Positions 1-64,000 of a stretch of 64,000 nt of DNA are shown in pieces. Position 1 is the stretch's first letter. Every line of letters begins with the position of its first letter. The stretch comes from Nitrospirota bacterium (GTDB taxonomy: Bacteria > Nitrospirota > Thermodesulfovibrionia > Thermodesulfovibrionales > JdFR-85): positions 50 to 64,049 of the forward strand of contig JAADGG010000025.1 of NCBI GenBank assembly GCA_013152485.1, written 5' to 3'. Under the pieces are notes generated by a model. That model was given only the letters and a program-made list of their open reading frames with translations, ran no database searches and was not told the origin of the DNA. The position numbers and the translations under genes are program-made.

Positions 1-101
1 AGGCCGGCGCGCAGGCCGGCTTTCCGGTTATGGTTGTGTGCGTATCAGCCGTTACGTTAACAATAGTGGATGGAATGGGCTTATGTCAAGCCGGCGCCCC
101 A

Positions 102-158
102 GATCATAAAACCTGTCCGTGAACAACACGGTCCGATAAAGAGTGTAAGTCATGGCAG
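102..158 (-). repeat. ~57-nt intergenic repeat unit (U unit), inverted copy
   Basis: Reverse complement reads cctgccatgacttacactctttatcggaccgtgttgttcacggacaggttttatgatc. It aligns by eye with units at 584-652(-), 4498-4586(+), 19326-19380(+) and 27379-27431(+). A degenerate further copy lies at about 187-236(-). Confidence 0.6.
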
Positions 159-312
159 GAGAGTATGGGCTTACAGTATTTATTTGCCGAAGACACTACT
201 GTCCGATAAACAGAGTAAGTCCCTACAGGAGAGGGGATATTGATTTTTCATCTCTTTCTCGTCCCGGGCATCCAGAAGCATTTCGGGACAGGCACCAGTG
301 CAAAATTGTCAG

Positions 313-545
313 CTCGGCAAATAAGTACTGTAACCCTTTCAAAACGCAGGATCAAGCCCGGCATGACAAGCTGCCGCCTGGATACAGGGATAAAGAGGCC
401 CGATTATGGACAGGGAGCGGTATGACAGACTCTGAACGGTTTTAAGTATCACAAGAGCTTCACCTGGATGGTGAAGCGTGATACTTACCTCGGAGAGGCT
501 GGACGCCTGGACGAGAATGAGAGAAGAGTCTGTCATATTGCTCCC
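313..545 (-). repeat. Structured repeat element, copy A (core 422-536 plus one flanking unit), inverted relative to copies B and C
   Basis: atgacagactct (422-433) and agagtctgtcat (525-536) form a perfect 12-bp inverted repeat. They enclose the hairpin aagtatcac..cttcacc/ggtgaag..gtgatactt. The flanks (ccataat.gggcctctttat...tatttgccgag in reverse complement) are homologous to copy B. Confidence 0.75.
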
Positions 546-583
546 AACAGGCATACTATTGCAGTATTCGGGGATTATTACTT

Positions 584-652
584 CGGCACAATACTAACCG
601 ATAAAGAGTGTAAGTCATGGCAGGACAGGGGATGGTTCCTGTGTTTTTACCG
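584..652 (-). repeat. U unit with 5' extension (aaaaacacaggaaccatcccctgtcctgccatgactt...)
   Basis: The reverse complement is nearly identical over ~45 nt to the + strand sequence at 4498-4545. Confidence 0.65.
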
Positions 653-859
653 TACACTGTTGTATCCAAGCAACAGCTCATTTCACGGACACCCTATCTT
701 GATCTGACGGGCCAGACCCGCCGTCCTTCCGCGTAGGCCCGCCTTGCGGCACTGGGAAAATCTGCATCCGGTCTTCCCGGGCCCGGCTGTTGACATGCGG
801 ACCGCTGCCTGGTATCCTGAAGGTACGGGCTGCGGTTCGAGGCAGCACGGGCAACTGCC

Positions 860-1174
860 ATGGTTAACAGGAGACAGAGGCCCAAGAAGGTAAGGAGCGG
901 CAAGTCCGCTGACGAGATAATCAGGGAACTGAAGGCCGGGCAGACGTCATCCGGCTCCTACAGGGAGCGTTCCCTGAAGATCCACGGACTCATCTGTGCC
1001 AAGTGCGCACGGGAGTTCGACTACAAGGACAGGCACCTGCTGACCGTGCACCACAGGGACGGAAATCCGAGGAACAATCCGCCGGACGGCTCAAACTGGG
1101 AGAACCTCTGCGTGTACTGCCACGAGGATGAACACTCGAGGGGACTGCTCGGGGATTACCTCAGCGGGGGGTGA
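860..1174 (+). CDS. yajD: HNH nuclease, YajD family
   Basis: 104-aa ORF. Has YRE..LKI...C.KC.REF....LTVHHRDGNP.NNPPDGSNWENLCVYCHEDEHS, which matches the small YajD-type HNH pattern of E. coli YajD. Confidence 0.8.
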   Translation: MVNRRQRPKKVRSGKSADEIIRELKAGQTSSGSYRERSLKIHGLICAKCAREFDYKDRHLLTVHHRDGNPRNNPPDGSNWENLCVYCHEDEHSRGLLGDYLSGG

Positions 1175-1231
1175 CAGTCTCTGCGGCCGGGCAGGCTTGT
1201 CGTGATTCCAGGGGCATGCCCCTGGACGGGT

Positions 1232-3196
1232 TCAGAAGAGCCCCATCTGATCATCCCTCTTCTCTCTCCTGATCCTGTCTGGCACGGTGACTCGCTTGAT
1301 CAGCCCTTCAGGGACCTCGTCGAGGAAGGGAGACGGCTGCCTGGGGAGACGCCTGCCGTAGAGGAACCTCCTTCTTGCGTGTATCAGGAAGAGCTCGTCC
1401 TTCGCCCTCGTCATGCCGACGTAGAAGAGCCTCCTCTCCTCCTCGATGTCTGCGTCGTCCTTGTTCAGCGTGTACGGGATGAGACCGTCTTCCACTCCTG
1501 CGATGAAGACGACCTTGAACTCGAGCCCCTTCGCCGTGTGCATGGTCATCAGCGTGACGGCGTGGACCCGGGGGTCATAGGCGTCTGCCGGGGAGAGGAT
1601 CTTCGAGTCGTTTATGAATCCGGCGAGAGCCTCCGAAGCGGGCAGGCCCCGGTATGCCGAGGCGAGGTTCTCCAGCGGCGTGAAGCTTCCGCCGTCCCCG
1701 TAAACCATTCTCAGGCCCGACTCCTCGAGCACCACGTCGAGAAGGGCATCGATGCTCAGTCTGTTCTTCAGCTCCAGGAACCGCTCCATCATGACGAGGA
1801 ACTTCCTGTCCCCGCCCGTCCAGCGGTGCGCACACGCCTTCATCGCCTCATAAAGGCTCAGCCCTTCATTTTCGGCACGGGCGGAGGCCTCTGAGATCGC
1901 CTCACTGCTCAGTCCCCGCTGCTCCATGGAGGCGACCCTCCGGAGGGCTTCCCCGTCCGCGGGATCGGCTATGGCGCTTAGGCAGGAGATCGCATCCGCC
2001 GCCGCACTCCTTTTCAGGCGCTGGGGCCTTCCCACCACCTGATACGGGATGCCCGAGGCGGCAAAGGCCTCCTCCATCGCCTTCACCTGCGCGTTCGTCC
2101 TGAAGATGACCGCAAAATCGGAAAAACCGCACGGCTCTCCCCCGTGGCCGTCCATCTCGCCTGTCCGAAAGAGCCGCTGGTGGCTCGTACCGCCGATCCG
2201 TTTCTCTATCTCTCCCACTATGACCTCCCCCTCCGCCCTCTCGTCCGGTACGGAGACGACCGTTACGGGCCTGCCCCTCTCCCGCGAGGGCCGCAGTTCG
2301 CCGGGAATCCTCCTCGTGTTGTTCCGTATCAGGGCTCCCGAGGCTTTGAGCACCGTTTCAGTCGAGCGGTAGTTCCTGGTGAGCACGACCGTCTCGGCTC
2401 CCTCGAAATCCCTTTCAAACCCGAGGAAGTGCTCAACGTCTGCCCCCCTGAAGGCATAGATCGCCTGGTCCGGGTCTCCGACGGCGCAGATGTTGCCGCT
2501 CCTTCCGGCAAGGAGTCTCAGGAGCCTGTACTGTGCAGGACTTATGTCCTGGTACTCGTCGACGATTATGTGGCTGAACATCTCCCGGTACCTCTTCAGC
2601 GTGTCCGTATTGCCGAGCAACTCTATCGGCCTGAGGATAAGGTCGTCGAAATCGAGTGCCGAGTCTTTCCTGAGTGCCGACTGATACTCCTCGTAGAGCC
2701 CGCGCATCTTCTCGTCCGGCTCGGCGAAGAGGTTCTTGGCCCTCGATATCTTCTCCGCAATCACGGTGACCGATGCCTTTGCGCAGGGGCGGGAGGCGGA
2801 CTTCTTCAGCAGGGCCCTTATGAGGCGGACCTGTTCCTGCCTGTCGTATACAGTGAATCCGCCGGAGAGCTCTCCTGCCAGGATCCGTATCCCGAGCGAA
2901 TGGAATGTCCCTATGAACATGCCGCGGGGACTGCCAAGGAGAGCCTCTGCCCTCTCCCTCATCTCCCTCGCGGCCCGGTTCGTGAACGTGACCGCGAGTA
3001 TCCCCTCAGGCCTGACGCCCCGGCTTATGAGATACGCTATCCTGTGGACGATGGTGAGGGTCTTTCCGGTGCCGGGTCCTGCAACGACCAGCACTGGCCC
3101 TTCCAGGGCCGTTGCAGCCCTCCTCTGTGATTCGTTCAGCGTCTGAAGCAGGTTCAATCTCAAGGCGGTCCTCTCGCTGGATGCGCTCACGGCCAC
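1232..3196 (-). CDS. UvrD/Rep/PcrA-family ATP-dependent DNA helicase
   Basis: 654-aa ORF with Walker A AGPGTGKT, DEYQD (motif II), TFTNRAA, and C-terminal VGMTRAKDEL. Confidence 0.9.
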   Translation of the reverse strand: MAVSASSERTALRLNLLQTLNESQRRAATALEGPVLVVAGPGTGKTLTIVHRIAYLISRGVRPEGILAVTFTNRAAREMRERAEALLGSPRGMFIGTFHSLGIRILAGELSGGFTVYDRQEQVRLIRALLKKSASRPCAKASVTVIAEKISRAKNLFAEPDEKMRGLYEEYQSALRKDSALDFDDLILRPIELLGNTDTLKRYREMFSHIIVDEYQDISPAQYRLLRLLAGRSGNICAVGDPDQAIYAFRGADVEHFLGFERDFEGAETVVLTRNYRSTETVLKASGALIRNNTRRIPGELRPSRERGRPVTVVSVPDERAEGEVIVGEIEKRIGGTSHQRLFRTGEMDGHGGEPCGFSDFAVIFRTNAQVKAMEEAFAASGIPYQVVGRPQRLKRSAAADAISCLSAIADPADGEALRRVASMEQRGLSSEAISEASARAENEGLSLYEAMKACAHRWTGGDRKFLVMMERFLELKNRLSIDALLDVVLEESGLRMVYGDGGSFTPLENLASAYRGLPASEALAGFINDSKILSPADAYDPRVHAVTLMTMHTAKGLEFKVVFIAGVEDGLIPYTLNKDDADIEEERRLFYVGMTRAKDELFLIHARRRFLYGRRLPRQPSPFLDEVPEGLIKRVTVPDRIRREKRDDQMGLF

Positions 3197-3201
3197 GGTC
3201 G

Positions 3202-4479
3202 TCAGAAGAGCATCTTCTGTCCCTTGATCTCCTCCCTTTCGACCTTCTCGAAGATCCTTATCCTGCCGTACTCGCCGTCGAAGCCCGGGGCGATATGGAT
3301 CCGGCCCGTACGCACCCTGGAGACGGCCTCCATCAACAGGGGCGAGCCCGCCCTGCCGATATCCTCAAGGGGTGTCTCCATGAGGATTTCGAATTCATTG
3401 CCGAGGCTGCTGAGGACCTTCAGGTATTCGTTGTTCACCTTCTTGCTGTTGACCCCGACCTTGAGGGTCTCCGAGATTATCTCGGGCAGGGGGATCAGGG
3501 AGTGGAAGCCCGGCAGGCCGGGCGGACTGAACCCCTCCTGCCTGTCCGCAAGCTCTTCGACCCTGTGCATGACACCGACCGTGACCCGTCTGCCGCAGAC
3601 CGGGCAGAGGTAGTCGTGCTCTATGGTCTCCCTCGGCGAGAGGCTCACACCGCAGAGCCTGTGACCGTCATAGTGGTACTTGCCCTCTTCAGGGAAGAAC
3701 TCTATGGTGCCGAGAAGACCCTTCTTTGTCCTGACGGCCTCCATGATGGCTCCATATGAGAGGTCGGTGTCGAATATGTTCGCCTCGCGGCCGATCTTTG
3801 CGGGCGAGTGGGCATCGGAGTTCGATATGAGGGTTATGCCGTCAAGCCGTGAGAGCCTCCGGTTCATCTGCGGGTCCGAGGAGAGCCCGGTCTCTATGGC
3901 GTGGATGTGCGGGGTCAACTCCTCGAAGCACTCCTCGAGAGAATCGAAGCCCGACATCGCCCCGAAGACCGAGAAATGCGGGGTCCATGCATGGGCCGGC
4001 ACGAGCATGGCATCGGTGGACACATCCAAGACCATCTTCAGGAGCTCCTTTGCATCGAGCCCGAGTATCGGCCTGCCGTCTGCCCTGAGGTTACCTATAC
4101 CCGACAGGACCGCATTCAGCCTTGCGGCATCGGCAAAGTCGGGCACGAACACGATGGAGTGTATCTTCCTGGTCCTGCCGCCCTTGCTGTATATGCAGCT
4201 GATCTCAGCGGAGAGGAGGAAGAAGGGCTCGGCCCGGCAGGAATCCGGGACCTCTGCAGTCCTGTAGTCGTCCTTCAGGGTGAAGAGGCCGTTGCCGGCA
4301 GGTTCGAGCTTCTCCCGGAGCTCGTTGAGCCACCCCGGATGCGTGAAGTCCCCGGTGCCTACGACGTTGACGCCCTTGAGCTGCGCCCACTTCCATATGC
4401 TCTCAGGGGACATCTCCCTGCTGGTAGCCCTCGAGTACTTCGAATGAATGTGGAGGTCCGCTACGAAACGCATGTGCAA
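3202..4479 (-). CDS. PHP-domain protein, endonuclease Q-like (TIGR00375-type)
   Basis: 425-aa ORF. N-terminal DLHIHSKYS...GTGDFTHP PHP motif, later HYDGHRLC and a CPVCGRRVTVGVMHRVEEL zinc-finger-like segment. It lies 5 nt upstream of the helicase gene. Confidence 0.65.
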   Translation of the reverse strand: MHMRFVADLHIHSKYSRATSREMSPESIWKWAQLKGVNVVGTGDFTHPGWLNELREKLEPAGNGLFTLKDDYRTAEVPDSCRAEPFFLLSAEISCIYSKGGRTRKIHSIVFVPDFADAARLNAVLSGIGNLRADGRPILGLDAKELLKMVLDVSTDAMLVPAHAWTPHFSVFGAMSGFDSLEECFEELTPHIHAIETGLSSDPQMNRRLSRLDGITLISNSDAHSPAKIGREANIFDTDLSYGAIMEAVRTKKGLLGTIEFFPEEGKYHYDGHRLCGVSLSPRETIEHDYLCPVCGRRVTVGVMHRVEELADRQEGFSPPGLPGFHSLIPLPEIISETLKVGVNSKKVNNEYLKVLSSLGNEFEILMETPLEDIGRAGSPLLMEAVSRVRTGRIHIAPGFDGEYGRIRIFEKVEREEIKGQKMLF

Positions 4480-4497
4480 TTATACCATGAATAGTGT

Positions 4498-4586
4498 CCG
4501 TTAAAAACACGGGAACCATCCCCTCTCCTGCCATGACTTGCCCTGTTTGCCTGACGGTATCGACCACAAACAAAGGTTTGAAAATC
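4498..4586 (+). repeat. U unit with 5' extension, direct orientation
   Basis: ccgttaaaaacacgggaaccatcccctctcctgccatgacttgccctgtttgcctgacggtatcgacc... aligns with the reverse complements of 584-652 and 102-158. Confidence 0.65.
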
Positions 4587-4650
4587 TTAAATATCGGAAA
4601 GGATTCAGAATTTTTTAAAGAAAAGCCTGTGATTCCATGAGAAAATGGAA

Positions 4651-4679
4651 TTGATTTCCGGCAAGTTTTGTTATATGAT
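4651..4679 (+). promoter_or_regulatory. Candidate sigma70-type promoter for the GT4/GDE gene pair
   Basis: TTGATT (4651-4656), 17-nt spacer, TATGAT (4674-4679). It is followed by an 8-bp hairpin ttagcact/agtgctaa at about 4688-4714. Confidence 0.35.
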
Positions 4680-4766
4680 GGGTTATTAGCACTCTCTGCG
4701 TTAAAGTGCTAACAACATCCTGATCAGTGATCATTACCTATTTCGGGACATGCGGAGGTGATAGTA

Positions 4767-5821
4767 ATGAGAATTGCTCAGGTTTCCCCGCTTTACGAGA
4801 GTGTTCCACCCCGTCTTTATGGAGGGACAGAGAGGATCGTTTCTTACCTTACCTTACCGAGGAGCTGGTCAAGGCGGGTCACGAGGTGGTGCTCTTCGCC
4901 TCCGGTGACTCAGAGACCTCGGCCGAGCTCGTGCCGATATGCGAGACCGCCCTGAGGCTCGAGAAGAGGTGTGTGGACCCTGTCTCGCTCCACTTTCTAC
5001 AGATGGAGGAAGTCCTGAAGCGCCAGGACGAGTTTGATATCATACACACGCATGTCGACTGTTTCGGTTTCGCCCTAGCAAGGAGGACGGCCGTGCCTGT
5101 GGTCAGCACCCTTCACGGCAGGCTCGACCTCTGGGGCTATCCATCCGTCTTCAGGGAGTACCGGGAGATCCCCCTCGTCTCGATCTCGAACGCCCAGAGG
5201 AGTCCGCTGCCCTTTGCGAACTGGGCTGCGACCGTCTACCACGGACTGCCCGGCGAGTTGTACAACCTGAACGAGGACGGCGGTGACTATCTCGTCTTCG
5301 TCGGAAGGGTATCACCCGAAAAGCGGGTTGATTCCGCGATCGAGATAGCCGTAAAGGCCGGCATCCCGCTCAAGATAGCGGCAAAGGTGGACAAGGCCGA
5401 CGCCGAATACTTCGAGGCGATGATCCGTCCCCTGCTGAAGCATCCGCTCGTGGAGTTCCTCGGAGAGATCAACGACGAGGAGAAGAACGAGCTTCTCGGC
5501 TCGGCACTCGCCTTCCTGCACCCTGTCGACTGGCCGGAACCCTTCGGTCTTGCGATGATCGAGGCGATGGCCTGCGGCACCCCCGTGATAGCGAGGCGCA
5601 GGGGGTCCATTCCCGAGGTGGTCGATCACGGAATAACCGGGTTCATCTTTGAGGAGGACAAGGAGGCTGTCTTCAGTATCAAGAACCTCCTCGGCAACTT
5701 TTCGAGGAGGGCCTGCAGGGAGCATTTCGAGAAGAGGTTCCTGGCAAGCAGGATGGCCGACGATTACCTGGGTGTCTACGTCAGGCTGCTGAGCGGGAAG
5801 TATGAACAGAAAGTCGCCTGA
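4767..5821 (+). pseudogene. GT4-family glycosyltransferase interrupted by a +5 frameshift (extra CTTAC unit)
   Basis: The N-terminus MRIAQVSPLYESVPPRLYGGTERIVSYLT is in the frame of ORF 4758-4955, with RBS ggagg 7 nt before ATG 4767. The rest (EELVKAGHEVVLFASGDSE...) is in the frame of ORF 4727-5821. The junction is cttaccttaccttacc (4843-4858). Deleting one cttac restores IVSYLTEELVKAGHEV. Confidence 0.85.
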
Positions 5822-7979
5822 AGTCAGCAGGATAAGGGACAAGTACTACATCTCGGCCACCTCCTCGATGATCGACCCCCACAGGCTCATCCTGAAGGAA
5901 GAGGACCTGTTCGGGGTATTCGACCGTTTCGGCGACATCCTCCCGATGGGGAAGAACGAGCAGGGCCTCTACTTCAAGGGGATGAGGTTCCTCTCGTACT
6001 ACGAGCTCAGGATAGGGGGGCTGAGGCCCCTGTTTCTGTCCTCCTCGGTCGACGAGGAGGACATCCTCCTCACCGTCGACCTTACCAACCCCGACCTGTA
6101 CTCGAGGGGCAGGCTCCTGATAAAGAAGGACACGGTTCACATCATGCGTTCGAAGGTCCTGTTCGAGCAGAGGTGTCTCGACTACATCAGGATCAGGAAC
6201 TTCGGCCTCCATGCGATAGACCTGAGCCTCGACTTCTCCATGGACGCGGACTTCAAGGACATCTTCGAGGTACGCGGGCTGAAGAGGAAGAAGAGGGGGA
6301 CCATCCACCCCCCTGAATACAGGGAGCGGGGCATGGTACTGACCTACGAAGGCCTCGACGGTGTCAGGCGGACGACGTCCATCGGCTTTTCGAGATCACC
6401 CGACGGGGTTCACGACAAGACCTTCTCCTTCAAGATCAGGCTGGACCCGGGGGGCATGGAGGAGATGCTGCTCGGCATCGGCTGCGCAGTGGCCGGCACG
6501 GCTCGGGAAGAGCCGGAGTTCGACGTGACGGTAAGGAAGTCGAGAAAGAAGCTCCAGAGAAAGACGCGGCACTGCACGGAGATATACACCTCGAACGAGC
6601 AGTTCAACGAATCCCTCAAGAGGGCGATCTCGGACATCAACATGATGCTCACGAAGACGGAGCACGGTCTTTACCCCTACGGAGGCATCCCCTGGTTCTG
6701 CACCCCGTTCGGCAGGGACGGGATCATCACAGCGCTCGAGTCCCTGTGGGTGAATCCGGAACTGGCAAAGGGGGTCCTGCTCTACCTCGCCGCCAGGCAG
6801 GCTCAGGACTTCGACAGGACAAAGGCGGCCGAGCCCGGCAAGATACTCCACGAGGCACGGGAAAACGAGATGGCCGCCCTGGGGGAGATCCCGTTCGGCC
6901 TCTATTACGGAAGCGTCGACTCCACCCCCCTGTTTCTCATCCTCGCGGGGGCCTACTGGAGGAGGACCGGGGATACGGCCCTGATATCAAAGATATGGGA
7001 CAACATAGAGAAGGCCCTGTTGTGGATGGAGAGGCACGGTGATGTGGATGGTGACGGCTTCCTCGAATACGTGCCGCATGAAAACGGGCTTCGCAACCAG
7101 GGGTGGAAGGACTCGCATGACTCCATCTTTCATGAAGACGGGTCTCTCGCAGAGGGGCCGATAGCGCTGTGCGAGGTGCAGGGCTACCAGTATGCCGCAA
7201 AGCAAGAGGTGGCGATGCTTTCCGCCCTCATGGGGAAGGAGGCCCTTGCGCGGAGGCTGCTGCAGGAGGCTCGGGAGTTGAAGGAGAGGTTCAACAGTCT
7301 CTTCTGGGACGAGGAGCTGGGCACTTACGTGCTCGCCCTCGACGGCGCGAAGAGGCCCTGCAGGGTGGTCTCCTCCAATGCCGGACAGGTGCTCTTCACG
7401 GGGATCGCCGATCCAGGCAAGGCCGTGAAGGTCGCCGAGACCCTGACGTCTGATACGGTCTTCTCAGGCTGGGGAATAAGGACCGTAGGAACCGGTGAGG
7501 CGCTCTACAATCCGATGTCCTACCACAACGGCTCCGTGTGGCCTCACGACAACGCCCTGATAGCCTACGGGTTCTCCGTATACGGCCTGAAGGAGCCTTT
7601 CATAAAGGTCTTCTCGGGAATATTCGATGCCTCGCTCTTCATGGAGTTTCAGCGCCTTCCCGAGCTCTTCTGCGGTTTCAAGAGGAGGCGCGGTGCGCCC
7701 CCGACGCTCTATCCGGTTGCGTGCGTTCCGCAGACGTGGGCCGCCGGCTCACTCCTTCTGATGCTTCAGGCATCGCTCAGGCTCGGGTTCGAGGCCGACC
7801 GGGGACGGATCGTCTTCAGGCAGCCTGTACTGCCGGAGTTTCTCCAGCAGGTCTTCCTCAAGAACCTGACCGTGACGGGGAAGAAGAGCGTCGACCTTCT
7901 GATCAGGCGTTACGGCGAGGATGTGACCATCGAGGTTCAGCGTAAGCCCGAGGACGTGAGCGTGCTTATAATCAAGTAG
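5802..7979 (+). CDS. Amylo-alpha-1,6-glucosidase / glycogen-debranching-enzyme-like protein
   Basis: 725-aa ORF. Has the GDE N-terminal domain pattern plus the (alpha/alpha)6 C-domain motifs GIPWFCTPFGRDG, GKILHE and YHNGSVWPHDN. Overlaps the GT gene by 20 nt. Confidence 0.8.
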   Translation: MNRKSPEVSRIRDKYYISATSSMIDPHRLILKEEDLFGVFDRFGDILPMGKNEQGLYFKGMRFLSYYELRIGGLRPLFLSSSVDEEDILLTVDLTNPDLYSRGRLLIKKDTVHIMRSKVLFEQRCLDYIRIRNFGLHAIDLSLDFSMDADFKDIFEVRGLKRKKRGTIHPPEYRERGMVLTYEGLDGVRRTTSIGFSRSPDGVHDKTFSFKIRLDPGGMEEMLLGIGCAVAGTAREEPEFDVTVRKSRKKLQRKTRHCTEIYTSNEQFNESLKRAISDINMMLTKTEHGLYPYGGIPWFCTPFGRDGIITALESLWVNPELAKGVLLYLAARQAQDFDRTKAAEPGKILHEARENEMAALGEIPFGLYYGSVDSTPLFLILAGAYWRRTGDTALISKIWDNIEKALLWMERHGDVDGDGFLEYVPHENGLRNQGWKDSHDSIFHEDGSLAEGPIALCEVQGYQYAAKQEVAMLSALMGKEALARRLLQEARELKERFNSLFWDEELGTYVLALDGAKRPCRVVSSNAGQVLFTGIADPGKAVKVAETLTSDTVFSGWGIRTVGTGEALYNPMSYHNGSVWPHDNALIAYGFSVYGLKEPFIKVFSGIFDASLFMEFQRLPELFCGFKRRRGAPPTLYPVACVPQTWAAGSLLLMLQASLRLGFEADRGRIVFRQPVLPEFLQQVFLKNLTVTGKKSVDLLIRRYGEDVTIEVQRKPEDVSVLIIK

Positions 7980-8078
7980 AGAGGTCCGGGGTGATTTCGA
8001 AAACCGGAAGGATTACGGCGGTCGAGCCCCCGGGTGGGGCCTCCTGCAGGCTCGGTGCCGGCAGGAGGGGAACCGGTC

Positions 8079-8240
8079 TCAGCGGCCGGTCTTTTCCTTC
8101 TTGACATACTTTTCGGGATTCTTTTCGAACTCCGCCTGGCAGAGGGGGCAGCACAGATAGTAGTTCTTCCCCTCGTGCTCGATCGTGATGTGCGCCTTGT
8201 TGGGATTCATCTTCCTTCCACAGACCGGGTCTTTATGCAT
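8079..8240 (-). CDS. YHS-domain small protein (53 aa, below the ORF-track cutoff)
   Basis: Hand translation: MHKDPVCGRKMNPNKAHITIEHEGKNYYLCCPLCQAEFEKNPEKYVKKEKTGR. This is a YHS/TRASH-like DPVCGM...Y.FCS..C pattern. The gene lies directly downstream of the cupredoxin and copA genes. Confidence 0.7.
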   Translation of the reverse strand: MHKDPVCGRKMNPNKAHITIEHEGKNYYLCCPLCQAEFEKNPEKYVKKEKTGR

Positions 8241-8259
8241 GATTCATACCTCCTTCCTG

Positions 8260-8631
8260 TTATTCCTCTACAATGAGTTTTCCCCTGATCATTCCCATCT
8301 GACAGGAGAAGTCGTACTCGCCGGGCTTTTCCGGCAGGAGTTCCACCACCACCTCTTCATACGGCGGAAGCTTTGCAGACTTGTTGAACGCGCCGAAGAC
8401 GACCATCTCCGTGCATGAGGCCTCTTCCTCGCGCGTGAAGATGAGCCTGAGGGGTTGTCCCGCCTTTGCGACTATTACGTCGGGGTCATAGCCCCCCTTC
8501 ACTTTTATGAAGACTTCCTGGATGCCTGACGATACGGCCGCCCTGACCTGCTTCTTCCTGGAGAAGAGGAAGAACCAGATGATCCAGGCTATGGTGAGAA
8601 TGCCCGCTGCTGTCACTATAACCTTGTCCAT
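8260..8631 (-). CDS. Membrane-anchored cupredoxin-like protein
   Basis: 123-aa ORF with an N-terminal TM helix, then a beta-rich domain ending in FSCQMGMIRGKLIVEE (Cys/Met ligand-like). It starts 4 nt after the copA stop. Confidence 0.6.
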   Translation of the reverse strand: MDKVIVTAAGILTIAWIIWFFLFSRKKQVRAAVSSGIQEVFIKVKGGYDPDVIVAKAGQPLRLIFTREEEASCTEMVVFGAFNKSAKLPPYEEVVVELLPEKPGEYDFSCQMGMIRGKLIVEE

Positions 8632-8634
8632 GTC

Positions 8635-11121
8635 TCACCTCAACTTGAGAAATCTGAGTCTGTTTGCATTGCTGACGACGGTCACCGAACTCATGGCCAT
8701 GGCGGCACCTGCAAGGATCGGGTTCATGGTGATGCCCCATATGGGATAGAGGATTCCGGCTGCTACGGGGACGAGAGCCGTGTTGTAGAAGAAGGCGCCG
8801 AACAGGTTCTCCCTGACGTTCTTCATCGTGGCCTTCGAGATGCTTATCGCCGCCTTTATTCCGAGCAGGGATCCCTTGATCAGTGTTATGTCGGACGCCT
8901 CTATCGCAACGTCCGTGCCGGTACCGATCGCCATTCCGACATCCGCGCGGGCGAGTGCCGGGGCGTCGTTTATCCCGTCGCCCACGAATGCGACCTTCCT
9001 GCCCTCGAGCTGCAGTTTCCGCACCTCGCGGGCCTTGTCTTCGGGCAGTACCTCTGCAAGCACCCTGCCTATGCCGACCCTCTTTGCTATGGCCTCGGCA
9101 GTACGCCTGTTGTCGCCGGTTATCATCACGACGTCCACGCCGAGGCCCTTCAGGCCCTGTATCGCCTCGATGGAATCATCCTTGAGAGGGTCCGAGACGG
9201 CTATGACGCCGGCGGCCCTGCCGTCGACGGCGACGAAGATGGGGGTCTTTCCTTCATCGGCGAGCATGTGGGAATCCTTTTCGAATATGTCGAGGTCGGC
9301 GCCTATCCGCTCCATGAGCTTCCTGTTGCCGAGGCTGATCCTCTTTCCATCCACGACACCCTCCACCCCGTATCCGGGGATCGCATTGAAGTCGTCCGGG
9401 TCCGGAGGGGTGATCTCCCTGGTTCCGGCACCTTGCAGTATCGCCTCTGCCAGAGGATGCTCGGAATTCTTCTCGAGGGCTGCGGCAAACCTGACGATCT
9501 CCTTCTCATCGCCTTCAGGGGCGACTATGACATCCGTCAGCGCAGGCTTTCCCACGGTAATGGTGCCTGTTTTGTCGAGCACGACGGTGTCGAGTGCGGA
9601 GGCGACCTGTATGGCCTCCCCGTTTCTTATCAGGATGCCGTTCTCCGCGGCCTTTCCGACGCCGATCATCAGCGAGGTCGGTGTTGCGAGCCCGAGGGCG
9701 CACGGACATGCAACGATCAGCGTGGTCACTGCACCGAGCAGGGCGAGTATGATGCGGGGTTCGGGGCCGAGGTCGTACCAGAGGACGAAGCTCGACACGG
9801 CGATGACCATTACGGCGGGAACGAAGTATCCGCTGACGGTGTCGGCCAGTTTCTGTATCGGGGCCTTTGAGCCCTGGGCCTCCTGGACCATCCTGATGAT
9901 CTGGGCAAGTGCCGTGTCCTTTCCGACCTTGGTGGCCCTGAACCTGAAGGCTCCCGTCTTGTTGATCGTTCCTCCTATCACCTCGTCGCCCTCCTGCTTC
10001 TCTGCAGGAAGGGGCTCGCCCGTCAGCATGGACTCGTCCACGCTCGACCGTCCCTCGACGAGCACGCCGTCGACCGGGATCTTCTCCCCGGGACGTACAA
10101 CGACCGTATCACCGACCAGTACCTCCTCTATCGGTATGTCGATCTCGGCACCTTCCCTTATGACACGGGCGGTCTTGGCCTGCAGCCCCATCAGCTTCTT
10201 TATGGCCTCCGACGTCCTGCCCTTGGCCCTCAGCTCCAGTGCCTGGCCGAGCACCACGAGGGCGATGACCACGGAGACCACGTCGAAATAGGGCTCCCGC
10301 GCGTTCTCCGGAAACAGCTCCGGAAAGAGGACCACAACGGTCGAGAAGAGCCATGCCATGCCCGTGCCGAGGGCTATCAGCGTGTTCATGTCGGCGGCCC
10401 GGTGCCTGAAGGCAGCGACCGCGCCCTTGAAGAAGCTGCTCCCTGAATATACAAGAGCAGGCACGGTGAGAAGACTCGCGCCCATCCACAGCAGTCTCAG
10501 GGTGTCCATGTCCAGGTCCTTGAGCACGGGGAAGAACGTAGGATAGCTCACCACTATGACGGGCAGGGATATAAGGGCGGCAACCGTGAACCGCCTCAGA
10601 AGGGCCTTGTATTCCTTTTCCTTCGCATCCTCTTCCCTGGCCGGTGAGGGTTCGGTCTCCGCCCTGTAGCCTGAGGACCCTATAACCTTCTTCAACGACT
10701 CGATGGTCGTCATCGACGGGAGAAACTCCACGGTTGCGCTTTCGGAACCCAGGTTGACCTCGGCGCGTATGACGCCCGGAGAGCCCTTCAGTGCGTCCTC
10801 GACCTTACTGACACACGAGGCACACGTCATTCCCCTGATCTTGAGCGTGACCTTTTCAGAGCCGACGTCATAGCCGCTGTCCTTGATGACCTTTATTATC
10901 TGTCCCATCCCGATCAGGCCGGGATCGTACGAGACAAAGGCCTTTTGAGAGGCGAAGTTGATGTTCGCCTCCCTGATTCCTTCCAGGGATGCGAGAGCCT
11001 TTTCTATCGTCGCCGTACAGGAGGCGCAGGTCATTCCGGTTACGGGCAGCTCTACCCTCACCGCTCCCCTGTGCTCTCCGCTCACCCCGGTCGTAGCCGA
11101 GGGAATGATTGCGTGTTTCAT
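8635..11121 (-). CDS. copA: Copper-translocating P1B-type ATPase
   Basis: 828-aa ORF. Two N-terminal HMA domains (GMTCASC twice), CPC in the TM helix, DKTGT phosphorylation motif, GDGINDAP hinge. Confidence 0.95.
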
Positions 11122-11274
11122 CGCCCGTACCCCCCTGTGTCCCGTCCCCGGCTGACAAGACCTTGCACCGGCACAAAGACCGCGCTTCCGCTTGTGTACT
11201 CCGGGGCATGAACTCCCTTGAATACGGCAAGGAGCCGCCTCCAGACCCGATCCGTCCTGACCCGTTTCATGACA

Positions 11275-12246
11275 TTACCCTCCTTTTTTTTCAAGCTCCA
11301 CCAGGGAGAACCATCCTTTCGGGTCAGAGAACCAGCCCCTGACATCCAGGCCGGCATCCCGGGCCGTACGCTCCATGTCCTCCCTGGTGAACTTACGGCA
11401 GATCTCGGTGAGAATGCCTTCCCCCTTCTCCAGGTAGACCTCGATTGCAAGGGAGCCTATATTCACCGACATGTCGGTTTCCGCCTGCAGATACATCTCC
11501 ATGCGCTTTTCCTCTTCGTTGAAGACGGCGCGGTGTCGGAACCGTCCGAGGTCGAAATCCGCGCCGAGCTCCCTGTTCAGGACCCTCAGGATATTCTTGT
11601 TGAACTCGGCAGTGACGCCTGCAGAGTCGTTATATGCCCGCTCCAGGATGTCGCGCGGTTTCAGCATGTCGATCCCGAGCAGAAGACGGTCTCCTTTTCC
11701 CATTGAGCCGGAGATGCTTCTCAGGAAACAGACGCCGGTGTCTTCGTCGAAGTTGCCGATGGTGCTGCCGAAAAACACGAACAGCCTTTCACGTTCCGCG
11801 GGGATGACATCGATGTGGCATGTGAAGTCTGCGGCTATTCCGAGCAGGTTCAGCCCGGGATAGTCTTTCAGCAGTCCGGCGACCGAGGACTCCAGGGCGG
11901 TCTCGCTCACATCGACCGGTATGTAGCGGAAGTCCGGAAGCCTGTTTGCGGCAACGGTATCGAGGAGGGTCCTGATCTTCAGGTTCGCACCGGCCCCCAG
12001 CTCGACTATGTCGCCCTTGCGGAAATGCTGCATCAGGGCCGGAGCCGCGCTCTTCAGTATGGAGAGTTCCGTGCGTGTCGGGTAGTATTCCGGCAGGCGG
12101 CAGATCTCCTCAAACAGGGCGGAGCCGCGGGCGTCGTAGAAATACTTGCTCGGAATCGACTTTTGAGATGCGGTCATGCCGTTGAGCACATCCACCCTTA
12201 TGTCCTCGTGGAAGGTCGTGTTTATGTAGTTCAGGGTACTGATCAT
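11275..12246 (-). CDS. EgtD-like SAM-dependent L-histidine N-alpha-methyltransferase family protein
   Basis: Has KSIPSKYFYDARGSALFEEICRLPEYYPTRTE and LGAGANLKIRTLL, typical of the EgtD/Methyltransf_33 family. I prefer start 12246 (ATGA overlap with the upstream stop, GAGGG 7 nt upstream) over the track start 12282. Confidence 0.75.
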   Translation of the reverse strand: MISTLNYINTTFHEDIRVDVLNGMTASQKSIPSKYFYDARGSALFEEICRLPEYYPTRTELSILKSAAPALMQHFRKGDIVELGAGANLKIRTLLDTVAANRLPDFRYIPVDVSETALESSVAGLLKDYPGLNLLGIAADFTCHIDVIPAERERLFVFFGSTIGNFDEDTGVCFLRSISGSMGKGDRLLLGIDMLKPRDILERAYNDSAGVTAEFNKNILRVLNRELGADFDLGRFRHRAVFNEEEKRMEMYLQAETDMSVNIGSLAIEVYLEKGEGILTEICRKFTREDMERTARDAGLDVRGWFSDPKGWFSLVELEKKGG

Positions 12247-13370
12247 GGACATGCCCTCGTGCCGCACCTGCACCATACGCATGTACAGTCATTGCGGCTG
12301 CAGCTGAGGTCCCTCACCCGGCTCTCGTACCCCGCGCTTGCAATCGGCAGCAGGAGGTTCTTGAAGAGAGAGGGTCTGTAGAGCCTCTTGAGGACCCTCG
12401 AGGGGTTGCCCCTGCCGAAGCATCTCGTCAGGTACCTGTAGCCTGCATGACCTATCCTTTCGAACAGGAAGCGGTTGACGAGGGAGGCCTCGAGCCCGGG
12501 CCTCAGCTCCCTCTGCCACAGTGTGTCGTAGTCGTCACCCTCTATGAAGCTCCGTGCAGCGATATATCCCGACAATATCGCATACCTCATGCCGAAGCCC
12601 CAGAGGCAGTCCTGGAAGCCCGCCGCCTCGCCGACGTAGATCTTTCCGTTGCGCACCTGGGAGTCCCGAAGGAAGAAGTTTCCGTAACCGCCGAACTTCC
12701 TCCTGTTTTCCATGTGTAGGTCCATCTTCTCGCTGAAGAAACCGAGGGTCTTTTCGAAATAGTCGTCCGCCTTCTTGAAGTTCCTGTAGAGGACGGTGGC
12801 CATCGTACCGTAGCCCTGTTTTATCAGAAGGTATGCGTATCCCTTCGGAGCGATCCCGTCATCGAGCACCACGGCCGCCATGTCCTTCATTTCGGTATTG
12901 AAGGTTATGCCGACGGCGACCGCGTCGGCTCCTTTGGGGCCTGTGCCGACGATCGCCCTGCCCTTGAAGCTGTCGAGGCGGTGGTTGAACGAGATCTCCA
13001 CGCCGAGCGACAGTGCCTGCTCCTTGAGGCCCCAGTCGAGGGTTCCCGGCATGCTGCCCCTCCTTACGAGATAGAAGATAGGCCTGTCCGAGCTCACTTC
13101 CACGGGATCCAGGCCGGGCGCATACAGTGTGCCTTCGTGGTAGGGCATGCAGAGGAAGTTGATCCCTATGCCGATATCCCGCAGCTGCTCGGTGACGTCT
13201 GTTTCGGAGCTCCAGTTCTCGAGCCCCTGAAAGTCGCCGCTCAGGCGGTGACCCACGTCCGGCGCCGCCTCGAAGACCTTGACGGCAAACCCGTGTCTGC
13301 GCAGGACTATGGCCGCTGCCAGAGACGCCGGGCCTGCCCCGATGATATGTACTGTCTCCTTGTGCGTCAT
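12243..13370 (-). CDS. FAD-dependent oxidoreductase (geranylgeranyl-reductase-like) with Cys-rich C-terminus
   Basis: The true start gives MTHKETVHIIGAGPASLAAA (GxGxxG dinucleotide fold). The track ORF is extended 47 aa upstream into galT. The C-terminus is CSRNDCTCVWCRCG. The start overlaps the galT stop by 1 nt (TGATG). Confidence 0.7.
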   Translation of the reverse strand: MTHKETVHIIGAGPASLAAAIVLRRHGFAVKVFEAAPDVGHRLSGDFQGLENWSSETDVTEQLRDIGIGINFLCMPYHEGTLYAPGLDPVEVSSDRPIFYLVRRGSMPGTLDWGLKEQALSLGVEISFNHRLDSFKGRAIVGTGPKGADAVAVGITFNTEMKDMAAVVLDDGIAPKGYAYLLIKQGYGTMATVLYRNFKKADDYFEKTLGFFSEKMDLHMENRRKFGGYGNFFLRDSQVRNGKIYVGEAAGFQDCLWGFGMRYAILSGYIAARSFIEGDDYDTLWQRELRPGLEASLVNRFLFERIGHAGYRYLTRCFGRGNPSRVLKRLYRPSLFKNLLLPIASAGYESRVRDLSCSRNDCTCVWCRCGTRACP

Positions 13371-14383
13371 CACGCAGTTTCTCCGTTGGGCACCTCGAAG
13401 CCCCGGATGTATTCGGCGGTCTCCTCGGGAAGCGCATGGTTGATGTAGATGCCCGAGCCGAGCTCGAACCCTGCAGGCAGGGAGAGACGCGGGATTATCT
13501 GGATGTGCCACAGGAAGTAGGCCTTGTGTTCGTCGTCCACAGGTGCAGTGTGGATGACCATGTTGTAGTCTGGATTCTCGAGACTGACATACAGCTTCAG
13601 CAGGACCTGTTTCAGTGTCGCAGCGAGGTCCGCGACCTCGTCGTCAGAGATGTTTCCGAATGACGAGTTGTGCACCTTCGGCATGAGCCAGGTCTCGAAC
13701 GGGTAGCGCGACGCATAGGGGTGCAGGACGATGAAGTATTCCGTCTCGGCTATGGTCCGCTCCGATGTGCGGAGCTCGTAGTCCCGTATGTCGCAGTAGA
13801 GGCAGCGGCCCGTGTTGTCGTAGTACTGGACGGCTATCTCGTAGCGTCGCCGTACAGACGGCGGGACGATCGGTGAGGCGACGACCTGTGAGTGCGGATG
13901 TTCGAGCGAGGTGCCTGCCCCGCGGCCGTGATTTTTGAGGATTATGACCGTTCTGACCGCGGGGTCTTTTTTGAGTGCGTGGTACCTGTCCCTGTATACC
14001 CTGATGATTCCCCCGACGTCTGAATCGTCCATGAAGGGGATGAAGTTGTCATGCCGCGGTGTCTCGATGACGACCTCGTGGCTGCCGTATCCGGGACTCT
14101 TCCTGAAGGGGCCGATCTCCTCTCTTTCAGCTGTGACGTCGGTGGTGAGTGCGGCGAACTTGTTCGGCACCACACGGGTCTTCCATTCACCGGGCCCTCC
14201 GTATACGGCCTTCGCCTCAGGCGTCCTGTGCTCGTTTCCCGGACAGAAGGGACAGCTGTCGCTGTGAGCGGGAAAATACGGCCGCGTCATGTTCTCCTTC
14301 CTGAACTCCCATGGCCGCTTTGCCCGCTCTTTGGCAATGATGACCCAGTCGTACGTGGTCGGGTCCTGCCTCAGTTCTGACAT
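13370..14383 (-). CDS. galT: Galactose-1-phosphate uridylyltransferase-like HIT-superfamily nucleotidyltransferase
   Basis: 337-aa ORF with the CPFCPGNE zinc motif, VVPNKFAAL and the HPHSQ active-site motif. Confidence 0.8.
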   Translation of the reverse strand: MSELRQDPTTYDWVIIAKERAKRPWEFRKENMTRPYFPAHSDSCPFCPGNEHRTPEAKAVYGGPGEWKTRVVPNKFAALTTDVTAEREEIGPFRKSPGYGSHEVVIETPRHDNFIPFMDDSDVGGIIRVYRDRYHALKKDPAVRTVIILKNHGRGAGTSLEHPHSQVVASPIVPPSVRRRYEIAVQYYDNTGRCLYCDIRDYELRTSERTIAETEYFIVLHPYASRYPFETWLMPKVHNSSFGNISDDEVADLAATLKQVLLKLYVSLENPDYNMVIHTAPVDDEHKAYFLWHIQIIPRLSLPAGFELGSGIYINHALPEETAEYIRGFEVPNGETA

Positions 14384-14417
14384 AAGTTTCTCCTTTCCTT
14401 TTCAACTGCCGTCCCTC

Positions 14418-15532
14418 TCAGACCGTCTTCCGGAGGTCCAGAATGTACTGCCGTGCTGCCAGGGCTGCCTTCGCCCCTTCTCCGGAGGCGATGATGATGC
14501 GCTTGCCGAATGCGTTCGTGATGTCGCCGGCCGCGAATATTCCCGGATAAGAGGTCGAACAGTCAGGGTTTATCATGATCTCGCCCTTCTTGTTGAGCTT
14601 GACGAGATCGGCGACGAGCGCGGAGTTCGGCTGCAGCCCTATGGCGAGAACACACCCTTGACGGGCAGGTCGATCGTCTCCTTCTCGGCGATCTTCCTGA
14701 TCGTGACGTTGGAGAGCGTCTTGCCGCCTGAAAACTCGACCACCTTGTACCCCTCGTAGTAGCGTATGGGATAGATGGCGGAGTACGGACCTTTCTTGTG
14801 AGCGTTCCTGTAGCGGTTTATCCTGTCGATCACCACGGGGTCGGCCGAGAGCTTGGTGTCCGAGATGATGTAGACGTTTCTGGCGACCGTGTACAGGTTC
14901 TCGACTATCTGCATGGCTGAGTTGCCTCCGCCGATGACGGCGACGTCCTCTCCCTGAACGAGGGAGATGTCCTGGACATTGCCGTAGAAGACGCCCTTTC
15001 TCTGGAACTCCTCCTCTCCGGGCACCTTGAGCCTCCTCCTCGTCATCCCGGTGGCGATGATCAGTGTCTTCGCGAAGTACTTCTTGAGGTCCGAGGTGGT
15101 CACGTTGAATCCGCCCTCGACAGGCTCGATCACCTCTACATCGCTCATCAGGTGGTCGATGTAGTGTGAACCGATGAGCTGGTAGCGGAACTTCTCTATG
15201 AGTTCAGGCCCTGTTATGAAATCGAAGCCCATGTAGTTCTCGATCTTCGTGCTGTCGACGGCCTGTCCGCCGAGGTCCCGCGTGATCAGGAAGGCCTCCA
15301 TCTTGAGAGTGGCCGCATACACCGCAGCAGTCAGTCCCGCAGGACCGCCCCCGATGATGATCAGGTCGTATGACGTGCGCGGCAGCTTGCAAACCCTTTC
15401 CTTGAGGAACCTCTCCCTGCACCCTTCGGAACAGAAATAGTAGATCTCGCCGTCACACTCAGTGGTGATGGCGTTATTTTCCTCGACATCCATATTGCAT
15501 ATGGGATCTTTTTTGATGTTTTTCCCTTTCAT
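14418..15532 (-). pseudogene. YHS-domain / thioredoxin-reductase-like flavoprotein fusion, interrupted by a frameshift near 14640
   Basis: ORF 14639-15532 has an N-terminal YHS domain (DPICNMDV...YYFCSEGC) then IIIGGGPAGLTAA, and it stops at VKGVFSP*. In another frame, hand translation continues AIGLQPNSALVADLVKLNKKGEIMINPDCSTSYPGIFAAGDITNAFGKRIIIASGEGAKAALAARQYILDLRKTV* and ends at 14418. Total length is 1115 nt, which is 1 nt short of a multiple of 3. Confidence 0.8.
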
Positions 15533-15708
15533 TTTCTCCTCCTCCTTGTTCTTGCAGCGTGTAATATGCGATGACCGCCCGTAATGCCTGAAATGCCGCG
15601 GGCTTCATTCATATTACAGTATATAGGATACTGCTCAAGTTTGAACACAATATGAAGAGAAGATGAGGTTTTTGTGAAGACGCGGCAAGGAGGACCGCTT
15701 GGGGGGTG

Positions 15709-17892
15709 TCAGGCGGGCTTCGGTCCCGTTCTGCTGCGGCCCTCTGTTCCTCTGCTTCCGCGGCCGTTCTTGAGGGAGAGAGATATGCGCCTGCGTTGCA
15801 GGTCCACGTTCAGCACCGTGACCGTCACCTTCTGGTGGACCTTCACCACGTCTGCCGGGTTCTTCACGAACCTGTCGGAGAGCTCGCTTATGTGGACGAG
15901 TCCGTCCTGGTGTACGCCGATATCCACGAAACAACCGAAGGCCGTGATGTTGGTGACGATTCCCGGAAGCCTCATCCCGGGCCTGACGTCCTCGATCTTG
16001 TCGATCCCGTCGGCGAACCTGAAGACCTCGAACCGCTCTCTCGGGTCACGGCCCGGTTTGGCCAGTTCTTCCATGATATCGAGCAGGGTCGGCATTCCGA
16101 CCCCGTCGGTCACGTAACACCGGAGATCGATCTTCCGCCTGAGGCCTTCGTCCTTCATCAGGTCGGTCAGCGTGCACCCGAGGTCCCTCGCCATGGCGTC
16201 GACGACGTGATAGCTCTCGGGGTGGACCGCAGAGCCGTCGAGCGGGTGTTCGCCGTTGCGTATCCTCAGGAATCCCGCCGCCTGCTCGAAGGCCTTCGGC
16301 CCGAGGCGGGGTACGTTCAGGAGTTCCATGCGAGACCTGAACGGGCCGTGCTCGTTCCTGTAGTCCACGATCCCCTTTGCAATCCGGGGGCCGAGCCCGG
16401 AGACATAGGAGAGAAGCTGCCTGCTTGCGGTATTCACCTCGACCCCTACAAGGTTTACACAGCTTACGACCACGTCATCGAGGCTCCTCTTCAGTGCGGC
16501 CTGGTCTACGTCGTGCTGGTACTGTCCGACGCCTATGGACTTGGGGTCTATCTTCACAAGCTCGGCAAGCGGGTCCATGAGGCGCCGTCCGATCGAGACC
16601 GCGCCCCTCACGGTCACGTCGTGGCCGGGAAACTCCTCGCGCGCCGCCTCTGACGCCGAATAAACCGAGGCACCGCTTTCGCTCACCATCACTATCTCGA
16701 TCCCGGCCGGAAGCCCCACACCCCGCAAGAACGACTCGGTCTCCCTCCCGGCGGTGCCGTTGCCGACGGCTACCGCCTCGATGCCGAAGCGGCTGCAGAG
16801 GGCTCTGATCTTCGCTGCAGCCTCGGAAGCCCCCCTGTCGGATGCGTGGGGGTGGATCGTGTCGTGGTGCAGCAGCTTTCCCTGCGGATCGAGGCAGACG
16901 AGCTTGCACCCCGTCCTGAACCCGGGATCGACGGCAAGTATCCTCTTTCCGCCCAGAGGCGGTGCAAGCAGCAGTTGCCTGAGGTTTTCTGCAAAGACGC
17001 GTATCGCCTCCTCATCCGCCCGCTTCTTAAGGGCGAGGCGTGTTTCGGCCTCTATGGATGGGGCGAGCAGCCGCTTGAAGCCGTCACGGACTGCGGTCCT
17101 CACCTCTTCCGAGGCTGGACCGTTCCCCCTGACAAAGAGTTCATCGAGCATGGCGAGTGCATCGTCCTCGGGCGTGACTATGCGGAAGGTGAGCACGCCC
17201 TCTCTCTCTCCGCGCCTGATGGCGAGTATCCTGTGCGAGGGAGCCCCGGATACTGGCTCATCCCATTCGTAGTAGTCTTTATACTTGATCCCCGCCTCTT
17301 CCTTTCCCTTGACGACCCTCGACCTTATGACACCCCTGGTCCGGAAGAGCGTGCGCATCCTCTCCCGGGCACGCTGGTCTTCGCTTATCCACTCGGCGAT
17401 TATGTCCCTTGCTCCGGCGAGTGCGGTTCCGGCAGAGTCGACGCCTTTTCCAGGATCCACAAATGCCCGGGCCTCCTCCCCGGGGTCGACACCGGCCTGT
17501 TCGAAGATCATCGAGGCGAGCGGTTCGAGTCCCTGCTCCCTCGCAATGGTCGCGCGCGTGCGGCGCTTGGGCCTGTAGGGTAGATAGACGTCCTCGAGCA
17601 TGGTCATGGAGCCGGCAGCGTCGATCTTCGCCTTGAGCGTGTCGGTCAGCAGGCCCCGCTCTTTCAGGGACTTGATGATCGCCTCGCGCCTCCTGTCGAG
17701 CTCCCTCAGCTGCTCGAGCCTGTCCCTGACGGCCCTTACCGCGACCTCGTCGAGGCTCCCGGTGGCCTCCTTGCGGTATCTTGCGATGAACGGCACGGTC
17801 GCCCCTTCATCTAGCAGGGCTGCGGTTGCCTCGACCTGCGCAGGCCTGATGCCGAGTTCTTCCGAGATGATACGGGTATGGAGTCCGTTCAT
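15709..17892 (-). CDS. tex: Tex-like transcription accessory protein (S1 RNA-binding domain)
   Basis: Starts MNGLHTRIISEELGIRPAQVEATAALLDEGATVPFIARYRKE. Has YqgF/HhH regions and a C-terminal S1 domain (GIVTNITAFGCFVDIG). The track start 17994 runs into the upstream helicase gene, so I use ATG 17892. Confidence 0.9.
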   Translation of the reverse strand: MNGLHTRIISEELGIRPAQVEATAALLDEGATVPFIARYRKEATGSLDEVAVRAVRDRLEQLRELDRRREAIIKSLKERGLLTDTLKAKIDAAGSMTMLEDVYLPYRPKRRTRATIAREQGLEPLASMIFEQAGVDPGEEARAFVDPGKGVDSAGTALAGARDIIAEWISEDQRARERMRTLFRTRGVIRSRVVKGKEEAGIKYKDYYEWDEPVSGAPSHRILAIRRGEREGVLTFRIVTPEDDALAMLDELFVRGNGPASEEVRTAVRDGFKRLLAPSIEAETRLALKKRADEEAIRVFAENLRQLLLAPPLGGKRILAVDPGFRTGCKLVCLDPQGKLLHHDTIHPHASDRGASEAAAKIRALCSRFGIEAVAVGNGTAGRETESFLRGVGLPAGIEIVMVSESGASVYSASEAAREEFPGHDVTVRGAVSIGRRLMDPLAELVKIDPKSIGVGQYQHDVDQAALKRSLDDVVVSCVNLVGVEVNTASRQLLSYVSGLGPRIAKGIVDYRNEHGPFRSRMELLNVPRLGPKAFEQAAGFLRIRNGEHPLDGSAVHPESYHVVDAMARDLGCTLTDLMKDEGLRRKIDLRCYVTDGVGMPTLLDIMEELAKPGRDPRERFEVFRFADGIDKIEDVRPGMRLPGIVTNITAFGCFVDIGVHQDGLVHISELSDRFVKNPADVVKVHQKVTVTVLNVDLQRRRISLSLKNGRGSRGTEGRSRTGPKPA

Positions 17893-17899
17893 CGGGGAG

Positions 17900-19162
17900 C
17901 TACTTGTGCCTCCGTGGCTTGTGCGCAGGCGTCCGTTTGTGCCTTGGATGCCTTGTCCGGTCCCTCTGCGGCCGGGGGCCCTTCTTCCTGGCACGCGCGG
18001 GTATCTTGCTGCGGTAGTCCGTGACTATCATCTCGTCCGTCAGCGGCACCACGGGGATCTTCTGCCTGATGTATTTTTCGACGTCGAGGAGCGAGTGGAC
18101 GTATTTCTCGCATGCGAGGGTTATGGCCCTGCCGTCCGCCCCGGCCCGTGCGGTCCTGCCGATACGGTGCACGTAGTCCTCGGGGTTCTGGGGGAGGTCG
18201 TAGTTTATGACGTGTGTTACGCCGTCGATATGCAGGCCCCGGCTCGCCACGTCAGTGGCTGCAAGGATGGGCAGGGTGCCGTCCTTGAAGCGGGAGAGCA
18301 CCTTCATCCGTTTCTTCTGGGGCAGGTCGCCGGTTATTGCCGCAGTCGGCAGGCCGTTGGCGTTCAGCAGTGCCTCGAGGCGCTCGGTCGCCGCGCGGGT
18401 GTTGCAGAATATGAGGTAGCGGCCGTTGGGGTCACGCCTCAGGATTCCGAGCAGGAGGCCGAACTTCTCGGACGTGCCCACGTGATAGATCTCCTGCTTT
18501 ATCTGCTCCACGGTGACCTTTTCGGGCGTCACCGTGATCTTCTCGGGCATGTTCATGTGTTCATAGCAGAGCTCGAGCACCCGGGTGGTCAGGGTTGCGG
18601 AGAAGAGCATGGACTGTCGCCTGTCATAGGGCGACATCCTCCTGAGGAGGAATCTCAGGTCACTGATGAACCCCATGTCGAAGAGACGGTCGGCCTCGTC
18701 GATCACGAGGAACTGCGTCTTCCTTAGGCTGTAGACCCTCTGCTTGAGGTAGTCGATGAGCCGGCCAGGCGTGCCGATGAGCACGTCGACGCCCTTTGCG
18801 AGCTCCTCACGCTGCTTCCTGTAGTCGATGCCGCCGAAGACGGGGACGATCCTGAAGCCGGCGGGGCCTCCGAGCAGCTTCGCCTCTGCCTCTATCTGTA
18901 CGACGAGCTCCCTCGTCGGTGCGATTATCAGTGCACGGGGCGAGGGTCCTCGTCCGGGCGGAGGCACCGTGAGCATGCGTGAGAAGACGGGGATCAGGAA
19001 GGCCGCGGTCTTGCCCGTGCCCGTCTGTGCCTGGGCGGCGATGTCCTTGCCGCGCAATGCCAGCGGCAGGGTCCGCGCCTGTACGGGGGTACACTCGGTG
19101 AATCCAGCGGCCCTGATTCCCTCAAGGACCTTTTCCGGGATGTCCAGTTCTTCGAATTTCAC
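17900..19162 (-). CDS. DEAD-box ATP-dependent RNA helicase
   Basis: 420-aa ORF with the Q motif, AQTGTGKT, DEAD, SAT, HRIGRTARAG and a basic C-terminal tail. Confidence 0.9.
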   Translation of the reverse strand: MKFEELDIPEKVLEGIRAAGFTECTPVQARTLPLALRGKDIAAQAQTGTGKTAAFLIPVFSRMLTVPPPGRGPSPRALIIAPTRELVVQIEAEAKLLGGPAGFRIVPVFGGIDYRKQREELAKGVDVLIGTPGRLIDYLKQRVYSLRKTQFLVIDEADRLFDMGFISDLRFLLRRMSPYDRRQSMLFSATLTTRVLELCYEHMNMPEKITVTPEKVTVEQIKQEIYHVGTSEKFGLLLGILRRDPNGRYLIFCNTRAATERLEALLNANGLPTAAITGDLPQKKRMKVLSRFKDGTLPILAATDVASRGLHIDGVTHVINYDLPQNPEDYVHRIGRTARAGADGRAITLACEKYVHSLLDVEKYIRQKIPVVPLTDEMIVTDYRSKIPARARKKGPRPQRDRTRHPRHKRTPAHKPRRHK

Positions 19163-19325
19163 TATCTACTACTATACATCAAGCCCGGTGTTTTCATAAA
19201 GCGGTCGGGATGCGGGGCGGGACTCGTACCCTCGTGCAGGGCTGAATTCTTTCTCTGTCGATGCCTTGATTTTCTTGATGACAACTCAAGCAGTAGTCCG
19301 TGAAGCCTCCTCCTGAAGGAGAGGG

Positions 19326-19380
19326 GATGACGTGCACCCCTTATTCGGACGGTATTGTTTCGGGGACACTTTTCTTGATC
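19326..19380 (+). repeat. U unit, direct orientation (upstream of pcrA)
   Basis: gacgtgcaccccttattcggacggtattgtttcggggacacttttc matches 27381-27425 with 3 mismatches in 45 nt. Confidence 0.7.
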
Positions 19381-19430
19381 CAATGCGGGGGTTTGCCTTA
19401 TTGGATGAAAACCCTTAATAATAGACCTCC

Positions 19431-21449
19431 ATGGACATGCATACGAGACTGTCACGACTCAACCCCTCACAGAAGGAAGCGGTCATGCATACCGAGGGCC
19501 CGCTCCTCGTACTTGCCGGCGCAGGGTCGGGAAAGACGAGGGTGATAACCATGAGGACCGCCTACCTCATACACACGGGGGTCAAGGCCGGCTCGGTGCT
19601 GGCGGTCACCTTCACAAACAAGGCCGCCAGGGAGATGAAGCAGCGGGTGAAGTCGATCCTGGGCGGCGGTAATGCATCACCGGTCGTCTCTACGTTCCAC
19701 TCCCTCTGCCTCAGGATCCTCAGGCGGGAGATCGAGCAGATCGGGTACAGGCGGGACTTCACGATATACGATACCTCGGACCAGGTCTCCCTCCTCAGGA
19801 GCCTGATGTCGGACATCAGGTTCCATGACAAGAGTTTCAAGGCCGAAGCCGTCCTCGAGAGGATCAGCCGGGCGAAGAACCGTTCCTCGGTGCCGGAGGC
19901 CGCCTCGACCGGGGATCCGGTGGATGAGATCTCGGCCATGATATATCCGAAGTACATGGAGTCGCTCAGGTCGATGAACGTCCTCGACTTCGACGATCTC
20001 CTGCTGCTTACGCTGAGGCTCTTCAGGGAACATCCACAGGTGCTCCAACGGTACAGGGAGCGGTTCAGGTACCTGATGGTCGACGAGTATCAGGATACGA
20101 ACCGCGTTCAGTACGAGTTCATAAAGCTCCTTGCCGGAGAGAGGAGGAACCTCTGCGTGGTCGGTGACGACGACCAGTCGATATACGGCTGGAGGGGCGC
20201 CGACATCGGCAACATACTCGATTTCGAGAAGGATTTTCCGGGCACCGTGACCGTGAGGCTCGAGCAGAACTACCGCTCGGTGGGCAACATACTCAGGGCG
20301 GCAAACGGTGTCATAAGGAACAACAAGAGGCGGATGGAGAAGTCCCTCTGGACCGACAGGGGTGAAGGGCCGAAGGTCAATCTCTTCAAGGCCGCCGACA
20401 CCGAGGACGAGGCCGACTGGGTGGTAGGCAGGATCTCGATGATCATGTACGACAAGGGGCTGCCTGCCGAGGATATCGCCGTCATCTACAGGGCGAACAC
20501 CTTTTCGAGGCCTTTTGAGGAGGCGCTCAGGAGGAGGCGGATCCCTTACTCGGTGGTCGGGGGAACGGGCTACTTCGAACGCAAGGAGATAAAGGACCTG
20601 ACGGCGTGGCTCAAGGTCATCGCAAACCCCTCTGACGACCAGAGCCTCCTGAGGGCTGCCGGCGCGCCGAAGAGGGGGATCGGGCCGGCGGCCCTCGTCC
20701 GGCTGATGGAGCACGCACGGACAGGCTCGGGGAGTCTCCTCGATGCATTCGGGAAGGCCCGCTCCGTAGAGGGTCTGGGCAGGGAGGCCGCCGCATCCGC
20801 CGAGGAACTCTTCGGCCTGGTCTGCCGCTACCGTGACGTCTTCAGGGAGGGCCGCGGGATGGGCAGGGCTCTCGAGGCGCTGATCGAGGAGATCGGCTAC
20901 AAGGACTATATTCTGAAGCTCTACAAGACCCCTGAGGCGGCTTTCAGGAGGCTGGAAAACATGGAGGGGCTGGTCGAGTCGATCACCCACTACGAGACGG
21001 TGGAGTCCGCACCCTCCCTTCACGGGTTCCTCGAGACGATGGCCCTCACGGACCTGCTGCAGGAGAAGGAGGAGAGGGGCGGGCGGGGCGTGACCCTGAT
21101 ATCCCTGCACTCATCGAAGGGGCTCGAGTTCCCGGTGGTCTTCATAGTCGGCGCAGAGGAGGATATACTGCCGCACAGGAAGTCCGCAGAGTGTGACGGG
21201 GGGATCGAGGAGGAGAGGCGGCTCTTCTATGTCGGGATAACCAGGGCTATGGACGAGCTCTACATCACGTACACGGGCAAGAGGCTGAAGTACGGCAAGG
21301 CGAGACCGTCCGTTGCCTCGAGGTTCCTGGAGGAGATCCCCGACGAGGCGATAAACCGGCTCGAGAGGTTCGAAGAACTCGACCCCGAGCAGGAGAAGGC
21401 CTATGTCAAGAAGCTCTATGCGGACCTGATGGCCAAGCTCGAAGAATGA
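19431..21449 (+). CDS. pcrA: ATP-dependent DNA helicase PcrA/UvrD
   Basis: 672-aa ORF with LNPSQKEAV, AGAGSGKT, DEYQDTN and VGITRAMDELY. It is the second UvrD-family helicase in the window. Confidence 0.9.
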   Translation: MDMHTRLSRLNPSQKEAVMHTEGPLLVLAGAGSGKTRVITMRTAYLIHTGVKAGSVLAVTFTNKAAREMKQRVKSILGGGNASPVVSTFHSLCLRILRREIEQIGYRRDFTIYDTSDQVSLLRSLMSDIRFHDKSFKAEAVLERISRAKNRSSVPEAASTGDPVDEISAMIYPKYMESLRSMNVLDFDDLLLLTLRLFREHPQVLQRYRERFRYLMVDEYQDTNRVQYEFIKLLAGERRNLCVVGDDDQSIYGWRGADIGNILDFEKDFPGTVTVRLEQNYRSVGNILRAANGVIRNNKRRMEKSLWTDRGEGPKVNLFKAADTEDEADWVVGRISMIMYDKGLPAEDIAVIYRANTFSRPFEEALRRRRIPYSVVGGTGYFERKEIKDLTAWLKVIANPSDDQSLLRAAGAPKRGIGPAALVRLMEHARTGSGSLLDAFGKARSVEGLGREAAASAEELFGLVCRYRDVFREGRGMGRALEALIEEIGYKDYILKLYKTPEAAFRRLENMEGLVESITHYETVESAPSLHGFLETMALTDLLQEKEERGGRGVTLISLHSSKGLEFPVVFIVGAEEDILPHRKSAECDGGIEEERRLFYVGITRAMDELYITYTGKRLKYGKARPSVASRFLEEIPDEAINRLERFEELDPEQEKAYVKKLYADLMAKLEE

Positions 21450-21544
21450 CCTGCCCGGTCCGGGCCCTGCATCCGGTGACGTCGCACATGCCCTGTGCCG
21501 TGCCTCCCGGGATTGAAATAACAGAGGGACGGGGAGTAGACTAA

Positions 21545-21950
21545 ATATTACACCGGCAATAAAACACCATAGACCAATAGACCATGGCTGAAAGGTTACA
21601 GGAAGCGGTTATTTCTGTATCCAGGCAGCAGTTTGTCATGCAGGACTTTATCCTGCGTTATGAAAGGGCTACGAAGTAATAATTGATGGTTGTTGAGAGC
21701 AATATGACAGACTCTTCGCTCATTCGTGCCGGCGTCCGGCTCGTCCAGGCATCCGGCCTGGACTCCGAGGCAAGTATCACGCTTCACCATCCAGGTGAAG
21801 CCCTTGTGATACTTGAAACCGTTCAGAGTCTGTCATATCGCTCTCCCTTTCCATAAATTGAGCCTCTTTATTTCTGTGTCCGGGCATTGGTTTGTAATGC
21901 ATGACTTGATTGTGCGTTATGAATAGGGTTATGGTACTTATTTGCCGAGG
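21545..21950 (+). repeat. Structured repeat element, copy B (unit-core-unit; core 21704-21836)
   Basis: The 12-bp stem is atgacagactct (21704-21715) with agagtctgtcat (21825-21836). Internal hairpins are gtccaggc/gcctggac and aagtatcacgcttcacc/ggtgaagcccttgtgatactt. A ~85-nt unit (ttatttctgt.tcc.ggc...tgcgttatgaa.ggg) is present on both sides of the core. Confidence 0.8.
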
Positions 21951-22215
21951 TCGATCGAGTTATAACCCGATCACGGATATAGTGAGCATATGGCCTTCCT
22001 GAACCGAGTCAGGCCAGGGTGAGCTGAAACAATGTCGGCTCAATCATGAGACAACTACATAACGGGGAGAGTGCGGCAGCGGCCGTTCTGGTCAGGAGAG
22101 CAGGATTGAAAAAGCAGAAACATGAGGGGGACATGGGCAGCCTGGTCTGGAGGGCTTTCCGGCCCACTGATCCGTCAGTGCGGGCGGAATCTCTTGCCGG
22201 GTCCGGTCGGGAACC

Positions 22216-24102
22216 ATGACTGATATGGCAGAGAGCATCAGGGAGAGGCTCAAGAGGCCCGAGTGGAGATTCGGTATCGCGTTTCTGCTCGTCGTCCTCT
22301 TTATGTTCGTGTGGGGACGGTTCTTCGGCGTACACGGCGCCGGGCAGTACGAGATAAGCTACAGCCGGTTCATCGAAGAGCTCGGGGCCGGGAATATAAA
22401 GTCCGTGACGATCAAGGACCTGCAACTCAGCGGTGAGTTCGTCAAGGGTGTAAGGGTGGCCCTGCCCGACGGACGGGAGGTCCCGGACGTAAAGTACTTC
22501 CGTACCTTCCTGCCTGCCTTCCAGGGCGAAGGACTCCTTTCGAGGCTCGAAGACAAGGGAGTGGAGATCAGCGTTGAACCGCCCGAAGAGGCGTCCTTCC
22601 TGGAGAAGTTGCTGCTCGGCATCCTGCCGTGGGTCCTGATTATCGGCATCTGGATCTTCATAATGAAGAGGGCCCAGCAGGTCCAGGGCGGTCCCGGCGG
22701 GCTCTTCACCTTCGGTGCCAGCAAGGCGAAGCTCTATGACGTCAAGAAGCCCTCGGTGACTTTCAAGGATGTGGCCGGTATGCACAATGTCAAGGAGGAG
22801 CTGAAGGAGACGGTCGATTTTCTGAAGAATCCGGAGGAGTACAGGAGGCTCGGGGCCAAGGTCCCCAGAGGGGTGCTACTGGTAGGCCCTCCCGGCACCG
22901 GAAAGACACTGCTTGCACGTTCGGTGGCCGGGGAGGCCGGCGTCCCCTTCTACAGCATCAGTGCTTCGGAGTTCATAGAGATGTTCGTGGGCGTTGGTGC
23001 GGCCCGTGTCAGGGACATGTTCCAGAAGGCGAAGGCCTCGCAGCCGAGCATAATCTTCATCGACGAACTCGACGCCGTAGGGCGCACGCGCGGGGCAGGC
23101 CTCGGAGGGGGGCATGACGAGAGGGAGCAGACGCTGAACCAGCTCCTGAGCGAGATGGACGGATTCGAGCCACACGAGGAGGTGATCGTCATGGCGGCGA
23201 CGAACAGGCCCGACGTCCTCGACCCCGCGCTCCTGAGGCCGGGCCGCTTCGACAGGCACATAGTCATAGACAGGCCGGGATGGAAGGACCGCAAGGAGAT
23301 CCTGGAGGTTCACGTGCGGAACAAGATCCTCGCTGACGACGTCGACCTCGAGACGATCGCGAGGAGTACTCCGGGAATGACCGGGGCGGATCTCGAGAAC
23401 CTCGTGAACGAGGCGGCCCTGATAGCCGTGAGGAAGAAAAAGGACAGGATAGACGCCGTTGACTTTGAAGAGGCGAAGGACAAGGTCCTGATGGGCTCGG
23501 TCAGGGATGAGACGATCAGCGATATGGAGCGGCGGCTGACGGCCTATCATGAAGCAGGGCACGCCCTTGCAGCATACGTGCTGCCGGATACCGACCCGAT
23601 ACACAAGGTCAGCATCCTGCCGCGCGGGATGGCGATGGGTGCCACACAGCTCCTGCCCGAGGAGGACAGGCACTACTATCCCAAGTCGTACCTAATGAGC
23701 AAGCTGAGCGTCGCCCTTGCCGGGAGGGCTGCCGAGAGGATCGTCTTCGATGACGTGAGTACCGGGGCGCAGAATGACCTCAAGGAGGCGACCTCGCTGG
23801 CAGAGAAGATGGTGGCTCAGTGGGGCATGAGCGAGCGGATCGGTCCCCTGAGCCTCGGAAGGGGTGAGGAACATCCGTTCTTGGGAAGGGAGCTCGCCCA
23901 GCCCAAACGATTCAGCGAGGAGATGACCTGGCTCATGGACCAGGAGATACAGAGGCTGATAGCCGATGCAGAGGCGAGGGCCGAGGAGGTGCTGCTTGAA
24001 AACAGACTGGTCCTCGACAGGCTGGCCGAGGCCCTCCTGGAGAAAGAGGTGCTAGGCAGGGAAGACGTCGAACGCATAATCAGGGGGCTGAAGCAGGCCT
24101 GA
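22216..24102 (+). CDS. ftsH: ATP-dependent zinc metalloprotease FtsH
   Basis: 628-aa ORF with two N-terminal TM segments, AAA Walker A GPPGTGKT, SRH and the HEAGH zinc motif. Confidence 0.95.
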   Translation: MTDMAESIRERLKRPEWRFGIAFLLVVLFMFVWGRFFGVHGAGQYEISYSRFIEELGAGNIKSVTIKDLQLSGEFVKGVRVALPDGREVPDVKYFRTFLPAFQGEGLLSRLEDKGVEISVEPPEEASFLEKLLLGILPWVLIIGIWIFIMKRAQQVQGGPGGLFTFGASKAKLYDVKKPSVTFKDVAGMHNVKEELKETVDFLKNPEEYRRLGAKVPRGVLLVGPPGTGKTLLARSVAGEAGVPFYSISASEFIEMFVGVGAARVRDMFQKAKASQPSIIFIDELDAVGRTRGAGLGGGHDEREQTLNQLLSEMDGFEPHEEVIVMAATNRPDVLDPALLRPGRFDRHIVIDRPGWKDRKEILEVHVRNKILADDVDLETIARSTPGMTGADLENLVNEAALIAVRKKKDRIDAVDFEEAKDKVLMGSVRDETISDMERRLTAYHEAGHALAAYVLPDTDPIHKVSILPRGMAMGATQLLPEEDRHYYPKSYLMSKLSVALAGRAAERIVFDDVSTGAQNDLKEATSLAEKMVAQWGMSERIGPLSLGRGEEHPFLGRELAQPKRFSEEMTWLMDQEIQRLIADAEARAEEVLLENRLVLDRLAEALLEKEVLGREDVERIIRGLKQA

Positions 24103-24115
24103 GGGGCTTCCCGAC

Positions 24116-24142
24116 AAAAAAGAGGCCCCTGACAGGGGCCTC
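24116..24142 (-). terminator. Rho-independent terminator (reads as hairpin plus T-run on the minus strand)
   Basis: gaggcccc (24122-24129) pairs with ggggcctc (24135-24142), with a 5-nt loop. An A-run at 24116-24121 on the + strand gives a U-tract after the hairpin for the minus-strand DsrE-like gene. Confidence 0.6.
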
Positions 24143-24243
24143 AAGGGCAATGATTAGGAGGGAGGGGAGTACAAGCTTCCCAATAGGAGGAGAGGGATTC
24201 CGTTCCGGGGGACGAGGTCCACGGTCCGGGGTTCCGGCCCCCC

Positions 24244-24729
24244 CTAAATAAACAGCGTTATGTCCGCATCGAGTGCGAAGTTGAGGAACTCTGCAGCCCC
24301 CGCGACCTCGACTCCCTCGACGAGGTCGTCCTTGCTGACGCCGGTCATCTCGAGCGTGGGGGTGCAGGCTATCATCCTGACGCCTATGTCCCTGCAAGCA
24401 TCAACGAGCTCGGGTATGCTCGGCCAGTTTATCTTCTTTATCATCCCTTTCATCATGGTCGTGCCGATCGAGGTCATGCCCGGCAGCATGCCGAGTATGT
24501 TGGGGACAGGCACGGGTGAAGGCATCGCAGGGTTTGCTATGGGTGCCACCTGCAGCCTGCCGTTCTTCTTCCTGTTCACTATGTCGACGCCGTAGAGTGT
24601 GAAGAATATCGCGGTCTCCACGTCCATGGCAGCTGCGGTCGATGCGAGTATGAGGGGCGGATAGGCCATGTCCATCGTCCCTTTACTGGCGATTATCGCC
24701 ATCCTCTTCTTTTTTTTCTCTTCAGACAT
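24244..24729 (-). CDS. DsrE/DsrF-like family protein
   Basis: 161-aa ORF. Starts MAIIASKGTMDMAYPPLILASTAAAMD...FFTLYG and has a conserved Cys in MIACTPT. Matches the pattern of DsrE/F-like sulfur-relay-fold proteins. Confidence 0.65.
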   Translation of the reverse strand: MSEEKKKKRMAIIASKGTMDMAYPPLILASTAAAMDVETAIFFTLYGVDIVNRKKNGRLQVAPIANPAMPSPVPVPNILGMLPGMTSIGTTMMKGMIKKINWPSIPELVDACRDIGVRMIACTPTLEMTGVSKDDLVEGVEVAGAAEFLNFALDADITLFI

Positions 24730-24837
24730 GATCTGCCTCCTTGACAGTGTTTGTTCGTCCTGTAACGCAGGCCTCGGCCGCCCTCAGAGGGCGCGCTCGA
24801 GCCGCGGACGGGCGGCCCCTTTCGTGGCCACAATTCA

Positions 24838-24866
24838 ATTATACTACGGACGGGTTTAAATGTCAA
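24838..24866 (-). promoter_or_regulatory. Consensus sigma70 promoter (TTGACA-17-TATAAT) upstream of the DsrE-like gene
   Basis: The minus strand reads TTGACA (24866-24861), a 17-nt spacer, then TATAAT (24843-24838). This leaves a leader of about 100 nt that is GC-rich and self-complementary (ggccgccc...gggcggcc) before ATG 24729. Confidence 0.55.
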
Positions 24867-24908
24867 TAGAATTCTTAATTAAGAAACTGTGCAATAGTGG
24901 CGGGTCTT

Positions 24909-25730
24909 CTACATCTCGAAGAAACCCTTTATGAAGGGCGTCTCCTTTTTCACTATCGAGCCGATATGCTCCACGTCTCCTTCAGTCAGGCCGCTCTTTC
25001 GCAGCAGGCGCTCCTTCTCTTCGTTCCAGGCCCCGTCGGCCTCGTTCCTCGGGGCGATGACCGCGGATAGGGCCTCGGCAAGATGCACCGTGACGGCGAT
25101 CCCCCGGTGTTTTTCACACCCCTCGAGGCAGTGGTGGTACCTTACGGCAAAGACTATCTCTTCGGGGAAGAGGGAGGACTCCAGAAACCATCCTCCGGCT
25201 GTGCCGTGGTCGGTGTTGAAGAGTTCCTTTTCCTTCTCCGTCACCGCTTCGTCGAACATCACGGCCTTGTACTCAGGAGCATAGAGGGTATAGAAGATGA
25301 CGCGTCCGATGTCGTGCAGTAGTCCGCCGAGGAAGCATACCCCGCCCGATGTGACCGGAACCTTGTCGCACAGGAGTCCCGCGATCAGTCCGACCTCATA
25401 GCTGTGGGCCCAGAACTCCTTCATACTCTTTGCCTCGCCCCTGCCGAGGAGCTCGAAGACCGATATGCTTATGGCGATGCTCCTGACGAGGTCGTAACCC
25501 AGGAGCAGCACGGCCTGCTCGAGGTTGTTCACGAGGCCGGAGTGCCAGAAGTACGGGGCATTCGCTATGGCCACGACCCTCTCGGCGAGACTCTGGTCGT
25601 GCTCGATTATCTCGGACAGTTCGACGAACGAAGAGTTTTCGTCGTCAATGGTCTCCAGGAGCCGCTTCATCACGACCGGGATGGTCGACAGGGTCTTCAG
25701 CCGGCCTATATCCCTTCTAACGTCCCTCAC
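24909..25730 (-). CDS. HDOD domain-containing signalling protein
   Basis: 273-aa ORF. The domain pattern includes LP..P.V..RLL..., GLLHDIG and RYHH. It overlaps the upstream gene by 4 nt. Confidence 0.75.
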   Translation of the reverse strand: MRDVRRDIGRLKTLSTIPVVMKRLLETIDDENSSFVELSEIIEHDQSLAERVVAIANAPYFWHSGLVNNLEQAVLLLGYDLVRSIAISISVFELLGRGEAKSMKEFWAHSYEVGLIAGLLCDKVPVTSGGVCFLGGLLHDIGRVIFYTLYAPEYKAVMFDEAVTEKEKELFNTDHGTAGGWFLESSLFPEEIVFAVRYHHCLEGCEKHRGIAVTVHLAEALSAVIAPRNEADGAWNEEKERLLRKSGLTEGDVEHIGSIVKKETPFIKGFFEM

Positions 25731-26653
25731 TCTTCGTCTCCGGGAAAACTCTCGAACAGGGTTTTGAACCTTTCGATGCTCACGGGTTTTTCGAGTATCC
25801 TGATGTCTCCCCTCTTCTTGACCCGTTCGACCTCGAACGACAGCGTGTCCCCGGTCAGAAGCCAGAGCCGCTTCTTGTCGATGAATCTTTCGGCCTTCTC
25901 GATGAACGTTATACCGTCCATCTCGGGCATCCTGAGGTCGACGAGAACGAAATCGAACTCTTCCTCGGCCAGGACCTCGAGGGCCTTCAGCGGTGAGGAC
26001 ATCACGCGGGCCTCATGTCCCAGGAGCGTGAGGAACTCCTTGAAGACGTCGACGACTATTGCGTCGTCATCGATGACCAGTATCCTGAACGACCTGCTCT
26101 CCTTTCTTTCCGGTCCGGGCTTGAGGAGCGGCATCTCGATGCGGAACTTCCTGCCCTTCTTCGTGTGGCTCAAGAACATCTCCCCGCCGTGGATCTTGAT
26201 GATCCTGTTGGCCAGCGGTGTGCCGAGCCCTCTCATCTTTCCCGGTATGTCGTGTGACCTGAATATATCGACCGATACATCCTGTGATTCATTTATGGAG
26301 TCCCTGAGCCTCAGCACCGCCTTACCATCTTCCTGTGCCGTTGAGACGACCAGACGCCTCTCGCCCTCGTGTCCCTCGAATGACTTTATGATGCCGAGCA
26401 GCAGATGGAGCAGCGCCTGCAGCAGGAGGTGAAAATCACCCTTGACGAAAAGCGGTTCCTTGGTGAGGTTTACTGTTATCGGGATGTTCCTCACCCTCAT
26501 CTGATACTCGAGCAGCGATACAGCCTTCCTGACCAGACCGTTGAGGTCGAGCGGAGCGGCCCCTGCGGGCTCCTCCTTTTGAGTGTATATCTTTAAGGGG
26601 TTTTTATTGCTTTGCTCCATTATCCATCCATGACGAACGGTTACCGATACCAT
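25727..26653 (-). CDS. Degenerate HATPase_c domain fused to a response-regulator receiver (no HisKA/H-box)
   Basis: 308-aa ORF. The ATPase-like half has the N-box positions as LLHLLLGIIKS (no Asn), no DxGxG and a partial G2 (GLGTPLA). The receiver half is intact (ILVIDDD...VLVDLRMPEMDG...K). No phosphoacceptor His domain lies upstream. Confidence 0.7.
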   Translation of the reverse strand: MVSVTVRHGWIMEQSNKNPLKIYTQKEEPAGAAPLDLNGLVRKAVSLLEYQMRVRNIPITVNLTKEPLFVKGDFHLLLQALLHLLLGIIKSFEGHEGERRLVVSTAQEDGKAVLRLRDSINESQDVSVDIFRSHDIPGKMRGLGTPLANRIIKIHGGEMFLSHTKKGRKFRIEMPLLKPGPERKESRSFRILVIDDDAIVVDVFKEFLTLLGHEARVMSSPLKALEVLAEEEFDFVLVDLRMPEMDGITFIEKAERFIDKKRLWLLTGDTLSFEVERVKKRGDIRILEKPVSIERFKTLFESFPGDEE

Positions 26654-26786
26654 TTTAGCAGAAATTAAAAAAAATTAAAATTTGCAATGCACGGGAACCC
26701 CCCGTGTTAAAGTTTTCCGCCGTCGGGCCGATATGAGGCTGAAGGGACGGCTTCCGCCGCACTGCCGAGAGACAGGAGAAACTCCC

Positions 26787-27254
26787 ATGAAAATACATGC
26801 CGGCAATATGACAATTAAGCTGCTCGCAGCCTTTACCGTGTTCCTCTCGTGCGCGGTCCTGCCGTCCCGCGCGGTCGGCATCGGACCGCACAACGACATA
26901 ATGCTGAACACCAGCATACGCTGCTCCGACTGTCACGAGACCGTCTCTCTCAACGAGTTGTCCCCTGAGTTCAGCGACTCCACCGACAGGGTCTGTCTGC
27001 GGTGCCATCGGAGGGACGGGGACGCGCCCCTTTCCCATCCCGTGGGGATAAAGGTGAAGTCCGCCTTTCCTGCGGACGTTCCCTTGAGCAGCGACGGCAG
27101 GCTCATGTGCATCACGTGCCATACCTTTCACACATCCTCCTATCTCCCGGTCCTCAAGAGGAAGGTCTATATAAGGAGGGGGATTCTGGAGAGAGACTTC
27201 TGTCAGAGGTGCCACGGTGAGGACGTGCGCGGCAAAACGGTCGTCTCGTACTGA
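26787..27254 (+). CDS. Periplasmic tetraheme c-type cytochrome
   Basis: Start at ATG 26787 (RBS aggaga 26774-26779) gives the signal peptide MKIHAGNMTIKLLAAFTVFLSCAVLPSRAVG. There are four CxxCH motifs (CSDCH, CLRCH, CITCH, CQRCH). Confidence 0.8.
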   Translation: MKIHAGNMTIKLLAAFTVFLSCAVLPSRAVGIGPHNDIMLNTSIRCSDCHETVSLNELSPEFSDSTDRVCLRCHRRDGDAPLSHPVGIKVKSAFPADVPLSSDGRLMCITCHTFHTSSYLPVLKRKVYIRRGILERDFCQRCHGEDVRGKTVVSY

Positions 27255-27378
27255 CGGGCCGCCGCCCGGGGCTCCACGCGTATTGGATCAGGATTCCCTG
27301 TCCCTGAAACCGGGATTGATTGGATCATAGGATTGTCCCGTATTGATCCCTTGCTTCCTTCAGGCCTCCTCTCCGGCC

Positions 27379-27431
27379 GTGACGTGCACCCTTTATTCGG
27401 ACGGTATTGTTTCAGGGACATTTTCAATGAC
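27379..27431 (+). repeat. U unit, direct orientation (upstream of tRNA-Ala)
   Basis: gacgtgcaccctttattcggacggtattgtttcagggacattttc is a near-identical twin of 19328-19372. Confidence 0.7.
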
Positions 27432-27515
27432 CTGATGCGCACGATGTAAATCCTTGTAAGTTTTATGATATTATAGATGGGGCTTGCGGAACGTTTGAAG
27501 CGAGTACTCAGCGTC

Positions 27516-27591
27516 GGGCGGTTAGCTCAGTCGGGAGAGCGCCAGAATCGCACTCTGGAGGTCGGGGGTTCGACTCCCCTACCGTCCACCA
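27516..27591 (+). tRNA. tRNA-Ala (anticodon CGC), CCA encoded
   Basis: Hand-folded cloverleaf. The acceptor stem gggcggt/accgtcc contains the G3:U70 alanine identity pair. D arm gctc/gagc, anticodon stem ccaga/tctgg with loop atCGCac, T arm ggggg ttcgact cccct, then ACCA. Confidence 0.9.
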
Positions 27592-27614
27592 TCCAAAAGC
27601 CCCGTCTTTCCGTC

Positions 27615-28592
27615 TCAGCAGTAATCCTCGTAACTTCCAAGCGAGGAGAACTCATACAGCGTCGACATCGCCCTGCTCTCGGTGGTAATGCCGGACTCCT
27701 CCAGTATGGCTACGGGGTTCAGCCCCCCGACTATCACCATGCCGGCGCGGTCCAGGCCCACGGGCATCTCGTAAAGGGGGCTGTTCGGTTCACCGATGCA
27801 GAGTATGCCCCCTATGCCTTTGGCCCGCAGCCTCTCTGCAAGGTCCCTCGCGCTTCCGTGGCAGACGACCGGGATCTCCCGGAAACTCGCCAGCACCCTG
27901 CCCGTTCCGTGGCGGACGGCCCCGCCGACATCCGTCATCTTGCCCCGTATGAAGACCTCCAGCGGATCGAGAGAGGAGCCTTCGTAGCTTATCAGCGCAA
28001 TGAACCGAGTAGGTCTCCCTCCTTCGATCTCGAGCACTCCGCCGAATCTCGAGGCCACGGGAATGCCTGCCTTGAGGAAGACGCCGTTTATGGTGACGCT
28101 GCAGACCGTTCCCAACGCTACTTTGCCCTCGGGCACGACGATATCGCCGAGCCGTCCGCCTTCACTGACCACCGCAAGCCGGTCACTCATCACATAGGGG
28201 GATCTGAAGACCGGGCGCATGGTCCTGAGGGCCTTCTTGAGGTCTTTCTCCGCTATATAGGATACGTTCAGTATCACGTCTCCCTTCAGTGTGTCGAGGT
28301 CGAGGTTCGTGAGGTAGGAAAGGGTGTCGATCCGGCTGATGACAAACCCGACCTTCTCGGAAACAAGGGCCTTGGCGAGCTCTTCCCGCCCCTTTTCCGT
28401 TATCTTTCTCCCCTCCTTGCCGAAGGGCTCCGTAAGGCCCATCTCATCGAGGATCTTGAGGTGATACCTCACGGTCCTCTCCGAAAGGGTCACCCCGTGG
28501 GTCTTCAGCCGGCGCGCTATCTCTCGTGAGCCGGTTATCGCGTCCTGATAACCCTCGAGTACCCTCAGTATGGCGATCAGTGTCCTGTTCAT
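27615..28592 (-). CDS. nrpR: NrpR-family nitrogen regulatory repressor (HTH plus one DUF128/NRD domain)
   Basis: Starts MNRTLIAILRVLEGYQDAITGSREIARRLKTHGVTLSERTVRYHLKILDEMGLTE (winged HTH), followed by an NrpR regulatory domain. I use start ATG 28592; the track ORF extends 36 aa into the glnA 3' region. Confidence 0.7.
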   Translation of the reverse strand: MNRTLIAILRVLEGYQDAITGSREIARRLKTHGVTLSERTVRYHLKILDEMGLTEPFGKEGRKITEKGREELAKALVSEKVGFVISRIDTLSYLTNLDLDTLKGDVILNVSYIAEKDLKKALRTMRPVFRSPYVMSDRLAVVSEGGRLGDIVVPEGKVALGTVCSVTINGVFLKAGIPVASRFGGVLEIEGGRPTRFIALISYEGSSLDPLEVFIRGKMTDVGGAVRHGTGRVLASFREIPVVCHGSARDLAERLRAKGIGGILCIGEPNSPLYEMPVGLDRAGMVIVGGLNPVAILEESGITTESRAMSTLYEFSSLGSYEDYC

Positions 28593-28636
28593 GAAAAGCC
28601 TCCTGAAAACTGTATTGATTGAAGCCGGCGCAGAGA

Positions 28637-29965
28637 CTACAGCATCGGCAGATATGTCTCTATCTCGTAGGGGAAGACCCTCGTGCGGTAGTCGTCCCAC
28701 TCTATCTTCTTGCTAAGGATCAGCTCGTTGAACACGTGCTCTCCGAGCGTCTCCCTCAGAAGCCCGCTCCCCTCGGCATGCTCGATCGCCTCTATCAGGC
28801 TGCCGGGAAGCTGATCGATCCCAAGCCCGCGCCTCTCGGTGTCGGAGAGGTGGTATACGTCGGTCTCCGCAGGTTCGCTCAGGGAGTATCCCTGCTCTAT
28901 CCCCCTGAGGCCCGCGTTCAGCATGCAGGCGAAGGCGAGGTATGGATTGCATGCGGGGTCGGGAGAGCGGAGCTCGATCCTCGTGGCCCCTTCCTTGCCG
29001 GGCTTGTAGAGCGGCACCCGCACGAGTGCCGAGCGGTTTCTCCTTGCCCAGCATATGTACACAGGGGCCTCGAACCCCGGCACCAGCCTCTTGTAGGAGT
29101 TGACCCACTGGTTCAGCACGAGGGTGAATTCCTTCACATGCCTGAGCAGGCCTGCAACGTAGTGCTTGGCGGTCTCGGAGAGGTAGTAGCGGTCGTTCGG
29201 ATCGAAGAAGGCGTTCTCTTCCCCCCGGAAGAGGGACTGGTGCGTATGCATGCCGCTTCCGTTCTGGCCGAATATCGGCTTCGGCATGAACGTGGCATAA
29301 ACGCCGTACTTCCTTGCTATCTCCTTGACCGTCACCCTGTAGGTCATGACCGTGTCTGCCATGGTGAGGGCGTCGGTGTACCTGAGGTCTATCTCGTGCT
29401 GCGAGTGGGCCACTTCGTGATGTGAATACTCGACCCGTATGTCCATCGCCTCGAGAGCCAGAATGGTCTCCCTCCTCAGGTCCTCGGCCGCGTCCATCGG
29501 ATAGTCGAAGTACCCGCCCTCGTCGAGTATCTCGGGCGACTTTTCGCTCCGGAAATAGAAGAACTCCAGCTCGGGTCCGACATGGAACGTATAGCCCTTT
29601 TCCCGTGCCTTCTCGAGGTTTCTTCTCAGGACGTATCTCGGGTCCCCCTTGTAAGGGGTGCCGTCGGGCTCGTAGATGTCGCAGAACATCCGGGCAACGG
29701 CCTTCTCCTTCGGCCTCCAGGGCAGCAGGACGAACGTTGCCGGATCCGGACGAGCGATCATGTCGCTTTCATCTATGCGGGCAAACCCCTTTATGGAGGA
29801 GCCGTCGAAGCCCATGCCTTCCTCGAACGCGTACTCGAGCTCCTCCACGGGCATTGCAAAGCTCTTGAGCATCCCGTGGATATCGGAAAACCATAGCCTT
29901 ACGAACTTCACGTTGTGCTTCTTCACAAGGTCCAATACATCCTTGCCGTCACGCGGTCTCTCCAT
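28637..29965 (-). CDS. glnA: Glutamine synthetase, type I (short, GSI-alpha-like, 442 aa)
   Basis: Has FSDIHG, GFDGSS, GPELEFF, MPKPIFGQNGSGMHTHQSL and NSYKRLVPGFEAP. The length and the lack of the ~25-aa GSI-beta insertion suggest the alpha subtype. Confidence 0.9.
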   Translation of the reverse strand: MERPRDGKDVLDLVKKHNVKFVRLWFSDIHGMLKSFAMPVEELEYAFEEGMGFDGSSIKGFARIDESDMIARPDPATFVLLPWRPKEKAVARMFCDIYEPDGTPYKGDPRYVLRRNLEKAREKGYTFHVGPELEFFYFRSEKSPEILDEGGYFDYPMDAAEDLRRETILALEAMDIRVEYSHHEVAHSQHEIDLRYTDALTMADTVMTYRVTVKEIARKYGVYATFMPKPIFGQNGSGMHTHQSLFRGEENAFFDPNDRYYLSETAKHYVAGLLRHVKEFTLVLNQWVNSYKRLVPGFEAPVYICWARRNRSALVRVPLYKPGKEGATRIELRSPDPACNPYLAFACMLNAGLRGIEQGYSLSEPAETDVYHLSDTERRGLGIDQLPGSLIEAIEHAEGSGLLRETLGEHVFNELILSKKIEWDDYRTRVFPYEIETYLPML

Positions 29966-30052
29966 TGCCTGACCTCCTTGATTTGTGATGAGTCACTCGT
30001 TCGCGTCGCTTCCGGCGACCGTTTGCCGTGGTTGTAATAATAACCTAACCGG

Positions 30053-32875
30053 TCAGCAGCGTCCCGTAATGTCCAGCACGGAGCTCCTGAGCCCTTCGAG
30101 GTGTCCGAGGAACTCTTCCGTGCTGCGGTGTCTCATGAACCTGCCGGCCAGGTCCGTAATCTCCGATCCCTTGACGACCACATGCTCCTCGTTCAATCTC
30201 AGGAAGGTCTCGAGCCTCCTGTAATACGCGTAGGCGTCGAGCAGGGTGTCTCTCTCGGTGGAGCCTATGAGTCCTTTCCCTGCCAGCCTCCTGATCGCGG
30301 CAGAGGTGCACTGGACGAGCAGTTCGGGGTGTTGACGCACATGCTGAAGCTGCAGGAACTGGACGTGGAACTCTATCTCCTCGATACCGCCCGGTCCGAG
30401 CTTGATATCCATTCCTGCCGCCTCCTGTGAGAGCTCGCGCACTATCCGTTCTCTCACGGCGCGTATCTCCTCTCTCTTCACCTCTCTCCCGCGCTGCCTG
30501 ATCACCTCGGCAGCCATCTCCAGGAAGGCCCTGCCAGCCCCGCGGTCCCCTGCCACGGGCCGTGCGCGCAGGAGCGCCTGAAGTTCCCATGGCCGGGCGT
30601 TCTTGAGATAGTAGTTCCTGTAGCCCTGAATGTCCTTCACGAGGGCGCCCTTCGAACCGTCCGGCCTAAGTCTCACATCCACACTGTAGAGCATGCCCTT
30701 GTCAGTGTACGTCGTGAGGGTCTTCACTGCGCTCTCGGCGGCCCTCACTCCTTCCGGTGCATCCGAGAGGAAGATTATGTCGAGGTCCGAGCCGAACGTC
30801 AGCTCCCTTCCACCGAGCTTGCCGAGGCCGATGACGGTCAAACCGCTGTCGCCGCCGGTCCTTTCGATGATCGTCCCGATTACGGCGTCGGCAAGGTGCG
30901 AGACAGACCTCAAGAGGTCCTGTATCGTCAGGACGTCCATGAGGAAGAAGAGGCCGAGGCGGAGTTCTTCCGTCCGCTTGTATTCTCCGACCGCCTCGAG
31001 GTCTCCCCCTCCGAACCGGATGCTCCTGCGGAGCTCCTCCTCCACCCTTCTCTTGGTCTTCCTTATGACCAGTCCCTCGACCAGTCTGTCGAGATAGCTG
31101 TTGTCGCTCAGGAAGACTCTCGACAGGTATGAGCTCAGGGAGAAGAGCTTGACTATGGCCTCGACAAGCCCCTTGTGTTCGGCCACTCCCGTCAGGTAGG
31201 CCTCTTTCTCGCCGAGGACTTCGATGAAGCTCTCGAGCCCCTTGAGCGCCCTGTCAGGGCTCTCTGCGCTGAAGGCCTTCTCCAGAAACTCGGGGACGAC
31301 CCTCCTCAGTATGGCCCGCTCCCTCTGAGTCTTGAAAGTCCTCATCTGGTCCCGCACGTTCTGCAGGTACACGACCGCTGCCTCCGGTTCCTTCACTCCC
31401 CTGAACGAGAGATATCGCCTCAGCTCGTCTTCCGTCAGGTCACCCTCGATCAGTGCAAGCGCCTCGGCATGGAGGTCCTCTTCCGTGCCGAGCAGGGAGT
31501 TGTACATCTTCTTCACCTGCATGCGCCTGAGGCGGAGGTCTGCGAGGAACTCCGCTGCAGAGGAAAAACTCATCGTCCGTGCAAGCACCTCTTTCTCGTG
31601 ACGGGAAGCGGGCAGCCTGTGGGTCTGCAGGTCCTCTTTCATCTGCAGGTAATGCTCCAGCCTCCTCAGGTACAGATAGTTGTCCCACAGCGTGGCGAGG
31701 TCCTCCTGCGGAACCAGGTTCATCCATCTCAGCACCTGTATGGCGTTGAAGAGCCTGTGGGTCCTCAGGGCCCTGTTGTCTCCCCCGTAGATGAGCTGGA
31801 AGGTCTGTACGAAGAACTCTATCTCCCTGATTCCGCCGTAGCCCCGCTTTATGTCATCCCTCGAAAGCGTTGAATCTATCCTCTTCTTGAGTCCACGGAT
31901 CTCCTCTACTTCCGAGAAATCGAGACTCTTTCTCCAGACAAACGGGCTGACCGCCTCCATGAACTTCAGCCCCAGCTCCGTGTCGCCTGCTACCGGCCTC
32001 GCCCTGATGAGCACCATCCGTTCCCACGTACGGCCCCAGGACTCGTAGTATGTCCTGTAGGAATCGAGCGGCATCGTCAGCTCCCCCTTCTGCCCCTGGG
32101 GCCTGAGCCTGAGGTCGACCCTGTATGCGATGCCGTCCTCCGTAGGGAGCGAAAGCATTCTGCTGAGGAGCTCGACGACCCTGCAGTGGAACTCGTGGCT
32201 GCCTATCCTGTTCACCCTTACGCCCGAGGGATTGAGGATTCCCGAGGTCTGTCCGTCTCCGTGACCGTAGACGGCGATTAGGTCGACATCGGAGCTGTAG
32301 TTCAGCTCGGCCCCACCCAGCTTTCCGAGACCCACAACGGTGATCGCCGTCTCCGGAGGATCACCGAACCTGCTGCGGTTGACCCTCAGGGACCACTCGA
32401 GCGAGAGCCCGATCAGTGCCTCTGCAAGCAGGGTCAGCTCGTCCATCGACGAGAGTATGTCGGTCTCGCCGCAGACGTCCCTCAGCGTGATCCTCAGGAG
32501 GTAGCGCTTCTTGAAATCCCGCAGCGCCTTCATCATAGCGGTCAAATCCCCCTGCGCTTCAGGGCCGATCTCCGTCCGTATCCTCTCGAGGAGCAGTTCC
32601 CTTGATACGGGCCTCTTCGTCTCCTTCAGCGCCGAAAGGAGGTCCTCGGGGCTGGACGTGGAGTAGTTTGCGAGAAACTGGCTTACGGCAAAGAGCTTGC
32701 AGACCTCGGCGAGGTATGGAAGGAAAGGGCCCGAAGGGGTGAGCCCGAAGAGCCGCAGGATGTTCCTCTCCGCCCTTTCCGGGTCAGGCGTATCCCGGGA
32801 GATCTCAACGATCCTCTTATGCAATCCTTCATCTACAGACATCGCCTCCCGTCCTCTGCAGTCCTCCGTTGTCAA
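30053..32875 (-). CDS. glnE: Bifunctional glutamine synthetase adenylyltransferase / adenylyl-removing enzyme
   Basis: 940-aa ORF with two nucleotidyltransferase modules (GKLGG.EL.Y.SDVDLI and GKLGGRELTFGSDLDIIF), each followed by a GlnE C-terminal helical domain. Confidence 0.9.
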   Translation of the reverse strand: MTTEDCRGREAMSVDEGLHKRIVEISRDTPDPERAERNILRLFGLTPSGPFLPYLAEVCKLFAVSQFLANYSTSSPEDLLSALKETKRPVSRELLLERIRTEIGPEAQGDLTAMMKALRDFKKRYLLRITLRDVCGETDILSSMDELTLLAEALIGLSLEWSLRVNRSRFGDPPETAITVVGLGKLGGAELNYSSDVDLIAVYGHGDGQTSGILNPSGVRVNRIGSHEFHCRVVELLSRMLSLPTEDGIAYRVDLRLRPQGQKGELTMPLDSYRTYYESWGRTWERMVLIRARPVAGDTELGLKFMEAVSPFVWRKSLDFSEVEEIRGLKKRIDSTLSRDDIKRGYGGIREIEFFVQTFQLIYGGDNRALRTHRLFNAIQVLRWMNLVPQEDLATLWDNYLYLRRLEHYLQMKEDLQTHRLPASRHEKEVLARTMSFSSAAEFLADLRLRRMQVKKMYNSLLGTEEDLHAEALALIEGDLTEDELRRYLSFRGVKEPEAAVVYLQNVRDQMRTFKTQRERAILRRVVPEFLEKAFSAESPDRALKGLESFIEVLGEKEAYLTGVAEHKGLVEAIVKLFSLSSYLSRVFLSDNSYLDRLVEGLVIRKTKRRVEEELRRSIRFGGGDLEAVGEYKRTEELRLGLFFLMDVLTIQDLLRSVSHLADAVIGTIIERTGGDSGLTVIGLGKLGGRELTFGSDLDIIFLSDAPEGVRAAESAVKTLTTYTDKGMLYSVDVRLRPDGSKGALVKDIQGYRNYYLKNARPWELQALLRARPVAGDRGAGRAFLEMAAEVIRQRGREVKREEIRAVRERIVRELSQEAAGMDIKLGPGGIEEIEFHVQFLQLQHVRQHPELLVQCTSAAIRRLAGKGLIGSTERDTLLDAYAYYRRLETFLRLNEEHVVVKGSEITDLAGRFMRHRSTEEFLGHLEGLRSSVLDITGRC

Positions 32876-33020
32876 GGCGCTTCCACGGCGTCCGGTCAGC
32901 CGCCGGTGTCCGCCTGCGTTGAATTTAGACTCCCCTAAATGCTAACATATTCAGTCTTTAATTGATAATCAACACGATTCAAGAGACCCTTCTTGATAGT
33001 GAAGACAAGGAAACCGAGTC

Positions 33021-34271
33021 ATGACAGAAATTTTGCCATTCAGGGGTATCGTCTACGATACCCGCAGTGTCAAGGGCGAAGACGTCGTTGCACCGCCTTA
33101 CGACGTCATAACCCCTGAACTGAAGGAGGAACTCTACTCGAAGAGTCCCTACAACATCGTCAGGATAGACTTCGGAAAGGACCTTCCCGAAGACAGCGAG
33201 ACGGAAAACCGTTACACGAGGGCCGCCAGGCACCTTGACGAGTGGATGAAGGCCGGGATTCTGAAGGAGACGGAGAGGCCGGCGTTCTACCTCTACGAGG
33301 TGACGTACAGTGTCGGAGATGAAAGGAAGGTCATGAGAGGGCTCTTCGGCAGGGTGAGAATAACGGAGCTGTGTGACGGCGTATACCCGCACGAGGCCAC
33401 CCACTCGAAGCCGAAGGCGGACAGGCTTACCCTCATGCATCACTGCAGGGCCAACCTGAGCCCCATCTTCTCCATATACAGCAGTCAGAGGCGGGGCTAT
33501 CTCGGCCTCTTTGAGCGGTACCTTTCAACCCCTCCCTACATGGCGGCCGCTGACCGCACCGGAGCAGAGCACAGAATGTGGATAATAGACGACCATGACG
33601 ACGTCAGGGTGATCGAGGAGGAGCTGAGAGGCTCCCCCATATACATAGCCGACGGGCACCACAGGTACGAAACGGCGCTCGCATACCAGAAGGAGATGAA
33701 GAAGGAGAACCCCGGGCACACGGGCACCGAGCCCTACAATTATGTCATGATGTACCTCGTGAACATCGCCGACGACGGTCTCACGGTACTGCCGACCCAC
33801 AGGCTGGTGAGGGAGCTGGCCGAGGGCGATGCACCGGAACTGCTGAAGCCCCTGGAGCGCTACTTCGAGGTCAGGCCGGTAGATGCCGGCAGGGACATAA
33901 CCGCCGAGATTGCCGCTCGCGAGCACGCCCTCGGAGTTGCCTTGCGCGGGGAGGACAGGAGCTTCATCCTCCTTTACAGGGGCGGGGACCTCTCCGGCGT
34001 GCCCGGGCCGCTGAGAGGGCTTGACGTAACGCTCCTGCATGAATTAATCTTTAAAAAGTTGTATAATGTCCAGGGGGTTGACTATGAAATGGACCCTCGG
34101 GTCTGTCTTTCAAGGGTGCGGGACGGCAGTCATCAGGCGGCCTTCTTCCTGAATCCCACGAGGGTGGAGGATGTGGAGAGAGTGGCGAGTGCCTGTCTGA
34201 GAATGCCACCCAAGTCGACATACTTTTTTCCCAAGATACTTACAGGGTTTGTAATAAACAGGCTGCAGTAG
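33021..34271 (+). CDS. DUF1015 family protein
   Basis: 416-aa ORF. Has PFRGIVYD...VVAPPYDVI, ADGHHRYETAL and LPTHRL, characteristic of DUF1015. Confidence 0.7.
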   Translation: MTEILPFRGIVYDTRSVKGEDVVAPPYDVITPELKEELYSKSPYNIVRIDFGKDLPEDSETENRYTRAARHLDEWMKAGILKETERPAFYLYEVTYSVGDERKVMRGLFGRVRITELCDGVYPHEATHSKPKADRLTLMHHCRANLSPIFSIYSSQRRGYLGLFERYLSTPPYMAAADRTGAEHRMWIIDDHDDVRVIEEELRGSPIYIADGHHRYETALAYQKEMKKENPGHTGTEPYNYVMMYLVNIADDGLTVLPTHRLVRELAEGDAPELLKPLERYFEVRPVDAGRDITAEIAAREHALGVALRGEDRSFILLYRGGDLSGVPGPLRGLDVTLLHELIFKKLYNVQGVDYEMDPRVCLSRVRDGSHQAAFFLNPTRVEDVERVASACLRMPPKSTYFFPKILTGFVINRLQ

Positions 34272-34339
34272 CTGCAGTAAGCGGCGGTCGGCCCTGCCGG
34301 CTGCCTGCCGGAACGCAACAGGAGGCCTTGTCTCCTTAA

Positions 34340-35380
<1,041 letters not shown>

Positions 35381-35432
35381 GTGCTGATTCTCGAAAAAAA
35401 ACATTCTCTGCAGCTGATTACAACGGGAGGCT

Positions 35433-36668
35433 ATGATGTCCACTGAAATTAGTCCCGCCCCTATACGGGACATACTGAACAAGCTCACCATACAGGATTT
35501 CGATCTCAAGGGCAAACGCGTGTTCATACGCGTGGATTTCAACGTCCCCCTTGATGAAAACCTCAACATAACCGACGACCGGCGGATCCGTTCCGCCCTG
35601 GCCACCATCAACTATGCAATCGACGAGGGTGCGAAAGTGATACTCGCCTCGCACCTCGGCAGGCCCAAGGGCAAGGTCGACCCGCGCTACAGCCTCGCCC
35701 CCATTGCAAAGAGGCTCAAGCGGCTCCTCAACAAGGACGTCATCTTCGCCCCTGACTGCATAGGGCCACAGGTCCAGAACATCATCGACAAGATGCAGCC
35801 GGGGGATGTCGTCGTGCTGGAAAACCTGAGGTTTCATCCCGGCGAGGAGAAGAACGACGAAGAGCTTGCAAAGGCCCTTGCCGCCCTTGCGGACTACTAC
35901 GTAAACGACGCCTTCGGGACCGCTCACAGAAACCACGCCTCCATCGTGGGTGTGCCGAAGTTCCTCCCTGCAGCAGCGGGCTTCCTGCTGAAAAAAGAGA
36001 TCGAGTACCTCAAGGGTGTAGTTAACAACCCGGTCAGGCCGTTCGTCGCCATCCTCGGCGGTGCAAAGGTATCCGGAAAGATAGGCGTGCTTGAAAACCT
36101 CGAGTCTAACGTGGACAAGGTGCTGATCGGCGGCGGCATGGCCTTTACGTTCATAAAGGCCATGGGCTACGAGGTCGGGGACTCCCTGGTTGAAGAGGAT
36201 ATGCTCGAGACTGCGCAGAGGATCAGGACGAAGCTGAAAGAGCGGGGGGTGAAGTTCTATCTTCCTGTGGATTGCGTAATCGCGCAGAGACTCGATCCCG
36301 GCGCCGAGACGAAGATAGTCCCCACCCTCGAGATCCCGAAAGGGTGGAAGGCGCTCGACATAGGGCCCGCCACTGCAAAGCTCTTCTCAGAGGCCATCCA
36401 GAACGCGAAGACGATCCTCTGGAACGGTCCCATGGGGGTGTTCGAGATCGACGCCTTCTCCCGCGGCACTTTTGCCGTGGCCCGTGCCATAGCCGACGCC
36501 TACGCCCTCACCATTGTCGGCGGCGGCGACACAGACCTTGCAGTCCACAGGGCGGGTGTTTCCGACAGTATATCCTTCATCTCGACCGGGGGAGGCGCGA
36601 CCCTGCAGCTGCTCGAGGGCAAGGAACTTCCCGGCATTGCTGCTCTCACCGACAAGAAGGTCGACTGA
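35433..36668 (+). CDS. pgk: Phosphoglycerate kinase
   Basis: 411-aa ORF with [15 protein letters not shown] and GGGDT. The second ATG at 35436 has better spacing to the RBS gggagg. Confidence 0.95.
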
Positions 36669-36712
36669 GACGGATTCCCCTCAGCCAGAGCCTTGTCCGG
36701 CAGAGGCGGTGA

Positions 36713-36741
36713 GGCCCCGTCTCAGGGGCTGACAGTTTTTT
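36713..36741 (+). terminator. Possible rho-independent terminator after pgk
   Basis: ggcccc gtctca ggggct followed by gacag and a T6 run (36735-36741). The stem is short and there is a 5-nt gap before the T-run, so this call is weak. Confidence 0.35.
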
Positions 36742-36801
36742 GCCGTAACCCCCTGCCCGGGGGGCGCGGACTTCGATAGCAGGCGGCCCGGCCGTAGGCC
36801 G

Positions 36802-37206
36802 TCACGGCTTCGGGGTTCGGGTGTGCGGGCCTGCGCTCTGGAGATGGCCCTCGACCTTCCTCTTCAGCTCGGAGATGTTCCCCTTGCATATGTACCCTGC
36901 AGCTCCGCATTCCGCGACAGATCTCCTGAGGCTGTCCTCGTCGTTCGATGAGTAGAAGACCACCGGCACCCTGCTCGTCCTCCTGTTTGCGCGTAACAGC
37001 AGAGAAAGCCTCTCCCCTGACAGGGCAGGCATGTTGATATCGAGGAGGACGAGGTCCGGCCGGGTATCGGCCACAGCAGTCGTGGCTCCGATCCAGTTGC
37101 GGTGCGTGATGACCTCGTGTCCGGCCTCCTCCAGCAAACCCTTTGTGATTATGAGATGCCTTTCGTCATCGTCTATGACGAGTATCTTCTTGGCGGTCCT
37201 CTTCAC
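36802..37206 (-). CDS. Single-domain response regulator (receiver only)
   Basis: 134-aa ORF with ILVIDDD, LVLLDINMP and a conserved K region. Its start is adjacent to the stop of the upstream kinase gene. Confidence 0.85.
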   Translation of the reverse strand: MKRTAKKILVIDDDERHLIITKGLLEEAGHEVITHRNWIGATTAVADTRPDLVLLDINMPALSGERLSLLLRANRRTSRVPVVFYSSNDEDSLRRSVAECGAAGYICKGNISELKRKVEGHLQSAGPHTRTPKP

Positions 37207-38373
37207 TCACGCGCCCTCGTGACCTTCAACGGGGAGGCGGATCTCTACGGTTGTGCCCTCTCCGGGCCTGCTCGATACGTCTATTCCTCCCCCGAGGAGG
37301 TTCAGCAGGCTCCTGGTTATGGTCAGCCCCAGCCCCGTGCCCTCGTATCTCCCGGTGCCGGCAAAGGCCTCGAATATCCTCTCCAGGTCCTCCTCGCGTA
37401 TGCCTGTGCCGGTATCGCTTACAGATATCCGGATCTCCCGTCCCTCGTTGCTCAGGGAGAGGAGGATCCGGCCCTGTTGTGTGAACTTCGCGGCATTGCC
37501 GGCGACGTTGGTGAGTATCTGCCGGACCTTGACCGGATCGGAGACGATGTACAAGGGTGCATCACATACGGACACGTCGACGCGGACGGGTTTGTTGCCC
37601 AAGAGTATGCGGGTGGTATCGGCGACCTCACGGATTACCGGAACCACGTCGAAGCGCTCGTTGAGGGCCTCCATCCTTCCCGCCTCTATTCTTGAGAGGT
37701 CGAGGACGTTCGTTACGATCGACCTCAGGTAGGTTGAGCTTGACATCAGCATGGCGAGATGCTCCTGCATGCGTTCCATCTGTCCCCTTTCGTACGAGAT
37801 CTTCATGAGCTCGGTCAGCCCGATTATGGCGTTTACGGGTGAACGGAGCTCATGGGTGACGTGTGCAATGAAACGGGACCTGATCCTGTTGACCTTCTCG
37901 AGGCTCCTTGCCCTCTCCTTTGCCAGCTCTCTCTGGATGATGCTGTTTACGAGGGCGTTGCCCTGCTGTATCACCATCTGCTTCACGGAGAGGAGGCCCC
38001 TGTAGTCTCCCTTGCCGTTTACGACTATGATATCGTCGTAGACGTTTTCAGGTGCCCTCTCCAGGGCCGTGTCCATGGCGATATCGAGCCTTTCGTCCTC
38101 GTTGATGACGAGCGGTTCGGGGTCGGCTATGGATATGACGGGCTTTTTTCCGTAGAGCTCGAACCCGTACCTCCTGAACAGCCTCAACAGCAGCTTCGAC
38201 CTCGTTGCAAGCCCTACAGGTTCCCTGCACTCGACCACTGCCACGGCGTCCATGCCTGCAGAGTTGAAGAAGATCTCGGCCACGCTGCTTACAGGGGCGT
38301 GCGGCGGTATGTGCTGCCTGGACGTCACCAGGCGTCCCACCGACAGAGAGTGGTCCTGCACCGATTCCCTCAT
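37207..38373 (-). CDS. Sensor histidine kinase with N-terminal CBS-pair-like domain
   Basis: 388-aa soluble protein. The N-terminal half resembles a CBS pair. HisKA has HVTHELRSPVN. HATPase has the N box (NVAGNAAKF), DTGTGI and GTGLGL. Confidence 0.8.
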   Translation of the reverse strand: MRESVQDHSLSVGRLVTSRQHIPPHAPVSSVAEIFFNSAGMDAVAVVECREPVGLATRSKLLLRLFRRYGFELYGKKPVISIADPEPLVINEDERLDIAMDTALERAPENVYDDIIVVNGKGDYRGLLSVKQMVIQQGNALVNSIIQRELAKERARSLEKVNRIRSRFIAHVTHELRSPVNAIIGLTELMKISYERGQMERMQEHLAMLMSSSTYLRSIVTNVLDLSRIEAGRMEALNERFDVVPVIREVADTTRILLGNKPVRVDVSVCDAPLYIVSDPVKVRQILTNVAGNAAKFTQQGRILLSLSNEGREIRISVSDTGTGIREEDLERIFEAFAGTGRYEGTGLGLTITRSLLNLLGGGIDVSSRPGEGTTVEIRLPVEGHEGA

Positions 38374-38389
38374 CCGTCGCCTTCCGGCA

Positions 38390-38563
38390 CTATGCCGCCG
38401 CCTCGATTGTCTCTTTGCAGTTCACGATGCAATCCACCATGTAGAGCCTGCAGGTCTCGTACTCGTAGCTGCCGCTGTAGCAGCAACCTCCATCCGCGCA
38501 CTCGAGGTGCTCGGGTTCGATCCCGGCAACCCTGCAAATACCGTTGTCAAACTTTGGACACAT
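38390..38563 (-). CDS. Small cysteine-rich protein (57 aa, 8 Cys), unannotated in the ORF track
   Basis: Hand translation: MCPKFDNGICRVAGIEPEHLECADGGCCYSGSYEYETCRLYMVDCIVNCKETIEAAA. Codon usage matches the genome (AGG Arg, C-ending codons). A G-rich SD-like stretch lies ~9 nt upstream. The stop is 16 nt before the kinase start. Confidence 0.5.
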   Translation of the reverse strand: MCPKFDNGICRVAGIEPEHLECADGGCCYSGSYEYETCRLYMVDCIVNCKETIEAAA

Positions 38564-38706
38564 GACTCTTTACCCCCGATCAAGTTTTCTTGGAAGTGAA
38601 CCCCTGGGCTCTCTTCCGGTTAGTTGCATCCGGCCGGCTCGTGTGCGTCTGCTTCATCACACCTGCCGTCCCCCTCGTCGTTGACAATCTGAATGATATC
38701 AAAACA

Positions 38707-38748
38707 ATGTTACGTGATCATGAAAACGGCATTAAGTTTTCAAGATTG
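38707..38748 (-). promoter_or_regulatory. 42-nt motif shared with the porin upstream region (candidate promoter/operator)
   Basis: atgttacgtgatcatgaaaacggcattaagttttcaagattg aligns without gaps to 40247-40288 (28/42 identical, including a 9-mer atgttacgt and ttttca). On the minus strand it contains TTGAAA. Confidence 0.35.
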
Positions 38749-38906
38749 ACGGCGCCGTTCCCCTTCCGCCTCCCGCATGTGAAAAAGCGGGGCGGGGGCC
38801 GGGCCCCCACCCTAAGGAGGATTGGAGATGATGAGTTTTCTCGCCGCTTCCGTTGCGCAGTCCCTCGAGTAATGCCCTTCCGTGATGGACGGCCCTGTCA
38901 GGGGCT

Positions 38907-40085
38907 TCAGAACACATACTGGGTCTGAATGAAGAGTTCGTTTTCATCGTTGCCGGTTACTCCTTTCAGGTTCCTGCCCATCCTGTACGTAAGCTGTACC
39001 TTGATGTCGTGCTTCTGTATGAACCAGTTCGTTCCGATGGAGGTACGGGTCCAGGTGTCCGCGTAGTTGTCGGCATCCTGTGCCTGGTATGCTGCAACGA
39101 GTTCGATCCTGCCGGGCACCATCATGTATCCACCCTCGATCGAGTAGTTCTTGAGGTCCGTGCTGCCGTTCTTGTATATGCCGCTGGTGACGTTTGCAGC
39201 CACGGTATCGGCCTTGAACAGGTTGTATTCGGCATCGACGGAGAACCCCGCAGCCCTGAACGCACCGCTCAGCTCGAAGCCGGTTACCTTGTCGACGTCG
39301 AACTTTTTGCCGTCTGGATCCGGCGTGTCTATGTATGTGTTGTTGTCGTCGTCATTGCTCCACCTGAAGGCGGCGATCCCGATCGTTGCTCTGGTCTTGT
39401 GATTGAAGTCGCCCTGCGAGAACTTCAGGTTGCCGAAGGGGTGGAAGTCCATGCGGCCGCCGATTATCCAGCCCTCGTTGAAGTCGGAATCCCTGTTGAC
39501 GGGTGAGTCGAAGTCGAGTTTGCCGGTGTCGGGGTCTATGGAGGCGGAGGCCACGGAGAAGCCGTAGGTGAGCCTCTTGTCGCTGTTGTGGCCGGTAATG
39601 TGGATCCCCGCGTTACGGTCGGGAGTGCCGTAGTTGTGGTCTCCTACGAATGTACGCTCCACCAGCTGCTGTTTTTTCGAGGACGTAAGGAACTCGCGCG
39701 AGAACGGGAAGCCCTTGTTGCCGACGGTGATCTTTATGTTGTGGAACCCCTTGTACTGCATGTAGGCGTCTTTTATCGCCAGTTCGTTCTTTCCCTCTGC
39801 CTTGCCCATGTCCCACTGAAACTTGCCCTTCCAGTCCTTGTGCAGGCTGCCCTCTATGTATGGGCGGAAACGTCGGAAAAAGACCTTGTCGCTGGAGTCT
39901 CCACCGTCGGGATCCTTGTAGTGGTACTGGAGCTGGATCCTTCCTCCCAGCTTTACATACTTGTCGTCCTTCTTGTACACGGTTATTCCTGCGGCATCGG
40001 TGTCCGATGGGATGTAAAGGTTCATGATCACGGCCACTGCCAGTACGGTAAAAAAGAGTTTCAGGAATCTCGGTATTGCTGACAT
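38907..40085 (-). CDS. Outer-membrane porin (phosphate-selective porin O/P-like beta-barrel)
   Basis: 392-aa ORF with a signal peptide, alternating beta-strand pattern rich in Y/G/D/N, and the C-terminal signature QTQYVF. Confidence 0.75.
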   Translation of the reverse strand: MSAIPRFLKLFFTVLAVAVIMNLYIPSDTDAAGITVYKKDDKYVKLGGRIQLQYHYKDPDGGDSSDKVFFRRFRPYIEGSLHKDWKGKFQWDMGKAEGKNELAIKDAYMQYKGFHNIKITVGNKGFPFSREFLTSSKKQQLVERTFVGDHNYGTPDRNAGIHITGHNSDKRLTYGFSVASASIDPDTGKLDFDSPVNRDSDFNEGWIIGGRMDFHPFGNLKFSQGDFNHKTRATIGIAAFRWSNDDDNNTYIDTPDPDGKKFDVDKVTGFELSGAFRAAGFSVDAEYNLFKADTVAANVTSGIYKNGSTDLKNYSIEGGYMMVPGRIELVAAYQAQDADNYADTWTRTSIGTNWFIQKHDIKVQLTYRMGRNLKGVTGNDENELFIQTQYVF

Positions 40086-40246
40086 GTCTGTCCTCCTTGG
40101 TCTGTGGGTTTCATTCTGCCCTTCGGGTTTCCCGGCCCGTGAACACGGGCCGTGTGTGTTGTCGAGATCTCAGGTCCTTCCCTGCATTGCTCACCTCCTC
40201 CCGTCTGCAGCCTGTCAGTTTTGACGTCAATCATCATACACCGGCG

Positions 40247-40288
40247 ATGTTACGTAGATATGACAGGAGTGTTAACTTTTCATGATCT
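40247..40288 (-). promoter_or_regulatory. Second copy of the 42-nt shared motif, upstream of the porin gene
   Basis: atgttacgtagatatgacaggagtgttaacttttcatgatct. On the minus strand this reads ATGAAA, 17 nt, TATCTA, followed by cgtaacat. Confidence 0.35.
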
Positions 40289-40353
40289 CCCTTGCAGCAG
40301 TCCGGGAAAAGGGGGCGGAACAAAGCCCCGGCTTTTGGTGGTGGAAACCGTAC

Positions 40354-40362
40354 TGGTATAAT
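40354..40362 (+). promoter_or_regulatory. Extended -10 element (TGgTATAAT) that could drive repeat copy C and truA
   Basis: tggtataat at 40354-40362. There is no good -35, but the TGn extension is present. It sits ~60 nt upstream of the left edge of repeat copy C. Confidence 0.35.
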
Positions 40363-40421
40363 AGGGGACACGTATGTTACAGGAACCAGTACCGTAAATG
40401 TACAGGCGATCAAAACGGGGT

Positions 40422-40758
40422 TATATACCGGCAATAGAACGTCCTGACCCACGGTTGATTAGGTTGCAGGAATCGCTATCTCTGCAGGTTTGTCCTGCCG
40501 GACTTGATCCTGAGTTATGAAAGGGCTGCAGTATTTATTGGTCGAAGTAATTAATAATTTATGGCTGTCGGTAGCGATATGACAGGCTCTCCACTCATTC
40601 TCGTGCCGGCGTCCGGCTCGTACCGGCGTCCGACTCGTACCGGCGTCCGGCCGGGAGTCCGAGGGAATTTCGCAGTTCACCATCCGGGTGAATTTGCTGC
40701 GAAATTAAGACCGTTCAGAGTCTGTCATAGCGCTCCCTGTCCATAATTGAGCCTCTTT
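40422..40758 (+). repeat. Structured repeat element, copy C (unit-core; core 40579-40728)
   Basis: The stem is atgacaggctct (40579-40590) with agagtctgtcat (40717-40728). It has one G.U-compatible change. The hairpin gaatttcgcagttcacc/ggtgaatttgctgcgaaatt replaces the copy B stem with compensatory changes. A 17-nt tandem repeat lies at 40606-40652. Confidence 0.8.
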
Positions 40759-40812
40759 GAGAGCCGGGGGTACGGCAGAAAAGGGGCATGTGCCGTAAGG
40801 AGGTTTTGCGGA

Positions 40813-41580
40813 TTGAGAAGGATCAGACTGACGCTTCAGTATGACGGCACGGACTACTCGGGCTGGCAGGTACAGCCCGGAAGGGTCACCGTGCAGGGAC
40901 TGATAGAGGCATGCCTGAGGAGGATGACCGGGGAAGAGACAGTGGTTCTCGGCGCCGGGCGTACGGATGCGGGAGTGCACGCACTGCAGCAGGTGGCGTC
41001 TTTTGATACGGAGTCCCGGTATCCGCCCGAGGTTTTTCAGAGGGCCCTCAACGGGATGCTCCCGCCGGACATAAGGGTGTTGTCGTCCTGCTATGCCGGG
41101 GAGGACTTTCATCCGCGTTACAGCGCGAAGGCAAAGAGCTACTTCTACCTGATCGACTGTTCGGCTGCGGGCAATCCGTTCATGAGGAGGTACAGCCATC
41201 ACTGCAGGCAGAGGCTCGACAGCCGGCTGATGCTCAGCGCCTCCGCCTGCCTGATCGGCAGGCATGACTTCTCCTCTTTCAGGGCCTCCGGCTGTGGCGC
41301 CAGATCCGCGGTAAGGGAGCTTTTCGGCATAGAGGTGGAAGAGACGAGCAGGATCGATTTTCTCACCACCGGCTTCACTGGCTCATTCATAAGGATATCC
41401 ATAAAGGGAGACGCCTTTCTGAGACACATGGTGCGCAATATCGTGGGTACCTTGATGGAGGTTGGAAGGGGCCGCATCAGCCCTGAAAGGCTGGGTGCTA
41501 TACTTGAGGCAAAGGACAGGACGGTCGCCGGTCCTACAGCCCCTGCAAGGGGGTTGTTTCTTGAGAAGATCTATTACTGA
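40813..41580 (+). CDS. truA: tRNA pseudouridine(38-40) synthase TruA
   Basis: Has RIRLTLQYDGTDYSGWQVQ and the GAGRTDAGVHA catalytic motif. I prefer the TTG start at 40813 (AAGGAGG 9 nt upstream). The track ATG at 40747 lies inside repeat copy C. Confidence 0.85.
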   Translation: MRRIRLTLQYDGTDYSGWQVQPGRVTVQGLIEACLRRMTGEETVVLGAGRTDAGVHALQQVASFDTESRYPPEVFQRALNGMLPPDIRVLSSCYAGEDFHPRYSAKAKSYFYLIDCSAAGNPFMRRYSHHCRQRLDSRLMLSASACLIGRHDFSSFRASGCGARSAVRELFGIEVEETSRIDFLTTGFTGSFIRISIKGDAFLRHMVRNIVGTLMEVGRGRISPERLGAILEAKDRTVAGPTAPARGLFLEKIYY

Positions 41581-41642
41581 GGCCTTTTTTCACTGCGCAC
41601 GTCCTGTTCGCGGAAGCCGCCACAATGGCCCCCTGCATGACA

Positions 41643-42065
41643 TCAGATGCCCTCCTCTTCCCGTTCGATCTTCTCGAGCTCTTCGCGTTTTCCCATGCAG
41701 TCGACACAGTATATCGCAAACGGGATGATCTTCAGCCTCTCTTCGCTTATCTCCGAACCGCAGTCTTCGCAGACCCCGTATGTGCCCTCGTTGAGCTTCC
41801 TCAGGGCCTCGTCTATCTTGTTCAGGGTCTGCTTGTGTACGGTGAGCTTCCTCAGGTTGAGGTCTTCGGCCAGATCCACGACCGACCAGTCTCCGTCATC
41901 GAGGGCGGTTTCGGCGAGCTGCTTGTTCTCTCCCCTGATGAACTTGCCTATCTCGCTCTTGGCCTCCCTTATTATTTCCTGCCTCTTGGCGATGAGCAGC
42001 TTTCTCAGGCGTTCCCTTCTCTGCTCTTCACTCTCCTGGGCCTTCTTAGCCTTTTTTCTCGGCAT
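41643..42065 (-). CDS. dksA: DksA/TraR-family C4 zinc-finger regulator
   Basis: 140-aa ORF with a coiled-coil region, then CEDCGSEISEERL....YCVDC. Confidence 0.85.
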   Translation of the reverse strand: MPRKKAKKAQESEEQRRERLRKLLIAKRQEIIREAKSEIGKFIRGENKQLAETALDDGDWSVVDLAEDLNLRKLTVHKQTLNKIDEALRKLNEGTYGVCEDCGSEISEERLKIIPFAIYCVDCMGKREELEKIEREEEGI

Positions 42066-42204
42066 CAGCCACCTCTTTTTTCTCTGCTCCGCCCTCCTTG
42101 TAGAGTTCCACTATACTCCGGACCTTTATGCCCGCCGCCTTGAGGGCTTTCTGTATGTCTGGCAGCTTTGCATCTTCGACTTTGACCATGAAATTTGCGT
42201 TCAT
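42046..42204 (-). CDS. Possible small protein (52 aa) between frr and dksA
   Basis: Hand translation: MNANFMVKVEDAKLPDIQKALKAAGIKVRSIVELYKEGGAEKKEVADAEKKG. GGAGG lies 4 nt upstream. ATA Ile codons match the genome. The 3' end overlaps the dksA start by 20 nt. No family recognised. Confidence 0.4.
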   Translation of the reverse strand: MNANFMVKVEDAKLPDIQKALKAAGIKVRSIVELYKEGGAEKKEVADAEKKG

Positions 42205-42259
42205 AGTGCCTCCTTTACAGAGCTAAGGTGTTTTGGAACATACACTCCACCGGCCTGTT

Positions 42260-42817
42260 CTATACTTCCATTATCTCCTTTTCCTTGTGCTGCAGGACCT
42301 CGTCGACCGTTTTTATGAAGCCGTCGGTGAGCTTCTGGACCTCTTCGAGACCCCTCTTTATGTCGTCCTCACTTATGTGCTTGTCCTTTTCGAGTTTCTT
42401 CAGCTCTTCGTTCGTCTCTCTGCGGATGTTTCTTATCGCCACCCTCGCCTCCTCGGCACGCTTCCGGACCACCTTGACGAGCTGCTTGCGCCGCTCTTCT
42501 GTAAGGGGGGGGATGGCTATCCGGATGACCTTGCCGTCGTTTGATGGGTTGAGTCCGAGGTCGGACTGGAGAATGGCCTTTTCTATGACCGGGACCATGG
42601 ACTGCTCCCATGGCTGTATGGCGATCATTCGGGGCTCGGGCACGGAAAGGGTTGCAACCTGATTCAGCGGCGTCTGTGTGCCGTAATAATCGACCGTGAT
42701 GTTGTCCAGCAGGGCGATTGAGGCACGTCCGGTCCTGATGGAGGCGAGGTCTTTCTTCAATGCCTCTATGGCCTTCTCCATCTTCTCCTTGGCCTTTTTC
42801 TTCAGTTCCTTGTCCAT
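42260..42817 (-). CDS. frr: Ribosome recycling factor
   Basis: 185-aa ORF with the typical RRF sequence ([18 protein letters not shown]...L.Q.A). Confidence 0.95.
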
Positions 42818-42881
42818 AGCTTCTCCCTCCAGAGGATTGATTCAAGCAGTGCGTGTCAGTGGCGACCCATACTTGCGGAGT

Positions 42882-44210
<1,329 letters not shown>

Positions 44211-44214
<4 letters not shown>

Positions 44215-45038
44215 TCTGAAACCTCCTCTGTCTGTGGCGCTGCCTCTGCAGGTGATGCAGCCGGTTCACTTACAGCCGCCATCTCTTCTGCCTCTTCCTG
44301 AGAGATCTTCTCTTCTATCCGGGCCTCCTCAGCCTTTGCCTCCATCTCCTTGCTCAGTATCTCTTTTCCCTCGAGTATCGCAGTGGCCATCTTGGAAGTG
44401 ATCAGCTTGATCGCCCTTATTGCGTCGTCGTTGCCCGGTATGACATGGTCTATCTCGTCGGGGTCGCAGTTCGTATCGACTATTGCCACTATGGGTATCT
44501 TCAGGATCCGTGCCTCCTGAACTGCTATCCGTTCCTTTCTCGGATCAACGACGAACAGTGCGCCCGGAAGGGTCTGCATCTCCTTGAGGCCGCCGAGGTT
44601 CTTCTCGAGCCTCGTCCGCGTCTTCTCGAGCTTTGCCACTTCCTTCTTGGTGAGGGCGTCGTAAGTGCCGTCCTCTTTCATCTTCTCTATATTCTTCAGC
44701 TTTTCGATGCTCTTCTTGATGGTGGTGAAGTTGGTGAGCATACCGCCGAGCCATCTCTGGTTGACATAGTATGCGCCGACCCTCTCCGCTTCGTCCTTTA
44801 TGGAGTCCTGCGCCTGCTTCTTGGTCCCTACGAACAGGACGGACTGTCCAGACATCGACAGGCCCTTCAGGAAGTTGAACGCACTCTCGAGCCCCTTCAT
44901 CGTCTTCTGAAGGTCTATGATGTAGATACCGTTCCTCTCGCCGAAGATGTATCGCTTCATCTTCGGGTTCCATCTCTTGACCTGGTGTCCGAAATGAACC
45001 CCGGCCTCCAACAGCTCTTTCATCGTTACGACAGACAT
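44211..45038 (-). CDS. rpsB: 30S ribosomal protein S2
   Basis: Starts [27 protein letters not shown], with AGGAGGA upstream of ATG 45038. The track ORF adds 58 spurious N-terminal residues. It has an acidic C-terminal tail. Confidence 0.95.
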
Positions 45039-45312
45039 GTTTCTTCCTATCCTCCTTGGTGGTTTTTTTCCTCCGCCTCTTCTCCTGAACCCCGGGCACT
45101 CGTGTCCCTCCCGGAGACCGGTCAGGAGAGGTTTCAAGGCGTGTGTTTTTTTCGGGTCTTCCGCAGAGAACGCCGAAGCTGCATCCGCAGATAATGCCAT
45201 AAACCTTAACATAAGCCGGAGAGAAAATTCAAGAATTCAGGACATAAACGGTATTTTCCGCACCGGACCGGAACGCCTCGCCCCTGTCGCGCCGGTCTCC
45301 GGAGCGCTCTGT

Positions 45313-45858
45313 TCAGAGGGAATTGTAGTACTCGAGGTCGAGAAGCCGCCGCTTTATCTCTATGCCCGAGGAGTAGCCGCCCAGTCCGCCGTCTGACTGG
45401 ATGATCCTGTGGCAGGGGAGGACCACTGGCAGGGGGTTCCTGCTGAGGGCCTGTCCGACCGCCCTTACGCCCCGTGGTGTGCCGAGCCTCTCGGCGAGCC
45501 ACTTGTAGGTGCGGGTCTCTCCGTAGGGGATGCCTTCAAGTGCAAGCCAGACCTTCTTCTCGAAGTCCGTTCCGAGGAGGTCCAACGGGATGTCGAACCT
45601 CTTCCGCCGTCCCTCGAAGTATTCCCTGAACTGTGTCCTTATGTCTTCGGGCAGCGGGCATCTCCTTGCAGCATGATCGAGGTGCGCGGGGGCGTTTCCG
45701 GTGCCGCAGAAGCTGACGCCCCTGAGGCGGCAACCGTTGTCGGCCTTGATCGTATAAGTCAGGCAGAGGTTCCCCATCGGGGTATGGACCACGTCGTAGA
45801 GCGGCTCAGAGGAGAGAGGTTTCCTTTTGCTCATCGGTCCTTGAGTCGGCTGCGGCAA
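45313..45858 (-). CDS. ogt: Methylated-DNA--protein-cysteine methyltransferase
   Basis: Has the LPCHRII active site and YGETRTY. The start is uncertain (45858 or 45834) and overlaps the 3' end of the upstream HD-GYP gene. Confidence 0.85.
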   Translation of the reverse strand: MPQPTQGPMSKRKPLSSEPLYDVVHTPMGNLCLTYTIKADNGCRLRGVSFCGTGNAPAHLDHAARRCPLPEDIRTQFREYFEGRRKRFDIPLDLLGTDFEKKVWLALEGIPYGETRTYKWLAERLGTPRGVRAVGQALSRNPLPVVLPCHRIIQSDGGLGGYSSGIEIKRRLLDLEYYNSL

Positions 45859-46855
45859 GCTGCTCCAGCAGTTCGTGTCCTGCCAGTTTCATCATACCGA
45901 TGAAGTGTTCAAGCAGCAAGGGGTCCCACTGTCCGAGGTGCTTTTCCTCTCTCATGACCTCGAGTACTTCAAAGGCCGTGCGGCCTTCGCGGTAGAGGCG
46001 CTCGGAGTACATGGCGTCGAAGGAGTCGACTATCGACAGGATTCTCGCCAGCAGCGGTATCTCTTCTCCTTTCAGCCCGTCGGGAAATCCCTTCCCGTCC
46101 CACCTCTCGTGATGGTGCCTTATTGCAGGGAGGACCTCCCGGAGTGAGTGGAGCGGCTTGCAGATCTGCTCTCCGATTACGGTGTGCTGCTTTATTGTCT
46201 CGATCTCCTCGTCCGAGAGGGGGGGAGGCTTGAGGAAGAGGTCCTTGCTGAGACCTATCTTGCCGATATCGTGCAGGAGGCCGGCCTTGCGCAGCAGTTC
46301 CTGCTCCTGAAGAGACAGTCCCAGGTAGTCGCCGAAGTCCCTGCAGAGTTCGCCGACCCTGGTCGAGTGCCCTTGGGTGTGCGGGTCCCGGACCTCTAGT
46401 GTGGCGGCAAGCGTGAGGATGATGTTCTCCGAGTGCTCGAGCTCGTCATGCAGGTGCTTCAGTCTCAACAGGGACCGGACCCTCGCCGAGAACTCCCTCG
46501 GGTCTATGGGACGGCTTATGAAGTCGTCGGCTCCTGATTCGAGCCCCTCGATCTTTCCCCTCCTGTCCTTCCCGGCCCCGAGGAGTATCACGGGAAAGAA
46601 CCTCTGGCTCGCCATCCCCTTGAGCATCCGGCATAACCGGAAGCCGCATGTCTCGCTCGTCGTTATGTCTATGACGGCGATGTCGGGATGATGGGCCTTG
46701 AAGGCCTCTATCGCGTCTTCAGGACCGGCCGCCCTGAAGATCCGGAAACCGTCGGAACTGAAGACCTCCTCGAACAGGTCCGTGTTGGACCGTGAGTCAT
46801 CCACTATGAGTACTGCAGCCGTCTCCCTTGCGGATATTATGGTATCAGGAATCAT
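45806..46855 (-). CDS. Response regulator with HD-GYP phosphodiesterase domain
   Basis: 349-aa ORF. The receiver has LIVDDS and IAVIDI. The HD-GYP domain has HDIGKIGL and HHERWDGKGFPDGL. Confidence 0.85.
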   Translation of the reverse strand: MIPDTIISARETAAVLIVDDSRSNTDLFEEVFSSDGFRIFRAAGPEDAIEAFKAHHPDIAVIDITTSETCGFRLCRMLKGMASQRFFPVILLGAGKDRRGKIEGLESGADDFISRPIDPREFSARVRSLLRLKHLHDELEHSENIILTLAATLEVRDPHTQGHSTRVGELCRDFGDYLGLSLQEQELLRKAGLLHDIGKIGLSKDLFLKPPPLSDEEIETIKQHTVIGEQICKPLHSLREVLPAIRHHHERWDGKGFPDGLKGEEIPLLARILSIVDSFDAMYSERLYREGRTAFEVLEVMREEKHLGQWDPLLLEHFIGMMKLAGHELLEQLAAADSRTDEQKETSLL

Positions 46856-46964
46856 TATTAAATAATTAAAACATCTTCTGTGATTTTTGTCAACAAAAAT
46901 GGCGGGTTCCCGCCGTTTGTCCGGCCTTCTTCGTTCAGGGAAGGTCTCGGTGGACGGTGCGTGT

Positions 46965-47186
46965 TCATACCAGCCTCAGCCCCGCATAGTAGCAGCAGCA
47001 TTCGTTGTCGAGGTCGTTGATGAAGGACCGCTCCACTCCGTCCTCGAAGAGGACCTTTACGAAACAGAATCCGCCTTCGAGGCACGAGTGCCTCTCTTCC
47101 ACCACGACCCCTTCGCCCCAGGCGTCGTATCTGAGGTGCCTGACCCTGTTGCCGGTCTTCAAGTACAGCCTCGGCTTCATACTCAA
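46965..47186 (-). CDS. Small conserved-looking protein (73 aa), possibly DUF3553-like
   Basis: LKTGNRVRHLRYDAWGEGVVVEE... resembles the SH3-like DUF3553 pattern from memory. The C-terminus has a CCC run. The family assignment is tentative. Confidence 0.4.
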   Translation of the reverse strand: MSMKPRLYLKTGNRVRHLRYDAWGEGVVVEERHSCLEGGFCFVKVLFEDGVERSFINDLDNECCCYYAGLRLV

Positions 47187-47382
47187 ATTATACCAGAAAC
47201 GCGCCTCCTTCGGGGATGCGGCCGGCTGTGTCGGCCCTCTGCGGTTGCATAAAATTTTTATCTGTGCGAATATTATTTATGTAATGTTATCGCTGCCGTA
47301 GCAGCGGCCTGTGCCCGTTCGGAAACACACTCGTGGATAATAAAGTCATTAGAGTTTTAAATAGCTTTTAGGCCGAAATTTT

Positions 47383-47412
47383 TTGACAAAAACTGCGTGG
47401 TTGTGATAGATT
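47383..47412 (+). promoter_or_regulatory. Candidate sigma70 promoter for hemL
   Basis: TTGACA (47383-47388), 18-nt spacer, TAGATT (47407-47412), within a locally AT-rich intergenic stretch. Confidence 0.3.
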
Positions 47413-47475
47413 TATGTGACTTCAGGGAGCAGCCAAAAAAATATATCTATTAAAAAACAAAATTGTGAAGAAATT

Positions 47476-48786
47476 ATGAAGAAACGTAACAAGACAAAAA
47501 AACTCAAGAACGACAAGTCCAAGAGGCTGTTCAAAAAGGCACGGCTGTTCATCCCCGGAGGCGTCAACAGTCCCGTAAGGGCGTTCAAGGCCGTCGGGGG
47601 CAGCCCGGTCTTCATAGCCTCGGCAAAGGGCTCCAAGATACAGGATGTGGATGGCAATGTATATATAGATTATGTGCTTTCCTGGGGACCAATGATACTC
47701 GGCCACGCTCATCCGACCGTGGTGAGGGCGCTGAAGGCGGCCGTTGAACGGGGGACGAGTTACGGCGCGCCGACGGGCCTGGAGGTGAAGCTTGCGAAGA
47801 TGGTGCTGAAGGCCTATCCATCCATGGATATGGTGAGGATGGTCAACTCCGGCACCGAGGCGACCATGAGCGCCATCAGGGCCGCCAGAGGCTTTACCGG
47901 AAGGGACAAGGTCGTAAAGTTCGAGGGGTGTTATCACGGTCATGCCGACGGCCTGCTGGTCAAGGCCGGCTCGGGAGCGGTCACCTTCGGAGTTCCGGAC
48001 AGTCCGGGAGTCCCGGGCTCTTACGCAAGGAATACGCTGACCGTGCCCTTCAACGACCTGAAGACGCTGAAGGGCGTCATCGAGAAGGACTGGAGGAACA
48101 TAGCCTGTGTGATCATCGAGCCTGTAGTCGGCAACATGGGCTGTGTCCTTCCGAAGAAGGGCTTCCTCGAAGGCCTGAGGAGGCTGACCAAGAAGTACGG
48201 GATCGTGCTCATCTTCGACGAGGTGATGACGGGATTCCGTGTCTCCTACGGGGGAGCTCAGGGGTACTACGGCATAAAGCCTGACATGACATGTCTGGGC
48301 AAGGTGATAGGCGGCGGTCTTCCCGTAGGCGCCTACGGGGGCAGGGCGGAGATCATGTCGGGGATTTCCCCCGAGGGGCCTGTTTACCAGGCAGGCACAC
48401 TCTCGGGCAATCCGCTTGCCATGACCGCCGGCATAGAGACACTGAAGCTGCTTTCCAGAAAAGGGGTGTACGAGAGGCTGGAGGAGAAGGCGAGGGCCCT
48501 GGAGGAAGGTCTCAAGGATGCCGCCAAGCGCGCGGGTGTAAAGACGAGGTTCTACAGGGCCGGCACCATGTTCTGCACATACTTTACGGACAGGGGGGTT
48601 CATGACTACAGCAGTGCAAAACTTTCGGACACTGAAAGATTTGCCAGGTTCTTCAAGGGGATGCTCTCAAGGGGAGTGAGCATAGCTCCGAGCCAGTTCG
48701 AGGCCGGATTCATATCACTTGCGCATACCGGCCGGGACATCGAAAAGACTATAGGGGCTGCGTACGAGGCGATGAAGGATATATAG
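47476..48786 (+). CDS. hemL: Glutamate-1-semialdehyde 2,1-aminomutase
   Basis: Has [28 protein letters not shown] and a PLP-Lys region. I prefer ATG 47476 to the track start 47416. Confidence 0.9.
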
Positions 48787-48888
48787 TGCCTGTGGCGTAC
48801 TGTTCGCTGGTAAAAAAACAGACATAAACCAGGAACCGGGTCCAGTGACTTACCCGACAGGCGACCAACTACCTGCGAGGTGAAAGCT

Positions 48889-49872
48889 ATGAAGTGGTTG
48901 AGTTGGGTAACAGAAAGCCTCACCCTGAAGGGCAAGATAATTATTGCTGTACTGCTCCTCGTAATAATTGTCGGAGGTGGTGTCGTAGCCTTCAAGTTTT
49001 ACGACTTTACCCAGAATAACCCCAAATTCTGTATCAGTTGCCATCTCATGAAACCAGCCTACGACGCCTGGCAGAAGAGTGAACATACCGGTATCAACTG
49101 TCACGAGTGCCATCACCTATCCATCCCGGAACAGAACAAACTTCTCATTACATTTGTCCTCCACAGGCCGAAGAACGTCCCGCCGAGGCACGGCAAGGTG
49201 ATAGTGCCCTGGAAGTACTGCGTCGAGTGTCATTGGGAGAAGGACGACAAGTATCCCAACGCCAAGAAGATAAACGATTCCAGGATGCATGCAAAGCATT
49301 ACTTCATGGAGAAGATAGAGTGTTCCAAGTGTCACGGGTATGTGGTGCACAAGTTCACGCCGGAGGAGCGCTTCTGCCTGCGGTGCCACAAGGGCAAGGA
49401 GGTGCACGGTGTGGGCATGGAGGGGCTTGCGTGTCTCAACTGTCATACCGACAGGACGGTGGACCTCAGGCCCGGAAGGAAGAAGTGCCTCTTCTGTCAC
49501 GGCAGTGAAGAGGTCAGAAAGGAGCTCATAGCGGATAACACCATAGACGTGCAGTTCTTCCTGCCCGGGAAGGAGACGATCGGCAAGGCCGACAAGATCG
49601 ATGTCCCCAAGGATGCACCTATGCAGTTCTACTGCTACAAGTGCCATAAACCTCACGCAAAGATAATGCCGGTCTATGGCACATGTCTGAGTTGTCATCC
49701 GCAGATACTGAACGTGGGCAGGCACAAGCTGCATGTACAGACGATGGGTCTTGAATGCAAGTCCTGTCACCTGCCGCATTCGTGGAGGGTGAGCAGGGAG
49801 CAGGCCAAGACCACATGCACCCAGTGTCATGCGTACAAGGACCCGCTTACCTTTATCGGTCCCCAGGGTTGA
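48889..49872 (+). CDS. Membrane-anchored 11-heme c-type cytochrome with NapC/NirT/NrfH-like N-terminus
   Basis: One N-terminal TM helix, then FCISCHLMKPAYDAWQKSEHTGINCHECH (NapC/NirT signature). There are 11 CxxCH motifs counted by eye. SD GAGGTG lies 6 nt before ATG 48889. Confidence 0.8.
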   Translation: MKWLSWVTESLTLKGKIIIAVLLLVIIVGGGVVAFKFYDFTQNNPKFCISCHLMKPAYDAWQKSEHTGINCHECHHLSIPEQNKLLITFVLHRPKNVPPRHGKVIVPWKYCVECHWEKDDKYPNAKKINDSRMHAKHYFMEKIECSKCHGYVVHKFTPEERFCLRCHKGKEVHGVGMEGLACLNCHTDRTVDLRPGRKKCLFCHGSEEVRKELIADNTIDVQFFLPGKETIGKADKIDVPKDAPMQFYCYKCHKPHAKIMPVYGTCLSCHPQILNVGRHKLHVQTMGLECKSCHLPHSWRVSREQAKTTCTQCHAYKDPLTFIGPQG

Positions 49873-49963
49873 GCTGTAAAAAGCGGGCGGTGCTGTGTTC
49901 CTGATGTTTTAAGAGACTTTACAACGATAAACTTCATAACCAAAAACAAGAGGAGGCACGTTT

Positions 49964-50434
49964 ATGAGCAGTCATGTGTTGCGGCCCCTGTGGGTAGTGA
50001 TAATCATCGTCATCCTTATTCTCGTTGCAAGGTTCGTCATTGTTCCGCCTGATTTCGGAATCCAGGAGAGAGGGTTCATGTACGGGTACCACCGGAAGAG
50101 CAATGAGGATGACTGGAAGGCCTTCAAGGTGAAGTACAAGACGAGGAAGTACTGCAAGGATTGTCATCCTGACAAGTACGAACCCATCATGTCTTCGAAG
50201 CACAGGATAATCCAGTGTGAAAACTGCCACGGACCTGCCGTCGACCATCCCGAAGATCCGCCGAAGCTCGTCGTCGACAAGAGCAGGTCACTCTGTATAA
50301 GGTGTCATGCCCGCCTTCTTTATCCGAGAACGGAGAGGGCCAAGATCAAGGGCATAGATCCTGAAGAACACAATGCAGGTATGGAGTGCAGTATGTGTCA
50401 TAACCCGCATAAACCAGATATGGAGGGTTGGTAA
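49964..50434 (+). CDS. Membrane-anchored tetraheme c-type cytochrome
   Basis: 156-aa ORF with an N-terminal TM helix and four CxxCH motifs (CKDCH, CENCH, CIRCH, CSMCH). Confidence 0.8.
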   Translation: MSSHVLRPLWVVIIIVILILVARFVIVPPDFGIQERGFMYGYHRKSNEDDWKAFKVKYKTRKYCKDCHPDKYEPIMSSKHRIIQCENCHGPAVDHPEDPPKLVVDKSRSLCIRCHARLLYPRTERAKIKGIDPEEHNAGMECSMCHNPHKPDMEGW

Positions 50435-51204
50435 TGAGTATATCGCGTAGAGACTTTTTATTGTCCACTCTGAAGATAGCTGCTGCATCGGCGCTGCCGC
50501 TGAGTGCATTCAAGATTCTGAGCCCTGCGGAGGCAAGGGCCGCGATCGAGGCCACCAGTGTAAGGTGGGGCTTCCTGGTCGACACCTACAAGTGTGTGGG
50601 CTGCGGGTTCTGCGTGAAGGCCTGCAAGCTCGAGAACGAGGTGCCATACGATGCCCCCGTCACCAGGACGTGGGTCGAGAGGTATCTCATACTGAAGGAC
50701 GGCCGGATGGTGGCTGATACACCCCTCGGCGGGAGGGACGGATTCACCAAGCTCGAGATACAGGAGGAGATAGTAGAGCCCAAGGATGTCTCGAAGGCCT
50801 TCTTCGTTCCCAAGCTCTGCAACCAGTGTGAAAATCCGCCCTGCGTTCAGGTGTGTCCCGTCGGTGCGACCTACCAGACGGCTGACGGTGTTGTGCTTGT
50901 CGACAGGACGTGGTGCATCGGATGCGGTTACTGCATAATGGCGTGTCCCTACGGCGTGAGGTTCTTCCACCCCGTGTACAAGGTGGCGGAGAAATGCACC
51001 TTCTGCTATCACCGCATCAACAAGGGCATGAAGACGGCCTGTGTGGGGGCCTGTCCGTTCGGAGCGAGGCAGATAGGGAACCTGAAGGACCCCAACGACC
51101 CTGTTACAAAGACGATCATGACTGAGAGGGTTGCTGTCCTGAAAGATGAATATGGAACAAAACCCCAGGTCTACTACATCGGCCTGGATGAAAATGTGAG
51201 GTGA
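50434..51204 (+). CDS. Tat-exported 4Fe-4S ferredoxin-type subunit (NrfC/PsrB/HybA-like)
   Basis: MSISRRDFLL twin-arginine signal and several CxxCxxCxxxCP cluster motifs. The start overlaps the upstream stop (TAATG). Confidence 0.85.
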   Translation: MSISRRDFLLSTLKIAAASALPLSAFKILSPAEARAAIEATSVRWGFLVDTYKCVGCGFCVKACKLENEVPYDAPVTRTWVERYLILKDGRMVADTPLGGRDGFTKLEIQEEIVEPKDVSKAFFVPKLCNQCENPPCVQVCPVGATYQTADGVVLVDRTWCIGCGYCIMACPYGVRFFHPVYKVAEKCTFCYHRINKGMKTACVGACPFGARQIGNLKDPNDPVTKTIMTERVAVLKDEYGTKPQVYYIGLDENVR

Positions 51205-52460
51205 TGAAAATGACAGAAGCATGGTCGTATCCTGAAGCCTTATGGACGGTTAAAGATCTTTTTGTCTACCCGAACGAATACATCTACTGGAGTGTCCAGA
51301 TCGTCATGTACCCGTTGATGACTGGACTGGTTGCAGGAGCGTTCGTCCTGTCGTCCCTGTACCATGTCTTCGGACTGAAGGACCTGAAGGATATGGCGAA
51401 GTTCTCTCTCGTCTTCTCTTTCGCCCTGCTCCTGGTGGCGCCGATGCCGCTCATGTTTCACCTGCAGCAGCCGCTGAGAGGCATGGAGGTCTTCTTCACA
51501 CCGCACTTCACATCCGCGATCTCCGCTTTCGGTATAGTCTTCTTCTCGTACTCGATAGTCGTGGCCACGGAGATATGGTTCGTATACCGGAAGTTTTTCG
51601 TCGAACAGGCCATCGCCCTGAAAGGCAAGGAGGGGCTCGGCAACAGCCTCAAGCAGAAGCTGTACTCTCTCCTTACGCTCGGGGCATACGACATAAGTGA
51701 AAAGGCACTGCACAAGGACGAAAAGGCGGTAAAGATCCTCGCAGGAATCGGTATACCCGTCGCCTGCTTCCTCCACGGCTATGCAGGCTTCATTTTCGGT
51801 TCGGTCAAGGCGAACGCCCTGTGGATGACGCCGCTTATGCCCGTCATATTCATAATGTCGGCCATCGTCTCGGGTATCGCCCTCTGTATGCTCACCTACA
51901 TAGTGATAATGGAGTGGAAGAAGTTCAGGATCAAGACCTCCAGGAAGTCGTGGGACGTGACGGCTGCCGAGGTCGGTGGTGCCGAGGTCGATCTCATAAG
52001 GAAGACCTCGAGGTATCTCATCGGTTTCATGATAGCCGCAATAACGCTCGAGATACTCGACCTCGTCTTCAGGGGATACACGGCCGTGAAATCCTGGGAG
52101 ATACTCCGTTCCGTCATATACGGGAAGGACTTCGTCGACATATTCATCCTGCAGTACGGGTTCGGAAACCTCCTTCCCTTCATAATGCTCGTCCTGCCCG
52201 GTCTCACGATAAGGCGGACCGCGATCGCCCTTGTCCTGGTCATCTTCGGTGTCTTCATGATGAGGTGGAACGTCGTTATCGGCGGACAGGCGTTTTCTCT
52301 ATCGTTTGCCGGATACATGCACTACAAGCTGCCGTTCATCCCTGAGAACATAGAAACTTACAAGGAGGGCTTTTTCGGCGCACTCACCATAGGGTTGATG
52401 CCCTTCGCCCTCTTCTGGGTCATAAACAAGTTCATTCCGTCTCTGAAGTACCACAAGTAG
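51204..52460 (+). CDS. NrfD/PsrC-like polytopic membrane subunit (quinone-interacting)
   Basis: ~418-aa highly hydrophobic protein with many TM helices, placed after the FeS subunit as in NrfCD/PsrBC/Qrc/ACIII modules. Its start overlaps the FeS stop (TGATG). Confidence 0.75.
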   Translation: MKMTEAWSYPEALWTVKDLFVYPNEYIYWSVQIVMYPLMTGLVAGAFVLSSLYHVFGLKDLKDMAKFSLVFSFALLLVAPMPLMFHLQQPLRGMEVFFTPHFTSAISAFGIVFFSYSIVVATEIWFVYRKFFVEQAIALKGKEGLGNSLKQKLYSLLTLGAYDISEKALHKDEKAVKILAGIGIPVACFLHGYAGFIFGSVKANALWMTPLMPVIFIMSAIVSGIALCMLTYIVIMEWKKFRIKTSRKSWDVTAAEVGGAEVDLIRKTSRYLIGFMIAAITLEILDLVFRGYTAVKSWEILRSVIYGKDFVDIFILQYGFGNLLPFIMLVLPGLTIRRTAIALVLVIFGVFMMRWNVVIGGQAFSLSFAGYMHYKLPFIPENIETYKEGFFGALTIGLMPFALFWVINKFIPSLKYHK

Positions 52461-52477
52461 ACACGCCGACCTGTATT

Positions 52478-52515
52478 CCAGGCGGCGGGGACGTCCCGCC
52501 GCCTGGAGATTTTTT
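52478..52515 (+). terminator. Strong rho-independent terminator closing the cytochrome operon
   Basis: Perfect 12-bp stem ccaggcggcggg (52478-52489) with cccgccgcctgg (52495-52506), a 5-nt loop, then aga and T6 (52510-52515). Confidence 0.8.
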
Positions 52516-52671
52516 GTCCGTATTTGTTTTAAAATCAGTCTGTGTCACGGTGTTACCGTAATAGGATTCCGCCGGCCTGCTGCAGGAAGCTCGACCCGCC
52601 CTTCCCGAAGAAGGAGATGCCTGCCAAGCCCCCGTATACTCTCGCCGGTCTGCTTTTGAGCGGGTGACGGG

Positions 52672-52914
52672 GTGGGGAGAAACAACAAGAGGAAGGAACT
52701 GTGGCGTCAGCTGATGGATGCGAGCGTCCTCCCGCTGAACCTCGTGGCCGCAACCTTCGTGGGGTTTGCCATCGGGTACGGTCTCGACAGTCTCTTCGGG
52801 ACCTCTCCGTATCTCACGGTCTTCTTCTTCATCATGGGCATAATTGCAGGCTTCAGGGAACTCTTCAGGTACGCAAGGAGAATGGAACGTGAAGATGATA
52901 AGAAGGATAAATAG
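52672..52914 (+). CDS. atpZ: AtpZ/AtpI-family small membrane protein
   Basis: 80-aa ORF (GTG start) with two TM helices. The pattern LNLVAATFVGFAIGYGLD......FFFIMGIIAGF is typical of AtpZ (PF09527-like). Confidence 0.6.
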   Translation: MGRNNKRKELWRQLMDASVLPLNLVAATFVGFAIGYGLDSLFGTSPYLTVFFFIMGIIAGFRELFRYARRMEREDDKKDK

Positions 52915-53248
52915 ACAGGCGGCTTACATACTGATCCCGCTGTCTCTGTTGTCGGCCTTCTTTGACTGGAAGAGGCTGCCCCTGAGCATACTGACCGGAG
53001 GGGCTTTGGCCCTCGTCAACCTGAAGGGTATTCAATGGGGAGTGGTCGGCCTGACGAGTCCCGAGGCCGTCCGGGGGGCGACCGGGAAGCTCCTCTTCTT
53101 CAGCATGTTCCGCCTCCTGATCGTCTTCATTGTACTTGCGGCGCTGCTGTACCTCGGGCTCATAAACGTCTTCGGAGCCCTTACCGGCCTTACGGTGGTC
53201 TTCGTGCTCGTGATGAAAGAGGGGCTGGTTGAGGCCCGGCGGCTGTGA
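52895..53248 (+). CDS. atpI: ATP synthase protein I-like membrane protein
   Basis: 117 aa from ATG 52895, overlapping the atpZ end. It is a four-TM hydrophobic protein resembling AtpI. No atpB/E/F follows. Confidence 0.5.
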   Translation: MIRRINRQAAYILIPLSLLSAFFDWKRLPLSILTGGALALVNLKGIQWGVVGLTSPEAVRGATGKLLFFSMFRLLIVFIVLAALLYLGLINVFGALTGLTVVFVLVMKEGLVEARRL

Positions 53249-53322
53249 CCCCCTGCGCCCACACCGCGGACAGCCCCGCTTATTGCATAAAACCGTGCTG
53301 ATTATTTAAGATTATAAGTAAG

Positions 53323-56001
53323 ATGGTATCCATTATAAAAAAGATTTTCGGGACAAAGAACGACCGGGAGATCAAGAGGCTCTGGCCCATGGTCGAACGT
53401 GTCAACGGTCTCGAGGCAGAGATGTCTTCCCTGTCGGATGCCCGCCTCAGGGACAAGACGGACGAGTTCAAGCGGCGTCTCGAAAAGGGGGAGACCCTCG
53501 ATGAGCTCCTTTATGAGGCGTTTGCTCTCGTCAGGGAGACATCGAAGCGGCTCCTGAAGATGAGACACTTCGATGTCCAGGTCATCGGCGCCATCGTCCT
53601 TCACGAGGGCAAGATCGCAGAGATGAAGACGGGCGAGGGCAAGACCCTTGTTGCGACCATGCCCGTGTACCTGAACGCCATCGAAGGCAAGGGCGTCCAT
53701 GTCGTGACCGTCAACGACTACCTTGCAAAGAGGGATGCCCAGTGGATGAGTCCCATATACCACCACCTCGGCCTCTCCGTCGGCGTCATACAGCATGATG
53801 CATCCTTTCTCTACGACCCGGAGTTCCGCTCCGACGACAAGCAGCACGACCGCCTCAGGCCGTGCTCCAGAAAGGAGGCCTACGCTGCCGACATAACCTA
53901 CGGGACGAACAACGAGTTCGGCTTTGACTACCTGCGGGACAACATGAAGTACGACATCAACGACTACTGCCAGAGGGAGCTCAACTACGCGATAGTGGAC
54001 GAGGTCGACAGCATCCTTATAGACGAGGCGCGGACTCCGCTCATAATATCGGGGCCCTCGGAGGAGTCGACCGACAAGTACTACAAGATCGACAGGATAA
54101 TCCCGAGGCTCAAGAAGGATGTCGACTTCACGATAGACGAGAAGGCGAAGACGGTGATACTTACCGAGGAAGGAAGCATAAAGGCCGAGCAGCTCCTCGG
54201 TGTGGAGAACCTCTTCGACCCCGTCAACATAGAGCTCGTCCATCACGTGCTGCAGGCGCTAAAGGCCCACCACCTCTTCAAGCGCGACGTCGACTATGTC
54301 GTCAAGGACGGGCAGATCATCATCGTGGATGAATTCACCGGCAGGCTGATGCCGGGAAGGCGCTGGTCGGACGGCCTTCATCAGGCGATCGAGGCCAAGG
54401 AAGGTGTGAAGATCGAGAGTGAAAACCAGACCCTCGCAACCATAACATTCCAGAACTATTTCCGCATGTACAACAAGCTTGCCGGCATGACGGGCACCGC
54501 CGATACAGAGGCCGAAGAGTTCGCCAAGATCTACGACCTCGACGTGGTGGTCATACCGACCAACAAGCCCATGGTCCGCAAGGACTATCCGGACATGATA
54601 TACAAGACCGAACGTGCCAAGTTCAATGCGGTCCTGAACGAGATAGAGGACTGCTACAAGAGGGGGCAGCCCGTGCTCGTCGGAACGATATCGATCGAGA
54701 AGTCCGAACTGCTCAGCAAGATGCTCAAGAAGAGGGGAATCCCCCACTCCGTCCTGAATGCAAAGTATCACGAGAAGGAGGCGCAGATAATCTCACAGGC
54801 CGGCAGGCCCGGCGCCGTCACCATTGCAACCAACATGGCGGGCAGGGGCACTGACATAGTCCTCGGAGGCAACCCCGAGGGTATCGTGGCCGAACTCCTG
54901 AAGAACAAGAAGGACCCCACCGAAGAGGAGAAGCAGGAGGCCCTCAAGCGTGCGGAGGCCATGTGCCGAGAGGACCGTGAGAAGGTCGTACAGGCCGGCG
55001 GGCTCCACATACTCGGCACCGAGAGGCACGAGGCGCGGAGGATAGACAACCAGCTGAGGGGCCGGTCGGGCCGTCAGGGAGACTCCGGTTCATCGAGGTT
55101 TTACCTCTCGCTCGAAGACGACCTCATGCGCATATTCGCCTCGGACAGGATCTCGGGACTGATGGGCCGGCTCGGGATGGACGAGAGCATCCCGATCGAG
55201 AACAGGATCGTCTCCAAGGCGATCGAGAATGCGCAGAGGCGCGTCGAGGCCCACAACTTCGACATAAGAAAGCATCTCATAGAGTACGACGACGTGATGA
55301 ACAAGCAGAGGACCGAGATCTATGCCTTCAGGAGGGAGATACTCGAGTCCGAATCCCTCAAGGAGAAGATAGAGGAACTGATCGAGGAGACGGTCGACTC
55401 CCTGCTGGCCGTCTACTGCCCCGAAGACCGCCACCCCGAATACTGGGACATCAAGGAACTGAACGACTCGCTTTACGGCCTCTTCGGTCTCAGGTCTGAG
55501 AAGGCATCCGAAATACAGGGGATCGAGGCCCTGAGGCAGACTGTCGTCGAGGAACTGAAGGCCTATTACGAGAAGAAGGAAGAGGAGATAGGCAGTGACC
55601 TGATGCGCTATCTCGAGAAGATCATAATGCTCCAGGTGGTGGACAACCAGTGGAAGGATCACCTCCTCGCCATGGACTACCTCAAGGAGGGTATCGGGCT
55701 TAGGGGTTACGGCCAGAAGGATCCCCTCGTGGAGTATAAACGCGAGGCATTCGACATGTTCTCGGAGATGACGGATCGTATAAGGACCGAGGCCCTTACG
55801 AGGCTTTACAGGGTGCAGGTCAGGTCCGAGGAGGAGGCCTCGCGGGTTTCTCGGCAGCAGCAGTTACGACTTGTCTACAACCGCGGCAACGGCTCCGAGT
55901 CGCAGCAGCCCGTAAAGAGATCGAAGAAGGTCGGCCGCAATGCGCCGTGTCCCTGCGGCAGCGGAAGGAAATACAAGAAATGCTGTGGAGTAAATGCCTA
56001 A
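53323..56001 (+). CDS. secA: Preprotein translocase ATPase SecA
   Basis: 892-aa ORF with MKTGEGKT, the [19 protein letters not shown] motif and the C-terminal zinc motif [14 protein letters not shown]. Confidence 0.97.
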
Positions 56002-57382
56002 AATACTCGTTATAGCCCCTCCCTCCAAGGACCCGACCCCCATACTCCATGACTGCGGCTTCAGCGACCTGACCCTGAAGAGAGACCTTCCGGCCAAAGG
56101 GGAGAGCCAGGAGCTGCCCCCGGACATAATAATCCTCAACGAGGGCCTTACAACCAGAAAGGGCCTCCAGCAGCTCGACAAGGCATTCCCCGCGGTGCCG
56201 AAGGTGGTCCTTTCGGCAAAGGAAAACAAGAGGCTTTCCTTTGTGAGGGAGAGGCCCCTGTCAGACCTGCTGGTGAATCCCGAGTGTGAGGAGCTGATGG
56301 AGTCCATAAAGAGGCTGCAGTACGAGAAGAGGCTGCTGGCCGAGAACCTCTCCCTGAGGAAAGAGGGGGCCGCCCTCTGCAGGCTGACCGAGCTGTTCGA
56401 CGAGATCAGCCGCATGTTAATGAATTCGGATGATTTGGACGATATAGTCTCAAGGATAATGAACAGGATAAAGTCTGCTGTCGGTGCACGGGGCTGGGCC
56501 ATACTGTTGAGGGACGATACGAGTAATGAGTTGTATCTCATGCAGGCCTCCGCCAAGAGGTCCAAGCGCTCCCGGAGAGGCAGGCTGAAGATAGGTGCCG
56601 GGATTGCAGGCTGGGTCGTTGAGAAGGGAAAGCCGGTGATAGTCAATGACGTCAGAGAGGACGGAAGGTTCCTTGCAGGGATGGACGGATATCCCGGGGT
56701 CGACACGAAGTCCGTCCTGACCGTCCCTGTCGGTGACAAAGAGCGGATGCTCGGTGTTATCGAGCTGATCAACAAACGCGCTGCCGGCGGGTTTACCGAT
56801 GACGACCTGAGTCTCGTCACGAGGCTGTCAGGCCTTGTGGCGACGGCGATCAACCTCACGTCCATACATCAGAAGATGGCGGAGCTCGCCATAACCGACG
56901 ACCTCACGAAGCTGTTCAATTCGAGGTACCTACAGAGGACCCTCGACATGGAGGTCGAGAGGTGCAAACGCTACAAGACCTCGGTCTCCCTGATATTCAT
57001 GGATATCGACTACTTCAAGAACATAAACGACCGGTACGGTCACCTCGTGGGCAGCAAGGTGCTCGTGGAGGTCGGGCAGCTCCTGCTCAGTAAGCTCCGG
57101 TCGGTTGATATCGTGGCGCGTTACGGGGGCGACGAGTTCGTGATAGTCCTGCCCCAGACGTTTCCAAAGTACGCAACCCGGATCGCCGAGCGGCTGAGAA
57201 AGACCATCTCTTCCACGGTCTTCCTCAAGAAGGAGGGGTACAGCATCAGGCTCACCGCAAGCTTCGGAGTCGCCTCGTATCCCGAAACCGCGGGTTCCAA
57301 GGAGGATCTGATGCGGCTTGCAGACGAGGCGATGTATAACGTGAAATACCAGACAAGAGACGGGGTTTATGCTATAATCTAA
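55994..57382 (+). CDS. Diguanylate cyclase: pseudo-receiver, GAF and GGDEF domains
   Basis: 462-aa ORF. The N-terminal receiver-like fold has no acidic pocket ([10 protein letters not shown]; IIILNEG at the phosphoacceptor position). A GAF-like middle region follows. GGDEF has an RSVD I-site 5 residues upstream ([14 protein letters not shown]). The start overlaps the secA stop by 8 nt. Confidence 0.8.
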
Positions 57383-57467
57383 AATAGACCGCGGGTTGCT
57401 CCTCGTGGAGACGGATACAGGTATGATTTTCAGGCTATGAACATGTTTTTTTCGATGATGGGGGACA

Positions 57468-58544
57468 ATGGCACTCTTTAACTACGCTACAAAAGAGATA
57501 ACCCTTAAGGTCGTCTATTACGGTCCCGGACTCAGCGGCAAGACCACGAATCTCCAGCACCTCCATTCCGTGCTGAACCCTGACAGGAGGGGCAAGCTCC
57601 TCTCTCTCGCAACCGAGGCGGACAGGACGCTCTTTTTCGATTTCATGCCTGTGGAACTCGGAAAGATAAAGGATTTCTCGATCAGGTTTCAGCTCTATAC
57701 CGTGCCGGGCCAGGTCAGGTACAACGCAACGAGAAAGCTGGTGCTGAAGGGTGCCGACGGAGTGGTCTTCGTTGCAGACTCGCAGAGACTGATGAGGGAG
57801 CAGAACAGCGAGAGCCTTGCGAACATGCGCGAGAACCTGATAGCCAACAACCTCGACCCTGCAGACATACCCGTCGTCTTTCAGTACAACAAGAGGGACC
57901 TCGACGACATCATGTCGGTGGACGAGCTGAACCGTGACCTCAACCCCGGCTCGGCTCCCTATTTCGAGGCCGTTGCAGTCGAGGGCCGCGGCGTCAGGGA
58001 GACCTTCGATGCCGTGACGAGGCTCATACTCAAGTACATCTCCAGGAAGCACAGGATAGACGTCAAGATGGCGGAGAAGGCCGAGCAGGCCGTCTCCCCG
58101 CCACCACCACCGCCGCCGTCACCTCCGGTTGCAGAGCCGGAGCCGATTGCAGAGCCGGTTGCAGAGCCTGCAGCCGATCCGCTGGCCGACATTATGGCGG
58201 ATCCCGTGGCCGCACCGGTTTTCGACCAGCCGCAGGACCATGCATATGCCACGGCCGCTCCCTTGCAGGCGGCAGAGCCTGCAGTGCCTGACGTAACACC
58301 CTTCATGGAGGAGATCACCTCAGCCCTCAGCGAGCTCAGGGATCAGATCTCCCGGGTAGAGAAGGCGGTGGACGACCGGGATTCGCAGAAGGACAAGGCG
58401 AGATACGATCTCGTCATCCAGAAGTTCGACAAGGCCATTACCGATATACAGAAGAGACAGGAAAAACTCTTCTCCATGCTCCAGGAGGTGAAGGCCTCCA
58501 TAGATAACGCAAAGACGAAGAAACGCTGGTTCTTCTTCGGTTAG
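57468..58544 (+). CDS. MglA-like Ras-superfamily GTPase with long C-terminal extension
   Basis: The first ~195 aa match MglA (ITLKVVYYGPGLSGKTTNL, TVPGQ, YNKRD). This is followed by PPPPPPPSPP, AEP/VAEP repeats, a predicted coiled coil, and KKRWFFFG at the C-terminus. Confidence 0.75.
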   Translation: MALFNYATKEITLKVVYYGPGLSGKTTNLQHLHSVLNPDRRGKLLSLATEADRTLFFDFMPVELGKIKDFSIRFQLYTVPGQVRYNATRKLVLKGADGVVFVADSQRLMREQNSESLANMRENLIANNLDPADIPVVFQYNKRDLDDIMSVDELNRDLNPGSAPYFEAVAVEGRGVRETFDAVTRLILKYISRKHRIDVKMAEKAEQAVSPPPPPPPSPPVAEPEPIAEPVAEPAADPLADIMADPVAAPVFDQPQDHAYATAAPLQAAEPAVPDVTPFMEEITSALSELRDQISRVEKAVDDRDSQKDKARYDLVIQKFDKAITDIQKRQEKLFSMLQEVKASIDNAKTKKRWFFFG

Positions 58545-60082
58545 AGCCTCTCGATCGTCGACAGCAGGGCCTCGGCCTTCTTGAGGCTTTCGTAGTATTC
58601 CCTCTCGGGCACCGAATCCGCCACTATGCCGGCGCCGGCCTGGACATACGCCCTGCCGTTCTTGATCACGAATGTCCTTATGACGATGTTCATGTCCATG
58701 TCGCCGTTGAAGGCGACGTAGCCGAGGGAGCCTGTGTAGGGTCCCCTGACAACGGGTTCGAGTTCGTCTATGATCTCCATGCACCTGACCTTCGGCACGC
58801 CTGTGATCGTGCCGCCGGGGAACGTCGCCCTCAGGAGGCTGAAGGCGTCCCTTCCGGGTGAGAGCACTCCCCTCACATTCGATACTATGTGTATCACGTG
58901 CGAGTAGTCTTCCGTGATCATGAGCTCGTCCACCACGACGGTGCCGTAGCTGCAGACCCTGCCGAGGTCGTTTCTCTCGAGGTCTATGAGCATTATGTGC
59001 TCGGCCCGTTCTTTTTCGTTCAGCAGGAGGTCCGCCCGCAGCCTCTCGTCCTCGACCGCCGTGGTGCCGCGCGGCCTCGTGCCGGCTATGGGTCTCGTCT
59101 CTGCGATGCCGTCCTTCAGCCTTATCAGCCTTTCGGGGGAGGAGCTTACTATCTGGTAGTCCCCGAAATCCACGAATGCGGAGAATGGAGAGGGGTTTAT
59201 GAGCCTCAGGACCGAATAGAGGGTCCAGGGCTCTCTCCCTGTCGGAGCGGACAGGCGCTGGGAGAGGTTCGCCTGAAAGATGTCTCCTGCCCGGATGTAT
59301 TCCTTGGCCCTGACCACCATGTCCATGTAGTCCCTCTTCGTCATCTCGTAGACGATGTCCGCACGGCCGTGCCGCTCGGGGACTGCGGTGTCGTGCACGT
59401 CTCCTGCCCGGTTGTATTCCTCCACCATGCGGCAGAGGCAGTCCCCGGCCTCGTCGTACATGCCGGGATAATGGTGGACGCCGGTTGCGCTGCAGGGCGC
59501 ATCTCCTCCGTCTCTCCACATCTTCAGCAGCTCCATCCCTGCCCGCCTTGCCCCGGGGCAGACGACGGCGTAGGCCTTCCTCTCCCTGTGGTCGAACGCA
59601 AACAGTCTGTCAAAGAGAAAGAAGTGGGCGTCGGGTATCTGCAGTTCATCACGTGCGGTCCTCGGCAGGTTTTCGAGGTAATGCACGAAGTCGTAACTGA
59701 TGAGCCCGGCTGCGCCGCCCTGGAAAGGCGGCAGGCGCGGATCCTTCTTCTGCGGGTATGAGAGCAGGAGGCGCCTGAGCCGTGAAAGCGGTTTCTTGTC
59801 GATCACCTTCAGGCCGCCTCGACTTTCCGTATCCGCGCAGGAGATCTCCATGACAGAGTCCTTCACCCTGAACTCCATGTAAGGATCAAAGGCTATGAAC
59901 GAGTACCGGCCTATGGTTTCAGAGCCCTTGACGCTCTCGAGCAGCATGGTCTTTGCCGTCCTGAACCGTTCGTACACGGCTGCGGGGGACTTGTAGGTCA
60001 GCTCGACGTAGAGGGGGAGCAGGGATCCCTCGGTCATGGAATCCGGACGGGCCTTGTTTTCCTGGCGTATCTTGATGGTCAT
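58541..60082 (-). CDS. trpE: Anthranilate synthase component I family (chorismate-binding enzyme)
   Basis: 513-aa ORF with an N-terminal LLESV motif, GGTITGVPK and GAGIVADS. TrpE cannot be separated from PabB by eye, and no partner amidotransferase is adjacent. Confidence 0.75.
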   Translation of the reverse strand: MTIKIRQENKARPDSMTEGSLLPLYVELTYKSPAAVYERFRTAKTMLLESVKGSETIGRYSFIAFDPYMEFRVKDSVMEISCADTESRGGLKVIDKKPLSRLRRLLLSYPQKKDPRLPPFQGGAAGLISYDFVHYLENLPRTARDELQIPDAHFFLFDRLFAFDHRERKAYAVVCPGARRAGMELLKMWRDGGDAPCSATGVHHYPGMYDEAGDCLCRMVEEYNRAGDVHDTAVPERHGRADIVYEMTKRDYMDMVVRAKEYIRAGDIFQANLSQRLSAPTGREPWTLYSVLRLINPSPFSAFVDFGDYQIVSSSPERLIRLKDGIAETRPIAGTRPRGTTAVEDERLRADLLLNEKERAEHIMLIDLERNDLGRVCSYGTVVVDELMITEDYSHVIHIVSNVRGVLSPGRDAFSLLRATFPGGTITGVPKVRCMEIIDELEPVVRGPYTGSLGYVAFNGDMDMNIVIRTFVIKNGRAYVQAGAGIVADSVPEREYYESLKKAEALLSTIERL

Positions 60083-60110
60083 ATCACCTTCATTCTGAAC
60101 ATGCGTCCCG

Positions 60111-60830
60111 TCAGGATGAGAGGAGCTCCAGGAGGATCAGTTCCAATGCCTTTTCAGGCTCTTTCTGTGAAAGCACGGCACGGCCGACAACCAGGTAGTC
60201 TGCTCCGTTGTGGACGGCCTCCCTGGGCGTCATGGTGCGCTTCTGGTCATCCGGGGGTGACCACGAAGGCCGTATGCCGGGGGTGACGATGATGAAACCG
60301 CTGCCGATGGAGTTTCTTATTGCCGAGACCTCGTGTCCTGAGGCCACGACCCCGTCAAGCCCGGCCCGGTGTGCCATGGCGGAGAGGTGTTTCACATGGG
60401 TCCTTATGCCGTGCTGGTAGCCCATGTCCTTCTTGAACTCCTCCTGTGATATGCTCGTCAGCACGGTGACGGCGACTATCTTGGGCTTGGGCAGGTTCTC
60501 CCTGAGGCATGTCTCGACAACTGCCTCGCTCGTCCTCTTCATCATCTCAAACCCGCCGGAGGCATGCAGGTTGAACATCGAGACACCGAGCCTGGTCACC
60601 ACTGTAGCTGCCCTTACAACGGTGTTCGGTATGTCGTGGAACTTCAGGTCGAGAAAGACCTTTCCTCCCCTGGCGTGGATGTCTCTCACGATGTCGGGTC
60701 CGGCCGAGGTGAAGAGTTCGAGCCCGACCTTGAAGGTGGAGACCCACTCACCGAATCTCTCCACGATCGCAATCGCATCTTCAGGGTCGTTGACGTCGAG
60801 TGCGAGTATCAGTCTGTCCTTTGCTGACAA
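60111..60830 (-). CDS. pyrF: Orotidine 5'-phosphate decarboxylase
   Basis: 239-aa ORF with LILALDV, FLDLKFHDIPNTV and VVGR. Confidence 0.9.
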   Translation of the reverse strand: MSAKDRLILALDVNDPEDAIAIVERFGEWVSTFKVGLELFTSAGPDIVRDIHARGGKVFLDLKFHDIPNTVVRAATVVTRLGVSMFNLHASGGFEMMKRTSEAVVETCLRENLPKPKIVAVTVLTSISQEEFKKDMGYQHGIRTHVKHLSAMAHRAGLDGVVASGHEVSAIRNSIGSGFIIVTPGIRPSWSPPDDQKRTMTPREAVHNGADYLVVGRAVLSQKEPEKALELILLELLSS

Positions 60831-60932
60831 GGGACCTCCCTATCCGCTCAGGGCCTGCCGCCGCGGCAGGCCTTGAGCGGTCCTGTGCATTTGCGTACAA
60901 TTTACGGTCGGCCGGATGCCCTTCCCTTACCG

Positions 60933-61481
60933 CTATATCCTCGGCAGAGTGATTCCCTTCTGGGCCTGGTACTTGCCAGTCTTGTCCTTGTACGAGATGC
61001 CGCAGGGTTCCGCGGCCCCGAGGAATATCAGCTGTGCTATCCCCTCGTTTGCGTATATCTTTGCCGGAAGCGGGGTGGTATTCGAGATCTCTATGGTGAC
61101 GTGCCCTTCCCACTCGGGCTCGAGCGGGGTTACGTTCACCACCAGGCCGCACCGTGCATAAGTGGACTTGCCGAGACAGATGACGAGGATGTCCCTCGGA
61201 ATCCTGAAATACTCCACCGACCTGCCGAGCACGAAGGAGTTCGGGGGGATGATGCACTCCGGTCCCCTGTGGTCGACGAAGCTTTCCGGGTCGAAGGCCT
61301 TGGGGTCGATGACGGTGGTGTTTATGTTCGTGAAGATCTTGAACTCGTCGGATATCCTCATGTCGTATCCATAGGAGCTTATGCCGAAAGAGACCGCGCC
61401 GTCACCGGGACTGCTCTTGCCGAGGGGTTCGATCATCCCCTGCCTTGCCATCTCCTCTATCCATCTGTCGTTCTTGACCAT
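60933..61481 (-). CDS. dcd: dCTP deaminase
   Basis: 182-aa ORF with [10 protein letters not shown], and G.VTIEISN within a dUTPase-like fold pattern. Confidence 0.9.
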
Positions 61482-61637
61482 GGGTCAGGGCCTCCGTGAC
61501 TTTGGTGTAATAACCGGACCGTCGGGTTATAATGTTATAGTAGTCGGTAAAAAAGCTTAACATAAAAGGGAAATTCTTAACAATAACCGGAGGTGTCCCG
61601 CGACGTGCTTGCAGAGGCGGTCTGCCGGTGATTTCGG

Positions 61638-62864
61638 GTGCAGGGGCCTGTGAACAGATCCATACTCGGCAATATATCCCCCACTGTTGTCGCTCTCGGA
61701 GCCGTAAGCTTCCTGACCGATCTCTCGAGCGAGATGATCTATCCGCTCCTGCCCGTGTTCCTGTCTTCGGTCCTCGGGGCGGGGGCGTTTGCCATCGGGC
61801 TCATCGAGGGGGTCGCAGAGATGACCGCATCGGTCTTCAAGATCGTCTCGGGTTATCTAACTGACAGGACCGGCACGAGGAGGCCCTATGTGGTATGGGG
61901 CTATACTCTGTCATCGACGGCGCGGCCCCTCATAGGGCTTGTCAGGCTATGGCCCCTGGTGCTCGTGCTGAGGTTCGTCGACAGGGTCGGAAAGGGGATC
62001 AGGACGTCCCCGAGGGATGCCCTGATCGCCGACGTGACGGACTTGAGGTTCAGGGGATGGGCGTACGGGTTCCACAGGGCAATGGATCATGCCGGGGCCA
62101 TAGCAGGGCCCATCGTGGCGGTCGTCCTGCTCAGGTGGTTCGACGCCTCGCTGAGGTCCGTCTTCCTCTGGTCGGCACTGCCGGCCGCGCTGGTTGTGTT
62201 GATAGTGCTGATGTATGTCCGGGAGGGAGGACCTGCGGCGCGTGGCAGTTCCGGCAAGGGCGCGGAAGGGGGGTGCACTTCCCGGCGGGAGAGCCCCGAT
62301 GCCGGGAACATGCGCGATTTCAGGCTCTTCATGTCAGCCGTTGTCGTTTTCACCCTCGGCAACTCGACCGATGCCTTTCTCCTTCTGAGACTCAGCAGCG
62401 CCGGCGTCGACGGCACGGGCATTGCGCTCTTGTGGTCGGGATTTCACCTCGTAAAGGTCGTTTCAACGCTGGCCGGAGGCAGGGTCTCGGACCGGCTCGG
62501 ACGGAAGCCGATGATAGTGGCCGGATGGATTTACTACGCCGTCGTCTACCTGCTGTTCGCCCTGCTTGAAACAAGAGGGGCGCTCATCACGACGTTCCTG
62601 CTCTACGGGGTGTATTTCGGCCTGACGGAACCGGTCGAGAGGGCATGGGTCGCCTCCCTCGTCCCTCCGCGACTGACCGGAAGGGCCTTCGGTTACTACA
62701 ACGGTGCCGTCGGGATTGCATCACTGCCGGCAAGCCTCATCTTCGGTCTCATCTGGCAGAAGTGGGGACACGCTTATGCGTTTGCAACGGGCGGGGTGCT
62801 TGCACTGCTTGGATGTCTGCTGATATCGGGAGTAAGAGAGAAAACCATACACTCAAGGAGGTAG
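61638..62864 (+). CDS. MFS transporter
   Basis: 408-aa protein with ~12 predicted TM helices and a DR.GRR-type loop motif (TDRTGTRRP; SDRLGRKP). The start is GTG 61638 or GTG 61650. Confidence 0.8.
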   Translation: MQGPVNRSILGNISPTVVALGAVSFLTDLSSEMIYPLLPVFLSSVLGAGAFAIGLIEGVAEMTASVFKIVSGYLTDRTGTRRPYVVWGYTLSSTARPLIGLVRLWPLVLVLRFVDRVGKGIRTSPRDALIADVTDLRFRGWAYGFHRAMDHAGAIAGPIVAVVLLRWFDASLRSVFLWSALPAALVVLIVLMYVREGGPAARGSSGKGAEGGCTSRRESPDAGNMRDFRLFMSAVVVFTLGNSTDAFLLLRLSSAGVDGTGIALLWSGFHLVKVVSTLAGGRVSDRLGRKPMIVAGWIYYAVVYLLFALLETRGALITTFLLYGVYFGLTEPVERAWVASLVPPRLTGRAFGYYNGAVGIASLPASLIFGLIWQKWGHAYAFATGGVLALLGCLLISGVREKTIHSRR

Positions 62865-62866
62865 TC

Positions 62867-64000
62867 ATGTTGACAGGGGCTGTAAGGGAGATCTTCCGTA
62901 CCAATCTTGCAGTGAAGGGTACGGAGAGGGTGCTTGTCTTTACCGACAGGCCCACGAAGAGAGACGTGGTCCCGGATGAGGACCTGCAGAGGTGGTCGAG
63001 GCTGAAGGATGTCGCGATGCTGACGGCCGAGACGGGAAGGGGGTTCGCGCGCGAAGTCGTCTTCTACTGCTATCCCTCGAGGGGCGGGCACGGTGTCGAG
63101 CCTCCCGAGGGTCTCTGGAGGGCGGCCTTCGGTGAGAGGGCCGTGGACTCGCTCAAGGAGAAGAGGCTCCTCAGTGCCCTGATCCGGAAAAAGGCTTCAC
63201 CCGAGAAGACCGCGGAAGCCGAAGAGATAATCAGGAGACACTGTGCAGAGGCGGTTGACGTGGTGATAGCACTGTCGAACTACTCAACGAGCCATACGAG
63301 GTTCAGGGACCTGCTGACCAGGGTCTGCGGTGCACGGTATGCGAGCATGCCGCTCTTTGACGCCGGGATGTTCGAGGGGGCGATGGATGTCGACTGGAAG
63401 GCCCTCAGAAAACGGACAAAGGCTATCGCAGGCATGGTCGGCAAGGCGGTGGAGGTGCGTGTAACCACACCGAACGGAACGGACATCAGGCTCTCGAAGA
63501 AGGGACGGAAGGCGTTTGCAGACACGGGAGACCTCAGAAGGCCCGGCTCTTTCGGCAACCTGCCTGCAGGAGAGGTATACTTCGCCCCGCGTGAGGGTAC
63601 GGCTGAGGGGACCCTCGTCCTCGAATGGGCCCCGACGAGGCGGCTCTCCTCGCCGCTGAGGCTCACGGTAAGGGCCGGGTATGTTGAAAAGGTGGAGGGT
63701 GAGGACGAGTTCGCCCTTACCCTCAGGGAGCGCCTTGCCGAGCGGAGGGAGAATGCAAACATCGCCGAGGTCGGCATAGGAACGAACGACAGGGCCGCAA
63801 GGCCGGACAACATTCTCGAGTCCGAGAAGATTCTCGGTACAGTACATATAGCGCTCGGTGACAACAGCTCGTTCGGGGGTGAGGTGAAGACCCCTTTCCA
63901 TCAGGACTTCGTCTTCTTCAGGCCGACCGTGGTGCTGACATACCGCGATTCCTCGGAGACGATCCTGCTGAAGGACGGGCGCCCCGTCCAGCCCTTGTGA
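62867..64000 (+). CDS. M29-family (aminopeptidase T/AmpS-like) aminopeptidase
   Basis: ATG 62867 has AAGGAGG 6 nt upstream. Motifs NLPAGEVYFAP, EVGIGTN and GTVHIALGDN. The stop codon is the last three bases of the window. Confidence 0.65.
   Translation: MLTGAVREIFRTNLAVKGTERVLVFTDRPTKRDVVPDEDLQRWSRLKDVAMLTAETGRGFAREVVFYCYPSRGGHGVEPPEGLWRAAFGERAVDSLKEKRLLSALIRKKASPEKTAEAEEIIRRHCAEAVDVVIALSNYSTSHTRFRDLLTRVCGARYASMPLFDAGMFEGAMDVDWKALRKRTKAIAGMVGKAVEVRVTTPNGTDIRLSKKGRKAFADTGDLRRPGSFGNLPAGEVYFAPREGTAEGTLVLEWAPTRRLSSPLRLTVRAGYVEKVEGEDEFALTLRERLAERRENANIAEVGIGTNDRAARPDNILESEKILGTVHIALGDNSSFGGEVKTPFHQDFVFFRPTVVLTYRDSSETILLKDGRPVQPL

Follow-up and report, generated by a model that had tools for sequence, protein, structure and literature searches.

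A conserved cysteine-rich mini-protein of Thermodesulfovibrio-type Nitrospirota, encoded ahead of a CBS-histidine kinase and downstream of a promoter motif resembling a Pho box

Introduction

Annotation routinely misses small proteins or leaves them 'hypothetical', and to our knowledge soluble histidine kinases have very few described accessory proteins. MgrB, a 47-aa protein of enterobacteria, inhibits PhoQ and is induced by its own pathway, and its conserved cysteines make this feedback redox-sensitive. Sda of Bacillus subtilis is a short-lived protein, degraded by ClpXP through its C-terminal residues. With only 46 aa, Sda inhibits the soluble sporulation kinases KinA and KinB via direct binding (PMC10730256). 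FixT of Caulobacter crescentus is an Fe-S-binding inhibitor of FixL-FixJ that is degraded by Lon (PMC7078487; bioRxiv 10.1101/2024.02.05.579008).

Here we describe a 57-aa cysteine-rich protein, called the peptide below, encoded in a 64-kb stretch of Nitrospirota DNA (the window, that is, the whole stretch analysed). Genetic linkage to or co-regulation with a specific kinase, one of the features by which modulators of the Sda, MgrB or FixT type are recognised, is found at this locus. Like Sda, the peptide is predicted to be cytoplasmic, has about 50 residues and occurs in the context of a soluble histidine kinase, peptide-kinase binding being a proposal; unlike it, Sda is a Cys-free helical hairpin, is controlled by DnaA, is not encoded beside its kinase and has no sequence similarity to the peptide. 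The likeness to FixT would lie in a two-component accessory protein with a Cys-ligated cofactor, a level set by proteolysis and a role as second kinase input, all proposed for the peptide, whereas FixT, with about 120 aa, is larger than a mini-protein, has a receiver domain and a 4-Cys motif, belongs to an oxygen regulon and shows no homology to the peptide. MgrB differs more widely, as it is a membrane protein acting in the periplasm on a transmembrane kinase, with another Cys pattern and again no homology.

Results

A small-protein gene under purifying selection

The operon comprises the following genes.

38390..38563, minus strand: gene of the 57-aa Cys-rich mini-protein (family A), with ATG at 38563-38561 and stop codon TAG at 38392-38390
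37207..38373, minus strand: soluble histidine kinase with a CBS pair (about residues 1-135), a coiled linker, HisKA and HATPase_c
36802..37206, minus strand: receiver-only response regulator of 134 aa, its start abutting the kinase stop

The first of these, 38390-38563, is a genuine small-protein gene under purifying selection, and its product is MCPKFDNGICRVAGIEPEHLECADGGCCYSGSYEYETCRLYMVDCIVNCKETIEAAA. The reading frame stands far beyond chance because dN/dS is 0.03-0.18 among the six peptide orthologues compared, with dS near-saturated, and because an exhaustive HMMER search of 1.84 billion proteins yielded about 30 representative homologues. Several details given by the sequence-only reading of this DNA were borne out: the codon usage is genome-typical, with a GC3 of 0.76 in the range of ten neighbouring genes (0.72-0.80, vs 0.46-0.49 in the two other frames); the SD-like G-run (GGGGG, 38577-38573) ends 9 nt 5' of the peptide ATG; and 16 nt separate the peptide stop from the kinase ATG at 38373. 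Both SD and ATG are kept in all loci compared. The gene had also been called unannotated, which does not apply everywhere: an NCBI entry gives an identical protein, hypothetical protein GXO94_02610 of a Nitrospirae MAG.

Family A amounts to about 80 small proteins, all from Nitrospirota/Thermodesulfovibrionales MAGs. A set of 5.8 billion proteins gave 46 matches, and the genome scan used 8 closer sequences as query. Every named source of a member is Nitrospirae or Thermodesulfovibrionales; all members are labelled 'hypothetical' and 0 carry a Pfam domain. Searches of Pfam, NCBIfam, PADLOC and PHROGs with the peptide, 33 family members and the sister families B, C and D gave nothing above threshold, and neither the window peptide nor one A2-type member matched any NCBIfam family (0 in both cases). 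None of the zinc-ribbon or metallothionein Pfam models matched the peptide or family members, and a search of PDB sequences with the peptide itself and with one profile each for families A, B and C returned nothing below E = 1. Literature searches gave no description of family A, and the HMA_2/CoBaHMA papers found were peripheral. The sequence-only reading had not recognised the family, which has no relative in Pfam, NCBIfam or PDB. Family A is previously undescribed and confined to Thermodesulfovibrio-type Nitrospirota.

The only database family with any score for the peptide was Pfam DUF7915 (PF25502), which was rejected: it scored 17.2 bits vs a cut-off of 27, and only the 3 closest of 33 members matched. 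The alignment placed peptide residues 11-53 on positions 60-102 of the 150-position model (43/150 positions covered, E = 0.005), and we treat it as a chance similarity of Cys-rich segments.

Conserved cysteines and C-terminal tail

The eight cysteines of the window protein lie at positions 2, 10, 22, 27, 28, 38, 45 and 49, exactly at the spacing first reported. Family-wide conservation extends to five of them, C2 being invariant and C10, C22, C28 and C38 each present in at least 90% of members, in the pattern C-x7-C-x11-C-x5-C-x7-9-C. In the family A alignment C27 of the CC pair is conserved in part only, and C45/C49 occur in the window clade and the subfamily nearest to it, but not elsewhere. 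The conserved positions are M1, C2, P3, C10, G14, E16, P17, C22, C28, C38 and Y41, with an invariant Met-Cys-Pro forming the N-terminus; the N-terminal two-thirds of the protein are conserved and the C-terminal 10-15 residues variable.

The five conserved cysteines make binding of a metal or an Fe-S centre by family A plausible. Zinc-ribbon and rubredoxin-type Cys4 sites have two CxxC or CPxC knuckles, whereas family A has no CxxC knuckle at all, and the CxC/CxxC clusters of bacterial metallothionein (SmtA/BmtA type) are absent among its five conserved cysteines. AlphaFold2 gave no confident fold for family A (pLDDT 64 and 55 in two runs on two representatives, with alignments of 44-45 sequences), and these low-confidence models had no Foldseek match in the PDB. 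A helix is predicted at about residues 35-48 of the peptide.

The window protein ends in ...EAAA. Alanine is the final residue in 53/83 unique family A members and absent in about half of the de-replicated ones; an [AVIL]-Ala ending occurs in 15/35 de-replicated clusters (43%), vs 3.9% of 129 long ORFs of the same loci. In the non-Ala exceptions the motif often sits just before a shifted stop. ClpX degradation signals include C-terminal AVAA and other hydrophobic tripeptides (PMC10782952). Family A shares with SsrA-type tags (...LAA / ...AVAA) the [AVIL]-Ala end, here following a variable and probably unstructured tail; the SsrA tag, however, is added by tmRNA, whereas the family A tail is gene-encoded and its degron putative. 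The 64-kb window contains no tmRNA gene. From this resemblance, the tail of family A probably constitutes a built-in degradation tag.

A Pho-box-like motif upstream of the peptide gene

Upstream of the peptide lie the following elements.

38691..38743, minus strand: promoter/operator motif of the peptide-kinase-regulator operon, TTGAAAACTTAATGCCGTTTTCATGATCACGTAACATTGTTTTGATATCATTC
38564..38686, minus strand: putative 5' leader of about 120 nt, including GGGGG at 38577-38573, its start predicted from the -10
40231..40283, minus strand: second motif copy, upstream of the porin gene, ATGAAAAGTTAACACTCCTGTCATATCTACGTAACATCGCCGGTGTATGATGA

The motif covers about 50 bp and is made of three direct repeats (TTAAT / TTCAT / GTAAC) at 11-bp spacing followed by an extended -10, TGATATCAT. 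The -10 hexamer of the peptide promoter occupies 38698-38693, and transcription of the operon would start near 38686. An alternative reading parses the same promoter as a -35 TTAACA and a -10 TAACAT separated by a 17-nt spacer. The motif is conserved in the window clade as well as in distant loci, and the peptide promoter scored 52.8 bits with the PWM and 42.5 with the refined PWM. Only two motif sites were found in the 64-kb window, while the maximum of simulated windows was -0.4; the porin-side copy scored 33.6 bits (refined 43.0) and has equivalents 5' of the porin in loci L001, L011 and L013. The putative leader contains GGGGGTAAA, conserved in orthologues, with AGGAGGTGA at the same place in distant loci, and an Rfam search of the leader region gave nothing meaningful. 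The conserved promoter is located 5' of the peptide and not between peptide and kinase, which speaks against a kinase transcript starting downstream of the peptide.

All 52 motif matches (52/52) lie 5' of genes, on the gene-sense strand. The motif precedes pstS in 3 loci (L016, L023, L027) and psiE in 4 (L010, L018, L022, L023), as well as the porin gene, the genes of the A, B and C mini-proteins and all remaining small Cys-rich genes of the island. PstS, PstB and PhoU were all identified above NCBIfam equivalog cut-offs. The only candidate regulator is a PhoB/PhoR-like pair in L027, just under the NCBIfam cut-offs (272 vs 296 and 285 vs 334 bits).

The Pho box of cyanobacterial SphR consists of 8-bp PyTTAAPyPy(T/A) repeats with 3-nt linkers (PMC4195498). 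The present motif shares with the PhoB/SphR boxes tandem repeats at 11-bp spacing in the -35 region, a -10 downstream and pstS among the targets, and its first repeat (e.g. TTTAACCT) fits the cyanobacterial consensus (PMC4195498), from which repeats two and three (TTnAT, GTAAC) depart. The mark of a Pho regulon, 11-bp tandem repeats which replace the -35 and are common to pstS, is thus found at 38743-38691. Judged by this resemblance and by the identity of the motif-bearing genes, the motif resembles a Pho box, and induction of the peptide appears to accompany that of phosphate-starvation genes.

Island neighbours and sister families

Two further features adjoin the operon.

38907..40085, minus strand: porin of the phosphate-selective porin O/P family (Pfam Porin_O_P, E = 1.5e-16)
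38790..38812, minus strand: intrinsic-terminator-like hairpin 3' of the porin, of 10 pairs, 9 of them G-C, with a T-run

The porin gene lies immediately upstream of the peptide, belongs to the same regulon by its motif and is syntenic in L001, L011, L013 and L014. The hairpin, 5' of the peptide promoter, closes the porin transcript and is also found in L001 and L013.

As many as 5-6 small Cys-rich genes, drawn from three or four families and each with its own motif, occur in a single island. Residues C2, C10, C28 and C38 of family A line up with the sister families B and C in weak profile-profile alignments, and family C, with its CPxC knuckle, has weak homology to family A. An A/B/C superfamily is suggestive only, because the hhalign match of A with B is weak (probability 59%, E = 9e-5) and that of A with C very weak (8.5%). 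A weak family-C-like match at 24381-24599, lying antisense to a longer gene, was discarded. The island also has a Metallophos + glycosyltransferase pair, for which a label as PlcP-Agt, the lipid-remodelling pair of phosphate starvation (cf. PMC4796936), was considered and dropped because NCBIfam names a YfcE-family phosphodiesterase and, below cut-off, an HpnI-like glycosyltransferase.

Linkage of the peptide to the kinase and what it may mean

The kinase had been described as soluble with a CBS-pair input, and this proved accurate: its CBS match reaches 28.4 bits (cut-off 24) in two stretches beside HisKA and HATPase_c, and it is free of transmembrane segments (the Kyte-Doolittle average over 19 residues peaks at 1.23). 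The window kinase is without 5 residues of the ATP-lid region (SQ[IL]ED) that all orthologues have. A homology search with its sensor domain gave only six matches, most of them fragments, which supplied neither a name nor a wider distribution.

The placing of the peptide at the head of a kinase/response-regulator operon withstood comparison, since homologues exist and an orthologous CBS-histidine kinase with a receiver-only regulator lies at most 2 kb from the peptide in 12 distinct loci of different Nitrospirota species, a count that is partly by construction as most loci were found via the peptide. The peptide-kinase gap is <50 nt in 7 of those 12 loci, and the regulator adjoins the kinase orthologue in other loci too. 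Coming from the kinase side, two loci were found: L033 has the same peptide-kinase-regulator layout, and the other, with a truncated CBS ORF, is without the peptide.

The peptide being an obligate co-sensor of this kinase is weakened on two sides. In L011 the kinase pair is deleted and in L014 it is cut to a 66-aa remnant, the peptide gene being intact in both, and peptide paralogues in L006, L016, L021, L027 and L028 have no kinase nearby; the sensor domain, moreover, has no conserved Cys or His able to share a metal site, which counts against the kinase as co-sensing partner. Another family A subfamily adjoins a PAS-histidine kinase, a sigma-54 regulator and a STAS protein. The kinase cannot be the sole partner of the peptide, because the peptide persists in L011 and L014 and 7/19 distinct peptide loci are kinase-free.

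This survival of the peptide beyond the kinase pair and its kinase-free contexts also suit a stand-alone mini-protein that handles metal, be it as buffer, metallochaperone or thiol-based detoxifier, and shares no more than its regulation with the kinase: arrays of Cys-rich proteins would manage metal ions in phosphate limitation without touching the two-component pathway. The multiple motif-bearing Cys-rich genes per island fit such arrays, as do the Zn-ribbon, HMA_2 (CoBaHMA), DUF3562 and CorA proteins and the P-type ATPase with an HMA_2 N-terminus that recur alongside. However, the window clade is without any metal-transport neighbours, there are five conserved cysteines only, lacking CxC/CxxC clusters and any match to a metallothionein or HMA family, the conserved tail of degradation type is more to be expected of a regulator than of a storage or buffer protein, and the spacing to the kinase start is kept at 15-22 nt across species in seven loci. 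We consider this explanation rather unlikely, and the most serious competitor to the one preferred below.

The suggestion of a RiPP-like precursor, extended here to a secreted signalling peptide that the neighbouring two-component system would detect, in the manner of Gram-positive peptide quorum sensing, fares far worse. A small gene directly 5' of a kinase-regulator pair, with several paralogues at one locus, conserved N-terminal two-thirds and 10-15 variable C-terminal residues, agrees with such a system, but the kinase is cytoplasmic and the Cys-rich part is the conserved part, the reverse of a leader/core layout. The peptide has no leader, because it begins at the invariant Met-Cys-Pro; signal peptide and double-glycine leader are both absent, no NCBIfam model of SCIFF or another precursor matches, and the called genes of about 19 distinct contexts include no radical-SAM, YcaO or lanthionine synthetase enzyme, peptidase or dedicated exporter. 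We regard this role as very improbable. A functionless product whose translation, perhaps Cys-tRNA-sensitive, sets kinase expression is also highly unlikely: the Cys content (8/57 residues) and a 16-nt gap permitting translational coupling agree with it, but non-Cys residues (AGIEPE, P3, Y41) and the C-terminal tail are under strong purifying selection, members with the same conserved sequence have no kinase after them, and the stretch from peptide to kinase is free of terminator or attenuator structures.

Discussion

The best reading of the locus is, tentatively and with rather less than an even chance of being right, that of a phosphate-starvation-induced, short-lived, metal-binding mini-protein which modulates the kinase pathway. 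Metal binding, proteolysis, phosphate control and kinase or regulator binding are what we infer from the genomic comparisons. According to this proposal, an activator-dependent promoter would drive a peptide-kinase-regulator operon with the peptide first. The peptide is probably made under phosphate limitation, on induction of the Pho-type regulon, because its promoter is common to pstS, psiE, the porin and small Cys-rich genes. The product would be a mini-protein of the cytoplasm that owes its fold to a Cys-ligated metal centre, occupied by Zn or by Fe/Fe-S. The likeliest ligands would be C2, C10, C28 and C38, while C22 would serve either as a fifth ligand specific to the family or as a reactive thiol; fold and ligand set are guesses, because family A has no CxxC knuckle and the AlphaFold2 pLDDT values are 64 and 55.

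The [AVIL]-Ala tail would make the peptide a short-lived substrate of ClpXP-type proteases. While present, it would bind a partner protein and act as a labile modulator or connector of the pathway formed by the CBS kinase and the receiver-only regulator. Its metal or thiol state and its turnover could in this manner provide an input beyond the reach of the CBS domain, a nucleotide-type sensor. A broader proposal, that Thermodesulfovibrio-type Nitrospirota have a novel signalling module in which families A to D are interchangeable phosphate-induced, proteolytically unstable metallo-mini-protein co-sensors or connectors passing metal or redox status to the CBS kinase and receiver, is to our mind improbable. 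If it is true, two-component systems would gain a new class of small-protein inputs, and regulation would link phosphate and metal homeostasis directly.

The Pho-box-like regulon, the ssrA-like tail and the co-located sister families go beyond what the sequence-only reading had noticed. The locus provides a testable case, with a Cys signature, a probable degradation tag, a candidate CBS-kinase and regulator partner and a promoter motif. This motif ties the peptide to pstSCAB-phoU, psiE and a phosphate porin, and it would, should the proposed mechanism hold, give Thermodesulfovibrionia a first promoter motif at the level of a regulon, a candidate Pho box of use in MAG annotation. Even if the peptide served only metal handling, the link between phosphate starvation and an array of Cys-rich mini-proteins would still be new. 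The phosphate-induced modulator mechanism, if it holds, would reveal the way in which an anaerobic and largely uncultured lineage merges phosphate status with metal or redox status.

A conserved cysteine-rich mini-protein gene heads the kinase operon

The short ORF that the sequence-only reading had described as unannotated, lying directly ahead of the genes for a CBS-pair histidine kinase and a response regulator, is a real gene.

Features of the peptide operon and its upstream neighbour in the window
40283-40231, minus strand: promoter motif of the porin gene, 43.0 bits with the refined matrix, about 150 nt upstream of the porin start
38907-40085, minus strand: porin of the phosphate-selective O/P family
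38812-38790: strong terminator-like hairpin separating the porin gene from the peptide operon
38743-38691, minus strand: promoter motif of the peptide gene, 42.5 bits with the refined matrix
38577-38573, minus strand: run of five G, ending 9 nt before the peptide ATG
38390-38563, minus strand: peptide ORF, 57 codons, ATG 38563-38561, stop TAG 38392-38390
37207-38373, minus strand: CBS-pair histidine kinase, 388 aa
36802-37206, minus strand: receiver-only response regulator, 134 aa, directly after the kinase

The product, MCPKFDNGICRVAGIEPEHLECADGGCCYSGSYEYETCRLYMVDCIVNCKETIEAAA (translation, 57 aa), contains eight cysteines at positions 2, 10, 22, 27, 28, 38, 45 and 49, exactly the pattern that had been described. 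The same reading was right about the Shine-Dalgarno-like G-run, the kinase ATG (38373) 16 nt beyond the peptide stop, and the genome-typical codons, since GC3 in the peptide frame is 0.76, within the 0.72-0.80 of ten neighbouring genes, and 0.46-0.49 in the other two frames. Only "unannotated" needs qualifying: NCBI already contains an identical hypothetical protein from a Nitrospirae MAG. Six orthologues, from the window and the Nitrospirota comparison loci L001, L011, L013, L014 and L015, share 82-94% protein identity and differ mainly by synonymous changes, with pairwise dN/dS of 0.03-0.18 at dS values near or past saturation. The start codon and Shine-Dalgarno sequence are conserved among the loci compared, the latter being GGGGGTAAA in the window clade (the window and its closest orthologues) and AGGAGGTGA in distant loci.

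A word-indexed search with the peptide returned only two close relatives. Their profile, searched exhaustively with HMMER against 1.84 billion representatives, gave 38 hits, about 30 of them small proteins of 46-92 residues; the long multi-stretch hits were unrelated repeat proteins. A profile search of a 5.8-billion set yielded 46 members of this family (family A), all named "hypothetical", without any Pfam domain and, where the source is named, all from Nitrospirae or Thermodesulfovibrionales. The 12 family A loci in GTDB species genomes all come from Nitrospirota MAGs. Searches of Pfam, NCBIfam, PADLOC, PHROGs and PDB found no relative; a DUF7915 match was rejected, as it was sub-threshold and occurred in only 3 of 33 members. 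Family A is thus undescribed and without detectable relative. AlphaFold2 models are of low confidence (pLDDT 64 and 55), with no more to be seen in them than a hairpin at the N-terminus and a helix around residues 35-48, and Foldseek found no match.

The family signature reads M1 C2 P3 ... C10 ... G14 (I)E16 P17 ... C22 ... C28 ... [YW]-[ED]-x-C38-x-[VLI]-[YF], after which come a hydrophobic segment and a tail that varies. Family-wide conservation extends to just five cysteines; C27 is partly conserved, and C45 and C49 are limited to the window clade and the nearest subfamily.

Family A proteins carry a degron-like tail

The last 10-15 residues vary in sequence and length. Among 83 unique members, 53 end in Ala (AA 28, VA 17, IA 4, LA 2). 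De-replication at 70% identity over the conserved core left 35 clusters, of which 17 have a terminal Ala and 15 a terminal [AVIL]-Ala, compared with 11.6% and 3.9% for 129 long ORFs of the same loci, a binomial probability of about 1e-12 by our own estimate. In several non-Ala members the tail motif lies just upstream of a shifted stop. Paralogues that no kinase follows keep the tail as well, so it does not simply reflect the ribosome-binding site of the kinase. The hallmark of ssrA-like ClpXP degrons is a non-polar C-terminus with Ala-Ala or Val-Ala as its last two residues, and the tail may work as such a degron. Documented ClpX signals include AVAA and other hydrophobic C-terminal tripeptides (PMC10782952).

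The kinase is a frequent but not obligate partner

As had been proposed, the kinase appears soluble with a CBS-pair input: CBS scores 28.4 bits over two stretches (Pfam cut-off 24), HisKA and HATPase_c are also matched, and the sequence contains no membrane-spanning hydrophobic segment. In an alignment of 11 orthologues the CBS pair (about residues 1-135) is well conserved and the H, N and G boxes are intact. The window kinase lacks five residues, SQ[IL]ED, at about 345-350 in the ATP-lid region between the F and G2 boxes, which all ten orthologues compared with it possess.

The linkage recurs: an orthologous kinase and receiver-only regulator lie within 2 kb of a family A member in 12 distinct loci (window, L001, L010, L013, L015, L017, L018, L019, L020, L022, L023 and L025). 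Peptide stop and kinase start are less than 50 nt apart in seven of these, and an extra small ORF intervenes in the other five. A second peptide paralogue follows the regulator in L010, L018, L020, L022, L023 and L025. Several loci, the window not among them, encode a Cys-free conserved protein of about 55 aa (MKAMIEAKEGLYLISIYGKEGGLYDVYVVDEVELRAQKQDGG...) between the family A gene and the kinase (L023 3854-4021; L018 4188-4385; L020 4188-4352; L022 2029-2211; L016 3567-3755).

The link is not obligate. L011 runs porin, peptide (94% identical) and pgk, the kinase pair being absent, and L014 contains an intact peptide gene followed by only the last 66 kinase residues; these two loci are the closest relatives of the window. 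Kinase copies in L017 and L033 are truncated or frameshifted. The kinase pair may be decaying in parts of the lineage while the peptide is retained. The peptide was the route to most of the loci, so two loci from a search with the kinase sensor domain were examined too: L033 contains the promoter motif, part of a peptide gene, kinase and regulator genes with a frameshift, and an intact peptide gene, and L031 a solitary truncated CBS ORF.

Other neighbours of family A genes
L006: MNT/HEPN pair and PhoH2
L016: pstSCA
L021: Zn-ribbon and HMA_2 protein
L027: HMA_2 and pstSCAB-phoU
L028: PAS-kinase, sigma-54 regulator and STAS protein

A Pho-box-like motif precedes the peptide gene

A conserved block upstream of the peptide gene was seen in the window clade, then in loci with only about 50% protein identity. 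A PWM built from eight sites and scanned over non-redundant loci gave 52 sites, every one of them ahead of a gene and in its sense orientation. With the refined matrix the 64-kb window yields only the peptide and porin sites, and nothing else reaches 12 bits; the highest score in 20 simulated windows was -0.4.

Genes preceded by the motif
pstS: L016, L023, L027
psiE: L010, L018, L022, L023
PHP, glycosyltransferase and phosphodiesterase genes: L016, L023
porin: window, L001, L011, L013
Zn-ribbon/HMA_2 pair: L010, L021
STAS gene: L020
chemoreceptor (MCP) gene: L025
OmpR-family regulator-kinase pair: L027
family A, B and C genes: many loci

The consensus, aAAAnTTAAc-N6-TTtAAT-N6-GTAACAt-N5-TGnTAnnnT, comprises three direct repeats at 11-bp spacing and an extended -10 after them; a -35 element at the correct distance is missing. 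Judged by its sequence, it is laid out like the activator-dependent promoters of the PhoB type. Its repeat unit is similar to the Pho box bound by SphR, PyTTAAPyPy(T/A) with 3-nt linkers (PMC4195498), that consensus being cyanobacterial. Alternatively, the block can be read as a -35 TTAACA, a 17-nt spacer and a -10 TAACAT.

Neither a terminator nor a motif was found between peptide and kinase, so the peptide gene heads an operon with the kinase and regulator genes, as had been claimed, and the motif drives this operon. Island PstS, PstB and PhoU exceed their NCBIfam equivalog cut-offs, and the island (the region of peptide, sister and phosphate genes) is one regulon, most probably that of phosphate starvation, judging from its motif and gene content. 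In L027 the motif (16-68) precedes an OmpR-family regulator (108-803; 272 vs 296 bits for NCBIfam PhoB) and a dCache/PAS kinase (800-2536; 285 vs 334 for PhoR), which makes this pair a candidate autoregulated master regulator.

Sister families occupy the same islands

At least three further small Cys-rich families, absent from Pfam and NCBIfam, recur at fixed island positions, each with its own promoter motif: B (...CPxLKG...IRLCMxxRYExCSxY), C (...CPxC...YCxxEDYDxCPIFL) and D (...CKAxGVxVEYIxG...). L014 contains a further type, CPFL...EYC...CPFY. Profile-profile comparison is weak for A and B (probability 59%, E = 9e-5) and gives 8.5% for A and C. As C2, C10, C28 and C38 superpose in both of these weak alignments, we propose a putative Cys4 centre in family A, with C22 specific to that family.

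Sister small Cys-rich ORFs
L010 5205-5830; L016 4316-4796; L019 4445-4663
L023 4002-4229 and 6340-6798; L025 5735-5938 and 8157-8417; L014 about 2240-2425

A conserved pair also follows mini-protein genes, encoding a double zinc-ribbon protein of about 100 aa and an HMA_2 protein (PF19991, the domain named CoBaHMA in the literature) of 87-123 aa (L010 5869-6454; L021 1471-2147; L025 8481-9151; L020 7137-7807; L027 6616-6987). It often adjoins DUF3562, CorA, MetK and a P-type ATPase with an N-terminal HMA_2. Elsewhere in the window, a 52-aa ORF (MNANFMVKVEDAKLPDIQKALKAAGIKVRSIVELYKEGGAEKKEVADAEKKG; 42046-42204, minus strand) has frr on one side and a DksA/TraR-type zinc-finger gene (41643-42065) on the other, and L001 has a called gene of 52 aa at the equivalent position. 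A scan for small Cys-rich ORFs also gave a 73-aa ORF (46965-47186, minus strand; GC3 0.84, genome-typical) with a CCC triplet close to the C-terminal end (...DNECCCYYAGLRLV), unrelated to family A.

Proposed role of the peptide

The function that we infer for the peptide, in hosts known only as MAGs, is best supported as that of a phosphate-regulon mini-protein. A metal (Zn, or Fe/Fe-S) would be the centre around which its cysteines arrange it, the C-terminal degron would keep it short-lived, and it would act on the CBS-kinase/receiver pathway by protein-protein contact. The pathway would thereby gain a metal or redox signal, something beyond a CBS pair that binds nucleotides. Kinase-modulating small proteins are already known, such as MgrB, which acts on PhoQ in a Cys-dependent manner. 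Other precedents are Sda, acting on KinA (PMC10730256), and FixT, an Fe-S-binding, protease-controlled protein acting on FixL (PMC7078487).

The main rival is a stand-alone role in metal handling, which would fit the survival of the peptide after loss of the kinase and the Zn-ribbon, HMA_2, CorA and P-type ATPase genes nearby. Against it stand the tail with its degron-like end, a cysteine count that is modest, and the close coupling of peptide and kinase. A RiPP, as the sequence-only reading had suggested, or a pheromone is unlikely, as is a pure leader peptide.

What is new in the mini-protein proposal is the combination of a Cys signature, a built-in ssrA-like tail and paralogous arrays, and the placement of family A behind a promoter that resembles a Pho box. 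New too is the motif, which can serve as a candidate Pho box in Thermodesulfovibrionia.

Follow-up and report, generated by a model that had tools for sequence, protein, structure and literature searches.

The locus comprises four co-directional genes at 48889-52460 on the forward strand of the window, the 64-kb stretch of DNA analysed here, which derives from a hydrothermal Nitrospirota (Thermodesulfovibrionia) genome. Together they specify 11 + 4 CxxCH haem motifs, four [4Fe-4S] motifs and a single NrfD-family membrane protein. The genes and their flanking features are:

47476..48786, + strand: hemL (glutamate-1-semialdehyde aminomutase), an ORF for whose orthologue Pfam Aminotran_3 is recorded
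48889-49872, + strand: cyt11, 327 aa, membrane-anchored 11-haem cytochrome c with an NrfH/NapC-like N-terminal head
49964-50434, + strand: cyt4, 156 aa, TM-anchored tetrahaem cytochrome c (CbcS-like, or 'tetrahaem' subunit)
50434-51204, + strand: FeS, 256 aa, Tat-exported NrfC/PsrB/DsrO-type subunit with four [4Fe-4S] motifs
51204-52460, + strand: NrfD-like, 418 aa, cofactor-less integral membrane subunit of the NrfD family
52476..52518, + strand: intrinsic terminator, a G+C-rich stem followed by a T-run, closing the operon

Consecutive genes of the cyt4-FeS-NrfD trio overlap: base 50434 is common to the TAA of cyt4 and the ATG of FeS (TAATG), and base 51204 to the TGA of FeS and the ATG of the NrfD-like gene (TGATG). 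The sole junction within the cluster to have a gap (91 bp) rather than an overlap is that between cyt11 and cyt4. A ribosome-binding site, GAGGTG, is located 6 nt 5' of the cyt11 ATG, and the terminator stem of ~14-15 bp, containing 11 G-C pairs (52476-52508) with the T-run downstream, folds with an MFE of -33.4 kcal/mol (z = -4.79; equally good folds in 0/200 shuffles). Because neither the 102-bp gap between hemL and cyt11 nor the cyt11-cyt4 gap contains a terminator or significant structure (z = -0.79 and +0.19, respectively), hemL is probably co-transcribed with cyt11, and is probably the first gene of a transcription unit hemL-cyt11-cyt4-FeS-NrfD. A promoter-like site, for which the evidence is weak, lies 5' of hemL at 47383-47412. 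The operon contains no molybdopterin, sirohaem or NrfA-like genes, and an ORF map, together with a Pfam scan of those long ORFs that had no assignment, found no catalytic subunit in the 64-kb window. A preliminary description of this DNA had proposed a four-gene operon with overlapping starts and a strong terminator, hemL directly upstream and no catalytic subunit, and each of these features is borne out.

The 11 CxxCH motifs of cyt11 follow a single N-terminal hydrophobic helix (residues 17-35). All 11 are invariant across 65 aligned homologues, and 11 motifs are present in 110/120 homologues (the other 10 have 10), so the haem pattern is not due to chance. The N-terminal region resembles NrfH and CymA: Pfam PF03264 matches residues 20-79 with 34.8 bits against a cut-off of 24.1, and the top PDB sequence match is NrfH (2j7a_C; residues 27-76), the alignment to NrfH extending over only ~60 residues. 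The family-specific NCBIfam models score far below their cut-offs, with 49.8 bits against 134.2 for NrfH (residues 24-79) and 16.1 against 310.6 for NapC/NirT. In NrfH, the Met of the CxxCHxM motif is the haem-1 ligand; this motif occurs at the first haem of cyt11 in 120/120 homologues, is separated from haem 2 by the 23-residue spacing seen in NrfH/CymA, and is accompanied by a conserved His matching NrfH His61. For Lys82 and Asp89 of NrfH, no obvious equivalent is seen in cyt11 at matching spacing. Moreover, NrfH/CymA carry 4 haems as opposed to 11, and cyt11 is without an NrfA partner. The predicted layout of cyt11 is an NrfH/NapC-like head (TM helix, haem 1 with CxxCHxM, and haem 2) followed by nine more haems. 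Eleven non-motif His residues are conserved, one for each of the eleven haems, which favours a wire-like role over an open catalytic haem; no conserved extra Cys or CxxCK motif was found in the alignment of 65 homologues. A Foldseek search with the AF2 model (pLDDT 76) gave no significant match to known catalytic multihaems.

Within cyt4, a TM helix (residues 9-27) precedes 4 CxxCH motifs; His80, His95 and His149 are invariant across phyla and His136 nearly so, implying four bis-His haems. Its homologues number 644 representatives at E<=1e-3, including those from Geoglobus, Verrucomicrobiota and Planctomycetota. The FeS subunit bears a twin-arginine motif (SRRDFL) and 16 Cys arranged as four cluster motifs (Pfam Fer4_11), and its top PDB match is PsrB (2vpw_B; 1e-47); all of its NCBIfam scores are below cut-off (TtrB, 203.6; DsrO, 192.3 against 200; NrfC, 163). 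The NrfD-like protein scores 112.7 bits with Pfam NrfD and far below cut-off with the NCBIfam models for NrfD, DsrP (33.7 against 350), QrcD and HmcC; it has nine clear hydrophobic segments. Its AF2 model (pLDDT 77.8; pTM 0.82) superposes best on ActC of alternative complex III (ACIII), with TM-scores of 0.66-0.72 over ~405 columns, and gives a TM-score of only 0.44 with PsrC. BLASTP returned at least 7999 homologues, the best 120 of which share at least 72 % identity and have Desulfobacterota among them. The haem counts of 11 and 4, the NapC/NirT/NrfH-like character of the cyt11 N-terminus and the classes of the other three subunits, all as originally described, withstand alignment, motif and Pfam analysis.

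The two parts of the cluster differ in their distribution. In Desulfobulbaceae (L083), Thermosulfuriphilus (L084) and Desulfobacteraceae (L086), cyt4, FeS and NrfD-like genes occur in the same order without cyt11: outside the Nitrospirota, the trio forms a three-gene operon of its own. Identities to the window proteins for L083 and L084 are 51-58 % (cyt4), 74-78 % (FeS) and 73 % (NrfD), the Desulfobulbaceae MAG giving 51/74/73 %, and the NrfD of L086 is 72 % identical. In a neighbour-joining tree of NrfD, the Desulfobacterota trio sequences are nested within the Nitrospirota radiation. By contrast, cyt11 was found in 204 species genomes, with all taxon-named matches being Nitrospirota, and judged by these matches it is found only in the Nitrospirota/Thermodesulfovibrionia. 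A hemL homologue adjoins it in most of 80 loci (median gap ~52 bp). Of 72 informative Thermodesulfovibrionia loci, 56 contain cyt11 together with the trio. Two gene orders occur: cyt11 and the trio adjoin each other in 47 loci and have an insert between them in 4, and in 5 the trio comes before cyt11 and hemL is missing, the last group probably reflecting a single rearrangement, since it forms one clade in the NrfD tree. The remaining 16/72 loci have cyt11 without the trio; two of these (L044 and L052) read hemL-cyt11-atpZ-atpI, with precisely the trio absent, and in three genomes cyt11 is followed by a PsrBCA-like molybdoenzyme in place of the trio.

By its architecture, the trio belongs to a widespread, cross-phylum 'tetrahaem-NrfC-NrfD' type of complex that has already been described. 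The preliminary description had likened the cluster to Geobacter Cbc-type complexes, and the exact architectural match proves to be Cbc4 of Geobacter sulfurreducens (CbcS-CbcT-CbcU, GSU0068-0070), whose published gene content and order are those of the trio: an anchored tetrahaem cytochrome of ~155-160 aa, then a periplasmic four-cluster FeS protein, then a cofactor-less membrane subunit. CbcS (160 aa) has a linker and four bis-His haems in addition to its TM anchor, the four [4Fe-4S] clusters reside in CbcT, and CbcU is integral to the membrane; a menaquinol:cytochrome c oxidoreductase function has been proposed for Cbc4, although its physiological role is not known (bioRxiv 10.1101/2025.04.14.648717). 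As far as the papers describe, cbcSTU has neither an NrfH-like undecahaem nor hemL adjoining it. A second architectural counterpart, compared by description, is the DsrOhPh-tetrahaem locus of cable bacteria, some Desulfobulbales and Gamma-/Betaproteobacteria, which combines an all-His-His tetrahaem with a DsrO-like FeS protein and a DsrP-like NrfD, separate from dsrMKJ; cable bacteria add a small TMH1 gene that the window lacks, whereas the window adds cyt11. This 'candidate alternative complex III' was described without a known function (PMC13047784; bioRxiv 10.64898/2026.08.25.746951). Thus, the earlier proviso that the cluster might turn out to be an already described complex holds for the type to which the trio belongs, as Cbc4, DsrOhPh-tetrahaem or 'candidate ACIII', but not to the extent of a known function.

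ActABCDEF shares with the window a membrane-anchored multihaem and an FeS subunit besides the ActC fold, but ActB is a ~1000 aa fusion with a molybdopterin-like domain, ActD, ActE and ActF have no equivalents in the window, and DsrPh and ActC do not cluster together in a published NrfD tree (PMC13047784). QrcABCD, NrfBCD and SirCD likewise couple an NrfC/NrfD-type dimeric redox module to c-type cytochromes; however, their NCBIfam models all score far below cut-off, and QrcB, NrfA, NrfB and SirA are absent from the window.

Our preferred explanation, towards which we lean slightly, is that the four genes encode two separable, co-expressed menaquinone:periplasmic-cytochrome oxidoreductases, acting as parallel modules facing the periplasm and lacking a catalytic site. 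In the module formed by the trio, the NrfD subunit, which is ActC-like and presumably the menaquinone/menaquinol site, would bind menaquinol on its periplasmic side, and electrons would pass to the four [4Fe-4S] clusters of the Tat-exported FeS subunit, then to the four bis-His haems of anchored cyt4, and onwards to soluble periplasmic cytochromes or reductases; the path may also run in reverse. The midpoint potential reported for CbcS, -151 mV (PMC13591261), is lower than that of menaquinone, which bears on the direction of flow. The other module, cyt11, would combine a quinol dehydrogenase head of the NrfH/CymA type with a nine-haem wire in one protein; it is lineage-specific and in tight linkage with hemL. 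[quoted passage not shown] In Shewanella, SirCD can replace CymA (as cited in PMC11434368), one case in which an NrfCD-type quinol dehydrogenase and a NapC-type one can be interchanged.

The preliminary description had envisaged all four proteins as one membrane complex with two quinone subunits, one contributing a haem site of the NrfH type and the other a site of the NrfD type. As stated, this model is not supported, because the trio stands alone, complete and highly conserved, in other phyla and cyt11 occurs without it in 16 loci, being beside a PsrBCA-like cluster in three; the junction between the two is, moreover, the only one lacking an overlap. We consider a single complex rather unlikely, notwithstanding the probable co-transcription, the overlapping trio genes and the co-occurrence in 56/72 loci, a strong linkage that a physical complex would also yield. 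Precedents exist in DsrMKJOP, Hmc and ACIII, each combining two quinone-family subunits, although just one of the two is catalytic in DsrMKJOP (bioRxiv 10.64898/2026.08.25.746951).

A far less probable proposal is that the trio is a DsrJOP paralogue feeding DsrMK(J) in dissimilatory sulfite reduction or sulfur disproportionation. DsrJOP similarly pairs an anchored small cytochrome c with a Tat-exported four-cluster FeS protein and a 10-TMH NrfD-family subunit, with quinol oxidation at DsrP shown structurally (bioRxiv 10.64898/2026.08.25.746951); the FeS subunit almost reaches the DsrO cut-off, DsrPh is set near reductive DsrP in a published phylogeny (PMC13047784) and the host lineages metabolise sulfur. 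Against this, the DsrP score is very low, DsrJ binds three haems, with His/Cys ligation of one, as opposed to the four bis-His haems of cyt4, and there is no dsrMK near the trio in the window. Furthermore, a predicted DsrMKJ-OhPh assembly shows clashes (DsrMKJOP preprint, bioRxiv 10.64898/2026.08.25.746951), and organisms that do not metabolise sulfur likewise carry the DsrOhPh-tetrahaem locus (bioRxiv 10.64898/2026.08.25.746951; PMC13047784). Equally improbable is a reading in which a cytochrome of the cluster, cyt11 being the most plausible candidate, itself serves as a terminal reductase or as the point on the inner membrane where an extracellular electron conduit for metals or sulfur begins; 'no catalytic subunit' would then mislead. 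Multihaem cytochromes can catalyse, as in MccSep (PMC13510729), extended multihaems of the NapC/NirT family have been put forward in Geoglobus as entry points for extracellular electron transfer (PMC8280799), and relatives of the window genome come from sulfide-deposit and vent metagenomes; however, the full complement of conserved His, without conserved extra Cys or CxxCK, and the Foldseek result speak against it, and the 64-kb window contains no outer-membrane porin-cytochrome genes.

An unlikely alternative, though less so than these two, is a redox loop in which the modules are opposed: a Qrc-like trio would use periplasmic cytochromes reduced by H2 or formate to reduce menaquinone, with protons taken from the cytoplasm, and cyt11 would reoxidise the menaquinol for periplasmic terminal reductases. 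The QrcC and QrcD models score far below cut-off, QrcB is absent, and neither a hydrogenase nor a formate dehydrogenase was found in the 64-kb window by the same ORF map and Pfam scan. Publications on Cbc4 and DsrOhPh-tetrahaem favour transfer from quinol to the periplasm (bioRxiv 10.1101/2025.04.14.648717; PMC13047784). The NrfD subunit falls structurally into the 10-TMH class that includes electrogenic QrcD (PMC6303296), but the quinol oxidisers ActC and DsrP belong to the same fold class. The loop would accord with the potential of CbcS, lower than that of menaquinone (PMC13591261), and with Dissulfuribacter thermophilus, where an NrfD-type protein, likened to the trio by its adjoining tetrahaem and FeS genes, is 6.9 log2-fold up under H2/sulfite (PMC13490349).

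The four-gene cluster is better read as a described, uncharacterized type of three-subunit complex accompanied by a lineage-specific NrfH-like undecahaem cytochrome. The genes are co-directional and are arranged as follows:

48889-52460 (+), the four open reading frames in the order cyt11, cyt4, FeS, NrfD
48889-49872 (+), cyt11, the undecahaem cytochrome: 327 aa, 11 CxxCH motifs, hydrophobic helix at residues 17-35
49964-50434 (+), cyt4, the tetrahaem cytochrome: 156 aa, 4 CxxCH motifs, TM helix at residues 9-27
50434-51204 (+), FeS, the Tat-exported iron-sulfur protein: 256 aa, N-terminal SRRDFL twin-arginine motif, 16 Cys in four cluster motifs
51204-52460 (+), the NrfD-like membrane subunit: 418 aa, Pfam NrfD at 112.7 bits
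52476-52518 (+), terminator: G+C-rich hairpin with a stem of ~14-15 bp, followed by a T-run

The ATG start of cyt11 is preceded by GAGGTG; the start codon of FeS overlaps the stop of cyt4 (TAATG), and that of NrfD overlaps the stop of FeS (TGATG), exactly as the preliminary description had it. The four-gene anatomy that it claimed is also confirmed by the reading frames, the haem and cluster motifs and the terminator, the hairpin of which gives z = -4.79, with none of 200 shuffles folding as well. Neither a terminator nor significant structure was found in the 102-bp gap between hemL and cyt11 or the 91-bp gap between cyt11 and cyt4, which makes hemL the probable first gene of the transcription unit. 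The absence of a catalytic subunit likewise holds: there is none among the operon genes, and no molybdopterin, sirohaem, NrfA-type, hydrogenase or porin-cytochrome gene was found in the 64-kb window. The remainder encodes housekeeping functions (helicases, a copper ATPase, FtsH, GlnA/GlnE, pgk, frr, pyrH, tsf, rpsB, secA, trpE and others) together with one small c3/c7-like tetrahaem cytochrome, and a nearby partner reductase or outer-membrane conduit is, therefore, rejected.

The assignment of cyt11 to the NapC/NirT/NrfH family stands for its N-terminus, but not for the full-length family core. Pfam PF03264 (NapC/NirT N-terminal region) matches residues 20-79 with 34.8 bits (cut-off 24.1), the alignment spanning model positions 6-73 of 174; the NCBIfam NrfH model scores 49.8 (cut-off 134.2; model positions 4-60 of 138), that for NapC/NirT scores 16.1 (cut-off 310.6), and the top PDB sequence match is NrfH (2j7a_C) over residues 27-76. 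The similarity to known families is restricted to the first ~60-80 residues: the N-terminal TM helix, haem 1 and haem 2 that begin the core are present, whereas no match extends over the complete tetrahaem core. Within this region, the NrfH-type CxxCHxM motif of haem 1 reads CISCHLM and occurs in 120 of 120 homologues, Met54 being invariant; the 23-residue spacing between haems 1 and 2 is kept as in NrfH, and the conserved His66 aligns with the histidine of the NrfH 'SGH' segment. The quinol site involves Lys82 and Asp89 in NrfH, and Lys91 in CymA; the similarity of cyt11 to NrfH stops past haem 2, leaving the counterparts of Lys82 and Asp89 unplaced.

Across 65 aligned cyt11 sequences, all 11 CxxCH motifs are invariant and eleven non-motif histidines are invariant or nearly so, with neither an extra conserved cysteine nor a CxxCK motif; judged from the alignment, this pattern fits an electron wire better than an open catalytic haem. 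Eleven motifs are found in 110 of 120 homologues, and ten in the other 10. The AF2 model of cyt11 (pLDDT 76) has no significant neighbour in the PDB according to Foldseek. There are precedents for extended multihaem members of the NapC/NirT family, namely, the pentahaem TorC, the seven-haem ImcH and a decahaem protein in Geoglobus (PMC13591261; PMC8280799); neither the undecahaem family nor its occurrence beside the other three genes was found described in the searchable literature.

These three genes, cyt4, FeS and NrfD (henceforth the trio, or Module A, cyt11 being Module B), are far more widely distributed. The cyt4 family comprises 644 representative clusters at E ≤ 1e-3, and members are seen in Geoglobus, Verrucomicrobiota and Planctomycetota; conservation across phyla of the four CxxCH motifs together with the distal His80, His95, His136 and His149 implies four putative bis-His haems. 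The nearest PDB sequence to FeS is PsrB (2vpw_B, 1e-47). For the NrfD subunit, no match to PDB sequences was obtained, even at E ≤ 10, with either the single sequence or a 37-sequence profile. An AF2 model computed with database homologues (pLDDT 77.8, pTM 0.82) superposes best on ActC in four alternative complex III structures (TM-score 0.66-0.72 over ~405 columns), and with a TM-score of only 0.44 on the 8-helix PsrC; hydropathy delineates nine clear membrane segments. A long, ~10-helix class of NrfD proteins comprises ActC, DsrP, QrcD, HmcC and HybB (PMC6303296), and the predicted fold and the segment count place the subunit there. Residues 1-27 (window 51204-51284) are among the most conserved of this subunit, with Trp14, Thr15, Lys17, Pro23, Asn24 and Glu25 invariant, and have pLDDT < 50; possibly, they are ordered solely at an interface with another subunit.

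The closest relatives of the window are Nitrospirota MAGs from hydrothermal settings; one of them, Nitrospirae bacterium HyVt-450, has a cyt11 of 92 % identity and keeps full synteny with the window all the way from tsf to the GGDEF gene. There are 494 database matches to cyt11, the best 120 of which are all at least 59 % identical, and every taxon-named match belongs to Nitrospirota/Thermodesulfovibrionales. With one genome scanned per species, cyt11 relatives turned up in 204 genomes, the best 80 of which were taken for synteny, and 72 of these 80 loci were informative.

Arrangement of cyt11 and the trio in the informative loci
cyt11 then the trio directly: 47 of 72
cyt11, an insert, then the trio: 4 of 72
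trio then cyt11, without hemL: 5 of 72
cyt11 without the trio within the flank examined: 16 of 72

In most loci, hemL lies upstream of cyt11 with a median gap of ~52 bp. The five loci with the trio first fall together as a single clade of the NrfD tree, and thus probably reflect a single rearrangement; in one of them (L061), a candidate hemC and hemA, recognized from N-terminal sequence only, lie ~4 kb downstream at 14239-16652 (-), such that proximity to haem biosynthesis recurs there in a different form. Two loci that lack the trio, L044 and L052, have the order hemL-cyt11-atpZ-atpI, which is the backbone of the window minus exactly the trio. Conversely, the trio is a stand-alone three-gene operon without cyt11 in three Desulfobacterota genomes, from Desulfobulbaceae (L083), Thermosulfuriphilus (L084) and Desulfobacteraceae (L086). 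In the first two, cyt4 (155-159 aa) is 51-58 %, FeS (254-257 aa) 74-78 % and NrfD (410-424 aa) 73 % identical to the window copies. At least 7999 NrfD homologues were found, and the best 120, all at least 72 % identical, include proteins from the same three taxa. In a neighbour-joining tree of the window and L001-L086, calculated without support values, the three Desulfobacterota NrfD sequences nest inside the Nitrospirota radiation, and they are 71-73 % identical to the window, compared with 66-69 % for many Thermodesulfovibrionia copies; this nesting suggests that the trio has moved between phyla. Taken with the loci that have cyt11 but no trio, the stand-alone operons identify the trio as an autonomous module, and cyt11 as a lineage-resident gene linked to hemL.

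Several loci depart from these arrangements. In L060/L081 (10001-20091), L064 (9989-16719) and L073, hemL and cyt11 are followed by genes for PsrB-like and PsrC-like proteins and a 769-aa molybdopterin oxidoreductase, and these loci also carry genes for a TorD-like chaperone and for a NapC-like protein with 12 haems, a cyt11 paralogue at 23 % identity; L060 additionally has a divergent small cytochrome/FeS/NrfD set downstream. Tandem cyt11 paralogues (343 aa with 10 CxxCH, and 334 aa with 11) lie upstream of the trio in L056 (9935-11982). A gene for a large DUF2339 membrane protein is divergent from, and immediately upstream of, the stand-alone trio in L083 (4620-6398, -) and L086 (1-2025, -).

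The architecture of the trio is shared with two described systems, Geobacter Cbc4 (CbcS-CbcT-CbcU, GSU0068-0070) and the DsrOhPh-tetrahaem locus of cable bacteria, a match that rests on their published descriptions. Like these, the trio has a small cytochrome (~155-160 aa) with a TM anchor and four bis-His haems, a Tat-exported four-[4Fe-4S] subunit encoded directly downstream, and a cofactor-less NrfD-family subunit as the third gene, without a catalytic subunit. The 160-aa CbcS carries four bis-His haems and possesses both an anchor and a linker, CbcT contributes four [4Fe-4S] clusters, and CbcU is the integral membrane subunit; the proposal for the complex is that it delivers electrons taken from menaquinol to PpcA-type cytochromes of the periplasm (bioRxiv 10.1101/2025.04.14.648717). 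A Cbc4 knock-out lacked any Fe/Mn phenotype, and the role of the complex is described as unknown (bioRxiv 10.1101/2025.04.14.648717; PMC11434368; PMC13591261). The DsrOhPh-tetrahaem locus, earlier named 'candidate alternative complex III', is carried by cable bacteria, some Desulfobulbales and Gamma-/Betaproteobacteria (PMC13047784), and its function is explicitly unknown according to both 2026 comparative genomics (PMC13047784) and the DsrMKJOP cryo-EM preprint (bioRxiv 10.64898/2026.08.25.746951). No Geobacter entry was returned when sought via cyt4 in a representative search, in 20 clusters and with a profile of distant members; the last of these retrieved mostly ~245-aa cytochromes from other phyla. 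In Dissulfuribacter thermophilus, growth under H2/sulfite strongly induces a set, possibly related to the trio, that comprises an NrfD protein, a tetrahaem cytochrome and an FeS protein (PMC13490349).

Of the resemblances proposed in the preliminary description, that to Geobacter Cbc complexes survives as the Cbc4 architecture, whereas membership of NrfBCD, Qrc or alternative complex III is contradicted by model scores and missing subunits. FeS falls just under the NCBIfam cut-off for DsrO (192.3 against 200) and misses all other equivalog cut-offs. Canonical DsrJOP is rejected on this score, on that for DsrP (33.7 against 350), on the four bis-His haems and on the lack of dsrMK in the window; the trihaem DsrJ of DsrMKJOP, with its His/Cys haem, has no equivalent in the trio. 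Alternative complex III has a ~1000-aa ActB fusion, a pentahaem ActA, a second NrfD-like subunit (ActF) and ActD/ActE, whereas the window has a 256-aa FeS protein and no further operon subunits, with just the ActC-like fold in common. QrcABCD includes the cofactor-less molybdopterin-like QrcB and a hexahaem QrcA; here, there is no QrcB gene, and the scores for QrcC (105.4 against 400) and QrcD (23.1 against 570) are low. Similarly, the NrfA and soluble pentahaem NrfB of NrfABCD are missing, and the scores for NrfC (163.3) and NrfD (36.9) fall below 377.6 and 347.6, respectively.

What the analysis shows is the topology signals, the motifs for cofactors, the families and folds of the proteins and their conservation; the electron-transfer mechanism that follows is our inference. 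Module A would link menaquinol, in a periplasm-side pocket of NrfD, to soluble partners in the periplasm, with electrons exchanged through the four clusters of FeS and the four haems of cyt4, by analogy with the path established for PsrC and ActC, and shown for DsrP (bioRxiv 10.64898/2026.08.25.746951). In Module B, menaquinol would be oxidized at haem 1, as in NrfH/CymA, with electrons then passing along ten further haems. According to work cited in PMC11434368, SirCD can replace CymA in Shewanella, which shows that both types of module can fulfil one role, and the simplest reading is, therefore, that the two are parallel, differently tuned quinol dehydrogenases, which we think somewhat probable. 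The single machine envisaged earlier, of four subunits and two quinone sites, fares less well: although the strong linkage of cyt11 and the trio within the lineage speaks for one complex, the autonomy of the trio in Desulfobacterota and the occurrence of cyt11 without it in 16 of the 72 loci speak against it, and we judge it unlikely. A redox loop, in which a Qrc-like trio reduces quinone with the NrfH-like cyt11 alongside, would be compatible with the potential of CbcS (-151 mV; PMC13591261), and is in our estimation rather improbable. It is very doubtful that cyt11 docks on the trio in Thermodesulfovibrionia to give one machine with 15 haems, 4 clusters and two menaquinone sites of different chemistry (a haem and the NrfD pocket): such an assembly could operate a quinone loop within the complex, or a mechanism resembling a Q-cycle, and in some genomes be further wired to an adjacent Rieske/cytochrome b/pentahaem complex.

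Of the 80 loci, 12-13 have a cluster encoding the latter no more than 10 kb from cyt11, and its position varies: right after NrfD (L005, L006, L010, L013, L014 and L043), between cyt11 and cyt4 (L058 and L059), after cyt11 (L028 and L062) or farther off (L034 and L085). In ~12 loci (e.g. L021, L030, L036, L054, L057 and L070), a TorD/NarJ-family (PF02613) gene is directly after NrfD or a few kb downstream, which suggests a dedicated Tat-proofreading chaperone for FeS; in L085, it is at 9359-9889. The window has neither the cluster nor the chaperone gene. The recurrence of such neighbours speaks for a shared respiratory neighbourhood, leading from menaquinone to the periplasm, rather than for a dedicated terminal reductase. 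Orphan tetrahaem-NrfC-NrfD complexes are singled out as widespread, with an unknown function, in papers from 2025-2026 on Cbc4, DsrOhPh-tetrahaem and the DsrMKJOP structure. In Thermodesulfovibrionia, the trio is a core, highly conserved feature (FeS and NrfD remain 73-78 % identical to the Desulfobacterota copies), embedded in a recurring setting of hemL, the NrfH-like undecahaem and, often, the Rieske/cytochrome b/pentahaem complex and the TorD-like chaperone, and this narrows the hypotheses on its partners. Quinone coupling by the two modules, whether parallel or opposed, would, if real, shape energy conservation in these abundant subsurface and hydrothermal sulfur-cycling bacteria.

The second small cytochrome in the window, at 26784-27254 (+), has ~156 aa from an internal ATG, 4 CxxCH motifs and Pfam c3/c7/paired-CXXCH matches, and could be a soluble periplasmic partner of the membrane modules; it adjoins a sensor-kinase/response-regulator gene at 25727-26653 (-). 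Downstream of the operon, at 52672-53248 (+), are genes for small AtpZ-like (PF09527) and AtpI-like membrane proteins, followed by secA and not by ATP synthase genes; in many related loci, the pair is found downstream of the trio or, in loci without it, right after cyt11.
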